Positions 1 to 64,000 of a stretch of 64,000 nucleotides of DNA are shown here, one piece after another (the stretch's first letter is position 1; each line of letters opens with the position of its first letter). The DNA lies in the NCBI GenBank assembly GCA_963794325.1, contig CAWCDG010000004.1, positions 1,568,001 to 1,632,000 of the forward strand. The letters are read 5' to 3'. The DNA is from an uncultured delta proteobacterium. GTDB taxonomy: Bacteria; Desulfobacterota; Binatia; Binatales; Binataceae. The notes below the pieces were generated by a model, which searched no databases, was not told the origin of the DNA, and saw only the letters and a program-made list of their open reading frames with translations. The position numbers were made by a program, and so were the translations under genes.

Positions 1-240
1 GCGATGATGGAAGATAGCGCCGAGGTTGCGCAGATCGCGCGCAATGACGCAGTCGGGTTCGTAGTGCGGCCGGGCGACATCGATGCGCTCGTCGCCGCGA
101 TTCGCGAAGCGGCTGATGCGCCGGAACATCTCAAGCAGATGGGTTTGCGGGCGCGACGTCTGGCAGAGCTGCGGTTCGATCGGAACAAGGTCACTACCAG
201 GTTCGGCGCGATGCTGGCCGGTGTCGCGACCTGGAATTAA
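1..240 (+). CDS. Glycosyltransferase family 4 (WcaI-like), C-terminal part; gene starts before the window
   Basis: GT-B C-terminal pattern GFVVRPGDIDALVAAI...MGLRARRLAE..F; frame is open from base 1. Confidence 0.8.
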   Translation, partial: AMMEDSAEVAQIARNDAVGFVVRPGDIDALVAAIREAADAPEHLKQMGLRARRLAELRFDRNKVTTRFGAMLAGVATWN

Positions 241-251
241 CGGGAGAGAAA

Positions 252-614
252 ATGAATCGAGCAAGAAAGCCGGTTCGGATTGTCCCCAAGGGATGGGGCC
301 GCGAAGTATGGATCGCTAATGGCGATCTCTACTGCGGAAAAATCCTGGAAATTCGCAAGGGCAAGAAGTGCTCACTGCACTACCACAAGCTGAAGACTGA
401 ATCGTTCTACTTGCGCAGTGGTAAGCTGATCGTGCGGGTCAAAGAGTCGCCGGATAGCGCCACGATCGACGAGTTCGAACTGGTGGCAGGCGAATGCATG
501 GACGTCCCGATCGGATTGGTGCATCAGATGGAAGCGATCGAAGACGCCGAGCTGTTTGAATTTTCGACCCAACACTTTGACAGCGATTCGCATCGGCTGG
601 TGCCCGGCGACTGA
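252..614 (+). CDS. Cupin-domain protein (sugar isomerase-like)
   Basis: VPKGWGREVWI, SLHYHKLKTESFY and VHQMEA cupin motifs; GGGAG RBS upstream. Confidence 0.8.
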   Translation: MNRARKPVRIVPKGWGREVWIANGDLYCGKILEIRKGKKCSLHYHKLKTESFYLRSGKLIVRVKESPDSATIDEFELVAGECMDVPIGLVHQMEAIEDAELFEFSTQHFDSDSHRLVPGD

Positions 615-642
615 ATCCGGACGGCGGCAAGGCCAGCAACGG

Positions 643-669
643 GGCGCGGTAATATGCCGCGCCTTTTTT
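643..669 (+). terminator. Intrinsic terminator
   Basis: GGCGCGG-taatatg-CCGCGCC hairpin followed by a T run, downstream of the cupin gene. Confidence 0.7.
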
Positions 670-745
670 GTTTGCGTCGATGGGCAGGTTTTTGCCCTCG
701 AACGGACGTGATATATTTTTGCGTTACCGCGCGACGCATAAAACC

Positions 746-1762
746 ATGGCACAAGTAGCATTAATCACCGGCGTGACCGGACAGGACGGTTCGTACCTCG
801 CAGAGTTTCTGCTGAATAAGGGATATGAAGTGCACGGCATGGTGCGCCGCACTTCGAGTTTCGCGACGGGCCGAATCGACCATCTGCGCAAAGGCTTCGG
901 TCCGGGCTCGGAAGGTCTGCAACTGCATTACGGCGACCTCGGCGACGGTACCGGGCTGCGGCGAATCATCGAGCAGGTGCGTCCCGACGAGGTTTACAAT
1001 CTTGCCGCGCAATCGCACGTGCGCATTTCATTCGACCAGCCTGAATACACGGCGGACGTCGTTGGCCTCGGGGCGCTGCGATTGCTCGAGGCGTTGCGCG
1101 ATCACAACAAACGTCGCGGGCGAGCGTCGAAGCTGTACCAGGCGGGATCGTCGGAGATGTTCGGCAAGATAACCGAGCAGCCGCAGCGCGAGACCACTCC
1201 GTTTCATCCGCGGAGTCCTTACGCCTGTGCCAAGGTCTATGCGCACTGGCAGACGGTCAACTATCGCGAAGCGTATGGGCTGTTCGCCTGCAACGGGATT
1301 CTTTTCAATCACGAGTCGCCAAGGCGCGGCGAAAATTTCGTGACGCGCAAGATCACGCGCAGCGCGACCCGCATAAAGTTGGGCATTCAGGAGAAGCTGG
1401 CACTCGGAAATCTGGACGCGCGACGCGACTGGGGATTTGCCGGCGACTACGTCGAAGCGATGTGGCTGATGCTGCAGCAAGAGCAGCCAGACGACTACGT
1501 AATCGCGACCGGCGAGACTCATTCAGTGCAGGAATTTCTCGAAGTGGTGTTCGATCGCCTGAAGCTGAAATGGCAGGATCACGTCGAGATCGAGCAGCGG
1601 TTCTTCCGTCCCGCGGAAGTCGATCTGTTGATCGGCGACGCCTCGAAAGCGAAGCGTCAACTCGGTTGGACGCCCAAGGTTAAGTTCGAGAAGCTCGCCG
1701 AACTGATGATCGAAGCGGATCTTGAACTTGCCGAACGCGAACTACGCAGCAAGCCACATTAA
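746..1762 (+). CDS. gmd: GDP-mannose 4,6-dehydratase
   Basis: [36 protein letters not shown] and [16 protein letters not shown] motifs. Confidence 0.97.
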
Positions 1763-1775
1763 GGAAAATAGTTAG

Positions 1776-4700
1776 CTAGCCGGCGGCGCGCTTGATGGCG
1801 GCGGCCTCGAACTCGCGCTCGAGGCGCTCGATGTCGGCCGGTGAGAGGCTGAAATATTTGGCCTCGGGATGATGGAAGACGACGGCGCTGACCGCGCTTT
1901 CGGGATCCATCATGAAGCCGTCGGTAAGTTGCACGCCGATCGCGTTTTTCTCTACCTCGAGCAGGCGGAACAGCGGCTCCTGATCTTCGAGACGCGGACA
2001 AGCGGGATAGCCGAACGAAAAACGCTTGCCATGGTAGTGCGCCTGCACGAGGTCCTTGAGCGAGAGTCCCGGCGGATCGCCGAAGCCCCACATCTGGCGA
2101 ATCTTCAGGTGCAGCAGCTCGGCGAACGCCTCGGCCCCTTCGAGCGCGAGCACCTGAAGGATGTGCGAGCGCAGGTAATCGCCCTTCTCTTTCCAATCCT
2201 CGGCGAGCGCGCGCACGCCCGTGCCGATGGTCGTGACGAACATGCAGAGATAGTCGGTGCGGCCGGAGTCGCGCGACGCGACGTAGTCGGCCAGGCACAA
2301 ATGCGGCGGGTCGCTCTGGCGGCCGAAGGTGAACGACTCGAGCGTGGTTTTGCCGTCCGGCGAAAAAATCATGACGGTGCGATCGCCGTCGGACTGCACG
2401 GGGAAAAATCTGAAAACGGCGTTCGCGGAAATGTCGGCGCGCGCGAGAATTTGTTGCGCGACTTCTTCGACGCGATCGTGAAGCTCGCGCGCTTTGGGGT
2501 CGGCGGCCTCGAACGCCTCGACAAAATTCTGGAAGCCGAGATGCTTCGAGTAGAGGTTCTTGGGATTGATGTACTCGAAGATCTCGCCGAGATCGTAGTT
2601 GCGGATCACATGAGTCTTCAGGTCGGGCGGCTTCGGAATCTCGACGTCGCGACGCACCGATGAAGTGCGCGGGGTCGCGTCCGCCGGCGCATCGACCACT
2701 TTCGGCGCCGCCTCGAGCATCTTTTTGGATTGCTCGGCGAGCACGTGCTTGAGCGATTCGCGCCGCTCGAAGTCCATGATCTGATTGGCGAGATCCAGGC
2801 CGTTCATCGCGTCATTGGCGTACGCAACGAGGCCCGGATATTCGGGAGCGATTTTCATGCGCGTGAAGCGGTTCGACAGCGCGGCGCCGCCGACCAGGAT
2901 CGGACAATCGATCCCCGCGGTCTTCAAGTCCTGCGCCGTCGCGACCATCATCTGCGCCGACTTCACCAGCAACCCCGACAGTCCGATCGCGTCAGGCCCG
3001 TGCTCGCGGAACGCCTTGATCAGCTCCTCGGGCGGCACCTTGATCCCGAGATTGACGACGCGGTAGCCGTTGTTGCTGAGAATTATCTCGACCAGGTTCT
3101 TGCCGATGTCGTGAACATCGCCCTTAACCGTCGCGAGAATAATCTTGCCCTTGGTCGCGCTCTCGGATTTCTGCATATGCGGTTCGAGGTGCGCGACCGC
3201 GGCCTTCATCGCCTCGGCCGATTGCAGAACTTCGGCGACGATCATCTGATTGGCGTTGAACAACCGTCCGACCTCGTCCATGCCCTTCATCAACGGGCCG
3301 TTGATGATTTCGAGCGGGCCGCGCGTCGTCAGCGCCTCGTTGAGGTCGTCGACCAGGCCGTCCTTCGAGCCTTCGAGGATGTATCGCGCGAGGCGACCGT
3401 CGAGCGGCATCGACTTGCGATCCTCGGCGGTGACGGTGCTTTTGCGCTCGCGGAAATGAGCGGCGAAGGCTGCGATCGGATCGTCGCCGCGCCACCAGAT
3501 CAAATCCTCGGCGAGTTTGCGCTCTTCTTCAGGAATCGTCGGATAGCGATGCAGCTTTTCCGAATTGACGATCGCGAGGTCGAGACCCGCCTGAACGCAG
3601 TGATAGAGCATCACGGCGTTGAGCACTTCGCGGCCCGCCTCCGGCAGTCCGAAGGAAACGTTCGATATGCCGAGGATCGTTTTGCAACTAGGCAGCGCTT
3701 CCTTGATCAGGCGAATGCCCTCGATCGTCTCGATGCCGGAGCCGATATAATTTTTGTCGCCGGTGCCGACCGGGAACACGAGCGGATCGAAAATGATGTC
3801 CTCGGGCTCGACGCCGTATTTTTCGGTGAGCAGCTTGAACGAACGCTCCGCCACCTGCAGTTTGCGCTGCCGTGTAACGGCTTGCGCCTGCTGCTTGTCG
3901 TCGTCGATACATCCGACGACCAGTGCGGCGCCGAAGCGGCGCGCCAGCGGCACGACCTTCTTGAAGCGATCCTCGCCGTCTTCCAGGTTAATCGAATTGA
4001 TCAGCGACTTGCCCGGCGTGCGCTTGAGCGACTCTTCGATCACGCGATGATCGGTCGAGTCGATCATCAGCGGCACTTTTACTTTTTTGACTTCGATTTC
4101 GAGAAAACGGGTGACGTCCGTCATCTCGTCGCGATCCGGATCCTGCAGGCATACGTCGAGGATGTGCGCGCCGCGGCGCACCTGCACGCGCCCAACCTCG
4201 GAAGCCTCCTCGACCTTACCGTCGGCGATCAGCCGCTTGAACTTCCGGCTGCCGAGCACGTTGGTGCGCTCGCCCACGATCACCGGCCGCGTGTCGTTGT
4301 CGATCACGAGAGTCTCGATGCCGGAAACGACCGAGCGCCTGAGAGTCGAGCGCTCGCGCGGACGTTTGCCGGCGACGGCTTGGACCAGCAGGCGGATATG
4401 TTCGGGTGTCGTGCCGCAGCATCCGCCGACTAGATTGACCCAGCCGTTTTCGGCGAAGCGCGCAATTTTCCCCGCGAGCATCTCGGGGGTCTCGTTGTAA
4501 TTTCCCTCTTCGTCGGGCAGACCCGCGTTGGGAATGCACGCCACGAAGAATTTGGAGATGCCGGAAAGAGTGCGCAGGTGATCGGTCATGAAGTCGGGAC
4601 CGGTCGCGCAATTGAGGCCCATCCAGAGCAGGTCGCGATGGGCGAGCGAGGTGTAGAACGCCTCGATGTCCTGTCCGCTGAGCAGAGTGCCCATCGTCTC

Positions 4701-5303
4701 GATCGTTCCCGACACACAGACCGCGGGCGCGACGCCTAGTTTCGCGATCGCAGCCTCGATCGCGACGAGACCCGCTTTGCAGTTCAAGGTGTCGTTGACG
4801 GTTTCGAGGAGCAGAATGTCGGCGCCGCCTTCGATCAATCCTTCGGCCTGAATTTGATAGCCGTCACGCATCTGATCGAACGTGACGCCGCCGGTGACCG
4901 AGATGCTCTTGGTCGTCGGGCCCATCGAGCCCGCTACGAAGCGCGGACGGTCGGGGGTGCTGAATTTGGCGGCCCGCTCGCGCGCGAGAGTCGCGGCGAT
5001 GCGGTTGAGTGCGTGCGTTTCCTGTTCGAGTCCGTACTCGGCGAGCACGATTGGGCTCGCCTGGAAGCTCGCGGTCTCGATTACGTCGGCGCCCACTTCG
5101 AGGAAGCCGTCGTGCATCCGGCGAATCAGATCCGGCCGCGTGCGCACGACGTTCTCGTTGCATCCTTCATATCGAGCGCCGCCGTAATCCGCCGCGCTCA
5201 GATTTTCGCCGAGCACGAAGGTCCCGAATGCGCCGTCCAGAACGAGGATTCGTTCGGCGAGCAGCTCGTTGAGGAGCTTGATCCTGTGCGCATCGGTGGT
5301 CAT
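1776..5303 (-). CDS. metH: Cobalamin-dependent methionine synthase
   Basis: Homocysteine domain (LNCATGP, GGCCGT), pterin domain (VGERTN), B12 motif KGDVHDIGKN, activation domain FSFGYPACP. Confidence 0.97.
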   Translation of the reverse strand: MTTDAHRIKLLNELLAERILVLDGAFGTFVLGENLSAADYGGARYEGCNENVVRTRPDLIRRMHDGFLEVGADVIETASFQASPIVLAEYGLEQETHALNRIAATLARERAAKFSTPDRPRFVAGSMGPTTKSISVTGGVTFDQMRDGYQIQAEGLIEGGADILLLETVNDTLNCKAGLVAIEAAIAKLGVAPAVCVSGTIETMGTLLSGQDIEAFYTSLAHRDLLWMGLNCATGPDFMTDHLRTLSGISKFFVACIPNAGLPDEEGNYNETPEMLAGKIARFAENGWVNLVGGCCGTTPEHIRLLVQAVAGKRPRERSTLRRSVVSGIETLVIDNDTRPVIVGERTNVLGSRKFKRLIADGKVEEASEVGRVQVRRGAHILDVCLQDPDRDEMTDVTRFLEIEVKKVKVPLMIDSTDHRVIEESLKRTPGKSLINSINLEDGEDRFKKVVPLARRFGAALVVGCIDDDKQQAQAVTRQRKLQVAERSFKLLTEKYGVEPEDIIFDPLVFPVGTGDKNYIGSGIETIEGIRLIKEALPSCKTILGISNVSFGLPEAGREVLNAVMLYHCVQAGLDLAIVNSEKLHRYPTIPEEERKLAEDLIWWRGDDPIAAFAAHFRERKSTVTAEDRKSMPLDGRLARYILEGSKDGLVDDLNEALTTRGPLEIINGPLMKGMDEVGRLFNANQMIVAEVLQSAEAMKAAVAHLEPHMQKSESATKGKIILATVKGDVHDIGKNLVEIILSNNGYRVVNLGIKVPPEELIKAFREHGPDAIGLSGLLVKSAQMMVATAQDLKTAGIDCPILVGGAALSNRFTRMKIAPEYPGLVAYANDAMNGLDLANQIMDFERRESLKHVLAEQSKKMLEAAPKVVDAPADATPRTSSVRRDVEIPKPPDLKTHVIRNYDLGEIFEYINPKNLYSKHLGFQNFVEAFEAADPKARELHDRVEEVAQQILARADISANAVFRFFPVQSDGDRTVMIFSPDGKTTLESFTFGRQSDPPHLCLADYVASRDSGRTDYLCMFVTTIGTGVRALAEDWKEKGDYLRSHILQVLALEGAEAFAELLHLKIRQMWGFGDPPGLSLKDLVQAHYHGKRFSFGYPACPRLEDQEPLFRLLEVEKNAIGVQLTDGFMMDPESAVSAVVFHHPEAKYFSLSPADIERLEREFEAAAIKRAAG

Positions 5304-5398
5304 TGTTGGATGCCCGTTCAGGTGCGGGCGGTAACCAACTAAGTTATCCTAGCCATGCAGACCGCGCAATTTTGTCCGATTCGCATGCCGTTCTCTCA

Positions 5399-6322
5399 AT
5401 GAGTACCAATTCGCAATCGCAACCGCGTCTCGTGCTGGTGACTGGCGGCGCTGGCTTCATCGGATCGAATCTCGTTGACGCACTGATCGCCGCGGGCTTG
5501 CGCGTGCGGACGATCGACAACTTTGCCACCGGCCGGCGCGATGGTGTTAACCACGCGGCCGAGGTCGTCGAAGCGGACATCCGCGACGCGTCCTCGATTG
5601 ACGCTGCCTTCGACGGCGTCGATACGGTGTTCCATGTCGCGGCGCAGCCACGAATTCCACTTTCGATTGCGAAGCCGGTCGAGACGCACATGACCAACGT
5701 GGTTGGGACCCTGAACGTGCTGATCGCCGCGCGCGATCATAAGGTTCGCCGCGTCGTGTACTCGGGATCGTCGTCGGTGTACGGCGATCAGGCAACGATA
5801 CCGCTGGTCGAGACGATGACACCGAATCCGCTCAACCCGTACGCGCTGCAGAAATATGTCGGCGAAGAGTACGCGCGAATGTTTCATCGATTGTTCGCGA
5901 TGCAGACGATCACACTCCGCTACTTCGGCGTGTACGGTCCGCGGATGGCGTACGAGGGATCGTACGTGCTGGCGATCGCGGCGTTTCTGAAGGCGCGGCG
6001 CGACGGCCGGCCGCTTGAAATCTACGGCGACGGCGAACAGACGCGGGATTTTACGCATGTCAGCGACGTGGTGTCGGCAAACATCCTTGCGATGGATTGC
6101 GAGATTGCCGACGGGCGCGCGATCAACATTGGGCGCGGCGAGAATGTCAGCCTGAATCGGATCGCCGCGATGATCGGCGGGCCGATCGTTCATCATGAAG
6201 GACGCGCCGGCGATATGCGCGACACGCTGGCGGATCGCACTGAGGCTGAGCGAGTCCTGGGATGGCGGCCGCGCGTGTCGATCGAAGAAGGGATCGCGGA
6301 CCTGTTGAAACGACAGGTCTAG
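5399..6322 (+). CDS. NAD-dependent nucleotide-sugar epimerase/dehydratase (extended SDR)
   Basis: TGGAGFIGS, SSSVYG, YALQK (YxxxK), GDGEQTRDF. Confidence 0.9.
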   Translation: MSTNSQSQPRLVLVTGGAGFIGSNLVDALIAAGLRVRTIDNFATGRRDGVNHAAEVVEADIRDASSIDAAFDGVDTVFHVAAQPRIPLSIAKPVETHMTNVVGTLNVLIAARDHKVRRVVYSGSSSVYGDQATIPLVETMTPNPLNPYALQKYVGEEYARMFHRLFAMQTITLRYFGVYGPRMAYEGSYVLAIAAFLKARRDGRPLEIYGDGEQTRDFTHVSDVVSANILAMDCEIADGRAINIGRGENVSLNRIAAMIGGPIVHHEGRAGDMRDTLADRTEAERVLGWRPRVSIEEGIADLLKRQV

Positions 6323-7404
6323 TAATCCGAAGGAATCGGGGTGGCGCCGCGGGCGCTTGATTCGTAGCACGCCTCGACCACGCCCATCGTGCGGATCGCA
6401 TCTTCGACGCCCGAAAGCAGTCTCGAGTCCTCGCCGGCGACGAAGCGTTGCAGGTCCGACATCGGGCCTTCGAAGGCTTCGAGAAACCACGAACCGCGCA
6501 ACGCAACTGCGTTCCAGCCATTTGAATCTTCAGTCGCGAATTCCAAAGTGTCGGGCTCGCCAGCGGGATAGTTGAGGTTCACGCCCATCTTTGCGATCGC
6601 CGCGCCGCGCGTACCCTCAATCTTCAGCTGCGACATCCCGTAGCGTCTGCCGAATGTGTGCGCGTGATTCATCGTCAGGTTGCATCGAATCGTGTCGCCG
6701 TAATCGAGGACGATACTGGTGCGCGTGTCGGAGTAATCCGGCATCGCGGGATGGCGCACGCCTTTGCAATAGACGCCGCGCGGCTCGCCAATCAACGATC
6801 GAATCAAATCGAGATAGTGTATCGAATGCATCAGCACTTCGAGGCGCGGCACGTTTTTGAGGAACGCCCAGTAGTTCCATGGCGTGTGCAGATTGATTCG
6901 TACTTCGAGGTCGAGGATGTCGCCGAAGACGCCGCGCTCGAGCGCGTCCTTGATGGCGAGCATGTTGGGCGCGAAGCGGAGCTGAAAATTCACTGCGGCG
7001 CGTAGCTTTCGCTCGCGACAGATCGCAACGATTCGGCGTGCGTCAACCAGGTCGCGGCCCAACGGCTTTTGAATCAACACTGCGGCGCCGATCGGCAGCC
7101 GCTCGAGCACGCTCGCGACGTTCTCAGGCGGGATCGCGACGTCGAAGATCGCGTCGCGGGTCAACGCGGCTTCGTCGATCGACTCGAAAACTCGCGGAAT
7201 CGCAAACGCCGCTGCGCGATCGCGGCTCGCATCCGGATTCACGTCGAAAATGCCGGCGACCGGAAAGCCGAGACGTTGGTAGACCGGCAGATGCGCGTCG
7301 CGAACGATGCTCCCCGCGCCGATCACGACGATCGGCTTCGGCGCCGATGGACGCGGCCATGACTGGCGCAGATCGCGAATCGAGGCTGGCAATTGAGTCG
7401 TCAT
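6319..7404 (-). CDS. Gfo/Idh/MocA-family oxidoreductase (candidate sugar dehydrogenase of the fuconate pathway)
   Basis: IGAGSIV..AHLP, QKP, NFQLRF and HSIHYLD motifs; divergent from the fuconate dehydratase gene. Confidence 0.85.
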   Translation of the reverse strand: MTTQLPASIRDLRQSWPRPSAPKPIVVIGAGSIVRDAHLPVYQRLGFPVAGIFDVNPDASRDRAAAFAIPRVFESIDEAALTRDAIFDVAIPPENVASVLERLPIGAAVLIQKPLGRDLVDARRIVAICRERKLRAAVNFQLRFAPNMLAIKDALERGVFGDILDLEVRINLHTPWNYWAFLKNVPRLEVLMHSIHYLDLIRSLIGEPRGVYCKGVRHPAMPDYSDTRTSIVLDYGDTIRCNLTMNHAHTFGRRYGMSQLKIEGTRGAAIAKMGVNLNYPAGEPDTLEFATEDSNGWNAVALRGSWFLEAFEGPMSDLQRFVAGEDSRLLSGVEDAIRTMGVVEACYESSARGATPIPSDY

Positions 7405-7447
7405 CGCCGGTCGCGCGATGCTACCATGCCGCGCAGAGGAAGCGATC

Positions 7448-8752
7448 ATGGCGCGCACAATTTCGGGCCTCTCGGTCCGCGACATCCGAACTCCAACGTC
7501 CAGAACGCTGGCCGGCTCCGACGCCGTGCACACCGACCCCGACTATTCCGCAACGTATGTAGTTCTCACGACGGACGCGCACGACGGAATCGAAGGCCAC
7601 GGCATGACGTTCACACTCGGGCGCGGTAACGAAGTTGTCGTCGCCGCGGTCCGCGCATTGCAGCATCTGATCGTCGGATCGAAGTACGAGGACATCGTCG
7701 CCGACCTGGGAGGCTTCTGGCAGCGGCTCACTTTCGAGAGTCAGCTCAGGTGGATCGGTCCGGAGAAAGGCGCGATTCATCTCGCGACGGCGGCGATCGT
7801 GAATGCGGTCTGGGATCTCTACGCCAAAATCGAGCGCAAGCCGGTGTGGAAACTCGTCGCCGACATGACGCCCGAGCAGTTCGTCGCATGCATCGACTTC
7901 CGCTACCTGACCGACGCTCTCACTCGAGACGACGCGCTCAACATTCTGCGCGGCAAAGTTGCGACGCGTCGCGAACGCGAAGCGCAGATGCGCAAAGAGG
8001 GTTACCCGGCATACATCACGTCCGCAGGATGGATGGGTTATCCCGACGACAAAGTTCGCCGGCTATGCCGCGAGGCGCTCGCTGCCGGATGGACCCGTTT
8101 CAAAATAAAAGTCGGCCGCGACTCCGCGGCTAACGTGCATCGCGCGGAGCTGGTGCGCGAAGAAATCGGACCGCACGCCACGCTGATGATGGACGCGAAC
8201 CAGGCGTGGGACGTCGGCGAGGCAATCGAGTTGATGCGCCCGCTGGCGCGCTTCAATCCATTGTGGATCGAAGAGCCCACCAGCCCCGACGACGTGCTCG
8301 GTCACGCAACGATTCGGCGCGCGATCAAGCCGATAGGAGTCGCGACTGGCGAGCACGCCGCCAATCGCGTGATGTTCAAACAGCTCATGCAGGCTGAGGC
8401 GATCGACTTCTGCCAGTTCGACAATTGCCGCTTAGGCGGACTGAGCGAGGCGCTCGCGGTCCTGCTGCTCGCCGCGAAGTTCGGCGTGCCGGTCTGTCCG
8501 CACGCCGGCGGAATCGGACTCTGCGAATACGGCCAGCACGTTTCAATGATCGATTACATCTGCGTGAGCGGCAGCCTTTACAACCGGATGATCGAATTCG
8601 CCGATCATCTGCATGAACATTTCAAGGATCCGGTAGTCATTCGCGGCGACCGCTACATGCCGCCAACCGCGCCGGGCTTCAGCATCGAGATGCTCCCCGC
8701 GTCGCTCGCGGCGTTCGAGTTTCCCGATGGCGCCGAATGGAGAAAGAAATGA
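7448..8752 (+). CDS. L-fuconate dehydratase (enolase superfamily, ENOSF1/rTS-like)
   Basis: GSDAVHTDPDYS, QLRWIGPEKG, KIKVG, DANQ, EEPTSPDD, TGEH and CPHAGG motifs. Confidence 0.92.
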   Translation: MARTISGLSVRDIRTPTSRTLAGSDAVHTDPDYSATYVVLTTDAHDGIEGHGMTFTLGRGNEVVVAAVRALQHLIVGSKYEDIVADLGGFWQRLTFESQLRWIGPEKGAIHLATAAIVNAVWDLYAKIERKPVWKLVADMTPEQFVACIDFRYLTDALTRDDALNILRGKVATRREREAQMRKEGYPAYITSAGWMGYPDDKVRRLCREALAAGWTRFKIKVGRDSAANVHRAELVREEIGPHATLMMDANQAWDVGEAIELMRPLARFNPLWIEEPTSPDDVLGHATIRRAIKPIGVATGEHAANRVMFKQLMQAEAIDFCQFDNCRLGGLSEALAVLLLAAKFGVPVCPHAGGIGLCEYGQHVSMIDYICVSGSLYNRMIEFADHLHEHFKDPVVIRGDRYMPPTAPGFSIEMLPASLAAFEFPDGAEWRKK

Positions 8753-9558
8753 AACACCAGATCAAATTGCCGTTGTTCGCGCTGCTCGCCGTGGCGATCG
8801 CAACGATCTTGCTGCCGCAATCGGCGGTCGCGGATGACTCTGGCACTGCGGCCGCGCTCCAGGCTGCGATCGCAGGACCGCAGCGTTCCGACGCGAACAA
8901 GGCTCGCGACAAATATCGGCATCCGCTCGAGACGCTAACGTTCTTCGGGATCAGGCCCGACATGACGGTGGTCGAGATCTCGCCCGGAACGGGTTGGTAC
9001 ACCGAGATTCTCGCGCCGTTTCTCAAAGACCACGGCAAGCTTTACGAAGCGGTCGGAGGAGGAGCGGGCGCGAAGACCTTCGAGGACAAACTCAAAGCCG
9101 ATCCAGCTGTTTACAGCCAGGTCATCGTCACTACATTGCAACCGCCGGCGCAAACCGAAATCGCGCCCGCGGGCACCGCTGACATGGTCCTGACGTTTCG
9201 CAACGTTCACGACTGGCTCCCGCGCGGCACGACGCAAGATTATTTCAAAGCCTTTTATCGAGCGCTGAAGCCCGGCGGCGTCCTGGGCATAACCGATCAT
9301 CGCGCCGATCCGTCGCAGCCGCAGGATCCGAAAGCAAAGAACGGATACGTGCGCCAGGACTATATGATCCAAATCGCGGAGCAGGCCGGTTTCAAGCTGG
9401 CGGGCACGTCGGAAATCAACGCGAATCCCAAGGACCCGCGCAATCAACCCGTGTGGAATCTGCCGCCAACGTTGCGCCAGAAAGATAAGGATCGCGACAA
9501 GTACCTGGCAATCGGCGAAAGCGACCGCATGACGCTCAAGTTCATCAAGCCGAATTGA
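8749..9558 (+). CDS. Predicted exported class I SAM-dependent methyltransferase
   Basis: Sec-type signal peptide; RDKYRHP.ETL.FFG, VEISPGTGWYTEIL, FRNVHDW, AIGESDRMTLKF. Confidence 0.85.
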   Translation: MKHQIKLPLFALLAVAIATILLPQSAVADDSGTAAALQAAIAGPQRSDANKARDKYRHPLETLTFFGIRPDMTVVEISPGTGWYTEILAPFLKDHGKLYEAVGGGAGAKTFEDKLKADPAVYSQVIVTTLQPPAQTEIAPAGTADMVLTFRNVHDWLPRGTTQDYFKAFYRALKPGGVLGITDHRADPSQPQDPKAKNGYVRQDYMIQIAEQAGFKLAGTSEINANPKDPRNQPVWNLPPTLRQKDKDRDKYLAIGESDRMTLKFIKPN

Positions 9559-9579
9559 AAAAGTGGATTCGCGCGCGCG

Positions 9580-9912
9580 TCAGAGCGTGAAGACCAGCTT
9601 CATCTCGGCCCACCATTCGCCGGGCTGGGCGCCGGGGAGCGGCTCCTGCATCGAGGCCATCAGCGCTTGCCATTCGCGGTTGCGCGGATTGATCGCCTCG
9701 TAGCGCGCGAAGTCGCGCTCGGGATCGAATTCGTCGGTCGTCTCCATGAACATGAAGAGCTGGCGGCCCAGCATGAAGATCAACATCCGCTCGATGCCGA
9801 TGGATTTGAGGCCACTCTCGACTTCCGGCCAAATTGCGCGATGGTGCTCGAGGTAGCGCTCGATGATCAGCGGGTCGTTCTTCAGGTTGATGGTGCGGCC
9901 GTACTGCTTCAT
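9580..9912 (-). CDS. L-rhamnose/L-fucose mutarotase family protein
   Basis: LKNDP.IIERY.EHHRAIWPEV and WWAEMKLVF; start overlaps the SDR stop (TGATG). Confidence 0.88.
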   Translation of the reverse strand: MKQYGRTINLKNDPLIIERYLEHHRAIWPEVESGLKSIGIERMLIFMLGRQLFMFMETTDEFDPERDFARYEAINPRNREWQALMASMQEPLPGAQPGEWWAEMKLVFTL

Positions 9913-10688
9913 CAGAATGCGAGCACGCCGCCGTCGATTGGATACGCCTGGCCGGTGATGAACGAGGCCTCGTCCGAGCACAGGTAGAGCGCGAGCGCCG
10001 CGACTTCCCCGGGCGTGCCCATCCGGCCGAGCGGTTGATACTCCGAGAGCTGTTTGAACATCTCGGCCTCGCGTCCCGGATAAGTCGTGCGCAGGTATCC
10101 GTCGACGAACGGCGTGTGAACGCGCGCGGGGCAGATGCAGTTGCATCGGATACCGCGCTTGACGTAGTCAACCGCGATCGAACGCGTCATCGTCAGCACC
10201 GCGCCCTTGCTCATCGAGTATGCGAAGCGATCGGTGAGTCCGATCAGCGACGCGATCGACGCGAGGTTAAGAATCACACCGCCGCCGCTCGCGAGCATCC
10301 GCCGCACTGCCGCGCGCGAACAAAGAAATATGCCCTTCACGTTGACCGAATAGATCCGGTCAAGGTCTTCCTCGGAGGTGTTCTCGACGGTCCCGATGTG
10401 CGCGATACCGGCATTGTTCACGAGTATGTCGGTACGTAACGCGTTCTTATCAGCATCGATGCGAGCGAAGGCGGCTTCCACCGAATCGGCGATCGCAACG
10501 TCGCATTCGAGCGCCGACGCTGTGCCGCCCGCTGCGCGAATCTTCTCGACCGCGGCGGTAGCCGCATTGAGATCGCGATCGAGCGCGAAGACATGCGCAC
10601 CGTTTTGTGCAAACGTCGATGCGATCGCCAAGCCGATCCCCGAGCCTGCGCCCGTGACAACTGCTGATTTTCCATCAAGCCGAAACAC
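9912..10688 (-). CDS. SDR oxidoreductase, probable 2-keto-3-deoxy-L-fuconate dehydrogenase
   Basis: TGAGSGIG, NNAG, DRFAYSMSKGAV and RCNCICPARVHTPFV; fuconate-pathway context; GTG start assumed. Confidence 0.85.
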   Translation of the reverse strand: MFRLDGKSAVVTGAGSGIGLAIASTFAQNGAHVFALDRDLNAATAAVEKIRAAGGTASALECDVAIADSVEAAFARIDADKNALRTDILVNNAGIAHIGTVENTSEEDLDRIYSVNVKGIFLCSRAAVRRMLASGGGVILNLASIASLIGLTDRFAYSMSKGAVLTMTRSIAVDYVKRGIRCNCICPARVHTPFVDGYLRTTYPGREAEMFKQLSEYQPLGRMGTPGEVAALALYLCSDEASFITGQAYPIDGGVLAF

Positions 10689-10733
10689 GCGAGAACAGTA
10701 AAACAGGCGGGCGCCACATGACAACCGGGCCGG

Positions 10734-11540
10734 TCAGTCCGCTTCGGGTTCTCGCAGCACGCGGTTGATCCGAGCCATCAGCTCACCCGAGTTGAAGGGC
10801 TTGGTGACGTAGTCGTCGGCCCCGAGCGAGAAGGCCTTGATCACTTCAGCTTCATCGCGATGCGCGCTGACCAGGATTATCGGCGTGCTCCTGGTCGCTA
10901 CGTCGCCGCGCAGTGCGGTCAGCGCTTCGAATCCATTCATATGCGGCATAGCTACATCGAGCAGCACAAGGTCGGGCCTCTTAAGGCGTGCGATTTCGAG
11001 CGCTTCCGCACCGTCGTGCGCGATTTCGCATTCGAAATGGAAGTGCTTCAGGATGGTTGAGATCATAACGATAGTGGTGGCGTCGTCATCGGCGAGAACT
11101 ACGCGCCGGGCGCTGCTGCGAGCCGAGAGTTGAAGCGCAACTTCAGCGCTGTCGGCAAATCTAAGGATGCGGTATGCCCTGAACACGAAGTCTTCGGGAC
11201 TACACGGCCGCAAAATGAATTCCCGGTTGAGGTCAGCGACGGCGGCGAAGCGCGTCATCAGATCGTCGAAGGAGCCGATGATGATCGCCGGCTTGCGGCT
11301 GCGCGCGATCATTTCGATCGGCGGCGGCTGATCGCCGATACCGCCAGCGGAAGCATTGATAAAGCAAGCATCGAAGTGCGAGAGGGAGTTGAGCCCGGGG
11401 ATATTCGGTTCGGCTCCAATCATGTGGCCGATTCCACGGACAGTCCCGAGCGCCGCGATGATCGAATCTGCTTCGGACTGATCGAATCCCATCAACGCGA
11501 ATCGCTTGCCTACTAAAGACTGTTGAATGAGCTGGTCCAT
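10734..11540 (-). CDS. Response regulator: degenerate N-terminal receiver-like region plus canonical C-terminal receiver, no output domain
   Basis: C-terminal LADDD, LLDVAMP and DYVTKPF; N-terminal FILRP/KPAIIIG remnants. Confidence 0.8.
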   Translation of the reverse strand: MDQLIQQSLVGKRFALMGFDQSEADSIIAALGTVRGIGHMIGAEPNIPGLNSLSHFDACFINASAGGIGDQPPPIEMIARSRKPAIIIGSFDDLMTRFAAVADLNREFILRPCSPEDFVFRAYRILRFADSAEVALQLSARSSARRVVLADDDATTIVMISTILKHFHFECEIAHDGAEALEIARLKRPDLVLLDVAMPHMNGFEALTALRGDVATRSTPIILVSAHRDEAEVIKAFSLGADDYVTKPFNSGELMARINRVLREPEAD

Positions 11541-11625
11541 TGGGGACGCAGTCCTCCTTGCTTGCCAATGCCGGAACAGGATCGATTCGCCGGGTCCATC
11601 GCGGTCGATTGGTCCCGTGGTATTA

Positions 11626-11641
11626 GGCAAGGTCTGTGCCT
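11626..11641 (-). promoter_or_regulatory. sigma54 -24/-12 promoter motif
   Basis: Minus strand AGGCACAGACCTTGCC (GG-N10-GC), 86 bp upstream of the response regulator start. Confidence 0.65.
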
Positions 11642-11797
11642 TGCGGCCTTGACGGCAAAGCGCCAATTAAGGAGTGCGAGCAGATAGACCGCAATATCAG
11701 ACTCAAGGGTTGATCGAATTGAGACATACAACGTCGCTCTTTGGGACATTCTGCTCGCCTTGACACTGCGGGTCCCGGTGCGCGAAACGGATGCATC

Positions 11798-12538
11798 ATG
11801 AGCGAGAGGACCAGCGGATACACCCCTGCCGCATTGTGGCGAAGGCTGGGGTTGGCGCGCCACAACTGGCCGGGCAGGTTTACCGTTCTGCTCATGACGA
11901 TTATGCTGCTGCTCGTCACGCAGCCGATTTTCTCGGGCCACGCCTTTGCGGAGAATATTGCGACCGCGATGATCTCCTTCGTGCTGCTGGCTGCTCTTTA
12001 TGCGTTCCGCTCGACCAGGGGGTTTTTCGTCTTCAACCTGGTGCTGCTGGTTCCTTCGATCGGAGGCCGGCTGGCGCTGTTGTTCACGCCGAGCCCAACC
12101 GTCGAGGTGGTCAGCGCAATCTCTTCGTGCATGTTTTTGGCGGTGACAGTTATCGCACTGGTTTCCCGGCTATTCACAGTGAGAAGTGTTACGCTCGACA
12201 CGATCAGCGCCGGGATTTGCGCCTACTTGCTGATGGGCGTCGCGTTCGCGTATTCCTTCGCAGTCGTCGAACTGCAAAATCCACGTTCGTTCAGCGAGAC
12301 ACTTCTGCAAAGGCCCTTAGGCAATGGCGCGCCGCTGATCGCGTCGCTTCACAGCTTCATCTACTACAGCTTCGTGTGCCTGACGACGACCGGCTTCGGC
12401 GATATCTCGCCAGTCTCGGGAGGCGCCCGCAGCTTGTCGGTCATGGAATCAGTATTCGGCCAGTTGTATGTGGCGATTCTGATTGCGCGGCTGGTCAGCC
12501 TTGAGGTTGCGCAATCGATGATGAAGGAGCGGGAATAA
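11798..12538 (+). CDS. Potassium channel family protein (Ion_trans_2)
   Basis: Several TM helices; [17 protein letters not shown] selectivity filter; [14 protein letters not shown]. Confidence 0.88.
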
Positions 12539-12539
12539 G

Positions 12540-12995
12540 ATGTCCGGATTATATTTTGAGGAATTCGAAGTTGGCCATGTATTCAAGCATGCGATCACGC
12601 GAACGATCACGGAAACTGACAACCTGATCTTCTGCGCGCTCACGCACAATCCGCAGCCGCTCCATCTCGACGCGGAATTCGCCAAAGGCACAGAGTTTGG
12701 CCAGCGCATCGTGAACAGCATCTTCACACTGGGACTGATGATCGGAGTGTCGGTCGGAGATACGACGCTCGGTACCACGATCGCGAACCTGGGCATGGCC
12801 GATACGCGCTTTGCGCATCCCGTGTTCATCGGCGATACGCTGCGCGCCGAGACGACGGTCGCCGAGAAGCGCGAGAGTCGATCGCGGCCTGATTCGGGGA
12901 TCGTGGTGTTCGACCATCGATGCTTCAACCAGCGCGCGGAGGAAGTGGCGTACTGCAAGCGGTCGGCGCTGATGCGCAAGAGGCCGGCGTCATGA
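12540..12995 (+). CDS. MaoC-family (R)-enoyl-CoA hydratase/dehydratase
   Basis: [33 protein letters not shown]. Confidence 0.9.
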
Positions 12996-13870
12996 TTCTT
13001 CGCTCGCTGCTGTTCGTGCCGGGCGACAGCGAACGCAAGCTCGCGAAGTCGGAGTCCTCGCACGCCGACGCACTGGTGCTCGATCTCGAAGACGCGGTCG
13101 CGGCGGATCGCACCGAGATCGCACGCACGATGGTGCAGGAGTATCTGCGGGCGCATCGCGATCGCGCGAAGACTCAACTGTGGGTGCGCATCAATCCGCT
13201 GTCGACGACAAAGGCGATACTCGATCTGGCCGAGATCGTCGCCGGCGCGCCCGACGGAATCCTGCTTCCGAAGGTTACCTCAGCCAACGATGTCGTGATG
13301 CTCGATCACTTCCTGTCCGCTCTGGAAGCACGCGAAGGGATCAAGGAGGGATCGATCGCGATCATTCCAGTGGCCACCGAGACGCCGGCGGCGATGTTTG
13401 CGCTGGGCGGTTTCGCCGGATGCAGCCCGCGGCTGGCCGGCATGACGTGGGGTGCTGAAGACCTCGCGGCGGCGGTGGGCGCGACGACCAATCGCGACGC
13501 ATCGGGCAATCTGGATTTCACTTATCAACTCGCGCGCTCGCTCTGCCTGCTGGCGGCGGTGGCTGCCGACGTCCAGCCGATCGACACGGTGTCGGTAAAC
13601 TTCAAGGACGCCAGTGCGCTCAAGCAGGAATCGGAGAACGCGCGGCGCGCGGGCTTTACCGGCAAGATTGCGATTCATCCGGACCAGGTTGAGGTTATCA
13701 ACGATGCGTTCACTCCTTCGCCTGAAGATGTTGCCTATGCGAATCGGGTGATTGAAGCATTCGCGTCGGGCGCGGGCACCGTCGCGCTCGACGGGAAGAT
13801 GCTCGACATGCCTCATCTGAAACAGGCGCGCCGGATTCTCGGGCTCGCCGCATCGCTGCGTTCGCGGTAG
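12992..13870 (+). CDS. CitE/HpcH-family CoA-ester lyase
   Basis: [40 protein letters not shown]. Confidence 0.9.
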
Positions 13871-13902
13871 CGCTTCGAGGATAAAGATTGTGGCGAAAGC
13901 AG

Positions 13903-15490
<1,588 letters not shown>

Positions 15491-15510
<20 letters not shown>

Positions 15511-15844
15511 GAATTTCCCGCTGGCACTGCTGTGGAAGTTGCAGGAAGAGGGATATCAGGCTGACCACATCATCCTACTCGGCCTGCGCGGCGCGACCGA
15601 TCGTGCAATCGTCGATCGGCTGAAGTCCGAGGATCATCTTTTACTGACTAACGATCAGGAGTTTCTCGACCGGTCTTTCACTCACTCTCGCGTCATAGTG
15701 TCGCGCGTAACCCAAAGTCAGCCGATTGAGGTACGCGTCGAGGCGTGGCTCAATGCAATTCGCGAGTACTTCTCTCGCACTTGGCGCCAGAGACAGTTCG
15801 AGGTATTCGACGACGGAAAGCTGAGCCCTTGGCAAAAGCCCTGA
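15491..15844 (+). CDS. DUF5615-family PIN-like toxin
   Basis: MRILLDEN.P, GLRGATD and LLTNDQEF; overlaps the DUF433 gene by 20 nt. Confidence 0.88.
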
Positions 15845-15845
15845 T

Positions 15846-16535
15846 CTAGCGGCGCTCGAATTGCTTGATGCCGTACAGGATTGAGCGGGCTTGGTCGTCT
15901 AGCGGCTCTGGTGGAAGGTCGGCCATTACGGCGACGCCGCGTTTTACGGCGGGGCGATCACCGATTGCGTCGAGCCATCGCTTGAAGTTGGGGCGGCTTT
16001 CCAACTGCTCGGGTTCGCGGCGCGTTCCTACTACCCATGGATAGGTGGCCATGTCGGCGATCGAGTAGTCGCCTGCCAGGTATGGCGTCTCGGCGAGGCG
16101 ATTTTCGATTACGTTGAGGAGGCGGCGCGATTCATTGGTGTAGCGATCGATCGCGTACGGAATCTTTTCAGGAGCGGCGCGCAGAAAGTGTCCGCGTTGG
16201 CCGAACATCGGACCGACGCCAGCCATCTGGAACATCAGCCATTGTATGACGTTGTAACGCGCGCGGGTCTCCGAGGGCATGAACTTGCCGGTCTTCTCGG
16301 CCAGGTAGAGCAGGATCGCCCCGGACTCGAACAGCGCCAGAGGCTTACCGCCCGGGCCGTCGTGGTCGATGATCGCGGGCATCCGGTTGTTCGGGCTGAA
16401 CTTCAGGAACTCGGGGGCGAACTGCTCGCCCTTGCGGATATTGACGGGGACGATTTTGTATTCGAGGCCGGCCTCCTCGAGAAAAATCGTTACCTTGTGC
16501 CCGTTCGGCGTCGGCCAGTAGTAGAGATCGATCAT
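15846..16535 (-). CDS. Glutathione S-transferase (YfcG/YghU-like)
   Basis: WPTPNGHK, SPNNRMPAI, FESGAIL, QWLMFQM.GVGPM.GQ. Confidence 0.93.
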   Translation of the reverse strand: MIDLYYWPTPNGHKVTIFLEEAGLEYKIVPVNIRKGEQFAPEFLKFSPNNRMPAIIDHDGPGGKPLALFESGAILLYLAEKTGKFMPSETRARYNVIQWLMFQMAGVGPMFGQRGHFLRAAPEKIPYAIDRYTNESRRLLNVIENRLAETPYLAGDYSIADMATYPWVVGTRREPEQLESRPNFKRWLDAIGDRPAVKRGVAVMADLPPEPLDDQARSILYGIKQFERR

Positions 16536-16564
16536 GTGGGTCTCCTTCGAATCAAATGCACCTG

Positions 16565-17398
16565 TTATTGCGGAATCCAGATGGGGGCGCTGCTGAATAG
16601 ATGATCGACGATACCAATCTGGTAGGCGAGGAACAGGCCGAAACCGAAACTTAAGAGGCCCGAACCGGTCACCAGGCCTTGACGGATCCATGACGCTTGC
16701 GTTGACGCGATCATGAATGGTGTCGCGATTGCGGTCGTGATGAGGCCCATCCCGATCACAGTGCCGGCGCAAAAAATCGCCAGGTAGATCGTCGCCCACA
16801 TCGGATTGGGAATCGCGCTCAGGACCAACAATGCGATCGCGGCGCTGCCGGCGAGTCCGTGCACGAGTCCAACTGCGAATGATCTCAGCAGCGGGCGTCG
16901 CGCAGCGAACGTCGGCAGTGCGTCGGCCGGAATGCGATGGTCGTGATGGGTCGCGTCGCCGGCATCTTCGTGATCGCGAACGTGAACGTGTGGATGTGCG
17001 TGCGTCGCGCCGTCGTGAGTATGTGCGTGCGCGTGGACGAGGAGTTCGTCGGGCTGCGGCGACGCGCCGCGGATTCGATGTGCGCCTTTTCGAACCAGGC
17101 TCGCGGCCGCGCCGACGCCAAGCAGAATCAGCACGACTGCCACGGCGAATTCCATCGCGAGTCCGAGGCGTGCCGGTATCGCGATTTTGAAAACGATGAT
17201 CGCGGCGCCGACCATCAGCACTGTGATCGTATGACCGAACCCCCAGATGACACCGATGCGGGCGGCGACCGCGAGGCGGCGCTCGCGGCTTAAGATGGTG
17301 GTGATCGCAATCACGTGATCGGGATCGGTGGCGTGGCGCATTCCGAGCAGCAATCCCAGGAGTGCGATTGCGAGAGGTGCAGCGTTGGCAGGAATCAT
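16565..17398 (-). CDS. High-affinity nickel/cobalt transporter (HoxN/NixA/UreH-like)
   Basis: GMRHATDPDHV, WGFGHT, His-rich loop, GLVHGLAGSA. Confidence 0.9.
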   Translation of the reverse strand: MIPANAAPLAIALLGLLLGMRHATDPDHVIAITTILSRERRLAVAARIGVIWGFGHTITVLMVGAAIIVFKIAIPARLGLAMEFAVAVVLILLGVGAAASLVRKGAHRIRGASPQPDELLVHAHAHTHDGATHAHPHVHVRDHEDAGDATHHDHRIPADALPTFAARRPLLRSFAVGLVHGLAGSAAIALLVLSAIPNPMWATIYLAIFCAGTVIGMGLITTAIATPFMIASTQASWIRQGLVTGSGLLSFGFGLFLAYQIGIVDHLFSSAPIWIPQ

Positions 17399-17518
17399 CA
17401 GGTATCGCTCCTCAAGCGACTCGGAATCGACAGTACACCCAATTTTTTTCTGAGAGAAAGGCGATCGGAACGCGATCGGCGCTTGACTCCGAAAAACCGT
17501 TCGGCAAGAGATCCATCG

Positions 17519-18658
17519 ATGAGCAACAATATTGAGCCTTTCAAAATCGCGGTGACGGATGCGCAACTCGACGACTTGAAGCGGCGGCTGCGCGAGACCC
17601 GATGGCCCGAGCGCGAGTGCGTCGATGACTGGTCGCAGGGGCTGCCGCTCGCGTATGCGCAGGAAGTCGCGCGCTACTGGCTCGAGAAGTACGACTGGCG
17701 CGCGCGCGAGGCTCGGCTCAACCGGTTCGCGCAATTCAAGACGACGATCGACGGGCTCGGGATTCATTTCATTCATGTGCGATCGCCGCACGCCGACGCA
17801 CTCCCACTCGTGATGACGCATGGGTGGCCGGGGTCGATCGTCGAGTTCCAAAAGGTGATCGAGCCGCTGACGAATCCGACGGCCCATGGCGGCGAGGCGT
17901 CGGATGCGTTTCACGTCGTTTGTCCGTCGCTTCCGGGGTACGGGTTCTCGGACAAGCCGGCCCGCAACGGCTGGGATGTTCAGCGAATCGCGCGGGCATG
18001 GTCGGAGTTGATGCCGCGGCTTGGCTACAAGAGATACGCGGCGCAGGGCGGCGATTGGGGATCGATCGTAACGACCTGCATCGGAATCCAGGACGCTGCG
18101 AATTGTGTCGGGATTCATCTCAACATGCCGATCGCGATGCCCGATCCGGCGACGATGAACGATCTCGCCGAAAACGAAAAATCGGCGATCGCGGGCATGC
18201 AGCATTATAATGATTGGGACTCGGGCTACTCGAAGCAGCAGAGCACGCGGCCGCAGACGGTCAGCTACGGGCTCACCGATTCACCGGTCGGGCAACTTAC
18301 CTGGATTCTGGAAAAGTTCTGGTCGTGGACGGACTGCGACGGCCATCCGGAGAGCGTACTGACGCGCGACGAATTGCTCGACAACGTGATGCTGTACTGG
18401 CTACCGGCCAATGCGGCCTCGTCGGCGCGGCTGTACTGGGAAAGTTTTCGCCGGACGCTGACGAATCCGGTGACGGTGCCGGTCGGCTGCTCGATTTTTC
18501 CGAAAGAAATATTCCGCACGTCGAAGCGATGGGCCGAGAAGAGATTTGCGAAGCTCGTGTATTTCAACGAACTGAGCAAGGGCGGCCACTTCGCCGCCTT
18601 CGAACAGCCCGAAACATTCGTGAAAGAGGTGCGCAATTGTTTCAGGCTGATGCGATAG
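17519..18658 (+). CDS. Epoxide hydrolase (microsomal type, EHN domain)
   Basis: LRETRWP, HGWPGS, PSLPGYGFS, QGGDWGS, GGHFAAFEQP. Confidence 0.93.
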   Translation: MSNNIEPFKIAVTDAQLDDLKRRLRETRWPERECVDDWSQGLPLAYAQEVARYWLEKYDWRAREARLNRFAQFKTTIDGLGIHFIHVRSPHADALPLVMTHGWPGSIVEFQKVIEPLTNPTAHGGEASDAFHVVCPSLPGYGFSDKPARNGWDVQRIARAWSELMPRLGYKRYAAQGGDWGSIVTTCIGIQDAANCVGIHLNMPIAMPDPATMNDLAENEKSAIAGMQHYNDWDSGYSKQQSTRPQTVSYGLTDSPVGQLTWILEKFWSWTDCDGHPESVLTRDELLDNVMLYWLPANAASSARLYWESFRRTLTNPVTVPVGCSIFPKEIFRTSKRWAEKRFAKLVYFNELSKGGHFAAFEQPETFVKEVRNCFRLMR

Positions 18659-18696
18659 AGCAGCGGCTCTGACCTGCCGTTCGAGTTCGGCGCCGG

Positions 18697-20751
18697 TTAT
18701 TGTCGCGAAGGGAGCAGTTGCTTTATCGCTTCCACCAGGCAGTCGGGTTCCACCGGCTTGACCATGCAAAGCTGGAAGCCCTCGTCCATGGCGCGTTTGC
18801 GATCGTGCGAGCTGCCGAGTCCCGTCAACGCCATCGCAAGCATCTCGCTCTCGGGGATTAGGTCGCGAACTCTGCGAATCAGCTCAAAGCCGTCGACGCC
18901 CGGCATGCCGATATCGCTGAGCAGGACCCGCGGAGCGCGATGGGCAATTTCGGACAACGCCTCCTCGACGGATGCAGCGGTCCTGGTCTGCGCGCCGTAT
19001 TGCCGCAGAAGCTCGGCCAGCATTTCGCGGGAGTCGGGTTCGTCATCAACTACCAGGATCGAAACTCCCTCGAGCTGCAACGGCCGCGCAACGGTGTGAT
19101 CGTGATCTTCGCCGGCGGCCGACGTCCTGGAGTTCGTGATAGGCAATCTCACTGAGAAGGTGGCGCCCTGACCGGCGCCGGCGCTGACAGCTTCGACAGT
19201 GCCTGCGTGCAGCTCGACCAGATGACGCACGATTGCGAGGCCCAGACCCAGGCCGCCATGCGCGCGAGTGCTGCCACTATCGGCCTGGCTGAATCTGTCG
19301 AACACGTGCGGCAGGAAATCCTGAGAAATTCCCTGGCCGGTATCGCTGACGCTCAGGGTGAGCTCTTCATCGTGCTGGTCCATACGAACCGTGACGCGGC
19401 CGTCGCGGGGCGTGAACTTGATCGCGTTCGACAGCAAGTTCCAGACGATTTGCTCCAATCGATCCGGGTCGCCGCTGATTTCGTCGCACGCGGCCGCTAC
19501 CTCGCATTCGAGCCCGACGCCTTTCGCGTCGGCAGTCGGACGCATCGCGGCAAGGGCGGCCTCGACGACGGCGCCCATTCGGACCGATCGGAAGGTCAGG
19601 TTGATCTTGCCGCGCATGATCCGCGAGACGTCCAGAATGTCGTCGATAAGCGCGGTCTGCAGGTGGACGTTGCGTTCGATCGTCTCCAGCGCTTTCGACG
19701 ACTTGGCCGTATCGAGCTTTCCGGAGCGCAGCAGATGGACCCATCCCATGATCGCGTTGAGCGGGTTGCGCAGCTCGTGCGATACAGTCGCGAGAAATTC
19801 CTCTTTCATCCGGTTCGCGGTTTCGGCTTCCTGCAACGCCTGATGTTCCGAATGGATGTCGGTTGCCGCGACGATCCATCCGCTTAACTTTCCCGATTCG
19901 TCGTGATGCGGAACTCCGCGCATCAGGAACCATCGGTATTCACCATCGCTATGCCGCCGGAGACGAACCTTGACCTCGGCCGAATGCTGGTTGGCGGTGG
20001 ACAGTTCCCATTCCGCTTTGAGCGTCGGCAGATCGTCCGGGTGGACGAATTCAAACAAACGTTCGGGCGGGACCGCCACCGTCGCCTGCATCCCGATAAA
20101 ATCGACGGCGCGCTGGTTCCAGTAATAGAAGGTCAGGTCGGCGCGCGCGATCCACACGCTCTGCGGCAGCGCGTCCATCAGCGAACGGAAGCGCAGCTCG
20201 CTGCGACGCTCGAAGGCCTCGCGATCGCGTTGGCGGAGCAGCGCACCCTGCCGTCTGATCATCTGCTCTTTCTGGTGCAGGTCCACGAAGACCGAGACCT
20301 TCGAGCGCAGAATTTCGGGATCGAAAGGCTTGAGGAGAAAATCGACGGCGCCGCGCGCATAGCCGCTCGCCACATCAGAGTTGCCAATCGGGACCGCGGT
20401 CAGAAATATAATCGGAATTCTCGCCGAGCTTTCACGCTGGCAGATCACTTCGGCGGTGCGCAGTCCATCCATGCCCGGCATCCGCACGTCCATCAGGATG
20501 ACCGCGAATTCCTCGTTCTGAAGTTTCTCGAGCGCTTCTTCGCCGGAGGTGGCGCGCACCAGCCGCTGGTCCAGCGGATCGAGAATTGCCTCGAGCGCCA
20601 GGAGATTTGCCGGGCGATCGTCCACCAACAGGATGTTCGCCTTGACTCCTGAACCGGCCGGTACTCGCTCGACGCGCGACGCTTGTTGCAGTGTTTTCAT
20701 TTCGCTAATCCGCGCCTCTTCAACTGCACGACTATGCTCGATTTCATCCAT
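18697..20751 (-). CDS. Hybrid histidine kinase REC-PAS-HisKA-HATPase-REC with an OsaB-like N-terminus
   Basis: ILLVDDRPANLLALEAIL, VHPDD...YRWF, SHELRNPL, NAIKFT, GLGLGL, C-terminal VVDDEPD/SDIGMP. Confidence 0.92.
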   Translation of the reverse strand: MDEIEHSRAVEEARISEMKTLQQASRVERVPAGSGVKANILLVDDRPANLLALEAILDPLDQRLVRATSGEEALEKLQNEEFAVILMDVRMPGMDGLRTAEVICQRESSARIPIIFLTAVPIGNSDVASGYARGAVDFLLKPFDPEILRSKVSVFVDLHQKEQMIRRQGALLRQRDREAFERRSELRFRSLMDALPQSVWIARADLTFYYWNQRAVDFIGMQATVAVPPERLFEFVHPDDLPTLKAEWELSTANQHSAEVKVRLRRHSDGEYRWFLMRGVPHHDESGKLSGWIVAATDIHSEHQALQEAETANRMKEEFLATVSHELRNPLNAIMGWVHLLRSGKLDTAKSSKALETIERNVHLQTALIDDILDVSRIMRGKINLTFRSVRMGAVVEAALAAMRPTADAKGVGLECEVAAACDEISGDPDRLEQIVWNLLSNAIKFTPRDGRVTVRMDQHDEELTLSVSDTGQGISQDFLPHVFDRFSQADSGSTRAHGGLGLGLAIVRHLVELHAGTVEAVSAGAGQGATFSVRLPITNSRTSAAGEDHDHTVARPLQLEGVSILVVDDEPDSREMLAELLRQYGAQTRTAASVEEALSEIAHRAPRVLLSDIGMPGVDGFELIRRVRDLIPESEMLAMALTGLGSSHDRKRAMDEGFQLCMVKPVEPDCLVEAIKQLLPSRQ

Positions 20752-20770
20752 TGACGTGCGCGATTCCTGC

Positions 20771-25870
<5,100 letters not shown>

Positions 25871-25925
25871 TTGGATACTCCTTCCAGGAGTCGGTCTCGC
25901 AGCGTTCGCAAAAAATGACGTTCAG

Positions 25926-26089
25926 AGAAAAAGAGCAGGGTGCAATGAGAAGATGATGTGATTCGGAAAATTCCGAATTCTGTGAGGAGGCGGAAATTGC
26001 ACCCTGCTCGACGGACTACCGGCATTCAAATCTCCCCGACAACTGGCCCGTCCATGGGCCACAGGCGACCGTCCGCGGAAAGAAAAGCC
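25926..26089 (-). ncRNA. Candidate sigma54-dependent sRNA or attenuator leader
   Basis: 14-bp perfect stem GAGCAGGGTGCAAT/ATTGCACCCTGCTC (25933-26009) followed by TTTTT on the minus strand; interior carries CCTCCTC. Confidence 0.45.
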
Positions 26090-26099
26090 GCTAGCAGCA

Positions 26100-26115
26100 A
26101 GCAGAAAACGTGCCG
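26100..26115 (-). promoter_or_regulatory. sigma54 -24/-12 promoter motif
   Basis: Minus strand CGGCACGTTTTCTGCT, upstream of the poly-HAMP kinase. Confidence 0.7.
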
Positions 26116-26523
26116 CCGTAGGTGGCAGATTGATTAAACTAGGAAATAGCGCCTAAAGACTAAGATATCTCCACAGAAGGAGTATCAAAGATGATCCAAA
26201 TCAAACCGAAGATGGGCGCTCTGTGAAAAATTTTCCGGAGATTTTTTCACGCTTCACGACTCTTTATTTCCCCGGTCGCTAACACGGTTTCAAAGTCCCG
26301 GACTGTCGTCTTGCTGAAATGATTGTGCGCGAAGCGCGCGATTAAGGAGACCGGAACCGGCTTCGCGTGGCGCGAAGCTGTCCGGAGGCCACAAGCCATT
26401 TCCTCCTGTCGCCGTCACTCGCTGCGTCAGGAGAAGTGGGCGCGCATTCCTCGATATCGCGTTGCTCGCTTCGTTCGAATGACAAGCGGCTCGCGTCGCT
26501 CGCTTCATCAGGACGACAAAACA

Positions 26524-26979
26524 CTAAGACCGGGGGCGGCCGCCGTAGGGCGCCAGGATTTTTTCCAGAGCTGCCAGCGTGGCGCGATTTTCTGAAAGCT
26601 GGCGTTCGAGAACGGTGCGCGTGGTGGCGGGGAAGTCCTGCAAGGCTTTCTCGTACTCGGCGATGACGTCTTTGACGTCCTGACGGCACCAATCGACGAC
26701 GCCGGTATCGCCCATGCTCATTACCACGTTCAGATCCATCTCGGCCCGATCGATGAACCCGCTCACGCTGCCCGATTCTTTGCCGGGCCGCTCGCCTTCG
26801 CCGCCGAGCCGCTTGCGCTCGATATTCAATTCGTCGGCATCTCGGCGGCGGACGGTTTCCTGCCGCTGGAAGAACTGCACCAGCTTTTCCTTGCCGACAT
26901 CCGAAGCGGCGCGACGATAACGCTCCGCGCTGTCAACACAGATCTTGACGAGGTTGTCCAGGCTTTCAAGGTTAGTCAT
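26524..26979 (-). CDS. PA2169/DUF2383 four-helix-bundle (ferritin-like) protein
   Basis: LDNLVKICVDSAERYRRAA, ESGSVSG.IDR, YEKAL; AGGAG RBS. Confidence 0.8.
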   Translation of the reverse strand: MTNLESLDNLVKICVDSAERYRRAASDVGKEKLVQFFQRQETVRRRDADELNIERKRLGGEGERPGKESGSVSGFIDRAEMDLNVVMSMGDTGVVDWCRQDVKDVIAEYEKALQDFPATTRTVLERQLSENRATLAALEKILAPYGGRPRS

Positions 26980-27259
26980 CGCGATTCTCCTGTGGCGCAC
27001 CTGAGGTTTCGGCTGAGCTAACAATATCATAAGAGGTGCGCCCAAGTTTGCGGGAAAAATCGGCGCACGATGCGAATTCTCCGGTGCATTTCGCGCCGGC
27101 AAATGTGGCAAAGGATTGCCATTGTGGTCATGACGATTGCCGGGCCTCGCACTCGACGCATCGCGACAGCACCTGGTCGTCGCGCCTTTGTGATCCGTAA
27201 TTTCTACAGAAGTCGGCTCCTCAAATCGCGCTAACTGTCGCTAACACGGCTCTGACGGT

Positions 27260-27275
27260 TGGCACGCGCAATGCT
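27260..27275 (+). promoter_or_regulatory. sigma54 -24/-12 promoter motif
   Basis: TGGCACGCGCAATGCT, 43 bp upstream of the lipoprotein gene. Confidence 0.75.
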
Positions 27276-27318
27276 CATTTTACGCTGGCTGGAATAACAC
27301 TTTCCGGAGAGCGCAAAA

Positions 27319-27672
27319 ATGAAATACCTGCCAATGATATTAATGCTGGGTACGCTGTTTACGATTGCAATCATCGCCTGCCAGCAACCGATAGGACCTG
27401 TTGTCGGTCACAAGTTGAAGGTAACTGGAAATCAGCACGCGGTTCCTGTGTACCCGGATGAACAGACCTACCTGCACACGTCTCGTGAAAAGCAGGAGGG
27501 CGGAGTTGTCGGAGTCGTCGGTGAGGTGAAGCAGAATCTCACGGCGAAACAACTCGACGACCAGACTCCGGTGCAGATCGTTAACCGCGACGGCTACGGC
27601 GCAATGATTACGGTGACTGACGGGCCGATGAAGGGAGCGACCGGATTCGTCGCGAAGCAGAACGTCGACTGA
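27319..27672 (+). CDS. Hypothetical lipoprotein
   Basis: Hydrophobic N-terminus ending IIAC; GGAG RBS. Confidence 0.7.
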   Translation: MKYLPMILMLGTLFTIAIIACQQPIGPVVGHKLKVTGNQHAVPVYPDEQTYLHTSREKQEGGVVGVVGEVKQNLTAKQLDDQTPVQIVNRDGYGAMITVTDGPMKGATGFVAKQNVD

Positions 27673-27704
27673 GCGGCCGAGGGGGAGACCGAGCGGCTGG
27701 CTGC

Positions 27705-27775
27705 CTTTCAAAGTATCGGTCGAAGCGGGACTTCCAGAAGACCGCCGAGAAGAAACGAATTTCTGATAATGTGGT
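27705..27775 (+). pseudogene. Remnant ligD 5' end fused to the pre-polymerase linker
   Basis: Reads [23 protein letters not shown]; out of frame with the Pol domain because of a GTGGT duplication. Confidence 0.65.
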
Positions 27776-28678
27776 GTGGTGGGCGTCGAGATCACGAAGC
27801 CGGAAAAAGTTCTGTGGCCCGACGCCGGCGATCGCAAGCCGGTCACCAAGCTGGATTTGGCGAAATATTACGAGGCGGTCGGGCCCTGGATGATCGCGCA
27901 TCTGAAAGGCCGGCCGTGCTCGATTGTCCGTGCGCCCGATGGGATTGGCGGACAGCATTTCTTTCAGCGCCATGCGATGCCGGGGACGTCGAGCATGCTC
28001 ACCCTGACCAGGGTTGCCGGCAGCAAGGAACCGTATCTTCAAATCGATCGCATCGAAGCTCTCGCGGAAATCGCGCAACTGGCTGGACTGGAGCTGCATC
28101 CGTGGAATTGCCAGCCCGGGAATCCTGAGGTGCCCGGGCGCCTGGTGTTCGATCTCGATCCGGCGCCCGGGGTTGATTTTGCAGACGTCGTCGAGGGCGC
28201 GTGCGAAGTTTGCGGTCGGCTGGAAGCGGTCGGCCTCGTGGGCTTTTGCAAAACGACAGGCGGCAAGGGGATGCATGTCGTGTCGCCGCTCAGCCGCCCG
28301 AAAAAGGGCGAACTGTCGTGGGCGGATGCCAAAGCCTTCGCCCGCAATCTCTGCTTACAAATGGTCGCCGACAATCCCAAACGATATCTCGCGAAGATGA
28401 CGAAGAAGGCGCGCACCGGCCGAATCTACCTCGACTACTTGCGCAACGATCGCACCGCGACCGCAGTGGCGCCGCTGTCACCGCGCGCCCGCGACGGCGC
28501 TCCGGTGTCGATGCCACTGCTATGGACGCAGGTACGTTCCGGAATCGACCCTCGACGCTTCACGATTCGCACCGCTCCGACACTCATCGCGAAAAGCACA
28601 GCATGGCAAGACTACTGCGATTCCGAACGACCGCTCGCGCCGGCAATCAAGCGATTGACAAAAGCTACCGCGGCTTGA
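27776..28678 (+). CDS. ligD: LigD primase-polymerase domain only (no phosphoesterase or ligase domain)
   Basis: [64 protein letters not shown]. Confidence 0.88.
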
Positions 28679-30066
28679 GTGCGTCGTTCTGGCGTGCGCT
28701 GATTCTGATCATCGGCGTGCATTGCCTTGCTGGATGCGGAACGATGCCTGATGCGTTCGCGCTGATGCACGACCATAAGATGTACCGGCGCCATTTCAAG
28801 GTCGTCAGCAGTCAGGGACCGCTGTCAGCCAGCGAGAGCAAAGAGATCATCGAAAGGCTCGAGGAGCGGAGCGGCAAGAGCGACATCCTCGGGCGCCATC
28901 TGGCTTTCGAACAGGCAATCAGCGGAAGTCCGCTGATACTGGGAAACCAGGTGACGTTGCTCGAGAACGGCGCGGCTACCTATCGGGCGATGTTAGGCGC
29001 GATCGAAGGCGCGACCCACAACATCAATCTCGAAACCTACACCTTCGACGGCGACAAGATTGGGGAACGGTTCGCGAATGCGCTGATCGAGAAACAGCAG
29101 CAGGGGGTTCAGGTAAATGTAATTTACGACGGCTTCGGATCCGTTCTCACGCCTCGCAGCTTTTTCAATCGGATGCGCGCGAACAACATCCACCTGGTCG
29201 AGTTTGACCCGCTCGATCCCTTTGCGGCGGGCTTTCGATGGGCTCCGCTACATCGCGACCATCGCAAGTTGATGATTGTGGACGGCTCGATCGCAATCAC
29301 CGGCGGCATCAACATTTCGGGTGTCAATTCCAGCAGTCTCACAATAGAGAGCAAGAATTCATCCAACGCGGTCTTGTATTCGTGGCGTGACAGCGACGTG
29401 CAAGTCGAAGGTCCGGCGGTATCAGAATACCAGGAACTATTCTTCGCCAACTGGCGCAATCAAGGCGGCGCGCCGCTCAACCACTTTGAGGACTATTTTC
29501 CAGCCGTCGGCAATCGTGGTGATCAGATCGTTCGCGTGCTCGGAACCGTGCCGCAGGAATTCAGCACGATCTACGTGACGCTGATCTCCGCGATCCGCAA
29601 CGCCGAGAAGAACGTCTATATCACCGATGCTTATTTTGCGCCCGACAGTCAGATGCTGGAAGCACTGGAAGGCGCGGCGAAACGCGGCGTGGACGTTCGC
29701 TTGCTCCTGCCCGGGCGCACCGACCAGCCGGTGATTGGGCGCGCGGCGCGCGCTTACTTTTCCGAACTGTTGGCGGCAGGGGTCAAAATTTACCTTTGGC
29801 AGGGTAAAATGCTGCACGCGAAGACCGCAACTATCGACGGGGTCTGGTCCACGGTCGGTTCGTCGAATCTCGATTGGTGGAGCATCGCGCGCAACGACGA
29901 AATCAACACAGTAGTCCTCAGCGTCCGATTCGGAGACGAAATGAACGCAGCGTTTATGCGCGATCTAAAGAACTCGGAGCAGATAGAAGCTACTGAGTGG
30001 CAACAACGATCGCCTATCGAGCGAATCGAGGAAGCTATCGCACGAACCCTCAAGCCGATGCTCTAG
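28675..30066 (+). CDS. cls: Cardiolipin synthase / phospholipase D family
   Basis: Two HKD motifs ([16 protein letters not shown]), WRDSD, VGSSNLD; N-terminal LAGC lipobox; TTG start assumed. Confidence 0.88.
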
Positions 30067-30086
30067 GTGTCTGACCGCGCAGACTA

Positions 30087-30239
30087 ATAGCCACGCAGGT
30101 AGAGACCAGCAGCCCTACTACTTACACCACCACCACGGATGATCACGACAGCATCCTGGGATCGACGGCGCACGCTGTCGGCACCATAATCGCGGCATCG
30201 TTCCGGCTGGTTGGCGACGCGCTGAGCATCGTCTTTTAG
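30087..30239 (+). pseudogene. Startless remnant of a small Thr-rich membrane-associated protein
   Basis: TSSPTTYTTTTDDHDSILGSTAHAVGTIIAASFRLVGDALSIVF*; in-frame TGA at 30072. Confidence 0.35.
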
Positions 30240-30498
30240 AATCGATCCGGCTTCGCGTGGTTGTTTAATCGCGTTTTAGCGCGCTGAAGTTTGGTCAGGC
30301 GCGCCGCTTGACGCAAGGACCCAATCGACGGTAATTTTTCGTCCGAACATTACCTAATTTGCTGTCGCGCTAATTCTCAGACGCCGGTGCCGGAAACCTC
30401 ATGTCTGATCTGGGACTTCGAGAGGCAGAATTTACTAAGGCGGCTACGGGTCGCATGACACCGATTCGTCTGGCGCCCAGCTTGGAGTGTCTCTTGAG

Positions 30499-31602
30499 AT
30501 GAGGCGCGAGGACGAAACAGTGGCGAACCCGCTTATGCGGGACGATCCCGATCATTTATTCTCGCTCTTGATGGGTAACATCCCCGCACGCGTTTGGATA
30601 AAGGACGCGCTCGGGCGATACGTGTTCGTCAATCCGCAGCTTTGTTCGGATATTGGCATCGGACGCGAAAAATGGATTGGCTCGACTGACGAAGAATTGT
30701 TTCCAAACGTAGGTGAGGTCTATTGGCGCAAGGACCAGCAGGTCCTCTCCACCGGTAACCCATTGGTATCCACTGACCAGGTCGAGCGAGGAAAATTTCT
30801 TTTCGTCATCAGATTTCCCTTGGCCATAGATCGCAAGGACCATGTCGCCGCGGTGGGCGTCGAGACCACGGAGCAAATGTCGGCTCTGATCGGTTTCTTC
30901 CACTTGCGCGACGAACTGTTTCGAAACGAGCGGCTGCGGGCGATCGGCGAGATGGCTTCCGGCCTGGCGCACGACCTGAGGAATATTCTGAACGCGAGTA
31001 CTCTCAGGCTTAATATTCTGCGGTCGAAGGCCGGCGAGAATTTGACCCAGGATCTGGACGCGCTAGCGAGAACCGTCAATGCGGCTGCCGAGCGGGTGCG
31101 CGGACTTCAGGAATTTGTGAACGAGCGGCCACAGGAGAACCTGGAGAGTTCTGACATTTCAGTCCTGATAGCTGAAGCTGTCGAAATGGTCGACTATCTA
31201 ATCGAGAAGACACCGACGGTAAAAGGCGGCACCGTCAAACTGGAAGTCGAGATTCCTGCTTCATTGCCGAAGGTTTGGGCTTTTCCAAACCAGGTGAAGC
31301 ACGTGATTGCGAATCTTCTGATCAACGGACGCGAAGCGATGCCAGACGGCGGCATTCTGACAATCGAAGCCAGATCGAGTTCGAATACCGTCGAGGTGGC
31401 CGTGATGGATGAAGGCATCGGCATTCCTGAAGACGTTCAGCATAAGATGTTCGAACCGTTCTTCACGACCAAGGAGCTAGGCACTGGTTTGGGTCTCTCG
31501 ATGGCGCGCGATGTCATGACCAGATTAGGCGGGCAGATTCGCGCCGAGAACCATTCTCCACAAGGAGCAGCGATCTTCCTGAATTTTCGCATCGCGGAAT
31601 AG
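30499..31602 (+). CDS. Cytoplasmic PAS sensor histidine kinase (NtrB-like)
   Basis: WIKDALGRYVFVN PAS motif, AHDLRNIL, NLLING, DEGIGI, FEPFFTTK, GTGLGL; start uncertain. Confidence 0.9.
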   Translation: MRREDETVANPLMRDDPDHLFSLLMGNIPARVWIKDALGRYVFVNPQLCSDIGIGREKWIGSTDEELFPNVGEVYWRKDQQVLSTGNPLVSTDQVERGKFLFVIRFPLAIDRKDHVAAVGVETTEQMSALIGFFHLRDELFRNERLRAIGEMASGLAHDLRNILNASTLRLNILRSKAGENLTQDLDALARTVNAAAERVRGLQEFVNERPQENLESSDISVLIAEAVEMVDYLIEKTPTVKGGTVKLEVEIPASLPKVWAFPNQVKHVIANLLINGREAMPDGGILTIEARSSSNTVEVAVMDEGIGIPEDVQHKMFEPFFTTKELGTGLGLSMARDVMTRLGGQIRAENHSPQGAAIFLNFRIAE

Positions 31603-31770
31603 TTACACGCCGGCGCGTAGTTTTTACATGCTTCACAAGTGCCGATGCAAAAATTGGCACGGATCCCTGCTTCGAGCGGAATAAAACAGCCACTTTCCCG
31701 ATAACCCCTAAGTACATCTCTTGCTTATATTGGCGAGCCGTCCGCGACGCGGTTTGGCGGAGGTGTAGTA

Positions 31771-32814
31771 ATGCTCGAAACAAACGTGGCTCTGGATTCG
31801 ACTTCCAGCAGCGAAGATCTACCGGAGCCATCTGCGGCCGATTTGAAATCAAATGATTTTCGCGAGCTGGGGTCGGCGCCAATCGATTTGAAGCCTGGCG
31901 ACCTGGTCGAAGTTCTTGGCGCCGCCGAAATCATGTCGAGCCTCGATGCCGACGGGAAGCTCGACGGCTTGCCGTTCATGCCCGAGATGCTGGCATTTTG
32001 CGGACGTCGTGTTCGCGTATCCAAACGGGCGGACAACACTTGCGCGCTCGGCCAGCCTCGACGAATCGAACAGGCGGTCCATCTGGAGCAACTGAGGTGC
32101 GACGGATCGGCGCATGGCGGATGCGAGGCGGGCTGTCTCTTTCTGTGGAAGGAAGCGTGGCTTCGCCGCGTCAAGGACACTGCGGAAGAATCGCGTCCTA
32201 CGCTCGTCGCAGTTCCGTCCTCCGGGACCGGCGACGCCGCTTATCGTCTGCTGAGTGAGTTCGCACAGAAGCCGAACGACACTCTTATGTGCCAGGCGAC
32301 AGAGTTGGCCTCAGCGAGTTGTCCGGCGCCGGTAGGAAGCTCTTCGAAATACTTCGCCAAGGTCGCGCGAGATTGCCTCGAGCATAAGCGAAGCTCCCGC
32401 GACCTGCGCCAGCTCATGATTTATTTCTGGGGCAAAGCGATTCTGTATGCGTTCAAGCTGTGGGCGCGCGCCCCGTGGAATGCTGATCGATACCGGAAGA
32501 CACCGGCAACAGTGTTAGATTTGCAGCCGGGCGAAGTGGTGCGAGTTCGTGGGATGTTCGAAATTCTGCAGACGCTTGATCGCAAGGGCTGTAATCGGGG
32601 CATGGAATTCAAGCCCGAGATGTTCCAGTTCTGCGGCCGCAAGTTTCCGGTTATCTTGAACATGCAGCGACGGATCGACGAACGAAGCGGCGATCTGAAG
32701 GGTTTCAAGAGCCCATCCATCGTGCTCGAAGCTGTCTATTGCCAGGGTCAGCGATCGTTCTGTCAGCGTGCGAACTATCATTACTGGCGCGAGATCTGGT
32801 TGAGCCGGGTATAG
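31771..32814 (+). CDS. Hypothetical protein with two homologous Cys-containing SH3-like modules
   Basis: L.PG..V.V....EI...LD..G...G..F.PEM..FCGR and W.E.WL.RV each occur twice; GGAGG RBS. Confidence 0.8.
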   Translation: MLETNVALDSTSSSEDLPEPSAADLKSNDFRELGSAPIDLKPGDLVEVLGAAEIMSSLDADGKLDGLPFMPEMLAFCGRRVRVSKRADNTCALGQPRRIEQAVHLEQLRCDGSAHGGCEAGCLFLWKEAWLRRVKDTAEESRPTLVAVPSSGTGDAAYRLLSEFAQKPNDTLMCQATELASASCPAPVGSSSKYFAKVARDCLEHKRSSRDLRQLMIYFWGKAILYAFKLWARAPWNADRYRKTPATVLDLQPGEVVRVRGMFEILQTLDRKGCNRGMEFKPEMFQFCGRKFPVILNMQRRIDERSGDLKGFKSPSIVLEAVYCQGQRSFCQRANYHYWREIWLSRV

Positions 32815-32818
32815 GACG

Positions 32819-33736
32819 ATGCAGGCATCTGAACTGGCGGAATTTTTCAGCGCGATCGGTAATCGGGTAATCCAGACTGAGAGCTGCTACTGGTACGACT
32901 CCCAGCCTTTTCTGTTCAAGAGTCTGCCGGTTCATCGCCTGGTCGATCCTTCTTCGTCGGAAATAGCGCAGGTCATGATCAAAGGCCCCGCGTTCGCGCT
33001 GCGGTATCCGAAGACACCCGACCACGCCGGTCCGCGCGGCGGAATGTACATTTGCTCGAATCGCAACTACGACATCCAGGCGCTGACCTCGCAGAACGTT
33101 CGCAGCCGAACGCGCCGGGGTCTCGCGCGATGCCGCATCGAGCAGATCGAGTTCCCGTACCTGGCGGAGCATGGCCACGCGTTGACTACCGAAACCACTT
33201 TGCGCCAGATGGGCAAGATGCCGAGCACGACCGAGGCGGAGTGGCATCTGTTCTGCGAGAACGCCAGCCGTTCGAAGGACTTCGAGGCGTGGGGAGCATT
33301 CGTCGAGAATCGGCTGGCGACGTTCATCGTGGGGATGCTGGTCGAGGATTGTTACTACATCCACTTGCAGAAGAGCGCTTCTGATTTGCTGAAGTACTAT
33401 CCGAACAATGCGCTGCTGTTCACCGTGATGAAGACCAAGCTGGCGTGTCCGGAGGTCGCTTACATCTCGCACGGGCCCAAAGCACTCGCGGTGGGGAAAG
33501 GGCTCGACTACTTCAAGACCAGCATGGGTTTCGAGATGCAGCCGTACACGGATCACGTCGTCTTCAATCCATTGGTGAAGCCGTTCCTGATGTGGAAGGG
33601 CGATGCGGTAGTCAATCGGCTGGTGCAGCGCTACCCGGACAATCTGTTCTGGCAGCGAGCCTCGCGCGCATTGCGGGTCGCGCGGGGCGAAGAAGTCGGC
33701 GCAGAGCAATCGGGGAGCGCAGAGCTCGCTTCGTAA
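32819..33736 (+). CDS. GNAT/FemAB-like acyl- or aminoacyl-transferase
   Basis: VRSRTRRGL, AWGAFVENRLATF, YPNNALLF and GLDYFKTSMGF FemAB-type motifs. Confidence 0.7.
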   Translation: MQASELAEFFSAIGNRVIQTESCYWYDSQPFLFKSLPVHRLVDPSSSEIAQVMIKGPAFALRYPKTPDHAGPRGGMYICSNRNYDIQALTSQNVRSRTRRGLARCRIEQIEFPYLAEHGHALTTETTLRQMGKMPSTTEAEWHLFCENASRSKDFEAWGAFVENRLATFIVGMLVEDCYYIHLQKSASDLLKYYPNNALLFTVMKTKLACPEVAYISHGPKALAVGKGLDYFKTSMGFEMQPYTDHVVFNPLVKPFLMWKGDAVVNRLVQRYPDNLFWQRASRALRVARGEEVGAEQSGSAELAS

Positions 33737-33794
33737 TGCGAGTCGGGGCAGTGGATCTTCGCTGAGTGCGGCCCGGATTTCACCGGAAGCCGAG

Positions 33795-33864
33795 AATCAC
33801 CGGCTGAAGCCGGTGCCACTTGAAAGAGGAATGATTTTGGTGGCACAGGCTTTAGCCTGTGATT
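33795..33864. repeat. Inverted pair of REP-like palindromes between convergent genes
   Basis: CACCGGCTGAAGCCGGTGCCAC (33798-33819) and GTGGCACAGGCTTTAGCCTGTG (33840-33861): GTGG tetranucleotide plus hairpin. Confidence 0.75.
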
Positions 33865-33891
33865 TCCGAGGGGGACAGGAAGGCGCGATCC

Positions 33892-35202
33892 TTAGAGTGA
33901 AGTGCGGTAGTAGTGGACGGCCTGGGTCATGCCGCCGGATAGGCGGGTGCGGACGTAGTTCATGAAGTTGGTGGTGAATACGTACTTTGGTTTCAGGTAA
34001 ATGCCGCCGTTGTTCAAGGAGAAGAGGATTCGGTGCATCTTCCAGTTCCGGAAATTCTGATGGAGCTGGAATCGAGCCGATACTCCAAGAGTTTGAATTC
34101 CGAACGGGAACTTGAAGCTGAACCATAAGGGCTGGGAATTAATCGACAGGTCTGGCCGATAGGGCTCTTGAATTTCCGCTATTTGTCCATTGGCTAACGA
34201 AAATTCAACAGTCTTATCGAGATCCGGAATCTTGATGGTTACCGGGCGCAATAGCATCAGCAGCGGGCGAGGGTAACGCTCACGTATCTGCGCGGCCATC
34301 GCCTTATAAGCGTCGAAAATATCGCTCAGAGATTTGGTGTCGATAGGGTCATAGGTCAACTCGTCCCATTTAGGCAGTGACGCGTAACGATTCAGAGCTT
34401 GCGAGGAGTCGTGTGCGTCGCCGACCTGGTAACTGTCGCCTGGATAGAGGACTGCAGCGGATTGACCTTGTTGAGTCAGATAGTCGTAGGCGTCGTGCAC
34501 CGTGTTGGCGAACGGATTTACGTATTTGTTGTCCTCGGTCGAGAAGTAGATGAAGCTGGCGAAAGGTATGGTGACTTTCGCGTCGAGCGCGCGATGTACC
34601 TCCGACATGTTGCGAAGGATCTGCTTCGCGCGATCCGGCAAATAGCGATCCGGCGGCTCGAAGCCGGCGTAGGCAGCTATCGAGAACTGGCTGAGAAGCG
34701 TGTCGACGTGTTTGAGGTCTTGCAAGATCAGCCGGCATTCGGGAGTGCTTATGCGCGCATCGTTTTGATTCAGTATTACCTGTTGATCGTCGATGACGGC
34801 CAGCGCCGAATCCATCAGGCCGGCGTGGTAGCAGTACACCTTCGGAGATCCTTCTGTAAGCGGCACTATCTCGCGATGAGGCAGTAGCTGAATGCGTTGA
34901 TAGCCCATGCCCTTGAACGCGGCGACTATCTTTGCCGAGTCGCGAGTCTGGAAGAGGACAGTTACGCGCTGTTTGAAGGAATCCGGAAATGAACCCAAGG
35001 TTGGAAAATGGCAATGGTCGGGATGCTCATGCGATATCCAGAGATAGTCGATACGATCCAGCAGCACGGGATTTAACACTGGGTCGGGACGCAGAGTCCA
35101 CGAATTGTTAAAAATTTTCCCGGACAGCCACGGGTCCATCAGAATCGAGGCGCCGGAGCACTCGACGATCACGCTCGCATGTCCTATGAAGTGGATTTTC
35201 AT
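33892..35202 (-). CDS. Metallo-beta-lactamase-fold protein (UlaG/CMP-Neu5Ac-hydroxylase-like, no Rieske domain)
   Basis: FIGHAS, MDPWLSG..F..SW, ISHEHPDH, MDSAL, NQND, IPFAS. Confidence 0.8.
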   Translation of the reverse strand: MKIHFIGHASVIVECSGASILMDPWLSGKIFNNSWTLRPDPVLNPVLLDRIDYLWISHEHPDHCHFPTLGSFPDSFKQRVTVLFQTRDSAKIVAAFKGMGYQRIQLLPHREIVPLTEGSPKVYCYHAGLMDSALAVIDDQQVILNQNDARISTPECRLILQDLKHVDTLLSQFSIAAYAGFEPPDRYLPDRAKQILRNMSEVHRALDAKVTIPFASFIYFSTEDNKYVNPFANTVHDAYDYLTQQGQSAAVLYPGDSYQVGDAHDSSQALNRYASLPKWDELTYDPIDTKSLSDIFDAYKAMAAQIRERYPRPLLMLLRPVTIKIPDLDKTVEFSLANGQIAEIQEPYRPDLSINSQPLWFSFKFPFGIQTLGVSARFQLHQNFRNWKMHRILFSLNNGGIYLKPKYVFTTNFMNYVRTRLSGGMTQAVHYYRTSL

Positions 35203-35264
35203 TTGCCATGCGTTGGGATTGTTATTCGGATCGGGCTTGTCGACCGCGACATAACGGATGAAAG

Positions 35265-35338
35265 AGCTCCGGGCGGGCGCGGGAACTGGCCTATCGTCGT
35301 GGTGGGGAGCTTTCGGTCAGCCGCGGCCCACCGGAGCT
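35265..35338 (-). other. Long hairpin in the MBL-gene 5' leader
   Basis: AGCTCCGG...CCGGAGCT outer stem with nested pairing; minus-strand loop contains CTCCCCACC. Confidence 0.5.
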
Positions 35339-35390
35339 AGAAAAAGTCGAAGTTTTTACGTACTCGTACAATCCTCTCTAGAGAAAACCA

Positions 35391-35406
35391 TGCAGATCGC
35401 GTGCCG
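35391..35406 (-). promoter_or_regulatory. sigma54 -24/-12 promoter motif
   Basis: Minus strand CGGCACGCGATCTGCA, upstream of the MBL gene. Confidence 0.7.
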
Positions 35407-35636
35407 ATTATTGCGATGAATCAGAAGCAATGAGTTCGAAGAAGTTAGAGAGAAATATGCTGAGAGCATCGAAGGTTTTCTGTGAATGGCGGTGAATCTC
35501 GAAATCGGCGATGCAAAGGTGGAATCGGGCCGAGTGTGTAGTCGTGAAAAAAATTCGCTTAAGCCGACTCTAACTGGAAGACCGACCAGCGGGCTCAACT
35601 CCAATGGCTAGAACGAGGTTGCGTGAATTGAACCGG

Positions 35637-35652
35637 TGGCATCTTCGTTGCT
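35637..35652 (+). promoter_or_regulatory. sigma54 -24/-12 promoter motif
   Basis: TGGCATCTTCGTTGCT, just upstream of the wzy-like gene. Confidence 0.75.
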
Positions 35653-35667
35653 TTTCGAGCAGAGCAG

Positions 35668-37185
35668 ATGATGCAAAATTTACAAAGGGCCCCCGAGCAG
35701 ATCATCGAGCCGCAATGGACGAAAGTCCTGCCTGACGCCAATGACCGAGGCGCGCATAAATTCGGGCTCTCGATTTCAGGTTTCAAATATCCGATAGCAG
35801 CGGCAGTAGGATTGGTGGTGCTTGTTCTGCTGACCCATCCTGAGGGCGGTGCGATAGTTGCGGTCGCGATTGCTGCGGCGGTGATTTTGCCATACGCAAT
35901 TTACTATACGAGCGAACACGTTGGCGGGCTGCTAATTGTGCTCGTGGTGATCGAGGCGTTTGCAGCCAGCTACTTCGCCTCAAATTCGGACGACCAGATT
36001 GGTGCCCTGATTCGATATCCCTTGAACCTGTTGTTTGTGCTGCCGTTTATTCCGGCGCTGTGGAGATCAGGAATTCTGCGGCAGGGTGGATTTCGAGATT
36101 ACGCGATTTATTTGGTTTGGGCGTTGTTCAGCGTGTCCTATTCGATTCTGCCGACAGTTTCACTCGCCCGGTCGTTCGCAGCGATCCTGCCGTTCCTGGC
36201 ATTGTGCGCGATTATCTTGGAAGTCAGGAGCGAAAACGACGCACATAGATTTATGGGAGTGCTGCTGGCCGGCTGCGGAATCGTCGTCGCGGCCAACTTC
36301 CTTTATATGCTGATTAATCCGGGCCTGGCGTGGCAGCCTGATACCCAAAGCGGCATGCTTCGGTTCGACGGATTTCTTACCGAGCCGAACGAGATCGGTA
36401 ACTTGACGCTGGCGACTGTGGGCGCGGGGTACGGCTATTGGCCAGTCGCTAAGGGGTGGAAGAAAGGTCTGACTGCAGCCGCGATGATCGGATCGATCGT
36501 GCAGGGCGTGATGGCAGACTCGCGAACGCCAATTATCGCGATCGTAATCGGTTGCGCGGTTTACCTGGTGTTGAAATATCGAGCGAAGGGCGCGGTCGGC
36601 ATCGTAGTGATGTACCTAATCTTCTACGCAGCCGCGCACGCGATTCCCAGCATGCACGAGTACCTGGATCGAGGAGATGTCGCGAGCTTCACGGGGCGAG
36701 AAGTGGCATGGGATTTCGGAGTCCGCAGCATCAAGGCCAGTCCGCTGGTGGGATATGGATACGAGGTCGAGGGCCAAATCCTCTTGAGTCCATACTTCCA
36801 GGGATGGGACGCGGTCTGGGGCATGGGCTACAAATCGTCTCTGCATAACGGCTACCTCTCGCGCGCGGTGAGCCTCGGAATACCCGCACTCCTGTTCTGG
36901 CTGTTTATTATATTACGGCCGATGGTCAGCTGCTTTTTACGCAACGGCGACCCGTGGAAGCTGAAATGGTTGGTACCGCTCGCATTGGTGCCGATGTTGA
37001 TCCTGGAAACGACCGAATCGGTCGTCGATTTCCGTTCATTCGCCGGCGTGATGATGGGGCTGGTCTGGGTAATGCTGGAGCGCGAGAGACTATTCGCTCG
37101 GGCGCAAGCTGCCGCGCGCGCAACAGTCGAGGAAGAATCGAAAGCACCAATCGTCCGCGCTCTGCAGCGAGCACATGCCTCGTGA
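35668..37185 (+). CDS. O-antigen ligase/Wzy-family polymerase
   Basis: Multi-TM protein; RFDGFLTEPN, SRT, TGREVAW, PLVGYG, LHNGYL. Confidence 0.85.
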   Translation: MMQNLQRAPEQIIEPQWTKVLPDANDRGAHKFGLSISGFKYPIAAAVGLVVLVLLTHPEGGAIVAVAIAAAVILPYAIYYTSEHVGGLLIVLVVIEAFAASYFASNSDDQIGALIRYPLNLLFVLPFIPALWRSGILRQGGFRDYAIYLVWALFSVSYSILPTVSLARSFAAILPFLALCAIILEVRSENDAHRFMGVLLAGCGIVVAANFLYMLINPGLAWQPDTQSGMLRFDGFLTEPNEIGNLTLATVGAGYGYWPVAKGWKKGLTAAAMIGSIVQGVMADSRTPIIAIVIGCAVYLVLKYRAKGAVGIVVMYLIFYAAAHAIPSMHEYLDRGDVASFTGREVAWDFGVRSIKASPLVGYGYEVEGQILLSPYFQGWDAVWGMGYKSSLHNGYLSRAVSLGIPALLFWLFIILRPMVSCFLRNGDPWKLKWLVPLALVPMLILETTESVVDFRSFAGVMMGLVWVMLERERLFARAQAAARATVEEESKAPIVRALQRAHAS

Positions 37186-38551
37186 CGGGAAAATCAAAGT
37201 CGCGATCGGGCTGAGCGGAGGATTATTCATCCTCGTGGCGCTGGCGTACGTGATGAACGCGATCGCCGAACCCGCGGTTGAATCAACGCACGCCTACTAT
37301 CTCGATTCAAAGAACGGCAACGATTCCAATTCCGGTCGAAGTCCATCGAACGCGTGGCGCACGATCGGAAAATTAAATTCGATCTCACTCGCGCCGGGGG
37401 ACACCGTGTATTTTCAGCGTGGCCAGATATGGCGCGAGACGCTGATACCGAGCAGCGGCGGGGCAGTGGGCCGTCCGGTTACCTTTACGGCTTACGGCAA
37501 CGGGCCCGCGCCGATCATCAGTGGCAGTGACGTCGTCAAGGGATGGAATTCGGTCAACGCTTCGATTTACCGCGCGCACTCACCGAAGCCCAACAATGTT
37601 TACGTCGATGGAGGGCCGGGATGGGGATTGAAGCGCGCGTGCTGCATGCCCGGAACGTCGTGCGAGCAATCAGGGTTGTGCGCGATTGGTGCGATGACCG
37701 CGGGCAGCTGGTATTGGAATCCGGTGGCGTCGGAGTTGTACGTATGGTTGGAGGGCGGCTCCAATCCCGCGAGCCACACGGTTGAGGCAGCGGTGCGCGA
37801 ATATGGAATGAACGCGACCGGAAAGGAAGATGAGATGGGCCACATGGTGGTCGATGGGCTCGCGTTTGAACGCACCGGCGGATACGGAATTTATTTCTAC
37901 TCGAATGCGGAAAACGGAAGAGGGCCAGCTGGAGTAGTCATTCGAAACAATACGGTGAAGCAGACCGGGACCGGACAAATTGACGGTGGCGAATATTACA
38001 ACGCGATCTATTTTGATGAGCACATCGAACTGAATACCGCACCGGAGTTCATCAACAACTCAATCGCGTACAGCGGCGGACATGGTAATGCGATCAATTC
38101 CCAGTTCGCCGACGGCGCCCAGATAGTCGGCAATCATGCCGAACATTTCAATCATAACGGATTCGATACCAAGCATTCGGCGGCAGTGGTGTTCCGCGGC
38201 AACATCGCGCATGACGGCGTCGAGACCGACGGCATCTACCAGGAATACTGCGCGAACGGGCTGATCGAGAACAACGTGGTGTACAACCTGCGCGGGTCGG
38301 AGCCGGGGCAAGGTTCCGGGATTCAAATCGACGTTGGCACTTCAGGGGCAAAGATCGTGGGCAACACGATCTCGAACGTGTTGACCGGCATCTACCTGGT
38401 CACACCTGCGATCGTTCAGAACAATACGGTAAGCAACGCGGGTCACGCGGTTCTGGACGCGAACGCCGGCGGCATCTTCGAGCACAACGCGTGGGGCGAT
38501 TCACCGGTCATCTACGTGAATGGCCGTCGCGAGAATGTCGCGGGCAATTGA
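37175..38551 (+). CDS. Exported right-handed parallel beta-helix protein (lyase-like)
   Basis: N-terminal TM/signal; YYLDSKNGNDSNSG.SP..AWRTI, PGDTVYFQRG, Asn-ladder repeats. Confidence 0.8.
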   Translation: MPRDGKIKVAIGLSGGLFILVALAYVMNAIAEPAVESTHAYYLDSKNGNDSNSGRSPSNAWRTIGKLNSISLAPGDTVYFQRGQIWRETLIPSSGGAVGRPVTFTAYGNGPAPIISGSDVVKGWNSVNASIYRAHSPKPNNVYVDGGPGWGLKRACCMPGTSCEQSGLCAIGAMTAGSWYWNPVASELYVWLEGGSNPASHTVEAAVREYGMNATGKEDEMGHMVVDGLAFERTGGYGIYFYSNAENGRGPAGVVIRNNTVKQTGTGQIDGGEYYNAIYFDEHIELNTAPEFINNSIAYSGGHGNAINSQFADGAQIVGNHAEHFNHNGFDTKHSAAVVFRGNIAHDGVETDGIYQEYCANGLIENNVVYNLRGSEPGQGSGIQIDVGTSGAKIVGNTISNVLTGIYLVTPAIVQNNTVSNAGHAVLDANAGGIFEHNAWGDSPVIYVNGRRENVAGN

Positions 38552-38653
38552 CTAGGTTTCTTTTAGTCAGTTCAAATAAAAGATACTACTTCGCATTACT
38601 AACTGGAGTACCTACTGAGTAAGGGCGCAGGGGCCGGAAGCTCCGCGCGGATT

Positions 38654-38699
38654 GTAAAATATACAAAATTGTAAAAGCTACATACTATATAAAATATAC
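38654..38699. promoter_or_regulatory. Triple 11-bp palindromic sites (candidate enhancer)
   Basis: GTAAAATATAC (38654), GTAAAAGCTAC (38671) and ATAAAATATAC (38689) in an AT-rich intergenic region. Confidence 0.55.
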
Positions 38700-39147
38700 A
38701 AGAAAAGTTTAGTGACTGGGGTTGACGAAGTTGTTCCATTACGACGCCTCTGCTAATGTTCGCCGCGCGGCGTGTCGTGGCGCCGCAGACATAGGTTAAG
38801 TCCAAAGCGCGCGGGTTCTCTTCTTCTTCAAGCAACGCCTCATCTGCCGGCGCGATTTGGGCGCAGTTTGGTAATACAAACGCGAGGGGAGTTTCAGGCA
38901 CTGAGGCTGTGAATCCAGGTCCGCAGGGGAGAGACCTGTCGAGATAGGGGGAGAACCTGTCAGATATGGTTTGTTTTCAGACCTGCCGAAGGCGTCACGC
39001 CAACTGAAATAGCCCGCGCCTAGTCGCGGAAGCGCGTCGGCGTTAGTCCGGCGAGCGGTGTTGTGTACTCCTCCACCGTCTTCGCCGAAGCCGGTCCGAT
39101 GCTGCCCGCGAGACATATTTGCGCACGCCTGGGGAGGGCGATGTGTT

Positions 39148-41499
39148 ATGCGCGGATTGAAAGGCAGGTACAGTTTTGCCGGTCTGATCGTAATTTTCCT
39201 CTTTGCCTTCCTGACGCTCGAGTTCGGAGCGGCTATGGAAGCGGCTGCCATTGAAGTGAAGATCATTTCGCCAACCGGCGGCAGCGTGGTGCGCGGCGCG
39301 GTGCCGATTTCGTTGTTGACGAAATCCAACGCTGCGTTGGTGAAGGTGTATGTAGACGGCGTTTATCTGGCTTCCACCCCCGGCACTATTTCGTGGTTAT
39401 CGACCAATGCCGCCAACGGCATGCACACCATTTCTGCAAAGGCCTACAGCTCGGCCAGCCAGATGCTGGGAACTTCCTCGAGACTGGTTCGCGTAAAAAA
39501 TAGACCGACTCCGACGCCGACACCCACGCCAACGGCTGGTCGTGTGACCATTACGTCGCCGTCGAGCGGGGCTACGGTTTCCGGCACGGTATCTATAGCG
39601 GTGACGACCAGCTCGGTCAGTTGGGTTAACTTCTACATTGACGGAAGCTGGATCGCGTCTTCTCCCCCATACACTGTTGGCTGGGACTCAACCGGCGTCT
39701 CTAACGGACTGCACTCGATCTCAGTCAACGGATACAACAGCAGTAACGCGTTGGTCGCGACCGCTTTGAGCAGCATGAACGTTCAAAATGGATCGTCGCC
39801 CACCCCAACTCCAACATTGACTCCGACGGTGACCGCGACGCCTCCGCCGCCGACACCAACGCTCACGCCTGTACGGACACCGACGCCTACGCCTCCTGCG
39901 CCGACACCGACGCCTACATCTACGCCAACGGGTGGTGTGAGTATTACGTCGCCGAAGTCAGGCGCGACTGTTTCCGGCACGGTGTCGATCGCGGTGACGA
40001 CGGTCGCGCCGGTCAGCTGGGTCAACTTCTTTGTGGACGGAACCTATATGGCGTCCTCGCCGCCTTTCACGATGTCCTGGAATTCGACCAGCGTGGCAAA
40101 TGGTCAGCACGCCATCTCGGTCAACGGATACAACAGCAGTAACGCGCTGGTCACGACCGCGGCCATCAACCTGAACGTGCAAAATGGCGGGAGCCCCACT
40201 CCAACCCCGACTCCGACCTCAACTTCGGGCAGTCCAACACCGACGGCGACGCCGACGTCGACGTCCTGTGCAGGAACCGCCCACTACGTTGCGGCGGCGG
40301 GAAGCGACTCCAACAGCGGCATCTCTGCCAGCGCACCCTGGAAGACCATCGCCCATGTGGAGGTCGCTGAGGCCTCGCTCCAGCCCGGCGCCTGTGTGTT
40401 CTTCAAAGGCGGCGATGTTTGGGAAGAGCAGTTGGACATCTCTGGCGTCAATGGTTCGAGTTCTCTACCCATCACCTTCGGCAGTTATGGAACCGGCCGC
40501 CCAGTAATCGACGGCGGTTCGACGCGGTTATACGGAATCGAAGATGCCTACGGCAATAACGGTGATGAGAACGCCAGTAATTATGTTACAGTCACCGGCT
40601 TTGAGGTGCGCAACGCGACCCGCGGCGGAATCATCTTCTCCGACCTGCACCAGGTGGGAATCGTGATCGCCAACAATTATATCCACAACAATGGATATGG
40701 CGCCTATCCCGGAGCGAGCGGCTTTGGCACAGACGATAATAACTATGGATATAATGAAGCGATTGCCTTCGTGGACGACGACTATAATCTTCCCGACGGT
40801 GTTCAGATTATCAACAACATCGTAAACTATGAGGGCGGTCATAACTCCATCATGGTTGACGGCGATATGGGCGGCGCGGTCGTTCAAGGTAATCAGGTCG
40901 GTCCCGGCTGTTCTCACAATTGCATCGACATGAAACGCTCGGTGGGCGTGACGATCCAGGGCAACACAACAATTTGCAAGCCATCGACCATCACCGTCAA
41001 TGGAAACTCCTATCCGGCCTGCAACGGCAACGCGCTATATACGGAAGAGGATGCGAGTTTCACTGAGACAGTCAAATACCAGGGGAACGTCGCGTTCGGC
41101 GCGGCTTCGGGCTATGCCTGTTTCGGCCTTCAGGCCAACTCAGGGCCAATCAAGGCGACCTACTACAACAATACCTGTTATGACACCGACTTCCCCTTCT
41201 ATGTCACGACCTGCCTTGGCGGGTCGATGACGGTCGAAAACAACATCCTCGATGGCGGGCAGGTGAAGGTGTCCGGCGGGTGTTCTATGACCTGGAATTA
41301 CAATGACGACGGCGGCAGCTTAGGAAAAGACACCTACACCGGCGTCACCCTCGGCTCGAATGACGTCAGCGATATGAACCCGCTCTATGTGAATATCAGC
41401 GGCCTTGACGCCCATCTGCAAGCCGGAAGCCCAGTCCTGGATACCGGGAAGTCGGGCCTGTTTTCGAACATGACCTGGATGGGGGCGCTGGGGCAGTGA
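39148..41499 (+). CDS. Exported protein: three bacterial Ig-like domains, Pro/Thr linkers, C-terminal beta-helix
   Basis: Signal peptide; repeated VxITSP..GATVSG..V.F..DG..W.ST.V.NG.H.IS; PTPTPT tracts; GSDSNSG...PWKTI; GGGGAGG RBS. Confidence 0.85.
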   Translation: MRGLKGRYSFAGLIVIFLFAFLTLEFGAAMEAAAIEVKIISPTGGSVVRGAVPISLLTKSNAALVKVYVDGVYLASTPGTISWLSTNAANGMHTISAKAYSSASQMLGTSSRLVRVKNRPTPTPTPTPTAGRVTITSPSSGATVSGTVSIAVTTSSVSWVNFYIDGSWIASSPPYTVGWDSTGVSNGLHSISVNGYNSSNALVATALSSMNVQNGSSPTPTPTLTPTVTATPPPPTPTLTPVRTPTPTPPAPTPTPTSTPTGGVSITSPKSGATVSGTVSIAVTTVAPVSWVNFFVDGTYMASSPPFTMSWNSTSVANGQHAISVNGYNSSNALVTTAAINLNVQNGGSPTPTPTPTSTSGSPTPTATPTSTSCAGTAHYVAAAGSDSNSGISASAPWKTIAHVEVAEASLQPGACVFFKGGDVWEEQLDISGVNGSSSLPITFGSYGTGRPVIDGGSTRLYGIEDAYGNNGDENASNYVTVTGFEVRNATRGGIIFSDLHQVGIVIANNYIHNNGYGAYPGASGFGTDDNNYGYNEAIAFVDDDYNLPDGVQIINNIVNYEGGHNSIMVDGDMGGAVVQGNQVGPGCSHNCIDMKRSVGVTIQGNTTICKPSTITVNGNSYPACNGNALYTEEDASFTETVKYQGNVAFGAASGYACFGLQANSGPIKATYYNNTCYDTDFPFYVTTCLGGSMTVENNILDGGQVKVSGGCSMTWNYNDDGGSLGKDTYTGVTLGSNDVSDMNPLYVNISGLDAHLQAGSPVLDTGKSGLFSNMTWMGALGQ

Positions 41500-41559
41500 G
41501 CCCGGGATTCTGAGGAGTGCGTAAGAACGAACTGACTAGATCTTAATCAGCTACACCTA

Positions 41560-41618
41560 GGACGGGCTCGTATCCTGGATTGTAAATACTACAATCGGGT
41601 GCGAGCCCGTCCGCTTTT
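41560..41618 (+). terminator. Long intrinsic-terminator-like hairpin
   Basis: GGACGGGCTCGTATCC/GGGTGCGAGCCCGTCC stem with inner GATTGTA/TACAATC, then GCTTTT. Confidence 0.6.
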
Positions 41619-41782
41619 GAACGCGTCACCTGAAATCCTTTCGTCTCCCGAACTGCTCCTTTTGCTTTCTTTAATTTTCCTGAGCCACCTTTCAGCCGAT
41701 CTCAGTTTGTAATCCTTTCACAGTACGCGCCTGCCACGCGCGCAATGGGCCTAATTCAGCGTCGTTTCAATCATCTGTGCGA

Positions 41783-41798
41783 TGGCACGCGAGTTGCC
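41783..41798 (+). promoter_or_regulatory. sigma54 -24/-12 promoter motif heading the main EPS operon
   Basis: TGGCACGCGAGTTGCC, a near-perfect match to TGGCACG-N4-TTGC. Confidence 0.85.
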
Positions 41799-41891
41799 AT
41801 TGCTAAGTCGGAATGTGAGAGCGCGCGTTCGATCAGTTCAGGGCGGGTCGATCGAGAGCAAATCGTAAAAATTATGAGGACGCATTTTGCC

Positions 41892-42674
41892 ATGAGGCGG
41901 AATTACGCAACGAGGCACAGAATTTCGAGACGCATGAAGCTCATGCTCTGCGCGAGTGCGATTGCTGTCGTCTTGGGCGGATGCTCAGCGCGCAATGCGG
42001 ACAGAGGCGAGAGTGGGGACAAGTATTTAGCATCGAAGCCGATGAGCGCCGAGCAGTGCGCCGCCAACGCCAGCATCCAGAACAGCGCAACGCAGAACGC
42101 CGACTACCGGATCCAGTCCGGCGACAGTCTCGCGCTCGACTTCTATATGAACTCCGAATTCAACGACGGTAACGTCATCGTCGATCCCGATGGAAAGATC
42201 GTTCTGCGGATGGTTGGTCCGGTACAGGCCGCCGGGCTGACGCCGGCTCAGTTGGCCTCGTCAATTGACAAGGCCTACATCAACGAGCTTCGAAATCCCG
42301 GCGCCGTCGTCCACATCAACAACATGCCGAACCGGCAGATCTATGTAGAGGGCGAAGTCGCGAAACCGGGCGCCTTTCCGCTTCAGCCTGGAATGACGGC
42401 GGTGCAGGCGCTGGCGCTGGCCGGCGGAGTGACCGTCGATTCAGCTCCGGATAACACGGTCTTGATTCGCCGCGACGCGTGCGGACAGCCGCAAGGATCA
42501 AAAGTTGATCTCGCGTCGGCCATCAAGAAGCCCGGCTCCGGCGAAGACGTTGCCTTGATGCCGCACGACGTAGTCGTGGTGCCGCGCAGCGGAATCGCGA
42601 ATGCCGACCTGTGGGTTAAACAGCACATCCGGGACGTGTTGCCGGTGGAACCATACATTTCTCCGGCGTTCTAG
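41892..42674 (+). CDS. wza: Polysaccharide export lipoprotein (Wza/GumB)
   Basis: LGGC lipobox, YRIQSGD, VDPDGKI...GPVQAAGLT, VEGEV.KPG, SLBB domain; start uncertain (41874, 41892 or 41934). Confidence 0.9.
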   Translation: MRRNYATRHRISRRMKLMLCASAIAVVLGGCSARNADRGESGDKYLASKPMSAEQCAANASIQNSATQNADYRIQSGDSLALDFYMNSEFNDGNVIVDPDGKIVLRMVGPVQAAGLTPAQLASSIDKAYINELRNPGAVVHINNMPNRQIYVEGEVAKPGAFPLQPGMTAVQALALAGGVTVDSAPDNTVLIRRDACGQPQGSKVDLASAIKKPGSGEDVALMPHDVVVVPRSGIANADLWVKQHIRDVLPVEPYISPAF

Positions 42675-42705
42675 TCGGATCAGTTTCATTTGTGATGGAA
42701 ATACT

Positions 42706-44226
42706 ATGTTACCGAACAACTACCGAGACTGGATTGATATAGCCTGGCGCCGGCGGCGCATCGCGATGATGGCCGGCGGGATGGTCTTTGGCGTGGTCGC
42801 GCTAGGAACACTGCTGTGGCCTCCGCTGTATTCGTCGAACTGCCAGGTCTTGGTGCAGGACAATCGTGCGCAGTTGCTGGTGTCCCCCGACTTGCAGGGC
42901 AGCAACAACCCTCAGAATTCCGCAACGGTTAACAATCCGGTTCAGGAACAGGATCTCAATTCCGAACGCGAATTGATTACCAGCCTGTACTTAGTTCGGC
43001 TCGCGCTCGATGGCCTGCCGGTTCCACGCGGCTATGAGCACAGCTCAGGGCTGGCGGTTGCGGCCGTGAAAGCAGCTATCCGGCTGCCGCTCGAGGGCTA
43101 CCACGTGCTGCACAGCATCCCGCGGCTCAGTCCGCGTGACGCGTGGGCAATGGACATCGAGCGTCATCTCGATGCGTCAGTAATCAAGCGATCGAACATC
43201 ATTGCGGTCGAGTTTGAGTCGCGCGATCGCGCATGGACGAAGGACTTTCTGGATCGGCTGATGGCTCGATACCTGGAATTTCATGCCAGCCTGTCGCATG
43301 ACCCGCAGGCTGAGAAGTTTTACGAACAGCAGACCGCCATCCTGCAGGCGCGGCTGGAGGCGTCGGAGGGGCAGCTTCGCGATTTCCAGCTCAAGACCGG
43401 CATCGGCAATCTCGACGAGCAGAAGAAGGCGTTGATCGCGCGCATTTCGGATCTGCAGAGTACGGCGGCCAAAACCGACGCGCAGGTTTCAGGAAGCGAG
43501 CAACAAGCAGCGTCCCTACAGTCGCAATTGGGTAAAACGCCGCTCCGGATTCAGAAAGAAACGCGTCAGGAGCAGAACCTGGCGTTACAGCAGTTGAAGC
43601 CGCAGGTGATGCAGTTGCGCGCGGAGCGAGCCGAGTTGCTGACCCGTTATCAGCCGACTAGCGAGCGCATCAAGGAGATCGACGCCAAGCTCGCTTCCGA
43701 GGAAAAAATTCTCGACAGCGAGGACCACCTCGAGGTCAACGAGGAATTAACCGACGTGAACCCGGTCTGGATCACGTTGCAGACCGACCTGAAGCAGGCG
43801 AGCACCGCGGCGTCTTCGGGAAAAGCCACTCGCGACGAGCTCGACAAACAGGTCGATGCCGCGAACCAGCAACTATCGCTGCTCGTTAGCAATGGCGTCG
43901 ATATGGAGCGATTGCAGCGGCAGGTGACGTCGGACTCCGATGCGTACCAGGCCTATGTTCGCAAGACTGAAGAGGCGCGCGCCTCCGAGGCCCTTAACAC
44001 CAACAAGATCCTTAACGTCAGCGTGGCGCAGCCGCCGATACCGCCGATGCAGCCGGTGTTCCCGAGCGTGCCTTTCAACCTGGCGGTAGGTCTGTTGCTC
44101 GCGACGCTGTTTGGAGCGGCGGCCGCGTATTGGGCGGAGGAAAGCGATTCCAAGATCTATTCAATGGGCGTCGTGAACAATCTGACCGGACTTCCGATTG
44201 TCGCGGTCCTGAGCGATCGGGTGTAG
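42706..44226 (+). CDS. Polysaccharide co-polymerase (GumC/Wzc periplasmic part, no kinase domain)
   Basis: Two TM helices flanking a long coiled coil; PP..P..PVFP motif before TM2; LTGLPIVAVL end. Confidence 0.88.
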   Translation: MLPNNYRDWIDIAWRRRRIAMMAGGMVFGVVALGTLLWPPLYSSNCQVLVQDNRAQLLVSPDLQGSNNPQNSATVNNPVQEQDLNSERELITSLYLVRLALDGLPVPRGYEHSSGLAVAAVKAAIRLPLEGYHVLHSIPRLSPRDAWAMDIERHLDASVIKRSNIIAVEFESRDRAWTKDFLDRLMARYLEFHASLSHDPQAEKFYEQQTAILQARLEASEGQLRDFQLKTGIGNLDEQKKALIARISDLQSTAAKTDAQVSGSEQQAASLQSQLGKTPLRIQKETRQEQNLALQQLKPQVMQLRAERAELLTRYQPTSERIKEIDAKLASEEKILDSEDHLEVNEELTDVNPVWITLQTDLKQASTAASSGKATRDELDKQVDAANQQLSLLVSNGVDMERLQRQVTSDSDAYQAYVRKTEEARASEALNTNKILNVSVAQPPIPPMQPVFPSVPFNLAVGLLLATLFGAAAAYWAEESDSKIYSMGVVNNLTGLPIVAVLSDRV

Positions 44227-44231
44227 CAGCG

Positions 44232-45545
44232 ATGTATTACAGGCACTTCGGACTTGATGGACCTCCGTTCCGGTTTACCCCGTCGCCGACGGTCCTTTAC
44301 CTCGGCCCGGCTCATCGCGAATGCCTGGCCGCATTGGAATGGGCGCTGCTGCACGATCAATGCGGATTCATGTTGCTGATGGGCGAGACGGGAACCGGAA
44401 AAACCACGTTGCTGAGTACGGTGCTCGCGCGGCGGCTGCCGAATCTTCAGGTGGCGTGCGTGCCGAATCCGCAGCTTAGCTTCGAAGAAATGATGCGCGT
44501 CATTCTGCCGCAGCTCGGCGTGATGACGAACAATCGCGGCAAACTCGATTTGATTCAGGAACTCGAGCGCGCGGTTGCAAATCGACCGTTGGGGAGCCGC
44601 ACCGCGATCATCATAGATGAGGCGCAGGTCCTCAGTGACGCAAACCTCGAGGATTTTCGACTGCTGGCCAATTCGTTCAATGCGCAAAAGGGCGAGATAC
44701 AGATCGTCCTGATGGGACATCCAGAGCTGATCGATCGCCTCTCGGCGCATCATCTGCGGCAACTGCGGGAGCGAATCTCGACCAAGGTAGTTCTGCCGGC
44801 GCTCAGCGCAAGTGAGAGCATCGCGTACGTTGATTACCGGCTGAAGGGTCAAAACGGATCGGCGCGAATCTTTGAAGCCGACGCGCTCGCGTATCTGGTC
44901 GAGACCGCCGCCGGAGTTCCTCGACGCCTCAACGTCCTTTGTCACAACGCGTTGCTTCTCGCGTATTCGAAAAACAAGAACGTGGTCACGCTGGACGTGG
45001 CGCGCGAGGTGGTGAGCGACTACCAGGATATTTTCCTTCCGTCGAACGATATTCTGCATCCCGAATTAGATAGCCCGGCGCTGGAAGACGCGGAGCCCGT
45101 CGCGCTGCGACCGCGCCCGCGATGGGCGCTGGCTGCCGCCGCATGCGCAGTGTTTGCGCTGGCAGGATTCGGCAGCGTCATGATCCAGGCGCACGGCTGG
45201 AAAAGTCCCAGTCGAGTGGTTTCCGTCGACGCAGTTTCTCATGCGCCGGCTGCGGACGATCAAATTCATAAACCGTCTCTCGCTGATCCGGTTGTCTCTT
45301 CAGGATCGGCCCCGACGGCAGAAGCGGTCGCGACAGCTCCGTCCGTCCCCGCTCAAACATCAATCCGGATTCGTCCGGGAGACACGTTTCATGATTTGGC
45401 GGCGAAATACCTCGGGTCCAAAGATCGGACCAGGGACCTGATAAACGCTAATCCGCAAATTAGAGACCCCAATAATCTCTACGTCGGCCAGATCGTCTAC
45501 TTGCCATCAAATCAGCCCTCCAACCTGGCGGGAGTAGTGCAGTGA
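44232..45545 (+). CDS. ExeA-like AAA ATPase with TM segment and C-terminal LysM domain
   Basis: MYYRHFGL..PPF..TP, GETGTGKT, IIDEAQ, GVPRRLN.LC; IRPGDTF..LA...L..ANPQI.DPN.L.VGQ. Confidence 0.9.
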   Translation: MYYRHFGLDGPPFRFTPSPTVLYLGPAHRECLAALEWALLHDQCGFMLLMGETGTGKTTLLSTVLARRLPNLQVACVPNPQLSFEEMMRVILPQLGVMTNNRGKLDLIQELERAVANRPLGSRTAIIIDEAQVLSDANLEDFRLLANSFNAQKGEIQIVLMGHPELIDRLSAHHLRQLRERISTKVVLPALSASESIAYVDYRLKGQNGSARIFEADALAYLVETAAGVPRRLNVLCHNALLLAYSKNKNVVTLDVAREVVSDYQDIFLPSNDILHPELDSPALEDAEPVALRPRPRWALAAAACAVFALAGFGSVMIQAHGWKSPSRVVSVDAVSHAPAADDQIHKPSLADPVVSSGSAPTAEAVATAPSVPAQTSIRIRPGDTFHDLAAKYLGSKDRTRDLINANPQIRDPNNLYVGQIVYLPSNQPSNLAGVVQ

Positions 45546-46342
45546 GCAAATACTACGACGCAATAAATCGGAACCTCGCCACGACTCGTGAACCGCTGGC
45601 GCCAACCCGCCATCGCGCGAAGCTGGTCCCGAAAACGCGCGAGCTGATGGAACCGTCGGTGCGCGAGATCTCGGCAAGGACCGACGCGATCGCGTTCGAG
45701 GATACCTTCCTGCCCGAAAGGCTTCCGTACGATCTGCCGGCAACGCTGGCGCGTCAGGATGCTATCCGGCAGCTAAGCGAGCGGATGGCGCCGACGGCAG
45801 CGGTGGACAAATCGTGCCGGGTCGCAATCTCGGGATGCCGCCCGTCTGACGGCGCATCGTCGATCGCGGCGGCGCTCGCGCTCGACCTCAGTCAGCGGCT
45901 TTCGATGCGCACGATACTGGTGGACGCGAATCTTCAGAGCCCGAGCCTGCATCGCGTGGTGTCGCCGGCGGAACGGGCGGTCGCGCAGATCACGCTGGAC
46001 GGTTCGTTGCAGCTTCGCACCACCGGATGGCAGAGGCTGACGCTGGCGACCTGCTGTCTGAACGGCAATGACGACGAGCGCGAAGCGGCGATCGCGGAAC
46101 TCGAAGGAGTTCTGAGCACGTTTCCCGCGGCCGTGATCGATCTCGGAGTGGCGCGGCTGGATTCACGTATGTTGCCGCTGATGCGGCCGGCCGATCCGAT
46201 CCTGCTGGTGGTTCGCTACGGACAAACCGAACGCAAGGAACTGGCTACTTCAGCAGCCGCACTACGTGCCGCCGATCGAACAGTCGCAGGTGTGATTCTT
46301 AACGCTCGACCGGAGCGATCGCAAAATTTTTACGCGGAGTAA
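45542..46342 (+). CDS. CpsD/CapB-like tyrosine-kinase homologue, degenerate
   Basis: MSKYYDA start, GCRPSDGASS, LVDANLQSPSLH, VIDLG, LLVVRYGQT, GVILN. Confidence 0.75.
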   Translation: MSKYYDAINRNLATTREPLAPTRHRAKLVPKTRELMEPSVREISARTDAIAFEDTFLPERLPYDLPATLARQDAIRQLSERMAPTAAVDKSCRVAISGCRPSDGASSIAAALALDLSQRLSMRTILVDANLQSPSLHRVVSPAERAVAQITLDGSLQLRTTGWQRLTLATCCLNGNDDEREAAIAELEGVLSTFPAAVIDLGVARLDSRMLPLMRPADPILLVVRYGQTERKELATSAAALRAADRTVAGVILNARPERSQNFYAE

Positions 46343-46349
46343 CGGTCCC

Positions 46350-47576
46350 ATGAACGACTTCATCATGATTAACGAAAAAAGGCCGCCTATGGAAAATGGA
46401 TATCACAACGGCGTCTCGCGCAACGGCCATACGAACGGCTCGCTCAACGTGGACAAGGTCAACGGCACGAATGGCGGTGGCGCGATCGAGCGTCCCGTTC
46501 CAATCGTAAACGCCCGCCCGGTTGTTGTGGCCAAAGAGCAGCGCGCTCAATTGCGCGGAGTCGGCGTCGTCGGCCTTGGCTACTGGGGACCGAACTGGGT
46601 CCGCAATCTGTACCAGAGTCAGGCGGCGCGCCGAATCGTCGCCTGCGATCTGGATCAGAAGCGGCGACTGCACGTCAGCCAATTGTACTCGGACCTCGAG
46701 ACCACCAGCCGCTTCGAAGACTTGCTGAACGACGACGATATCGAAGGCATCGTGGTCGCGACCCCGGTCGGTACTCACTATGCGATGGCCAAGCGCGCGC
46801 TCGATGCGGGCAAGTCGGTGCTGGTCGAGAAGCCGCTGGCCACGTCCACCGAAGAGGCCAACGACCTGGTGAAGACCGCGCGCGAAAAAAAGCTCGTACT
46901 CATGGTCGGGCACACTTTTGAATACAGCGCGCCGGTGCTGAAGATGCACGACATAATTGCGTCGGGCGAGCTGGGCGACGTTTTCTACATCAGCTCGGTC
47001 CGCGCGAATCTCGGACTTTTTCAGCGCGACGTGAACGTGACGTGGGATCTCGCGACGCACGACATCTCGATCATCCTGAACCTGATGGGCGGCCGCGAGC
47101 CTGAGGCGGTGAGCTGCCAGGGCGAGAGCCACTACGGCCACGGCGTCGAGGATGTCGCGATGCTGACACTGCGGTTCGAGCGCAACATCATCGCGTTCAT
47201 CCACGTGAGCTGGCTCGATCCCGACAAGATTCGCCGCACCACGGTGGTCGGATCGCGCAAGATGCTGGTGTACGACGACACCGCGCCGCAAGAAAAGATC
47301 CGCATCTATGACAAGGGCGTCACCGCGCAAAAGTATTACGACACTTTTGGCGAGTTCCAATTCTCGTATCGCTACGGCGACATCCAGATTCCCCGCATCG
47401 AGGAAAAGGAGCCGCTGTTTTGCGAGTGCGAGCACTTCGTCAACTGCATGAAGAAAGGCGAAACGCCCAACACTGACGGCGTCAACGGGGCGCGGGTCGT
47501 GAACGTGCTCGAGGCCGCCAACTATTCGCTGCGACGGGGCGGCTTGATGGTGCCGCTGGGAGCTGCACTGCGATGA
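46350..47576 (+). CDS. Gfo/Idh/MocA nucleotide-sugar dehydrogenase (WbpB/WlbA-like)
   Basis: GLGYWGPN, VATP, VEKP, VGHTFEY, WDLATHD, VSWLDP.KIR. Confidence 0.88.
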   Translation: MNDFIMINEKRPPMENGYHNGVSRNGHTNGSLNVDKVNGTNGGGAIERPVPIVNARPVVVAKEQRAQLRGVGVVGLGYWGPNWVRNLYQSQAARRIVACDLDQKRRLHVSQLYSDLETTSRFEDLLNDDDIEGIVVATPVGTHYAMAKRALDAGKSVLVEKPLATSTEEANDLVKTAREKKLVLMVGHTFEYSAPVLKMHDIIASGELGDVFYISSVRANLGLFQRDVNVTWDLATHDISIILNLMGGREPEAVSCQGESHYGHGVEDVAMLTLRFERNIIAFIHVSWLDPDKIRRTTVVGSRKMLVYDDTAPQEKIRIYDKGVTAQKYYDTFGEFQFSYRYGDIQIPRIEEKEPLFCECEHFVNCMKKGETPNTDGVNGARVVNVLEAANYSLRRGGLMVPLGAALR

Positions 47577-48097
47577 GTGCGGCAACTGAGCAGCGCCAGG
47601 TTCCGCAACTCGCATGCATCGCGGACGACGTCCGCATGGGCCAACGCGTGCGGCTGGCGTCATACGTAAATCTCTACGGCTGCGAGATTGGCGACGACAC
47701 CCGGCTGGGAGCGTTCGTCGAAGTTCAGCGCGACGCGAAAATCGGGCGTCGCTGCAAAATCTCGAGTCATTCGTTCGTATGCTCCGGCGTCACGATCGAG
47801 GACGAAGTCTTCATCGGCCACGGCGTCATCTTCATCAACGACCGTTATCCGCGCGCGACCGTCAACGGCGCGCCGCAAACCGAAGCCGATTGGAAGATGG
47901 AACATACGGTGGTCAGGAAAGGCGCGTCGATCGGAAGCGGCGCGATCATAATGTGCGGCGTCGAAATCGGCGAGGGCGCATTAGTCGGAGCCGGCGCGAT
48001 GGTGGTGCGCGACGTACCTGCGGGCTCGATTGTCGCGGGTCACCCTGCGCGGCTACGCGGACCGGCGCATGAATCGAAGCAGAGGGAATCGCAGTGA
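47573..48097 (+). CDS. Hexapeptide-repeat N-acetyltransferase (WbpD/WlbB-like)
   Basis: VNLYGCEIG, CKISSHSF, FINDRYPRA, GASIGSGA, AGHPAR. Confidence 0.9.
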   Translation: MSAATEQRQVPQLACIADDVRMGQRVRLASYVNLYGCEIGDDTRLGAFVEVQRDAKIGRRCKISSHSFVCSGVTIEDEVFIGHGVIFINDRYPRATVNGAPQTEADWKMEHTVVRKGASIGSGAIIMCGVEIGEGALVGAGAMVVRDVPAGSIVAGHPARLRGPAHESKQRESQ

Positions 48098-49299
48098 AAA
48101 TAAAATTCGTGGATTTGGCCGCGCAGAACCTGGAAATCGCCGAGCGCGTCGCGTCCGAGATGGATTCGATCCATTCCGCCACCTCCTACGTTGGCGGGCA
48201 TCAGGTCGAAAGCTTCGAGCGCGAATTCGCCGAATTTCTCAATGTGAAACGCGTCGTCGCCGTCGCGAACGGGACGGATGCACTGCGCATCGCGCTGCTG
48301 GCGCTCGGCGTTGGTCCGGGCGACGAAGTCATAACGGTGCCGATGACCTTTATCGCGACCGCGGCGTCGATTGTGCAGACCGGTGCGCGGCCACGATTCG
48401 TCGATATCGATCCGGCGACCGGCAACATGAGCGTCCGCGCGCTCCGGAGCTTTCTGGAATCTCTGCCGCGCAACGAGCGCCGGAGTGTGCGAGCGATTGT
48501 TCCGGTTCATCTGTATGGTTTGCCTGCTCCGGTCGTCGAGCTGAAAGAAATCGCGGCTGAGTTCAATCTCAAACTGGTCGAGGATGCGTGCCAGGCTCAC
48601 GGTGCGCGCGTGCGCACTCCGGATGGAATGGCGATGGCCGGGACGCTCGCCGACGCTGGATGCTTCAGCTTCTATCCCGGTAAAAATCTGGGCGCCTGGG
48701 GCGATGGCGGCGCGGTCGCGACCAATGACGAGGAAGTTGCGCATCGCGTTTCGAGTCTCAGCAATCACGGGCGGCTGTCCCACTACGCGCACGAGATTTG
48801 CGGCTATAACTCGCGCCTCGATTCGATCCAGGCTGCGGTTTTGCGCGCGAAACTGGAAAAGCTCGCCGAATGGAACGAGCGCCGCCGCGTAGTCGCGTCC
48901 GCTTACCGCGAGTTGCTCGCGCCGCTGGATGCTCAGCCGATTCTCGAACCGGAAGGCGTCGAATCCTGCTACCACCTGTTCGTAATTCGGAACGCGCGGC
49001 GGGACGCGATTCGAAACGCACTGCTTCAGAACGAAATCGAATGCGGAATCCACTATCCGGTCCCGCTGCATCTGCAGCCCGCGCTCGCTTACCTCGGTTA
49101 CCGGGCTGGTGATTTTCCGGCGAGCGAAGCGCTGGCGGATACGACGCTCTCGCTGCCGATGCATCCGCATGTGGACGGACAGGAAATCCTGCGAACGGTT
49201 GAGGTCGTGGCCGGTGTGCTGACGCCGGCGAGTGAATCCCTGGCGGCGCAGCGGCGGAACGCTTCACCAGCCGCTTCGACAGCTTCCTCGAACGCATGA
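48094..49299 (+). CDS. DegT/DnrJ/EryC1/StrS aminotransferase (WbpE-like)
   Basis: NGTDAL, PVHLYG, EDACQAHG, FSFYPGKNLGAWGDGG, NSRLD, IHYP.PLH. Confidence 0.93.
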   Translation: MKIKFVDLAAQNLEIAERVASEMDSIHSATSYVGGHQVESFEREFAEFLNVKRVVAVANGTDALRIALLALGVGPGDEVITVPMTFIATAASIVQTGARPRFVDIDPATGNMSVRALRSFLESLPRNERRSVRAIVPVHLYGLPAPVVELKEIAAEFNLKLVEDACQAHGARVRTPDGMAMAGTLADAGCFSFYPGKNLGAWGDGGAVATNDEEVAHRVSSLSNHGRLSHYAHEICGYNSRLDSIQAAVLRAKLEKLAEWNERRRVVASAYRELLAPLDAQPILEPEGVESCYHLFVIRNARRDAIRNALLQNEIECGIHYPVPLHLQPALAYLGYRAGDFPASEALADTTLSLPMHPHVDGQEILRTVEVVAGVLTPASESLAAQRRNASPAASTASSNA

Positions 49300-49309
49300 A
49301 TGGACTTTT

Positions 49310-50749
49310 ATGTTTGCCGGCGAATGCAAAAAACAGAAAGTGCTTTTCGCGATTGCTGACGTAATCGCACTTACGCTCGCATTCGCAATCGCGCTGATGC
49401 TTCACGATCCGGACGGCGCGATCCTGGCGCATCTCGAGGGCGTCGATCCGCAAACGCTGATCGAATGCGGCATCGTCGTAGGGTTGCTGTGGGTCGGCGT
49501 CTTCCGCGCTTTCGATCTCTTCAAGATGCGGAACGGCAGCCGCAAGGAAGCGATCGCGATCGTCAAGGCCTGCTCGGTCGCCGCCGGCCTGATGCTGCTG
49601 ACCAACTTCGCGGTGAACGCTCAAATCTCGCGCGTGGCGGTCGTCACGTTCTACGCCGCCAGCATCATCAGCGAATTGGGCATCCGAGGAGTATTGCGTC
49701 ACCTGATTCAACAATTTTATTCGAGCCCGCGCATCTCGATCCCGCTGGTGATCATCGGCTTCAACCCGACCGCGCATCTGCTGTGCGACAGCATTCGGGA
49801 AGAGCTTACGCAGTACGAATTCGTCGGGTTTCTCGACGGCGACGCCTTGGGCCACGACTATCACGGCTACCCGGTGTTGGGACGGCCCGATCAGTTGCCG
49901 GACCTCGTACGCGTCCATCCATGCCTCGAAGCTGCGATCGCAATTCCCGACGCGCCGCTGGCCGATCAGGCGCGCATGGTCGAGATTTGTGAAGAAACGC
50001 GGCTGCGATGGTGGGTGGTGCCGTGGGTTTATCGATCGGCGCCGACCGGACTCCGGGTGGACACGGTCGGGCTGATTCCGATAGTCGGCCGCCGCGGCTC
50101 GAACGTCGAAGGCTTGAACTACCTGGTCAAGCGCACCTTCGACGTCGTCTGCGCGTCGCTCATTTTGATTGTCGCGATGCCGATCATCGCGCTCGCCGCT
50201 CTCGCAATTCTAATCACCGACGGCAGGCCCATCTTCTTCCGCCAGCAGCGAATCGGCGCACAGGGTCGTCGATTCGAAATGTTGAAGTTGCGCACGATGA
50301 AAACCGCAGCCGCCGATAGCGTCCATCGTCAATACGTCGAGCGCTGGATCGCCAACGGTCACAGTGCCGCGGCCGGCGCCAATGATAACGGCGGCAAGGT
50401 CTTCAAGCTCGCCAACGATTCGCGCGTCACCCGTGTCGGCCGGATTCTGCGCAAGTTCAGCCTCGACGAGCTGCCTCAAATCCTCAATGTAGTGCGCGGC
50501 GACATGAGCCTCATCGGCCCGCGTCCTGCTCTTCCCTACGAAGTCGAGCACTACCAGGACTGGCACCGCCGCCGGCTCGAGGGGCTGCCGGGAATAACCG
50601 GTCTCTGGCAGGTCAGCGGGCGCAACCAGATCTCGTTCGACGAGATGGTCAAGCTCGACGTCAAGTACCTCGAAGACTGGTCGCTCACTACCGACATCGG
50701 AATTCTATTTCGCACAATCCCGGTTCTATTGAGGGGAGAGGGACTGTGA
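49310..50749 (+). CDS. Polyprenyl-phosphate sugar-phosphate (priming) transferase, WcaJ-like
   Basis: N-terminal TM helices; KRTFD, KLRTM, DSRVTRVG.ILRK.SLDELPQ, PGITGLWQV. Confidence 0.93.
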   Translation: MFAGECKKQKVLFAIADVIALTLAFAIALMLHDPDGAILAHLEGVDPQTLIECGIVVGLLWVGVFRAFDLFKMRNGSRKEAIAIVKACSVAAGLMLLTNFAVNAQISRVAVVTFYAASIISELGIRGVLRHLIQQFYSSPRISIPLVIIGFNPTAHLLCDSIREELTQYEFVGFLDGDALGHDYHGYPVLGRPDQLPDLVRVHPCLEAAIAIPDAPLADQARMVEICEETRLRWWVVPWVYRSAPTGLRVDTVGLIPIVGRRGSNVEGLNYLVKRTFDVVCASLILIVAMPIIALAALAILITDGRPIFFRQQRIGAQGRRFEMLKLRTMKTAAADSVHRQYVERWIANGHSAAAGANDNGGKVFKLANDSRVTRVGRILRKFSLDELPQILNVVRGDMSLIGPRPALPYEVEHYQDWHRRRLEGLPGITGLWQVSGRNQISFDEMVKLDVKYLEDWSLTTDIGILFRTIPVLLRGEGL

Positions 50750-52266
50750 ACGATCCCGTACCTGTGAACGGCGATGCTCCTGAGCACGCCGAGCGGAACC
50801 GCTGGTTGTGGAGCGCGTTCGCTCGCTCGATTCGCGACAACATGGTCGCAGAGGTCGTGGTCCAGGTTCTGCGCATCGGCGGGATAGTTGTGCTCGCGCG
50901 CGCGCTATCGCCGAATGATTTCGGTCTGTTCAAAATTCTGGTCGTCGTCTCGACCTTCGCGATGCTGGTCAACGAGGCCGGGATTCCCGACGCTCTTATA
51001 CAGCGCCGCGACCTTACCCCAGCGCATCATTCGACCGCATGGTGGATGAGCATCGGGCTCGCGTCTCTGACCTGCGGCCTGCTGTACGGCGGCGCGCCCG
51101 CACTCGCGCATCTCATGAGGATGCCTGAATTGCGCGAAGGCGTTCGCTTGCTTTGCATTCCTTTTCTGCTCGAGGGCGCTGCGGTCACCGCGAACGCGCG
51201 GCTGCGGCGCGACATGCGATTTGGTGCGCTCGCAGTTGCAGACGTTCTCGCCGAAGTCGCTTTTCTTGTGGTTGCGCTGGGGCTGCTGTGGTATCGGCTA
51301 CCGACCTGGAGCCTGGCCGGTGGTCTCGCGGCGCGCTTTGCCACGCATGCGGTTAGCGTCCTGGTTTCAGGCGGAAAGTCTCCGATTGGACTTCCCACTT
51401 CCTCTGCCGCGCATGATCTGGGCCACTTTGCCATTAAGGTTCTCGGCGGGCGAACCGTCGACGCGCTCGCCTTCAACGTGGACTTTATTCTGATCGGGCG
51501 ACTGCTCGGGAGCTCGGCGCTTGGATATTACGCGATGGCGTGGGACCTGCTGCGTTTCATACCTGACCGCGTCTTTCGAATCGCGGGCCGCGTCACGCTC
51601 CCGACGTTTTGCCATTTGCAGGATCAGACCGATCAGCTCGCGAAAGCTTACCTGAATTTCTGCGGTTATCTTTCCCGGATCATTTTGCCCATCGTTGGTT
51701 GCGCCGCGATCGCCGCACCGGAACTCATCAGTACGATCTACGGGCCAAAGTGGCTGCCAGCCGCGGTGCCGATGCAATTGCTCGCCTGTGGATTGCTGCT
51801 GGTCGGCCTGCGACTCGCCATCGGATCCGTTTACTACGCAAAGAATCATCCCGAGTTCGACTTCTATATTCACACCGCCGGACTCGTGCTGGTCATCATC
51901 ACTGTTTTTGGGCTCGCATCCCACGGCTTGGCTGCTGTGAGCTTTGGCCGAAGCTTGGTCGAAGCGTTGATCAGCATCGTGGGAATGTGGCTTTCCTGCC
52001 TCCTGCTCGACATCAGGATTTCCGATTTCGTCGTGGCGATTCTTCCCGGCGCCGGACTGGCGCTGATGTGCGCGGTAGCCGTCACCGCCGGAAAAATAAT
52101 GGCGAACGCGTGCGGCACTCACGGTGTCGCGACTCTGCTTCTGATCATAGGCCCCCCCGCGATCGTTTATTGCTGGCGGGAATCTTCAACTGCGATGCGG
52201 ATGTTCGCAGGCACCTTAGGTGGCGGCGAAACCGCGCCGATCGTCGTGGCGCAGGAGCTTCAATGA
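50746..52266 (+). CDS. Wzx-type flippase
   Basis: LARALSPNDFG, ALIQR, D..LIGRLLG...LGYY, YGPKW; multi-TM. Confidence 0.9.
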   Translation: MNDPVPVNGDAPEHAERNRWLWSAFARSIRDNMVAEVVVQVLRIGGIVVLARALSPNDFGLFKILVVVSTFAMLVNEAGIPDALIQRRDLTPAHHSTAWWMSIGLASLTCGLLYGGAPALAHLMRMPELREGVRLLCIPFLLEGAAVTANARLRRDMRFGALAVADVLAEVAFLVVALGLLWYRLPTWSLAGGLAARFATHAVSVLVSGGKSPIGLPTSSAAHDLGHFAIKVLGGRTVDALAFNVDFILIGRLLGSSALGYYAMAWDLLRFIPDRVFRIAGRVTLPTFCHLQDQTDQLAKAYLNFCGYLSRIILPIVGCAAIAAPELISTIYGPKWLPAAVPMQLLACGLLLVGLRLAIGSVYYAKNHPEFDFYIHTAGLVLVIITVFGLASHGLAAVSFGRSLVEALISIVGMWLSCLLLDIRISDFVVAILPGAGLALMCAVAVTAGKIMANACGTHGVATLLLIIGPPAIVYCWRESSTAMRMFAGTLGGGETAPIVVAQELQ

Positions 52267-53321
52267 ACCAGGCCGCTACACTTGGGGTGATTTCGCGCGA
52301 GTCTGAGCTGAAGATTTTTCCGCTCGAGCAAGCGCGCGCTGAATGGGAGGCCCTTGCCAGATCGCATCCCGAGGCGACTCTCTACCATCGCGGGCCGTGG
52401 CTTGAAGTTTTGCAGCGCGCGTTTGGCGTGCGCCCATCGGTCGCAACCATTTCCGATTCCGGATCGGCGAGAGCTGCCTGCTTACTCGCCCCAGGCGGCA
52501 ATCCAATTCGACGGAGTCTCATCTCGTTGCCGTTTTCGGATTTCTGTCCGCCGCTGGCCATGAACGACTCGGCCCGCGACGCACTGTTGTCCGGATTGGC
52601 GGTCACTCGAAATCGGCCCAGGCTCGAGATGCGCGGCGTCGCGGGAACCTACCCGTGGAACGTGCTCTATCACTTCCAGCGATGGACGCTCGATTTGTCG
52701 CGCCCGTTCCAGGCCATCGAGAAGGCCGCCGACCGCGAAGTACGACGTCATCTGCGTCGCGCGCGCGAGGCCGGGGTCACCGTCGAGCGCTCGCGCGACG
52801 CCGAGGCGATGGACTGCTTCTTCAATCTCCAGTTGGAGAGCCGGCGTCGTCTTGGAGTCCCATCACAGCCGCTCAAGTTTTTCAGGACGGTGTACGAGGT
52901 CTTCGCGAAGATCGACGCGATCGATGTGTGGTTCGCATTGCACCAGGGCAAACGCATCGCCGCGGTGGTCATCCTGCGCGACGGCAATGACCTGCATGCG
53001 AAATGGTCGGCGCGCGCGGCCGGCAGTCCCGACGGCGCCAGTCACCTGATCTTCATCGCTATCGCCGAGCATCACGCGCAGCTCGCCAACTCACTGGACT
53101 TCGGCCGTACCGATAGCCGCAATCGCGGTCTGTCTCGCTTCAAGCGCGAGCTCGGCGCCACCGCGACTGATTTGCCGTACAGCTATTTTCCGCAGATGCC
53201 GACCGTGACGAGCGCCGAAAATCTGACCGGGGTTTGGCAGACCGCATCACGCGTATGGCGAAATCTGCCGCTGCCGGTCGCGCGGGTTCTCAACAACGTG
53301 ACCTACAGGTACCTAGCATGA
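52263..53321 (+). CDS. FemAB/GNAT-family protein
   Basis: ATLYHRGPW, LISLPFSDFC.PL, VRRHLRRA, LDFGRT...GL.RFK. Confidence 0.82.
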   Translation: MNQAATLGVISRESELKIFPLEQARAEWEALARSHPEATLYHRGPWLEVLQRAFGVRPSVATISDSGSARAACLLAPGGNPIRRSLISLPFSDFCPPLAMNDSARDALLSGLAVTRNRPRLEMRGVAGTYPWNVLYHFQRWTLDLSRPFQAIEKAADREVRRHLRRAREAGVTVERSRDAEAMDCFFNLQLESRRRLGVPSQPLKFFRTVYEVFAKIDAIDVWFALHQGKRIAAVVILRDGNDLHAKWSARAAGSPDGASHLIFIAIAEHHAQLANSLDFGRTDSRNRGLSRFKRELGATATDLPYSYFPQMPTVTSAENLTGVWQTASRVWRNLPLPVARVLNNVTYRYLA

Positions 53322-54172
53322 TGCGCTACATCGCAATCACTCCGGCACGCGACGAGGAAAAATTGCTGCCCGGACTTATCGCCTCGATGGCAGCGCAGGG
53401 CTGGAAGCCCGACCGTTGGATAATAATTGACGACGGTTCCGCGGACGCGACTGGTGCGATACTGGACGAGGCAGCTCGCACCTATCCGTGGATCGAGCCT
53501 CATCATCTGGAGCGCGATCGTCCGCGCGCCCCCGGCGGCGAATGCGTGATCACCCAGTTTCTGCCGCATGAAGCCTGTCAGGAGTACGACTACGTTTTGC
53601 GGCTCGACGCCGACGTCAGTTTCGAATCCGGCTTCATCGACTTGCTGCTCCAGGAATTCAGGCACGACCCCAAGCTCGGAATCGCCAGCCCAACTTTGTG
53701 GGAACCCAAGGGCAGTGAGTGGATCGAGATTCGACAGCCTGAATATCACACGCGCGGGCCGGCCAAGATGTACTCGCTGGCGTGTTTCAACTCGATCGGT
53801 GAACTCGATTCCGACGTTGGATGGGACACGCTCGACGAAGCGCGCGCGATGCTGCATGGTTTTCGCACTCGCGGCTTCCGGCACATCACGGCGCGGCATC
53901 ATCGTCCGCAAGGCGAAGCGTCGGGATGGAGGGCGCGGATGAAGGCCGGGCTGGCGGCATACAGAGTCGGCTATTCCCCGGTATTTGTGCTGGCGCGCGC
54001 GGCGCGCGAGACCTTTACGCGCCCGTCGCCGGCTGACGGCGCGCTGTTACTCGCCGGCTTTCTCCAAGGATACATTCGGCGCGAGCCGCGCTGCGCAGAA
54101 CCCGAACTGGTAAGTTTCATCCGGCGGCACCAGCACCGCAGACTGCTGTTCCAGGAGTCGCTATGGCGCTGA
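53318..54172 (+). CDS. Glycosyltransferase family 2
   Basis: ITPARDE, IIDDGS.D, LDAD, GWDTLDE, HHRPQG. Confidence 0.9.
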   Translation: MMRYIAITPARDEEKLLPGLIASMAAQGWKPDRWIIIDDGSADATGAILDEAARTYPWIEPHHLERDRPRAPGGECVITQFLPHEACQEYDYVLRLDADVSFESGFIDLLLQEFRHDPKLGIASPTLWEPKGSEWIEIRQPEYHTRGPAKMYSLACFNSIGELDSDVGWDTLDEARAMLHGFRTRGFRHITARHHRPQGEASGWRARMKAGLAAYRVGYSPVFVLARAARETFTRPSPADGALLLAGFLQGYIRREPRCAEPELVSFIRRHQHRRLLFQESLWR

Positions 54173-55383
54173 GCGTTTCAACCGACGACGTCCGCGAATA
54201 CTCCGTGGCAGGCGAGGAGCCACTCTCGTACGCCAGCCATAACGACGCATTCTCTTTCTGGAAGCTGCCGGAGGAATGGCGGTCCACGCTCGAGTCCGCA
54301 ATCGATGAATCCAGGGTCATCGCCGAGCGTTACCTGTTTGAAGAATACATGGCGCGCAAAGATCGCCGGCCGCCGACGAACATGCAGGCGTACTATCGGA
54401 TCAAGAGTCTGATTCCCGAGTCGGTCCGTCATCGGCTCAACTCGGCAGCGGTCAAGATGCGCGCGAAGCGCGAATTTCCCCGATGGCCGTGTGAAAGCGC
54501 GCTGATCGACTATTGGCGCGATTGGCTGCGAATCACCTTGCACACGATGAAGAAGAGCGACGCGTGGCACATCGGATTTTGGCCCAACGGCATGAAATCC
54601 TGCATCGTGCTGACGCATGACGTCGAAGGCCCGCTCGGAATGAGCCGGATGGAGCAGATGGCGGACCTCGAGGAGCGGTACAATTTCCGATCGTCGTGGA
54701 ACCTGCCGCTGGGGCAGTACCGGATCGATTGGAAGCTTATCGATCGGCTCCGGCAACGCGGCTTCGAGTTTGGCGCGCATGGATTGTCCCATGACGGCCG
54801 CTTGTTCCGCAGTGAGAGCGACTTCAGCGAACTCGCTCCTCTGCTCCAGGAGCGGGCGCGGGCGCACGACATGAACGGCTTCCGCGCGCCCTCGACGCTG
54901 CGGCGAGCCGAATGGATAACCCGACTCTCGTTCGACTTCGATTGCAGCTTCTCGGATTCCGATCCATATGAGCCTCAGCCGGGCGGAACCTGCAGCGTGT
55001 TTCCTTTTTTTCTGTCGCACCTGGTCGAGTTGCCTTACACGATGCCGCAGGATCACACGCTGATTCATTTACTGCATCGGAGTCCGATTCAGACCTGGGC
55101 AATGAAGGCCAAGTGGATCGAATCGCTCGGTGGGATGATCCTGACCCTCGTTCATCCCGACTACTGCGGCGCCGGACGGTATCTCGACGAATACGAAACT
55201 CTGCTCAAGCAGCTGAACGACATGCAATCCGCATGGCGCGCGCTGCCTTCTGAAGTGTCCGCATGGTGGCGTCGCCGGGATCAAATGCAGCTGAGGATGC
55301 GCGGCAACTCTCCTTCGATTGAAGGACCGGGATCGCAGCGCGCGGTCGTGAGGATGCTCTCCAGCGAACCGCTCGCGGAGTGA
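54163..55383 (+). CDS. Polysaccharide deacetylase-like protein
   Basis: WP.G....VLTHDVE, EFGAHGLSHDG, GFRAP, ELPYTMPQD, LVHPDY. Confidence 0.85.
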   Translation: MALSVSTDDVREYSVAGEEPLSYASHNDAFSFWKLPEEWRSTLESAIDESRVIAERYLFEEYMARKDRRPPTNMQAYYRIKSLIPESVRHRLNSAAVKMRAKREFPRWPCESALIDYWRDWLRITLHTMKKSDAWHIGFWPNGMKSCIVLTHDVEGPLGMSRMEQMADLEERYNFRSSWNLPLGQYRIDWKLIDRLRQRGFEFGAHGLSHDGRLFRSESDFSELAPLLQERARAHDMNGFRAPSTLRRAEWITRLSFDFDCSFSDSDPYEPQPGGTCSVFPFFLSHLVELPYTMPQDHTLIHLLHRSPIQTWAMKAKWIESLGGMILTLVHPDYCGAGRYLDEYETLLKQLNDMQSAWRALPSEVSAWWRRRDQMQLRMRGNSPSIEGPGSQRAVVRMLSSEPLAE

Positions 55384-55393
55384 GGTGACGACC

Positions 55394-56557
55394 ATGGCGC
55401 GCTTTCTGATGATTGCCTACACCACCTACATGCATGACGGCCGGGTAAAGCGGCACGCCGAGGCGCTGGCCGAGCGCGGCGATGACGTGGACGTGATTTG
55501 CCTCGCTACCGGCGCGAAGCCGATCACCAACGGCGTCAACGTGATCGGTCTGCCGATGCCGCGATATCGGGGCGAAAGTAAATTCGCATATCTCAGAAGT
55601 TACCTGCGGTTCTTCACGATGGCGGCGCAGCGTGCGGCGCGGATGTCGATGAAGCATCGCTACGACGTGGTGATCGTATGCACCATGCCGGACGCGGTCA
55701 TCGTTTGCGCGATACTGCCGAAGTTCCTCGGCAGCAAGGTCGTCCTCGACGTGCACGACACGATGCCGGAGTTGTATCGGGATAAATTCGGCGGAGCGCG
55801 CGGCGCGGCCGGCGCGAAACTATTGATGCTCGAGGAACGCGCCAGCTCGTGGTGGGCGGACAGCGTTCTCGCCGTGCACGATCTGCATCGCGACCGGCTG
55901 CAACAGGCAGGCGTGCCGGCCGGCAAGATTCACGTCGTCATGAACTCGCCGGACACCCGGATCTTCGACCTGCACAAAAACGGCGACTCGTTCGCGCCCA
56001 ACCAGTTCACCTTGATCTGTCACGGCACGGTTACCCAGCGGCTCGGGCTGGACCTGGCCATCTCTGCGGTCGCGTCGCTGCGCTCGGAAATCCCGGAGCT
56101 GCGGCTCAAGGTGATCGGCGAAGGCGATCGGCTTTCGGAGTCGCGCGCGCTGGTCGATCGGCTGGGTCTGGGCGCCCGCGTCTCCTTCATGGATCTGGTT
56201 CCGGTCGAGAAACTTCCCGCGCTGCTGGTGAAGGCTGACGTTGGTCTAGTTCCTTACCGGCCGAGCAGCGCGACGCATCTGATGCTGCCCGTGAAATTGC
56301 TCGACTACGCGACGCTTGGAATTCCGGTGATCGCCGCTCGTCTGCGGACAGTTGAATATTATTTTGGAGACGGCGCGGTCGAACTATTCGAACCCGGAAA
56401 CGTGAGCGATCTCGCGCGTGCGATCAAGCTGCTCTACCACAATCCGGATTTGCGTGGGCGACTGGTCGAGCGCGCCCGCCATTCCCTCGACGCTCTGAAC
56501 TGGCAGAACCAGCGAAACGAATACTACCGGGCAATCGATTCGCTCCTTACGGCGTGA
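55394..56557 (+). CDS. Glycosyltransferase family 4
   Basis: DGRVKRHAEAL, DVHD.MPE, GTV..RLG, PVKLLDY, FEPGNV.DLA. Confidence 0.92.
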   Translation: MARFLMIAYTTYMHDGRVKRHAEALAERGDDVDVICLATGAKPITNGVNVIGLPMPRYRGESKFAYLRSYLRFFTMAAQRAARMSMKHRYDVVIVCTMPDAVIVCAILPKFLGSKVVLDVHDTMPELYRDKFGGARGAAGAKLLMLEERASSWWADSVLAVHDLHRDRLQQAGVPAGKIHVVMNSPDTRIFDLHKNGDSFAPNQFTLICHGTVTQRLGLDLAISAVASLRSEIPELRLKVIGEGDRLSESRALVDRLGLGARVSFMDLVPVEKLPALLVKADVGLVPYRPSSATHLMLPVKLLDYATLGIPVIAARLRTVEYYFGDGAVELFEPGNVSDLARAIKLLYHNPDLRGRLVERARHSLDALNWQNQRNEYYRAIDSLLTA

Positions 56558-56613
56558 TTGTCATTCGGGAGAGTCCTGCAACAACCAAGGGGCTGAAACA
56601 GGAGAAAGAAGCG

Positions 56614-57435
56614 ATGGATGTGAAAGCAGAAACGAACGAGAAGCCGAAAGCGAGAACCCTGGTGGTCGGGCTCGGCGAAGTGGGCGGCGCGCTCGCTGCG
56701 GTGTTGGACCGCAAGGAACCCGTGCTGCGGCACGACCTCGACAGAGTGAAGATAGAAGACCCGATTGGGACTATGCACATCTGTATCCCGTTTCAAACGC
56801 CGCATCAGTTCGAAACTGTCGCGCTCGGATACATCAGCCGGTTTCAGCCCGCTCTGACGATCATCAACAGCACTGTGTTGCCGGGAACCACTCGATCGAT
56901 CGCGGAAAAGAGCGGCAGCGCCGTCGCGTACAGCCCGGTGCGTGGCAAGCACGTGCGGATGGAGCAGGACCTTTCGCATTACTGCAAATTCGTCGCAGCC
57001 CCCAACCGAGCGGACGCGGCCAGCGCCGAGGCGCACTTTCAGGCGGCCGGCATGAAAACCCGGCGGATGACGGAAGTCGAGTCGCTCGAGCTGGGGAAGC
57101 TGGCCGAGACCACGTATTTCGGCGCATGCATCGCGTTCGCACAGGAGATGAACCGCTACGCGGAGCGGGTCGGCGGCGACTATTCCGAGTCGATCGATTT
57201 TTTCGAGGAAGTGGATTTCCTGCCGCGCCAGCGTTACTTCCCCGGCTTCATCGGCGGCCACTGCGTTATTCCCAACATCAAACTGCTGCTTCAAATAGCG
57301 CCGTCGCAGACGCTCGAAGCAATATTGGATTCAAATGAACGACGTGCAATTGAACTCGAATCGCGAAAGGGGGCCAAGGCAGTTTCCAGCTCGCGCGAGC
57401 CTCAGCCGGCCAAAGTGCTGGCTGATCGGCAATAG
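56614..57435 (+). CDS. Short UDP-glucose/GDP-mannose dehydrogenase-family protein
   Basis: GLGEVG, INSTVLPGTT, YSPVRG, ELGKLAETTY, PGFIGGHC; no C-terminal domain; AGGAG RBS. Confidence 0.78.
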   Translation: MDVKAETNEKPKARTLVVGLGEVGGALAAVLDRKEPVLRHDLDRVKIEDPIGTMHICIPFQTPHQFETVALGYISRFQPALTIINSTVLPGTTRSIAEKSGSAVAYSPVRGKHVRMEQDLSHYCKFVAAPNRADAASAEAHFQAAGMKTRRMTEVESLELGKLAETTYFGACIAFAQEMNRYAERVGGDYSESIDFFEEVDFLPRQRYFPGFIGGHCVIPNIKLLLQIAPSQTLEAILDSNERRAIELESRKGAKAVSSSREPQPAKVLADRQ

Positions 57436-58762
57436 TCCGGAGCTGCCCACTGCGGCCGGACGGATCGCGCGGCTGCGCGGTCTCGAGGTCGAGGTTTGTC
57501 CTGCGAATGGGGCCGCGCTTCCGTCTTTTCAGACGGCCCGCAACCAGCTGATCGCGATCAATTTCGATCTGTTGTCGCGGCTCGAAGCCGGCGCACAGGC
57601 GCGTCTGCGCGAAGCCGCCGAGAATGGCGCGACCATTTACGTGCGCGGAGGGCTACAGCCTGGACGCAGATTCTCGATGCGGCCGTTTTCGGATCAGCAG
57701 TTCCAGTTTTTGGACTTGCCGGCCGACGGTTATCAATTCTCGACCCATCCGATCCTTCCCGCAGCAATCGCCGGCGAACGAATAGTCACCAGGTTGAACA
57801 TGCCGATGGCGGCTGGATTGGACGACAGCGTCCGCCCGATCGTGTGGAGTCTGCATCGAACCGGATCCGGGACGCCGTCAATTTTTTCGATCGAAGTGGG
57901 TGCCGGCATCGCGATCTTCGATCTTCATCCTGATGATGAATCCAGCGAGCATGAATTGCTCGCGGAACTCGCCGCGCCAACCAGAAGAGCTGCCAGTATC
58001 GGGGCGGTCGCGGCGGTTGATTGGGCCGCCGGACGCAATCCAGCGACTCCCGTGCCGATCAATCTCGTCATCGACGATCGTCCGATCAACTTCGACTATT
58101 TCAACGCGGGCAGGTTGAAGACGTTTATGCAACATCTCGATGATCGGTGCCCCGGCATCCACACCGATTTCGCGTGGACGCCAAGTTACACGCGGCCGTA
58201 TCGCCGCTACCTGGACGTACTGGCACAGCACAACACCGGCTTCGTGTGGCACGGGTTCCTGCGCCACGTGGATCATCGCAGGATCACTGATTTCGAGTCG
58301 CAGCTCGACGCGGGGCGTGCACGCGTCGAAGAAATCACGCGGCATTACGGCGTTAGATTTCAAAGGGTGATGATTTTTCCATACGAAAAAGGCACGCGTC
58401 GCGCCGACGAACTTCTGCGCCGCGCGGGTTTCGTGGCGAAGGTTCAGTCGATGGAGGACAGTCCGCATCCGAATTACTACCGGCTGCGGGGCGTCGCCGA
58501 CAAACCGTCGTTTGATGAGTTCAGTGTGATTTATCGCGATTCGATCGAAACCCTCACCCGCGATCGAATGTTGGCCCTGGCTACGCTTGGGATGCCGGTG
58601 GCCGCGCTGGCGCATCCTCGCGATCTGGCCCTGCGCCGGTTTCAGCCGGGCGATCCGGGCGCAGTGTCGTACTTTGATTCAGTGCTGGCGTTTGCGGCGG
58701 AAAAGTCGCTGCGACCGATGTCGCTCGAAGAAATAGCGGCCGAAGTGCCGGCCGCGCGATAA
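57335..58762 (+). CDS. Hypothetical protein with a C-terminal deacetylase-like (NodB-type) region
   Basis: LVIDD, WHGF..H, MIFPYE, AHP motifs; last gene of the operon; start uncertain. Confidence 0.6.
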   Translation: MNDVQLNSNRERGPRQFPARASLSRPKCWLIGNSPELPTAAGRIARLRGLEVEVCPANGAALPSFQTARNQLIAINFDLLSRLEAGAQARLREAAENGATIYVRGGLQPGRRFSMRPFSDQQFQFLDLPADGYQFSTHPILPAAIAGERIVTRLNMPMAAGLDDSVRPIVWSLHRTGSGTPSIFSIEVGAGIAIFDLHPDDESSEHELLAELAAPTRRAASIGAVAAVDWAAGRNPATPVPINLVIDDRPINFDYFNAGRLKTFMQHLDDRCPGIHTDFAWTPSYTRPYRRYLDVLAQHNTGFVWHGFLRHVDHRRITDFESQLDAGRARVEEITRHYGVRFQRVMIFPYEKGTRRADELLRRAGFVAKVQSMEDSPHPNYYRLRGVADKPSFDEFSVIYRDSIETLTRDRMLALATLGMPVAALAHPRDLALRRFQPGDPGAVSYFDSVLAFAAEKSLRPMSLEEIAAEVPAAR

Positions 58763-58772
58763 TCGAGTCCCG

Positions 58773-60209
58773 TCAGTTACCGTGATGTCGCGACGACTCG
58801 CTCGACGACTCGCGATCCTTCCCCTGGTAGCGAACCAGCCGGTTGTAGAGCGTCTTTAAACTGATCCCGAGAATTTGAGCGGCGCGCACTTTATTGCCGT
58901 TGGTAAAATCCAGCGTCTTGAAAATGAACTCGCGCTCGACTTCGTCCAGCGACTCTCCGATGCGCAATTCGAAATGAGGTCCCTTGCGGCCGGCACGCCT
59001 GACGTCGACCGGAAGATCGGCGGCCGCGAGCAGAGGCCGTCGTGCAACGATAGTGGCGCGCTCGATCACGTTTCGCAGTTGCATTACGTTGCCGGGCCAT
59101 CGAAACAAGCGAAGAATTTCCAGACATTCGTTGTCGACGCCGGTCACCGATTTTCGATTGTTCTGCGCGGACTGTGCAACAAACGCCTCGACCAGCGCCG
59201 GAATATCTTCGAGCCGATCGCGCAGCGGCGGCAGTTCGATGGTGAAAGTATTGAGTCTCGAATATAAGTCTTCGCGCAATCTGCCGTAGTGAGTGGCCTC
59301 CGCCAGACTTTTGCTCGAAGACGCGATCAGGCGAACATCCAGCGACGTTTCGTTTCCGTTGCTGGCGCCGAGCCGGCGGAATTTCCTTTCCTCGATCGTT
59401 CGCAGCAGCTTGGCCTGGAGTTCGATCTTCAGCTCGGTAATTTCGTCGAGCAGGAGGGTACCGCCATTGGCCATCGCCAGCAGTCCTTCGCGGCGCCGTG
59501 CGGCTCCCGCAAAAGCGCCGGGCTCGTGGCCCCACAGCTCGCTCTCCATCAGGTCGTGCGGCAATCCCGAGCAGGTGACGGCGACGTATGGATCATTGCG
59601 GCGCGCCGACAGCTCGTGAATCGTCCGCGCCACGATTTTCTTGCCGGTTCCGCTTTCTCCGACGATCGACACCGAGGCGGAACTCGACGCCGCGGCTTCC
59701 TCGACCAGCCTCATCACGCGACGCATCGCGGGCGATTGCCCGATGATTGGTCCAAGCGTGCCGGCCTCGATCAACTTTCGCCGGAGACGCTGGTTTTCCT
59801 CGCTCACTCTGAGTTGAGTCATCAATTCGTTCAAGAGCACGCGCAGATTGGTCGGATTGATCGGCTTGGAGACAACGTCGTAGGCGCCGGGCTTGGTGAT
59901 GGGTTCTTTTGAACGAAGGTCGGCCTCTTCGGCCATCACGATCGTCGCGACTTCGACGCCGCGTGCTTGCAATTCACCTAAAACGGTCTCGCCGTCTTTC
60001 TGATGTGCTTTCAGATCGATCAGAAGGACATGCGGCGAAAACGACTTGGTCTTTTCGAACACCTGATTGCCCGCGACGGCCTGAACCACAAAGCCCCACG
60101 AGTTGATCAGGTCGCGCAATTTCTCGCGGCCGGACTGGTCATCCGCGACGACGAGAATGCGGAGGTCACGGTTATTATCTGACGTGTTGGAGGTTGCTGG
60201 CATCGTCAT
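58773..60209 (-). CDS. NtrC-family sigma54 enhancer-binding protein (REC-AAA-Fis HTH) with degenerate activation motifs
   Basis: GESGTGK, GAFAGA, LLDEI, WPGNVMQL, GNKVRAAQILGIS.KTLYNRL. Confidence 0.9.
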   Translation of the reverse strand: MTMPATSNTSDNNRDLRILVVADDQSGREKLRDLINSWGFVVQAVAGNQVFEKTKSFSPHVLLIDLKAHQKDGETVLGELQARGVEVATIVMAEEADLRSKEPITKPGAYDVVSKPINPTNLRVLLNELMTQLRVSEENQRLRRKLIEAGTLGPIIGQSPAMRRVMRLVEEAAASSSASVSIVGESGTGKKIVARTIHELSARRNDPYVAVTCSGLPHDLMESELWGHEPGAFAGAARRREGLLAMANGGTLLLDEITELKIELQAKLLRTIEERKFRRLGASNGNETSLDVRLIASSSKSLAEATHYGRLREDLYSRLNTFTIELPPLRDRLEDIPALVEAFVAQSAQNNRKSVTGVDNECLEILRLFRWPGNVMQLRNVIERATIVARRPLLAAADLPVDVRRAGRKGPHFELRIGESLDEVEREFIFKTLDFTNGNKVRAAQILGISLKTLYNRLVRYQGKDRESSSESSRHHGN

Positions 60210-60218
60210 TGAATAAGC

Positions 60219-60234
60219 AGCAACCGATGTGCCA
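60219..60234 (-). promoter_or_regulatory. sigma54 -24/-12 promoter motif
   Basis: Minus strand TGGCACATCGGTTGCT, immediately upstream of the regulator ATG. Confidence 0.82.
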
Positions 60235-60381
60235 TGCGGTGGTCGAGAAAAAGCCCCCTGAATCCCCGAGAAAATAATTCGAGAAAATCGCCTCTTAAGT
60301 AAGAAATACATAATTTTAGATATTCGCCTTCTGTGCGAGATTAGAAAGGCTTTATTCCCAACATCTTTTAGTCGCCATTTC

Positions 60382-60397
60382 CGGCACGGCGATTGCT
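60382..60397 (+). promoter_or_regulatory. sigma54 -24/-12 promoter motif with no conventional gene downstream
   Basis: CGGCACGGCGATTGCT. Confidence 0.72.
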
Positions 60398-60594
60398 CAA
60401 GTACTTCAGGATAGCTCGGAGGGTGCGCCAGGCATTATACGGCGCCCGAGTTGGTCGCTACCTTTCCTCAATCGACTACTACTCAAACTGCTACTACCAA
60501 TGATGATGGCGACGTGCAGCGCCAGACGACGACTACAGTTGTCGCACCGTAGCCGGTATCTTACTTTCGCGCTCTGACTCTTTGTTTGAAAGCT

Positions 60595-60641
60595 AAAAAA
60601 GAGCAATCCGCTGAGCATTGAGTTATGCCCAGCGGATTGCT
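60595..60641 (-). terminator. Intrinsic terminator of the DUF1328 gene (possibly bidirectional)
   Basis: AGCAATCCGCTG/CAGCGGATTGCT stem; A6 on its left reads as a U tract on the minus strand. Confidence 0.72.
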
Positions 60642-60672
60642 GTTAATGGGGCGGATCAATTCGACGGCAAGT

Positions 60673-60834
60673 TCAAAGAATTGCTCGTCCTGCGACCAGC
60701 GAGACCACGAACAAGACCAGAAATACGACGAATAGGATTCTCGCAAATTCCGCGGACACGCCCGCAATGCCGCCAAATCCTAGCGCCGCCGCAATGACAG
60801 CTATCACTAGAAAAACGAGTGCGTAATACAGCAT
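60673..60834 (-). CDS. DUF1328 (UPF0391/YtjA-like) small membrane protein; not in the ORF track
   Basis: [53 protein letters not shown]; GAGG RBS. Confidence 0.92.
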
Positions 60835-60869
60835 GAGTCAGTACCTCACGGGTAGGATACAGAGTAATC

Positions 60870-60885
60870 AGCAACTACTATGCCA
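60870..60885 (-). promoter_or_regulatory. sigma54 -24/-12 promoter motif
   Basis: Minus strand TGGCATAGTAGTTGCT, upstream of the DUF1328 gene. Confidence 0.8.
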
Positions 60886-60988
60886 TGGTTCATCGAAAAT
60901 TCCCGGAGTAATTGGCCTTTAGGATTCGTGAATAAATTACTCCGAGTATGCTTCAAGAGAATCCTTTCAGGCTGTGGACCTATGACGG

Positions 60989-61004
60989 TGGCCCTATCCT
61001 TGCT
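60989..61004 (+). promoter_or_regulatory. sigma54 -24/-12 promoter motif
   Basis: TGGCCCTATCCTTGCT, upstream of the csbD-like gene. Confidence 0.7.
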
Positions 61005-61069
61005 CGCTTTTATTAGTGTCATGGCCAAGGGATCGTAAAACCCCACTTACCCGCAAGGAGCAGTACCGT

Positions 61070-61267
61070 ATGAATACGGATCAGGTTAAGGGCAAGTTCA
61101 AGCAGCTTTCTGGTGAGATCAAGCGCAAATGGGGCCAGGTGACCGACGATGATTTGAAGCAGGCCCAGGGCAGCATGGAGAAACTTATCGGCAAGATTCA
61201 AGAGCGCTCAGGCGACCGCCGTGAGGCAATCGAGCAGTGGCTCAAGTCGCAAGGTATGAACGAGTAA
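61070..61267 (+). CDS. CsbD-family general stress protein
   Basis: MNTDQVKGKFKQLSGEIKRKWGQVTDDDL...GKIQER.G; AAGGAG RBS. Confidence 0.92.
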   Translation: MNTDQVKGKFKQLSGEIKRKWGQVTDDDLKQAQGSMEKLIGKIQERSGDRREAIEQWLKSQGMNE

Positions 61268-61281
61268 CCAGGAGGTAATGT

Positions 61282-61749
61282 ATGGATACAAAATACGCAT
61301 TCAGATTGATCGTGCCGGCGGTCCTGTTCGGGATGGTCTTGTCCGTTCCGGCCTTCGCTCAAAACAGCGCGCCGAATAGCCCGAACGCTGCGTCACCGGC
61401 CAGCGAGGATATGAACGCGCCGGCCGGACAGCAGATGCGTGCGGCTGGTCGAGAGATGAAGGATGCCGGTAGTGACACTGCCGCGGCAGCGACGGACACC
61501 TATCATGGAACTACGCGTGCGGTAAAAGACACGACCATCACCGCCGAAGTGAAGACCGCATTGAAGCGGGATCCACAGGTAGGATTAACCAGGATTCACG
61601 TCATGACCTCCGGCGGAGTCGTGACCTTGAAGGGCAAGGTGCCGACGCCTGATGTGGCTGCGCATGCTGCCCTAGTCGCGGAACAAAACAAGGGCGTCAA
61701 GAGCGTGGACAACCAACTGATGGTGGCTAATTCGGCGCGAACCGACTAG
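61282..61749 (+). CDS. Exported BON-domain protein (OsmY-like)
   Basis: Signal peptide (AFA), DTTITAEVK.AL, GVVTLKG.V, GVKSVDNQL; AGGAGG RBS. Confidence 0.9.
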   Translation: MDTKYAFRLIVPAVLFGMVLSVPAFAQNSAPNSPNAASPASEDMNAPAGQQMRAAGREMKDAGSDTAAAATDTYHGTTRAVKDTTITAEVKTALKRDPQVGLTRIHVMTSGGVVTLKGKVPTPDVAAHAALVAEQNKGVKSVDNQLMVANSARTD

Positions 61750-61774
61750 CCCGCCAGTCCACTAACAAATCGGA

Positions 61775-61827
61775 GTCGCCGCCGGTTCGTGGGCATCAAG
61801 CTCGCGAACCCGGCGGCGGCAGTTTTT
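61775..61827 (+). terminator. Intrinsic terminator
   Basis: GTCGCCGCCGGTTCG/CGAACCCGGCGGCGGC hairpin, then AGTTTTT. Confidence 0.7.
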
Positions 61828-62047
61828 ATGGTTGAGGTTATCGAGTTTCAGCGATCGGGGTGTTCTGCAGGCTCAACGGTGTTGCCAGTATCGCTGGTTT
61901 GGTCCTCTTTTCACACATCCAGTTAATAAGCGGGTTTAACTGAATCATCGGAAAAATTTTCAGCACGGATTACATGGTTCCCACTTTTCGGATTTTTGCG
62001 AGTTACCCAAGTCCTCGAAAAAAAAGGGTAATCCATTTCCGGGGCGC

Positions 62048-62063
62048 TGGCACGAGCATTGCG
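62048..62063 (+). promoter_or_regulatory. sigma54 -24/-12 promoter motif
   Basis: TGGCACGAGCATTGCG. Confidence 0.85.
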
Positions 62064-62073
62064 TGTCTATATT

Positions 62074-62193
62074 GCCTTGAGAACTTGGTCCAAAGGACCA
62101 GTAAGTAAAGTCTCCTTCCCCCAATCCGGCAGGGTCGGTTGCCCCGAACGTCCTCCCCCCGTTTGCGGCGCTGAAACTGCCGGATTTCTTTTT
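62074..62193 (+). ncRNA. Candidate sigma54-dependent sRNA or attenuator leader
   Basis: GGTCC/GGACC hairpin, CTCCTTCCCCC tract, AATCCGGCAG/CTGCCGGATT stem enclosing a TCCTCCCCC loop, then TCTTTTT. Confidence 0.5.
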
Positions 62194-62227
62194 ATCAATC
62201 GCAGTCGCGATTCGTCAGGAGTGCCCT

Positions 62228-62425
62228 ATGCCCAGGAAGTCCAGGGGTCGGAAGTATTCGAAGAAGGCCGGCGAGGCGGTCAAACGCGAAATGCATGCGA
62301 TGAAGCTGGGGACGCTGAAATCGGGCCGCTCGGGCAAAAAGGTCAAGGCGCGCAAGCAGGCGATTGCAATTGGCCTCTCCGAGGCCCGGCGCTCCGGCGC
62401 TAAAGTCCCTAAAAAGAAATCTTAG
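62228..62425 (+). CDS. DUF6496-family small basic protein
   Basis: KYSKKA...VKREMH..K.GTLKSGRSG.KV..RKQAIAIGLSEARR.G.KVP; AGGAG RBS. Confidence 0.88.
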   Translation: MPRKSRGRKYSKKAGEAVKREMHAMKLGTLKSGRSGKKVKARKQAIAIGLSEARRSGAKVPKKKS

Positions 62426-62598
62426 CGAGCAGACCTTCCGTTCGTACCCGTCTTCCTTGCCAGGCCGCCAGCCGGTAACAGTCCGGCGCCGCACTAGCCT
62501 GACTTGCGAGGCTCGAACTCAGTAAGAAATATCGTCTCTTATAGTAAGTCTTTCATTCGATCATTCCTGCTTTAGCGCGATTTATTTGTGCAATCCAT

Positions 62599-62614
62599 TG
62601 GCGCGCTTCCTGCT
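62599..62614 (+). promoter_or_regulatory. sigma54 -24/-12 promoter motif
   Basis: TGGCGCGCTTCCTGCT, upstream of two micro-protein genes. Confidence 0.68.
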
Positions 62615-62677
62615 ATTTAAGCACTTGTCGATTCATAGATGGGTCGGCGGGGTGCAACAGGAAAAGGAAGTATTCAA

Positions 62678-62758
62678 ATGCGTTATGCGATTGCATGGCT
62701 TCTAGGTGTTCCGGCTTCGATTGTCATCCTCTGGTTCGTGCTGGGGCACATGCTCTAA
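62678..62758 (+). CDS. 26-aa single-TM micro-protein; not in the ORF track
   Basis: MRYAIAWLLGVPASIVILWFVLGHML*; AAGGA RBS; WLLGVP motif. Confidence 0.7.
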   Translation: MRYAIAWLLGVPASIVILWFVLGHML

Positions 62759-62834
62759 CTCCAAACTCAGGTCCATCTGAAAACGATGAACCCCGCGGAC
62801 AAAGTCGCGGCGACGCAATTTCAGGAAGACAGTT

Positions 62835-62987
62835 ATGAACCTAATATTACTAGTCCTACTCGTGGTTCTCTTGATCGGCGCATTGCCCGCCTGGCCGTAT
62901 AGTGCCGGCTGGGGCTACTATCCTAGCAGCGCGCTCGGGACGATCCTGGTCATAGTTCTCGTTCTCGCATTGCTTGGACGAGTCTAA
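62835..62987 (+). CDS. DUF3309-family small membrane protein; not in the ORF track
   Basis: MNLILLVLLVVLLIGALPAWPYSAGWGYYPSSALGTILVIVLVLALLGRV*. Confidence 0.92.
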   Translation: MNLILLVLLVVLLIGALPAWPYSAGWGYYPSSALGTILVIVLVLALLGRV

Positions 62988-63027
62988 GACTTCCGCTTCG
63001 TAGGCGATGGCCGTCAGTAGAAGCGAC

Positions 63028-63255
63028 CTACTGACGGTTCATCACCATTCCTGCGCCAATCAGGACAACGCCAAGAACCATCGCTCCCACGCTCACGATC
63101 GGCGGGATGAAGTGTGGTTCCTCAGTCTTGGCCTGAACTTTCAAGTCACCGAATTTCACCACGTCCTGGGTTCGCTCCGTATTGAAGGAGGGCATCGCAA
63201 AGGCGATGAGCCCTAGAAGCGCGACTATCGCGCCGAACATCATGATGCTTTTCAT
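63028..63255 (-). CDS. Small two-TM membrane protein (DUF3185-like)
   Basis: TM - TERTQDVVKFGDLKV - IPP - TM; GGAGG RBS. Confidence 0.8.
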   Translation of the reverse strand: MKSIMMFGAIVALLGLIAFAMPSFNTERTQDVVKFGDLKVQAKTEEPHFIPPIVSVGAMVLGVVLIGAGMVMNRQ

Positions 63256-63306
63256 TTCGGTTGTCCTCCAGAAAGTGTTACGTAGGTTCCGCAGGTCCGG
63301 CGAATA

Positions 63307-63322
63307 AGCAAGCCAAGTGCCA
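63307..63322 (-). promoter_or_regulatory. sigma54 -24/-12 promoter motif
   Basis: Minus strand TGGCACTTGGCTTGCT. Confidence 0.82.
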
Positions 63323-63497
63323 CAGAATCTGCCCGCGTCACGATGCTTTGCACGGACCGTAGGCATCCCCGCCGGGAATCATGTAATTGTTGCTCTGTCG
63401 CTATGATTTTCCTGACGTTTGACGTGATGCGCCGGGCTCATTGCGAACCGGCATCGCGCGGACTAAAAGCAGTGAGCCTGATGCGGCTGGAGCCAGC

Positions 63498-64000
63498 ATG
63501 CCTGCGAACCGACTAAGAAGGAGTCTTTCCACCACAATCGTGGTTCCCGCGATCCTGATGGCTCTGGCAGTCATTGCGCTGATGTGGGAATTGCGCCGCC
63601 AGATGATCGAAACCGATTGGGTCGAGCATACTGATCGCGTAATGCTGCTGGTCGAAACCGCGAAAGCCGAATTTTTGTCCGCGCAGGAGGCGCTCAGGAA
63701 TTTCCTTCTTGCTTCAGACCAGACCCACCGCGGTCCGATCGAGAAAAATTGGAACGATAGCCAGGATATGGTCCGGCAACTTGCCGCGCTCGTTTCCGAC
63801 AATCCGACCGAGGAACAACGGGTGAAACTCCTCAACGGCCTCGAGAATCAATGGCTTGAAGCCGTCCGTGACGTGGATCAGAACTCGACCGATGCGGCGA
63901 AAGGTGATCTGTTCCAGCGCGCGACCACGATCGGGACCGAAGTGTTGAATGAGTTCGACGCGTTTTCGGCGGCTGAACAGGAGTTACGGACCGCGCGAGA
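63498..64000 (+). CDS. CHASE3-domain membrane sensor (probably a histidine kinase), truncated by the window end
   Basis: TM helix followed by WVEHTDRV...RNFLL...LVSDNPTEEQRV. Confidence 0.8.
   Translation, partial: MPANRLRRSLSTTIVVPAILMALAVIALMWELRRQMIETDWVEHTDRVMLLVETAKAEFLSAQEALRNFLLASDQTHRGPIEKNWNDSQDMVRQLAALVSDNPTEEQRVKLLNGLENQWLEAVRDVDQNSTDAAKGDLFQRATTIGTEVLNEFDAFSAAEQELRTAR

Follow-up and report, generated by a model that had tools for sequence, protein, structure and literature searches.

What can a sigma-54-dependent activator still do once the residues that drive transcription have been replaced and the domain that reads DNA has not? The question is raised by a gene in a 64,000-nucleotide stretch of DNA (the window), which encodes a degenerate paralogue of the bacterial enhancer-binding proteins (EBPs). 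Its coding sequence occupies 58773..60209 on the minus strand, stop included, and yields 478 aa from ATG 60209; an alternative start at ATG 60203 would give 476 aa, and either choice agrees with the orthologues (466–478 aa, equivalent Met). The full open reading frame (58773..60311, minus strand) is uninterrupted, as a preliminary description of the locus had stated; the upper coordinate given there, 60234, falls outside the coding sequence, on the T of the promoter's TGGCAC. Four Pfam domains were matched, all on the minus strand: a receiver (REC; 59835..60158, PF00072 Response_reg, 51.4 bits), a sigma-54-type AAA+ core (59235..59747, PF00158 Sigma54_activat, 190.9 bits against a cut-off of 20.2), an AAA+ lid that contains sensor II (58983..59222, PF25601 AAA_lid_14, 74.8 bits), and a Fis-type helix-turn-helix (HTH), NGNKVRAAQILGISLKTLYNRL (58827..58949, PF02954 HTH_8, 41.8 bits). 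The protein stays below every curated cut-off of the NCBIfam equivalogs (AtoC, PEP-CTERM-box PrsR, ZraR, NtrC, and others), its best scores being 328.1 for AtoC (cut-off 714) and 328.0 for PEP_resp_reg (cut-off 502.6). A named identity such as PrsR or AtoC was thus ruled out, and the canonical relatives likewise fall below all cut-offs. The closest structures, an Aquifex NtrC-family regulator (4l4u), ZraR (1ojl), and NtrC1 (1ny5), align over REC, AAA+, and HTH along their full length (E 1.7e-81 to 8.3e-72); in 4l4u and ZraR, however, GAFTGA and GKE stand opposite the GAFAGA and GKK of the window protein, and the sensor-II Arg opposite its Met.

The replaced residues lie throughout the AAA+ module (all coordinates on the minus strand). 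Walker A of activators is described, in the accessible part of one source, as GxxxxGK followed by an acidic residue, D or E (PMC7175178); the window protein reads GESGTGKK (59637-59660), with Lys in place of the acidic residue. The L1 loop reads GAFAGA (59502-59519), with Ala for the GAFTGA Thr, sensor I reads ASSS (within ASSSK, 59310-59324), with Ser for Asn, and sensor II reads WPGNVMQL (59076-59099), with Met for Arg. Ser replaces the aromatic residue in DLYSRL (59253-59270). All of these strings had been listed in the preliminary description and were found in the protein at verified coordinates; to them can be added a switch Asn changed to Thr in the xNCAA motif (59568-59585). A two-residue insert is also present in the AAA+ core, within 59322-59375. 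Walker B is intact (LLLDEI, DE retained, 59439-59456). PspF residues 8-237 align to residues 155-386 of the window protein, and the Arg fingers presumably lie, by PspF numbering, in the FRxDLYYRL stretch. Both Arg are present in the corresponding LREDLYSRL, and it is the Tyr between them that has become Ser, here and in 74/77 members of the clade described below. The receiver keeps its acidic pair (D23, D24), the phospho-Asp D65 (LLIDL), and K115; the conserved Thr/Ser, already reported as missing, is Ala (IVMAEE).

These states are not shared by the other activators of the genome. Among its 20 sigma-54-activator paralogues, the window protein is the sole one to combine GAFAGA, GKK, ASSS, DLYSRL, and WPGNVMQL. 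The GAFTGA Thr position is T in 16, S in two (which read GAFSGA), absent with its motif in one, and Ala only in the window protein, which is also the exception to the sensor-II Arg (19/20) and the only paralogue to lack the second aromatic residue of DLY[Y/F]RL or to have a Lys after the Walker-A Lys. Together with the Pfam matches, this comparison bears out the earlier characterization of the gene as one with broken activation motifs and an intact HTH.

The same replacements extend well beyond this genome. A set of 77 Candidatus Binatus sequences was compared with the canonical parent family (45 sequences), a grouping made after the motif table had been inspected. The GAFTGA Thr is found in 0/77 clade members (A 56, P 20, E 1), Glu after the Walker-A Lys in 0/77 (K 76, R 1), and the sensor-I Asn and the sensor-II Arg in 0/77 each, all four being present in 45/45 canonical sequences; the switch Asn is kept in 7/77 vs. 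45/45. Receiver Thr/Ser occurs in one of 75 ungapped clade sequences vs. Ser in 45/45 canonical ones, and 51 of these 75 receivers have the phospho-Asp, leaving 24 without it. Other positions persist: the Walker-A Lys in 75/77, and in Walker B the D in 54/77 and the E in 75/77, with Asp changed to Glu in 19/77. Some clade-specific residues are near-invariant (ELW 77/77, GKK 76/77, DLYS 74/77), which hints at a new AAA+ function beyond simple loss and would count against reading the protein as a plain dead occupant of DNA. The HTH is nearly invariant over the clade and differs from the closest canonical sequences by one change, E to Q. In a 52-row tree, a subsample of the sequences in which the motif columns were retained, the clade is monophyletic (SH-aLRT 100, stem length 0.29) and nested within canonical sequences. 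Relative to the window copy, whole-gene dN/dS is 0.12-0.25; split by domain, the ratio rises from 0-0.07 (HTH) through 0.04-0.18 (lid) and 0.11-0.34 (AAA+ core) to 0.12-0.54 (REC), and the canonical paralogue gives 0.04-0.11 in the same genome pairs. As judged from these comparisons, the replacements have become fixed across one monophyletic group, and this group evolves under purifying selection that is most stringent at the HTH. The substitutions listed at the outset are thus conserved and constrained, and the possibility raised at the outset that orthologues would prove canonical and the decay recent is contradicted by the absence of the GAFTGA Thr from every clade member.

The gene is predicted to be transcribed by sigma-54 RNA polymerase. 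A -24/-12 promoter, TGGCACATCGGTTGCT (60219..60234, minus strand), matches 11/11 consensus positions, and a same-strand sigma-54 promoter lies upstream of the degenerate gene at 17/18 loci, which makes the predicted promoter a conserved feature of the locus. Its exact position is not conserved. The -12 GC of TGGCACATCGGTTGCT stands 10-11 nt before ATG 60209, and blastn of the window against locus L054 places the junction of a ~1.03-kb deletion at 60198..60209 (minus strand); the deletion took out BON and YflT genes and brought the start codon directly up to the promoter leader. A strictly conserved promoter position was ruled out accordingly, the -25 position being unique to this genome. A spacing of only 10 nt between promoter and ATG would demand leaderless or almost leaderless translation, which makes expression in this particular genome uncertain; a search for RNA data sets covering 58700-61300 returned none. 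A conserved GGCAACC box immediately before the ATG in many orthologues was also considered as a sigma-54 promoter and, by eye, rejected for wrong GG-to-GC spacing and excessive proximity to the ATG.

Between TGGCACATCGGTTGCT and a divergent sigma-54-like promoter, CGGCACGGCGATTGCT (60382..60397, plus strand; conserved as CGGCACAGCGATTGCT in orthologous loci), lies the GTA-N5-TAC site described previously, a candidate enhancer or operator (GTATTTCTTAC on the minus strand, 60299..60309). The equivalent site, GTATTTCCTAC, is invariant in 13/14 aligned orthologous loci, the remaining one (L065) reading GTATTTTCTAC, and its distance of ~55-107 nt from two divergent sigma-54 promoters is that of an enhancer. 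A GTA-N5-TAC site occurs no more than 300 nt upstream of the degenerate gene's sigma-54 promoter at 16/18 loci. The unit GTATTTYCTAC-N60-110-TGGCAY was found in 16/47 genomes of the genus; all 16 carry the degenerate lineage, and none of the other 27 has the unit. Sites of this type also accompany the canonical family: GTA-(A/T-rich N5)-TAC occurs in the 350 bp preceding 17/32 canonical family genes vs. 0/17 unrelated activator genes of the genome, and no GTA-W5-TAC occurs within 350 bp at 15/32 canonical loci. Six of the 28 A/T-rich GTA sites of the genome lie no more than 300 nt upstream of a sigma-54-like promoter (95 promoters), where simple arithmetic gives an expectation of ~0.2, and four of the six are at 57-65 nt; the other 22 are away from such promoters. 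The pairing of GTA-W5-TAC with the family HTH is a candidate assignment based on co-location.

The promoter of the gene is one of six sigma-54 sites inside 3.1 kb, the only cluster of at least four sites within 5 kb in the whole 4.45-Mb genome; the window as a whole holds 11 matches with at most one mismatch, vs. 4.24 expected from shuffles. The remaining four sites (60870..63322, both strands) precede a DUF1328 gene (promoter 60870-60885, minus strand; gene 60673-60834), CsbD and BON genes (60989-61004, plus), a DUF6496 gene (62048-62063, plus), and a small membrane-protein gene (63307-63322, minus). A search between 60200 and 64000 returned only one GTA-N5-TAC site; four of the six cluster promoters have no GTA site nearby, and a common site before all six was ruled out. 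The degenerate gene also adjoins a polysaccharide gene cluster, with conserved synteny.

Some members of the clade have dispensed with the motor altogether. Eight protein clusters inside it (P0121-P0128) have undergone in-frame deletion of the entire AAA+ domain and consist of REC-HTH; they are 42-100% identical to each other and show two different in-frame junctions. They retain the clade residue RAAQ or RAAK, where canonical proteins have RAAE, and at the one readable REC-HTH locus the sigma-54 promoter and GTATTTCCTAC are both kept. Because these nested clusters deleted it, the AAA+ domain is dispensable in the degenerate lineage, and because they persist, the lineage's common function cannot require ring assembly. 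The earlier suggestion that the protein poisons activator hexamers is thereby weakened as a shared function. Their architecture, REC plus a Fis-type HTH with no central domain, is that of regulators of the ActR/PrrA/RegA type; P0121-P0128, by comparison, are recent products of in-frame deletion in a degenerate activator.

The genome also encodes RpoN and an intact relative. The true activator had been expected to lie outside the window and to combine an intact loop with a similar HTH, and the closest such protein (E12-type, GSFTGA) is encoded on another contig (G000 C7:279738-281093), followed by a sensor kinase of the HAMP-PAS histidine kinase type. The intact paralogue is present in 18/19 genomes having the full-length degenerate form, in five of them 3-4 kb from the degenerate gene, and the AAA+ core of the window protein is ~50% identical to that of its co-resident counterpart.

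From these comparisons the window protein is most likely a built-in brake or modulator rather than an activator. The more specific proposal, for which we regard the case as evenly balanced, is that a canonical two-component family of sigma-54 activators has given rise to an activation-dead paralogue, the product of this gene, which is induced through sigma-54 and acts as an enhancer occupant in feedback or modulation. Since its HTH differs from the closest canonical sequences by a single E-to-Q change, the protein may bind GTA-W5-TAC enhancer sites in common with its intact relatives, and the E12-type paralogue with its HAMP-PAS kinase is presumably the intact activator. Sigma-54-dependent synthesis would then place on these enhancers an occupant that is inert because it could not remodel the sigma-54 holoenzyme, and the output of sigma-54 stress, envelope, and polysaccharide genes would be damped or reshaped, by negative feedback or as a timing device. 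The negative sign of the effect is purely what we infer. A stronger version, that of a hard-wired "decoy activator" which has kept its DNA-reading head with a dead motor, is induced by sigma-54, closes the enhancers it shares, and has twice independently lost the AAA+ domain to become REC-HTH, is more tentative and may well not hold in full.

The possibilities that the gene is simply broken or, on the contrary, fully functional find little room in these data. A decaying pseudogene or an assembly artefact might be suspected, given that the frame is interrupted in 3/17 related loci (one frameshift each in L068 and L069, two in the L098/G021 copy) and that many source assemblies are metagenome bins. 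However, frames of 466-478 aa are open in 15 loci, 76 database clusters have the same motif states, and recent decay was ruled out by the clade-wide fixation, the dN/dS values, and the invariant HTH; an artefact at the promoter-ATG fusion was likewise discarded, since independent short-read contigs from two runs of one study (X1, record 4; X2, record 12), of which X1 may be the source sample, span the gene and bridge the junction. We consider this explanation scarcely credible. Nearly as improbable is a sigma-54 activator that still works despite its altered loop and ATP site. Its full domain set, the intact Walker B DE, a location among sigma-54 promoters, and the two GAFSGA paralogues, which imply that some loop variation is tolerated, could be read this way; yet five catalytic or contact positions are replaced together in all or nearly all of the 77 sequences, Walker B and the phospho-Asp are themselves eroding in part of the clade, and AAA+-less derivatives exist. 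The Thr-to-Ala change at the same loop position in PspF, T86A, is by itself reported to keep ATPase activity and abolish closed-complex engagement, and mixed WT/T86A dimers do not activate, according to the accessible part of that study (PMC4132715). The PspF variants were made in the laboratory, one change at a time and in a domain that lacks an HTH, whereas the natural clade adds losses of the Walker-A Glu, switch Asn, sensor-I Asn, and sensor-II Arg.

Two further explanations share with the preferred one the premise that activation has been lost. The full-length protein could act as a poison subunit, entering mixed AAA+ rings with the intact paralogue in which it would neither engage sigma-54 nor take part in sequential ATP hydrolysis. 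Linked WT/T86A PspF dimers are inactive, with function required of both adjacent L1 loops (PMC4132715, accessible part), and paralogous activators such as Azotobacter vinelandii VnfA1/VnfA3 and Pseudomonas syringae HrpR/HrpS share promoters and can hetero-oligomerise, as stated in the available portion of another source (PMC9542535); these pairs are co-activators, whereas here one partner carries dead motifs. Purifying selection continues to act on the AAA+ core and lid (dN/dS 0.04-0.34 over the two), but the persistence of the REC-HTH clusters and a core only about half identical to its would-be partner make poisoning improbable. The main rival, doubtful in our estimation and still the one to be taken most seriously, is that the protein is a sigma-54-independent "atypical EBP," activating or repressing sigma-70-type promoters, perhaps with a ligand or nucleotide in an altered pocket, the sigma-54 promoter serving only to switch it on. 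Proteins of this kind include Vibrio cholerae VpsR, Brucella and Caulobacter NtrX, Escherichia coli TyrR, Rhodobacter capsulatus HupR and NtrC, Pseudomonas putida PhhR, Myxococcus xanthus HsfA, and Caulobacter NtrC. Like the window protein they have an altered sigma-54 contact loop and a retained DNA-binding domain, with altered Walker motifs in some, and they work with sigma-70, as far as the accessible parts of two reports go (PMC6158489; bioRxiv 10.1101/2023.06.06.543975); VpsR (PDB 7v2b) is a detectable relative (E 3.7e-33). Retention of the Walker-A Lys and the new invariant residues W226, K191, and S317 suggest a preserved pocket, most A/T-rich GTA sites do not lie beside sigma-54-like promoters, the neighboring polysaccharide cluster is syntenic, and the REC-HTH derivatives are built like ordinary response regulators. 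Against this, the invariant site sits at enhancer distance from two sigma-54 promoters and over no recognizable sigma-70 promoter, the GTATTTYCTAC-N60-110-TGGCAY unit is confined to genomes with the degenerate lineage, the HTH is almost that of canonical activators, and no sigma-70 target was identified. The clade also differs from atypical EBPs in a loop of unchanged length (GAF[A/P]GA), neither deleted nor rewritten, in the co-residence of a canonical parent family with the same HTH, and in the placement of the gene itself behind a sigma-54 promoter bearing the family's candidate site. Action with sigma-70 has been demonstrated for atypical EBPs and would be hypothetical for the window protein.

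The proposed occupancy of enhancers by an activation-dead paralogue has partial precedents. PexR, FleQ, the "repressor forms" of NtrC, and FlbD indicate that an enhancer-bound, non-activating EBP can lower transcription (PMC12754779, accessible part); in those cases one protein switches between states, whereas here a dedicated gene would encode a permanently non-activating form. A survey of the literature, covering titles and abstract openings together with passages of some papers, returned no dead EBP paralogue described as a decoy or dominant negative.

If the decoy version is correct, competition for enhancers by a dead paralogue would be described here for the first time, and the lineage would provide a worked example of how Fis-type regulators without a central domain can arise from sigma-54 activators. 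Control of sigma-54 promoters is not known to extend beyond the switching of ATPase activators on or off and the action of separate anti-activator proteins, and occupancy of enhancers by a decoy would be an added layer of control. The clade offers a natural series for learning which residues an activator can lose and remain useful: the intact family, full-length degenerate proteins, proteins in which the phospho-Asp and Walker-B Asp have gone as well, and finally REC-HTH. For the uncultured soil phylum Binatota, the locus brings to light small stress-protein genes densely grouped under sigma-54 control, together with a candidate enhancer motif, GTA-W5-TAC, that may make the regulon predictable from sequence.

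An ORF search of the window places the activation-dead sigma-54 activator paralogue (hereafter the dead form) on the minus strand at 58773..60311, with Pfam matches to Response_reg, Sigma54_activat (190.9 bits), AAA_lid_14, and HTH_8. Because orthologue starts match the Met at 60209 or 60203, the protein is taken to be 478 or 476 aa long; the end at 60234 given in the preliminary description falls instead on the opening base of a sigma-54 promoter upstream of the gene (TGGCACATCGGTTGCT; minus strand, 60219-60234). The motif readings of that description (GESGTGKK, GAFAGA, ASSS, DLYSRL, and WPGNVMQL) were all correct and their coordinates verified, as was the receiver lacking Thr/Ser, which has Ala at that position. 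In a further lesion, Thr replaces the switch Asn of xNCAA. The residue after the P-loop Lys is D or E in bEBPs, whose motifs run in the order Walker A, switch Asn, L1, Walker B, sensor 1, R fingers, and sensor 2 (PMC7175178, partial text). PspF T86A keeps its ATPase activity without engaging the closed complex, and linked wild-type/T86A dimers are insufficient (PMC4132715, partial text).

The source genome, G000 (4.45 Mb, 10 contigs, 85% complete), encodes rpoN and 20 sigma-54-activator paralogues, among which the dead form ranks 19th by score. It alone of the 20 has Ala for the loop Thr (T in 16, S in two, no loop motif in one), lacks the sensor-II Arg, carries a non-aromatic residue in DLY[Y/F]RL, and has Lys after the P-loop Lys; the alignment also shows a two-residue insert ahead of its sensor I. 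By every sequence criterion the protein is predicted to be unable to hydrolyse ATP productively or to contact sigma-54. Its close database relatives and related records bear the names Candidatus Binatus or Binataceae. Two other paralogues deserve mention. E20 (L020; C2:41004-42302) is also degenerate, with GAFTGA absent (RHTLAA), Walker B reading DN (Glu lost), and sensor I reading ASS. The AAA+-HTH protein of L010 (C3:2412-3470), which has no receiver, keeps canonical motifs and shares 55% identity with the dead form over residues 155-464; it has 331-aa relatives in G007, G016, and G018 and belongs to this family radiation as its third member.

Motif comparison drew on the best 120 of 8000 scored candidates from a search of 5.8 billion proteins. 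These comprised a dead clade, made up of the query and 76 others that share 66-100% identity with it, and a canonical group of 44 plus E12, the closest intact paralogue in G000; the split was made post hoc, with the motif table already known, and the group counts should be read accordingly. All 45 canonical sequences retain each of six key residues, whereas none of the 77 dead sequences retains the GAFTGA Thr (A 56, P 20, E 1), the Walker-A Glu (K 76, R 1), the sensor-I Asn, the sensor-II Arg (L 64, M 8, Q 5), or the second Tyr of DLYYRL (S 74), and only seven keep the switch Asn. Some dead sublineages among these best 120 have lost more, with the Walker-B Asp retained in 54/77, the phospho-Asp in 51/75, and the receiver Thr/Ser in 1/75. 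The HTH, NGNKVRAAQILGISLKTLYNRL, is near-invariant in the dead clade, and an E to Q change is all that sets it apart from the nearest canonical sequences. Sixteen positions are conserved within each group yet differ between them, such as F to W in ELFGHE (77/77), so that the change in the dead clade exceeds simple erosion. In a quick IQ-TREE analysis of 52 rows (26 dead, 16 canonical, 10 other G000 paralogues; motif columns kept in), the dead sequences form one clade (SH-aLRT 100, stem 0.29) nested in the canonical sequences, with E12 as the next branch outside it.

Recent decay of a working activator was weighed as an account of these lesions, and there are frameshifted copies (one each in L068 and L069, two in G021), which reflect either sequencing error or real decay. 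The clade-wide fixation of the motif losses rules it out, as does dN/dS, which was 0.12-0.25 between the window copy and 14 intact orthologous coding sequences (Nei-Gojobori). By domain, values were 0-0.07 for the HTH, 0.04-0.18 for the lid, 0.11-0.34 for the AAA+ core, and 0.12-0.54 for REC; the canonical E12-type paralogue gave 0.04-0.11 for the same genome pairs at similar dS. The dead form has thus been kept by selection, its REC and AAA+ parts under relaxed constraint and its HTH under a very strict one. Both the conservation of the substitutions among orthologues and the purifying selection raised as questions in the preliminary description were borne out.

Some members have gone further. 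The 206-aa product of L073 lacks, in frame, the residues equivalent to 134-407, so that REC is joined straight to the HTH region, and a second database search found REC plus HTH_8 architecture in eight clusters (196-231 aa; 42-100% identity with the L073 product) with two distinct junctions (P0121-P0127 vs. P0128). These forms keep RAAQ or RAAK where canonical proteins have RAAE. A tree of REC and HTH columns separates dead and mini forms from canonical ones (SH-aLRT 100) and puts the REC-HTH forms at two places inside the dead clade, although two origins do not follow from its starred branches alone. The dead lineage can dispense with the AAA+ domain, and the REC-HTH forms speak for DNA binding rather than ring poisoning as the function that all members share.

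The preliminary description expected the true activator to lie outside the window. None of the other G000 paralogues is encoded in the window, and E12 (C7:279738-281093, 50% identical to the dead form) is a suitable candidate, with GSFTGA, all catalytic residues, and the HTH AGNKTRAAEILGVSAKTLYNKL. E12 is followed by a HAMP-PAS-HisKA-HATPase kinase gene and preceded, 164 nt upstream, by a GTA site; in the window no kinase gene adjoins the dead gene, and a CHASE3 sensor starts at 63441. E12-type genes occur in 18/19 genomes with a full-length dead form vs. 11/28 others, and in five (G009, G132, G139, G161, and G021) they share a cluster with the dead gene, 3-4 kb away. The E12-type paralogue is likely to be the live partner. 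Convergent with the dead gene, window 57335-58762 (+) encodes a 475-aa protein without a Pfam match, whose position is kept in L062 and L065 beside UDPG/GDP-mannose-dehydrogenase-like and glycosyltransferase genes.

Among the window and 17 related loci, a same-strand sigma-54-like promoter (at least 10/11 consensus positions) lies upstream of the dead gene in 17/18, the exception being L055, whose record has just 983 nt upstream. It stands at -25 from the start codon in the window and at -57 to -107 in L066, L073, and L065, without intervening genes; at about -700 in L060-L063, with one gene in between; and at -1060 to -1150 in the remaining loci, behind BON and YflT-like genes (the ORFs in between were inspected for L054, L056, and L062). 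The window arrangement is derived: compared with L054, a deletion of about 1.03 kb has removed both genes (60198-60255 vs. L054 4921-6011), and its ends meet in an ATGCC microhomology near 60198-60203. Contigs of two runs, both from one study, bridge the promoter-ATG junction. As the -12 GC is 10-11 nt from the ATG at 60209, the message is predicted to have little or no leader, whereas the same promoter in L054 gives a leader of about 100 nt, with AGGAGG ahead of the BON gene. In L056 (5899-6000), a conserved GC-rich hairpin (GCGGGCGATGGA...TCCATCGCCCGC) separates the YflT-like and dead activator genes, with equivalents in L057-L059, L064, L067, and L069, followed by a conserved box, cGGCAACCAGCAGCC, that abuts the ATG without a Shine-Dalgarno sequence; hairpin and box could be an attenuator or translational element. 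A divergent sigma-54-like promoter (60382-60397) is paired with that of the dead gene. Six such promoters fall within 3.1 kb (60219-63322), the only cluster of at least four within 5 kb in G000, ahead of small, stress-type genes (DUF1328, CsbD, BON, DUF6496, DUF3309, and a small membrane protein), and the stretch looks like a sigma-54-driven general-stress-like island.

Between the two divergent promoters lies the candidate enhancer site GTATTTCTTAC (60299-60309). In a 15-locus alignment it is invariant but for the spacer position at which the window departs, 13/14 other loci reading GTATTTCCTAC and L065 GTATTTTCTAC, and GTA-N5-TAC occurs within 300 nt upstream of the dead gene's promoter in 16/18 loci. 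The genus sample comprised 47 genomes, including G000 and also the unpublished G019 and G024, neither of which has the dead form; 19 carry the dead lineage, and G012, judging from an identical upstream string, would carry a REC-HTH form. The unit GTATTTYCTAC-N60-110-TGGCAY was found in 16/47, all among these 20 and in 0/27 others, with two matches to the reversed control pattern; G000 itself was missed because its spacing is 54 nt. The window has nine GTA-N5-TAC sites vs. 1.74 expected from shuffles. In G000, 28 sites have A/T-rich spacers, and six of them precede one of the 95 sigma-54-like promoters by no more than 300 nt (about 0.2 expected by our arithmetic), four at 57-65 nt. Genes behind site-bearing promoters include a Poly_export/SLBB polysaccharide-export operon (41783; site 201 nt upstream, 41582-41797), a lipoprotein, LigD primase-polymerase, and PLD set (27260; 63 nt, 27197-27274), and a Tad pilus gene.

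Canonical family loci, chosen by an HTH ending in KTLYN[RK]L (n = 32, including L076 and L077 from unpublished genomes, neither a match), have an A/T-rich GTA site within 350 bp upstream in 17 cases, mostly at -125 to -170, and among 18 G000 activator loci only that of E12 does (0/17 unrelated loci). At several canonical loci the site also precedes a divergent sigma-54 promoter by 62-63 nt, and its sequence there, GTAGGAATTAC, is one spacer base away from the dead gene's site in reverse complement (GTAGGAAATAC). Co-location would thus assign the GTA-W5-TAC site to the canonical family. Several canonical genes have paired GTA-N5-TAC sites exactly 14 bp apart about 145-170 nt upstream (L032 1336-1360; L091 and L092, upstream of E12-type genes), and at some loci these pairs stand 62-63 nt from a divergent promoter of the type TGGCAGAyGAnTTGCT.

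Degenerate "atypical" EBPs are already known, and the main rival is that the dead form is likewise a sigma-54-independent regulator (PMC6158489; bioRxiv 10.1101/2023.06.06.543975, partial texts). Repression by occupancy is possible for resting activators (PMC12754779, partial text), and paralogous activators that co-bind and hetero-oligomerise have been described (PMC9542535, partial text). Among titles and abstract openings, supplements and subscription journals aside, we found no dead paralogue that shares a co-resident live activator's HTH, that is driven from a sigma-54 promoter bearing the site of its family, or that has AAA+-less descendants. The pseudo-activator originally suggested gains from the conservation, the wiring, and the candidate activator outside the window, while its ring-poisoning variant is weakened by the REC-HTH derivatives. 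Most probably the dead protein would act as an inert occupant of GTA-W5-TAC enhancers and, being made by the sigma-54 system, would feed back on that same system.
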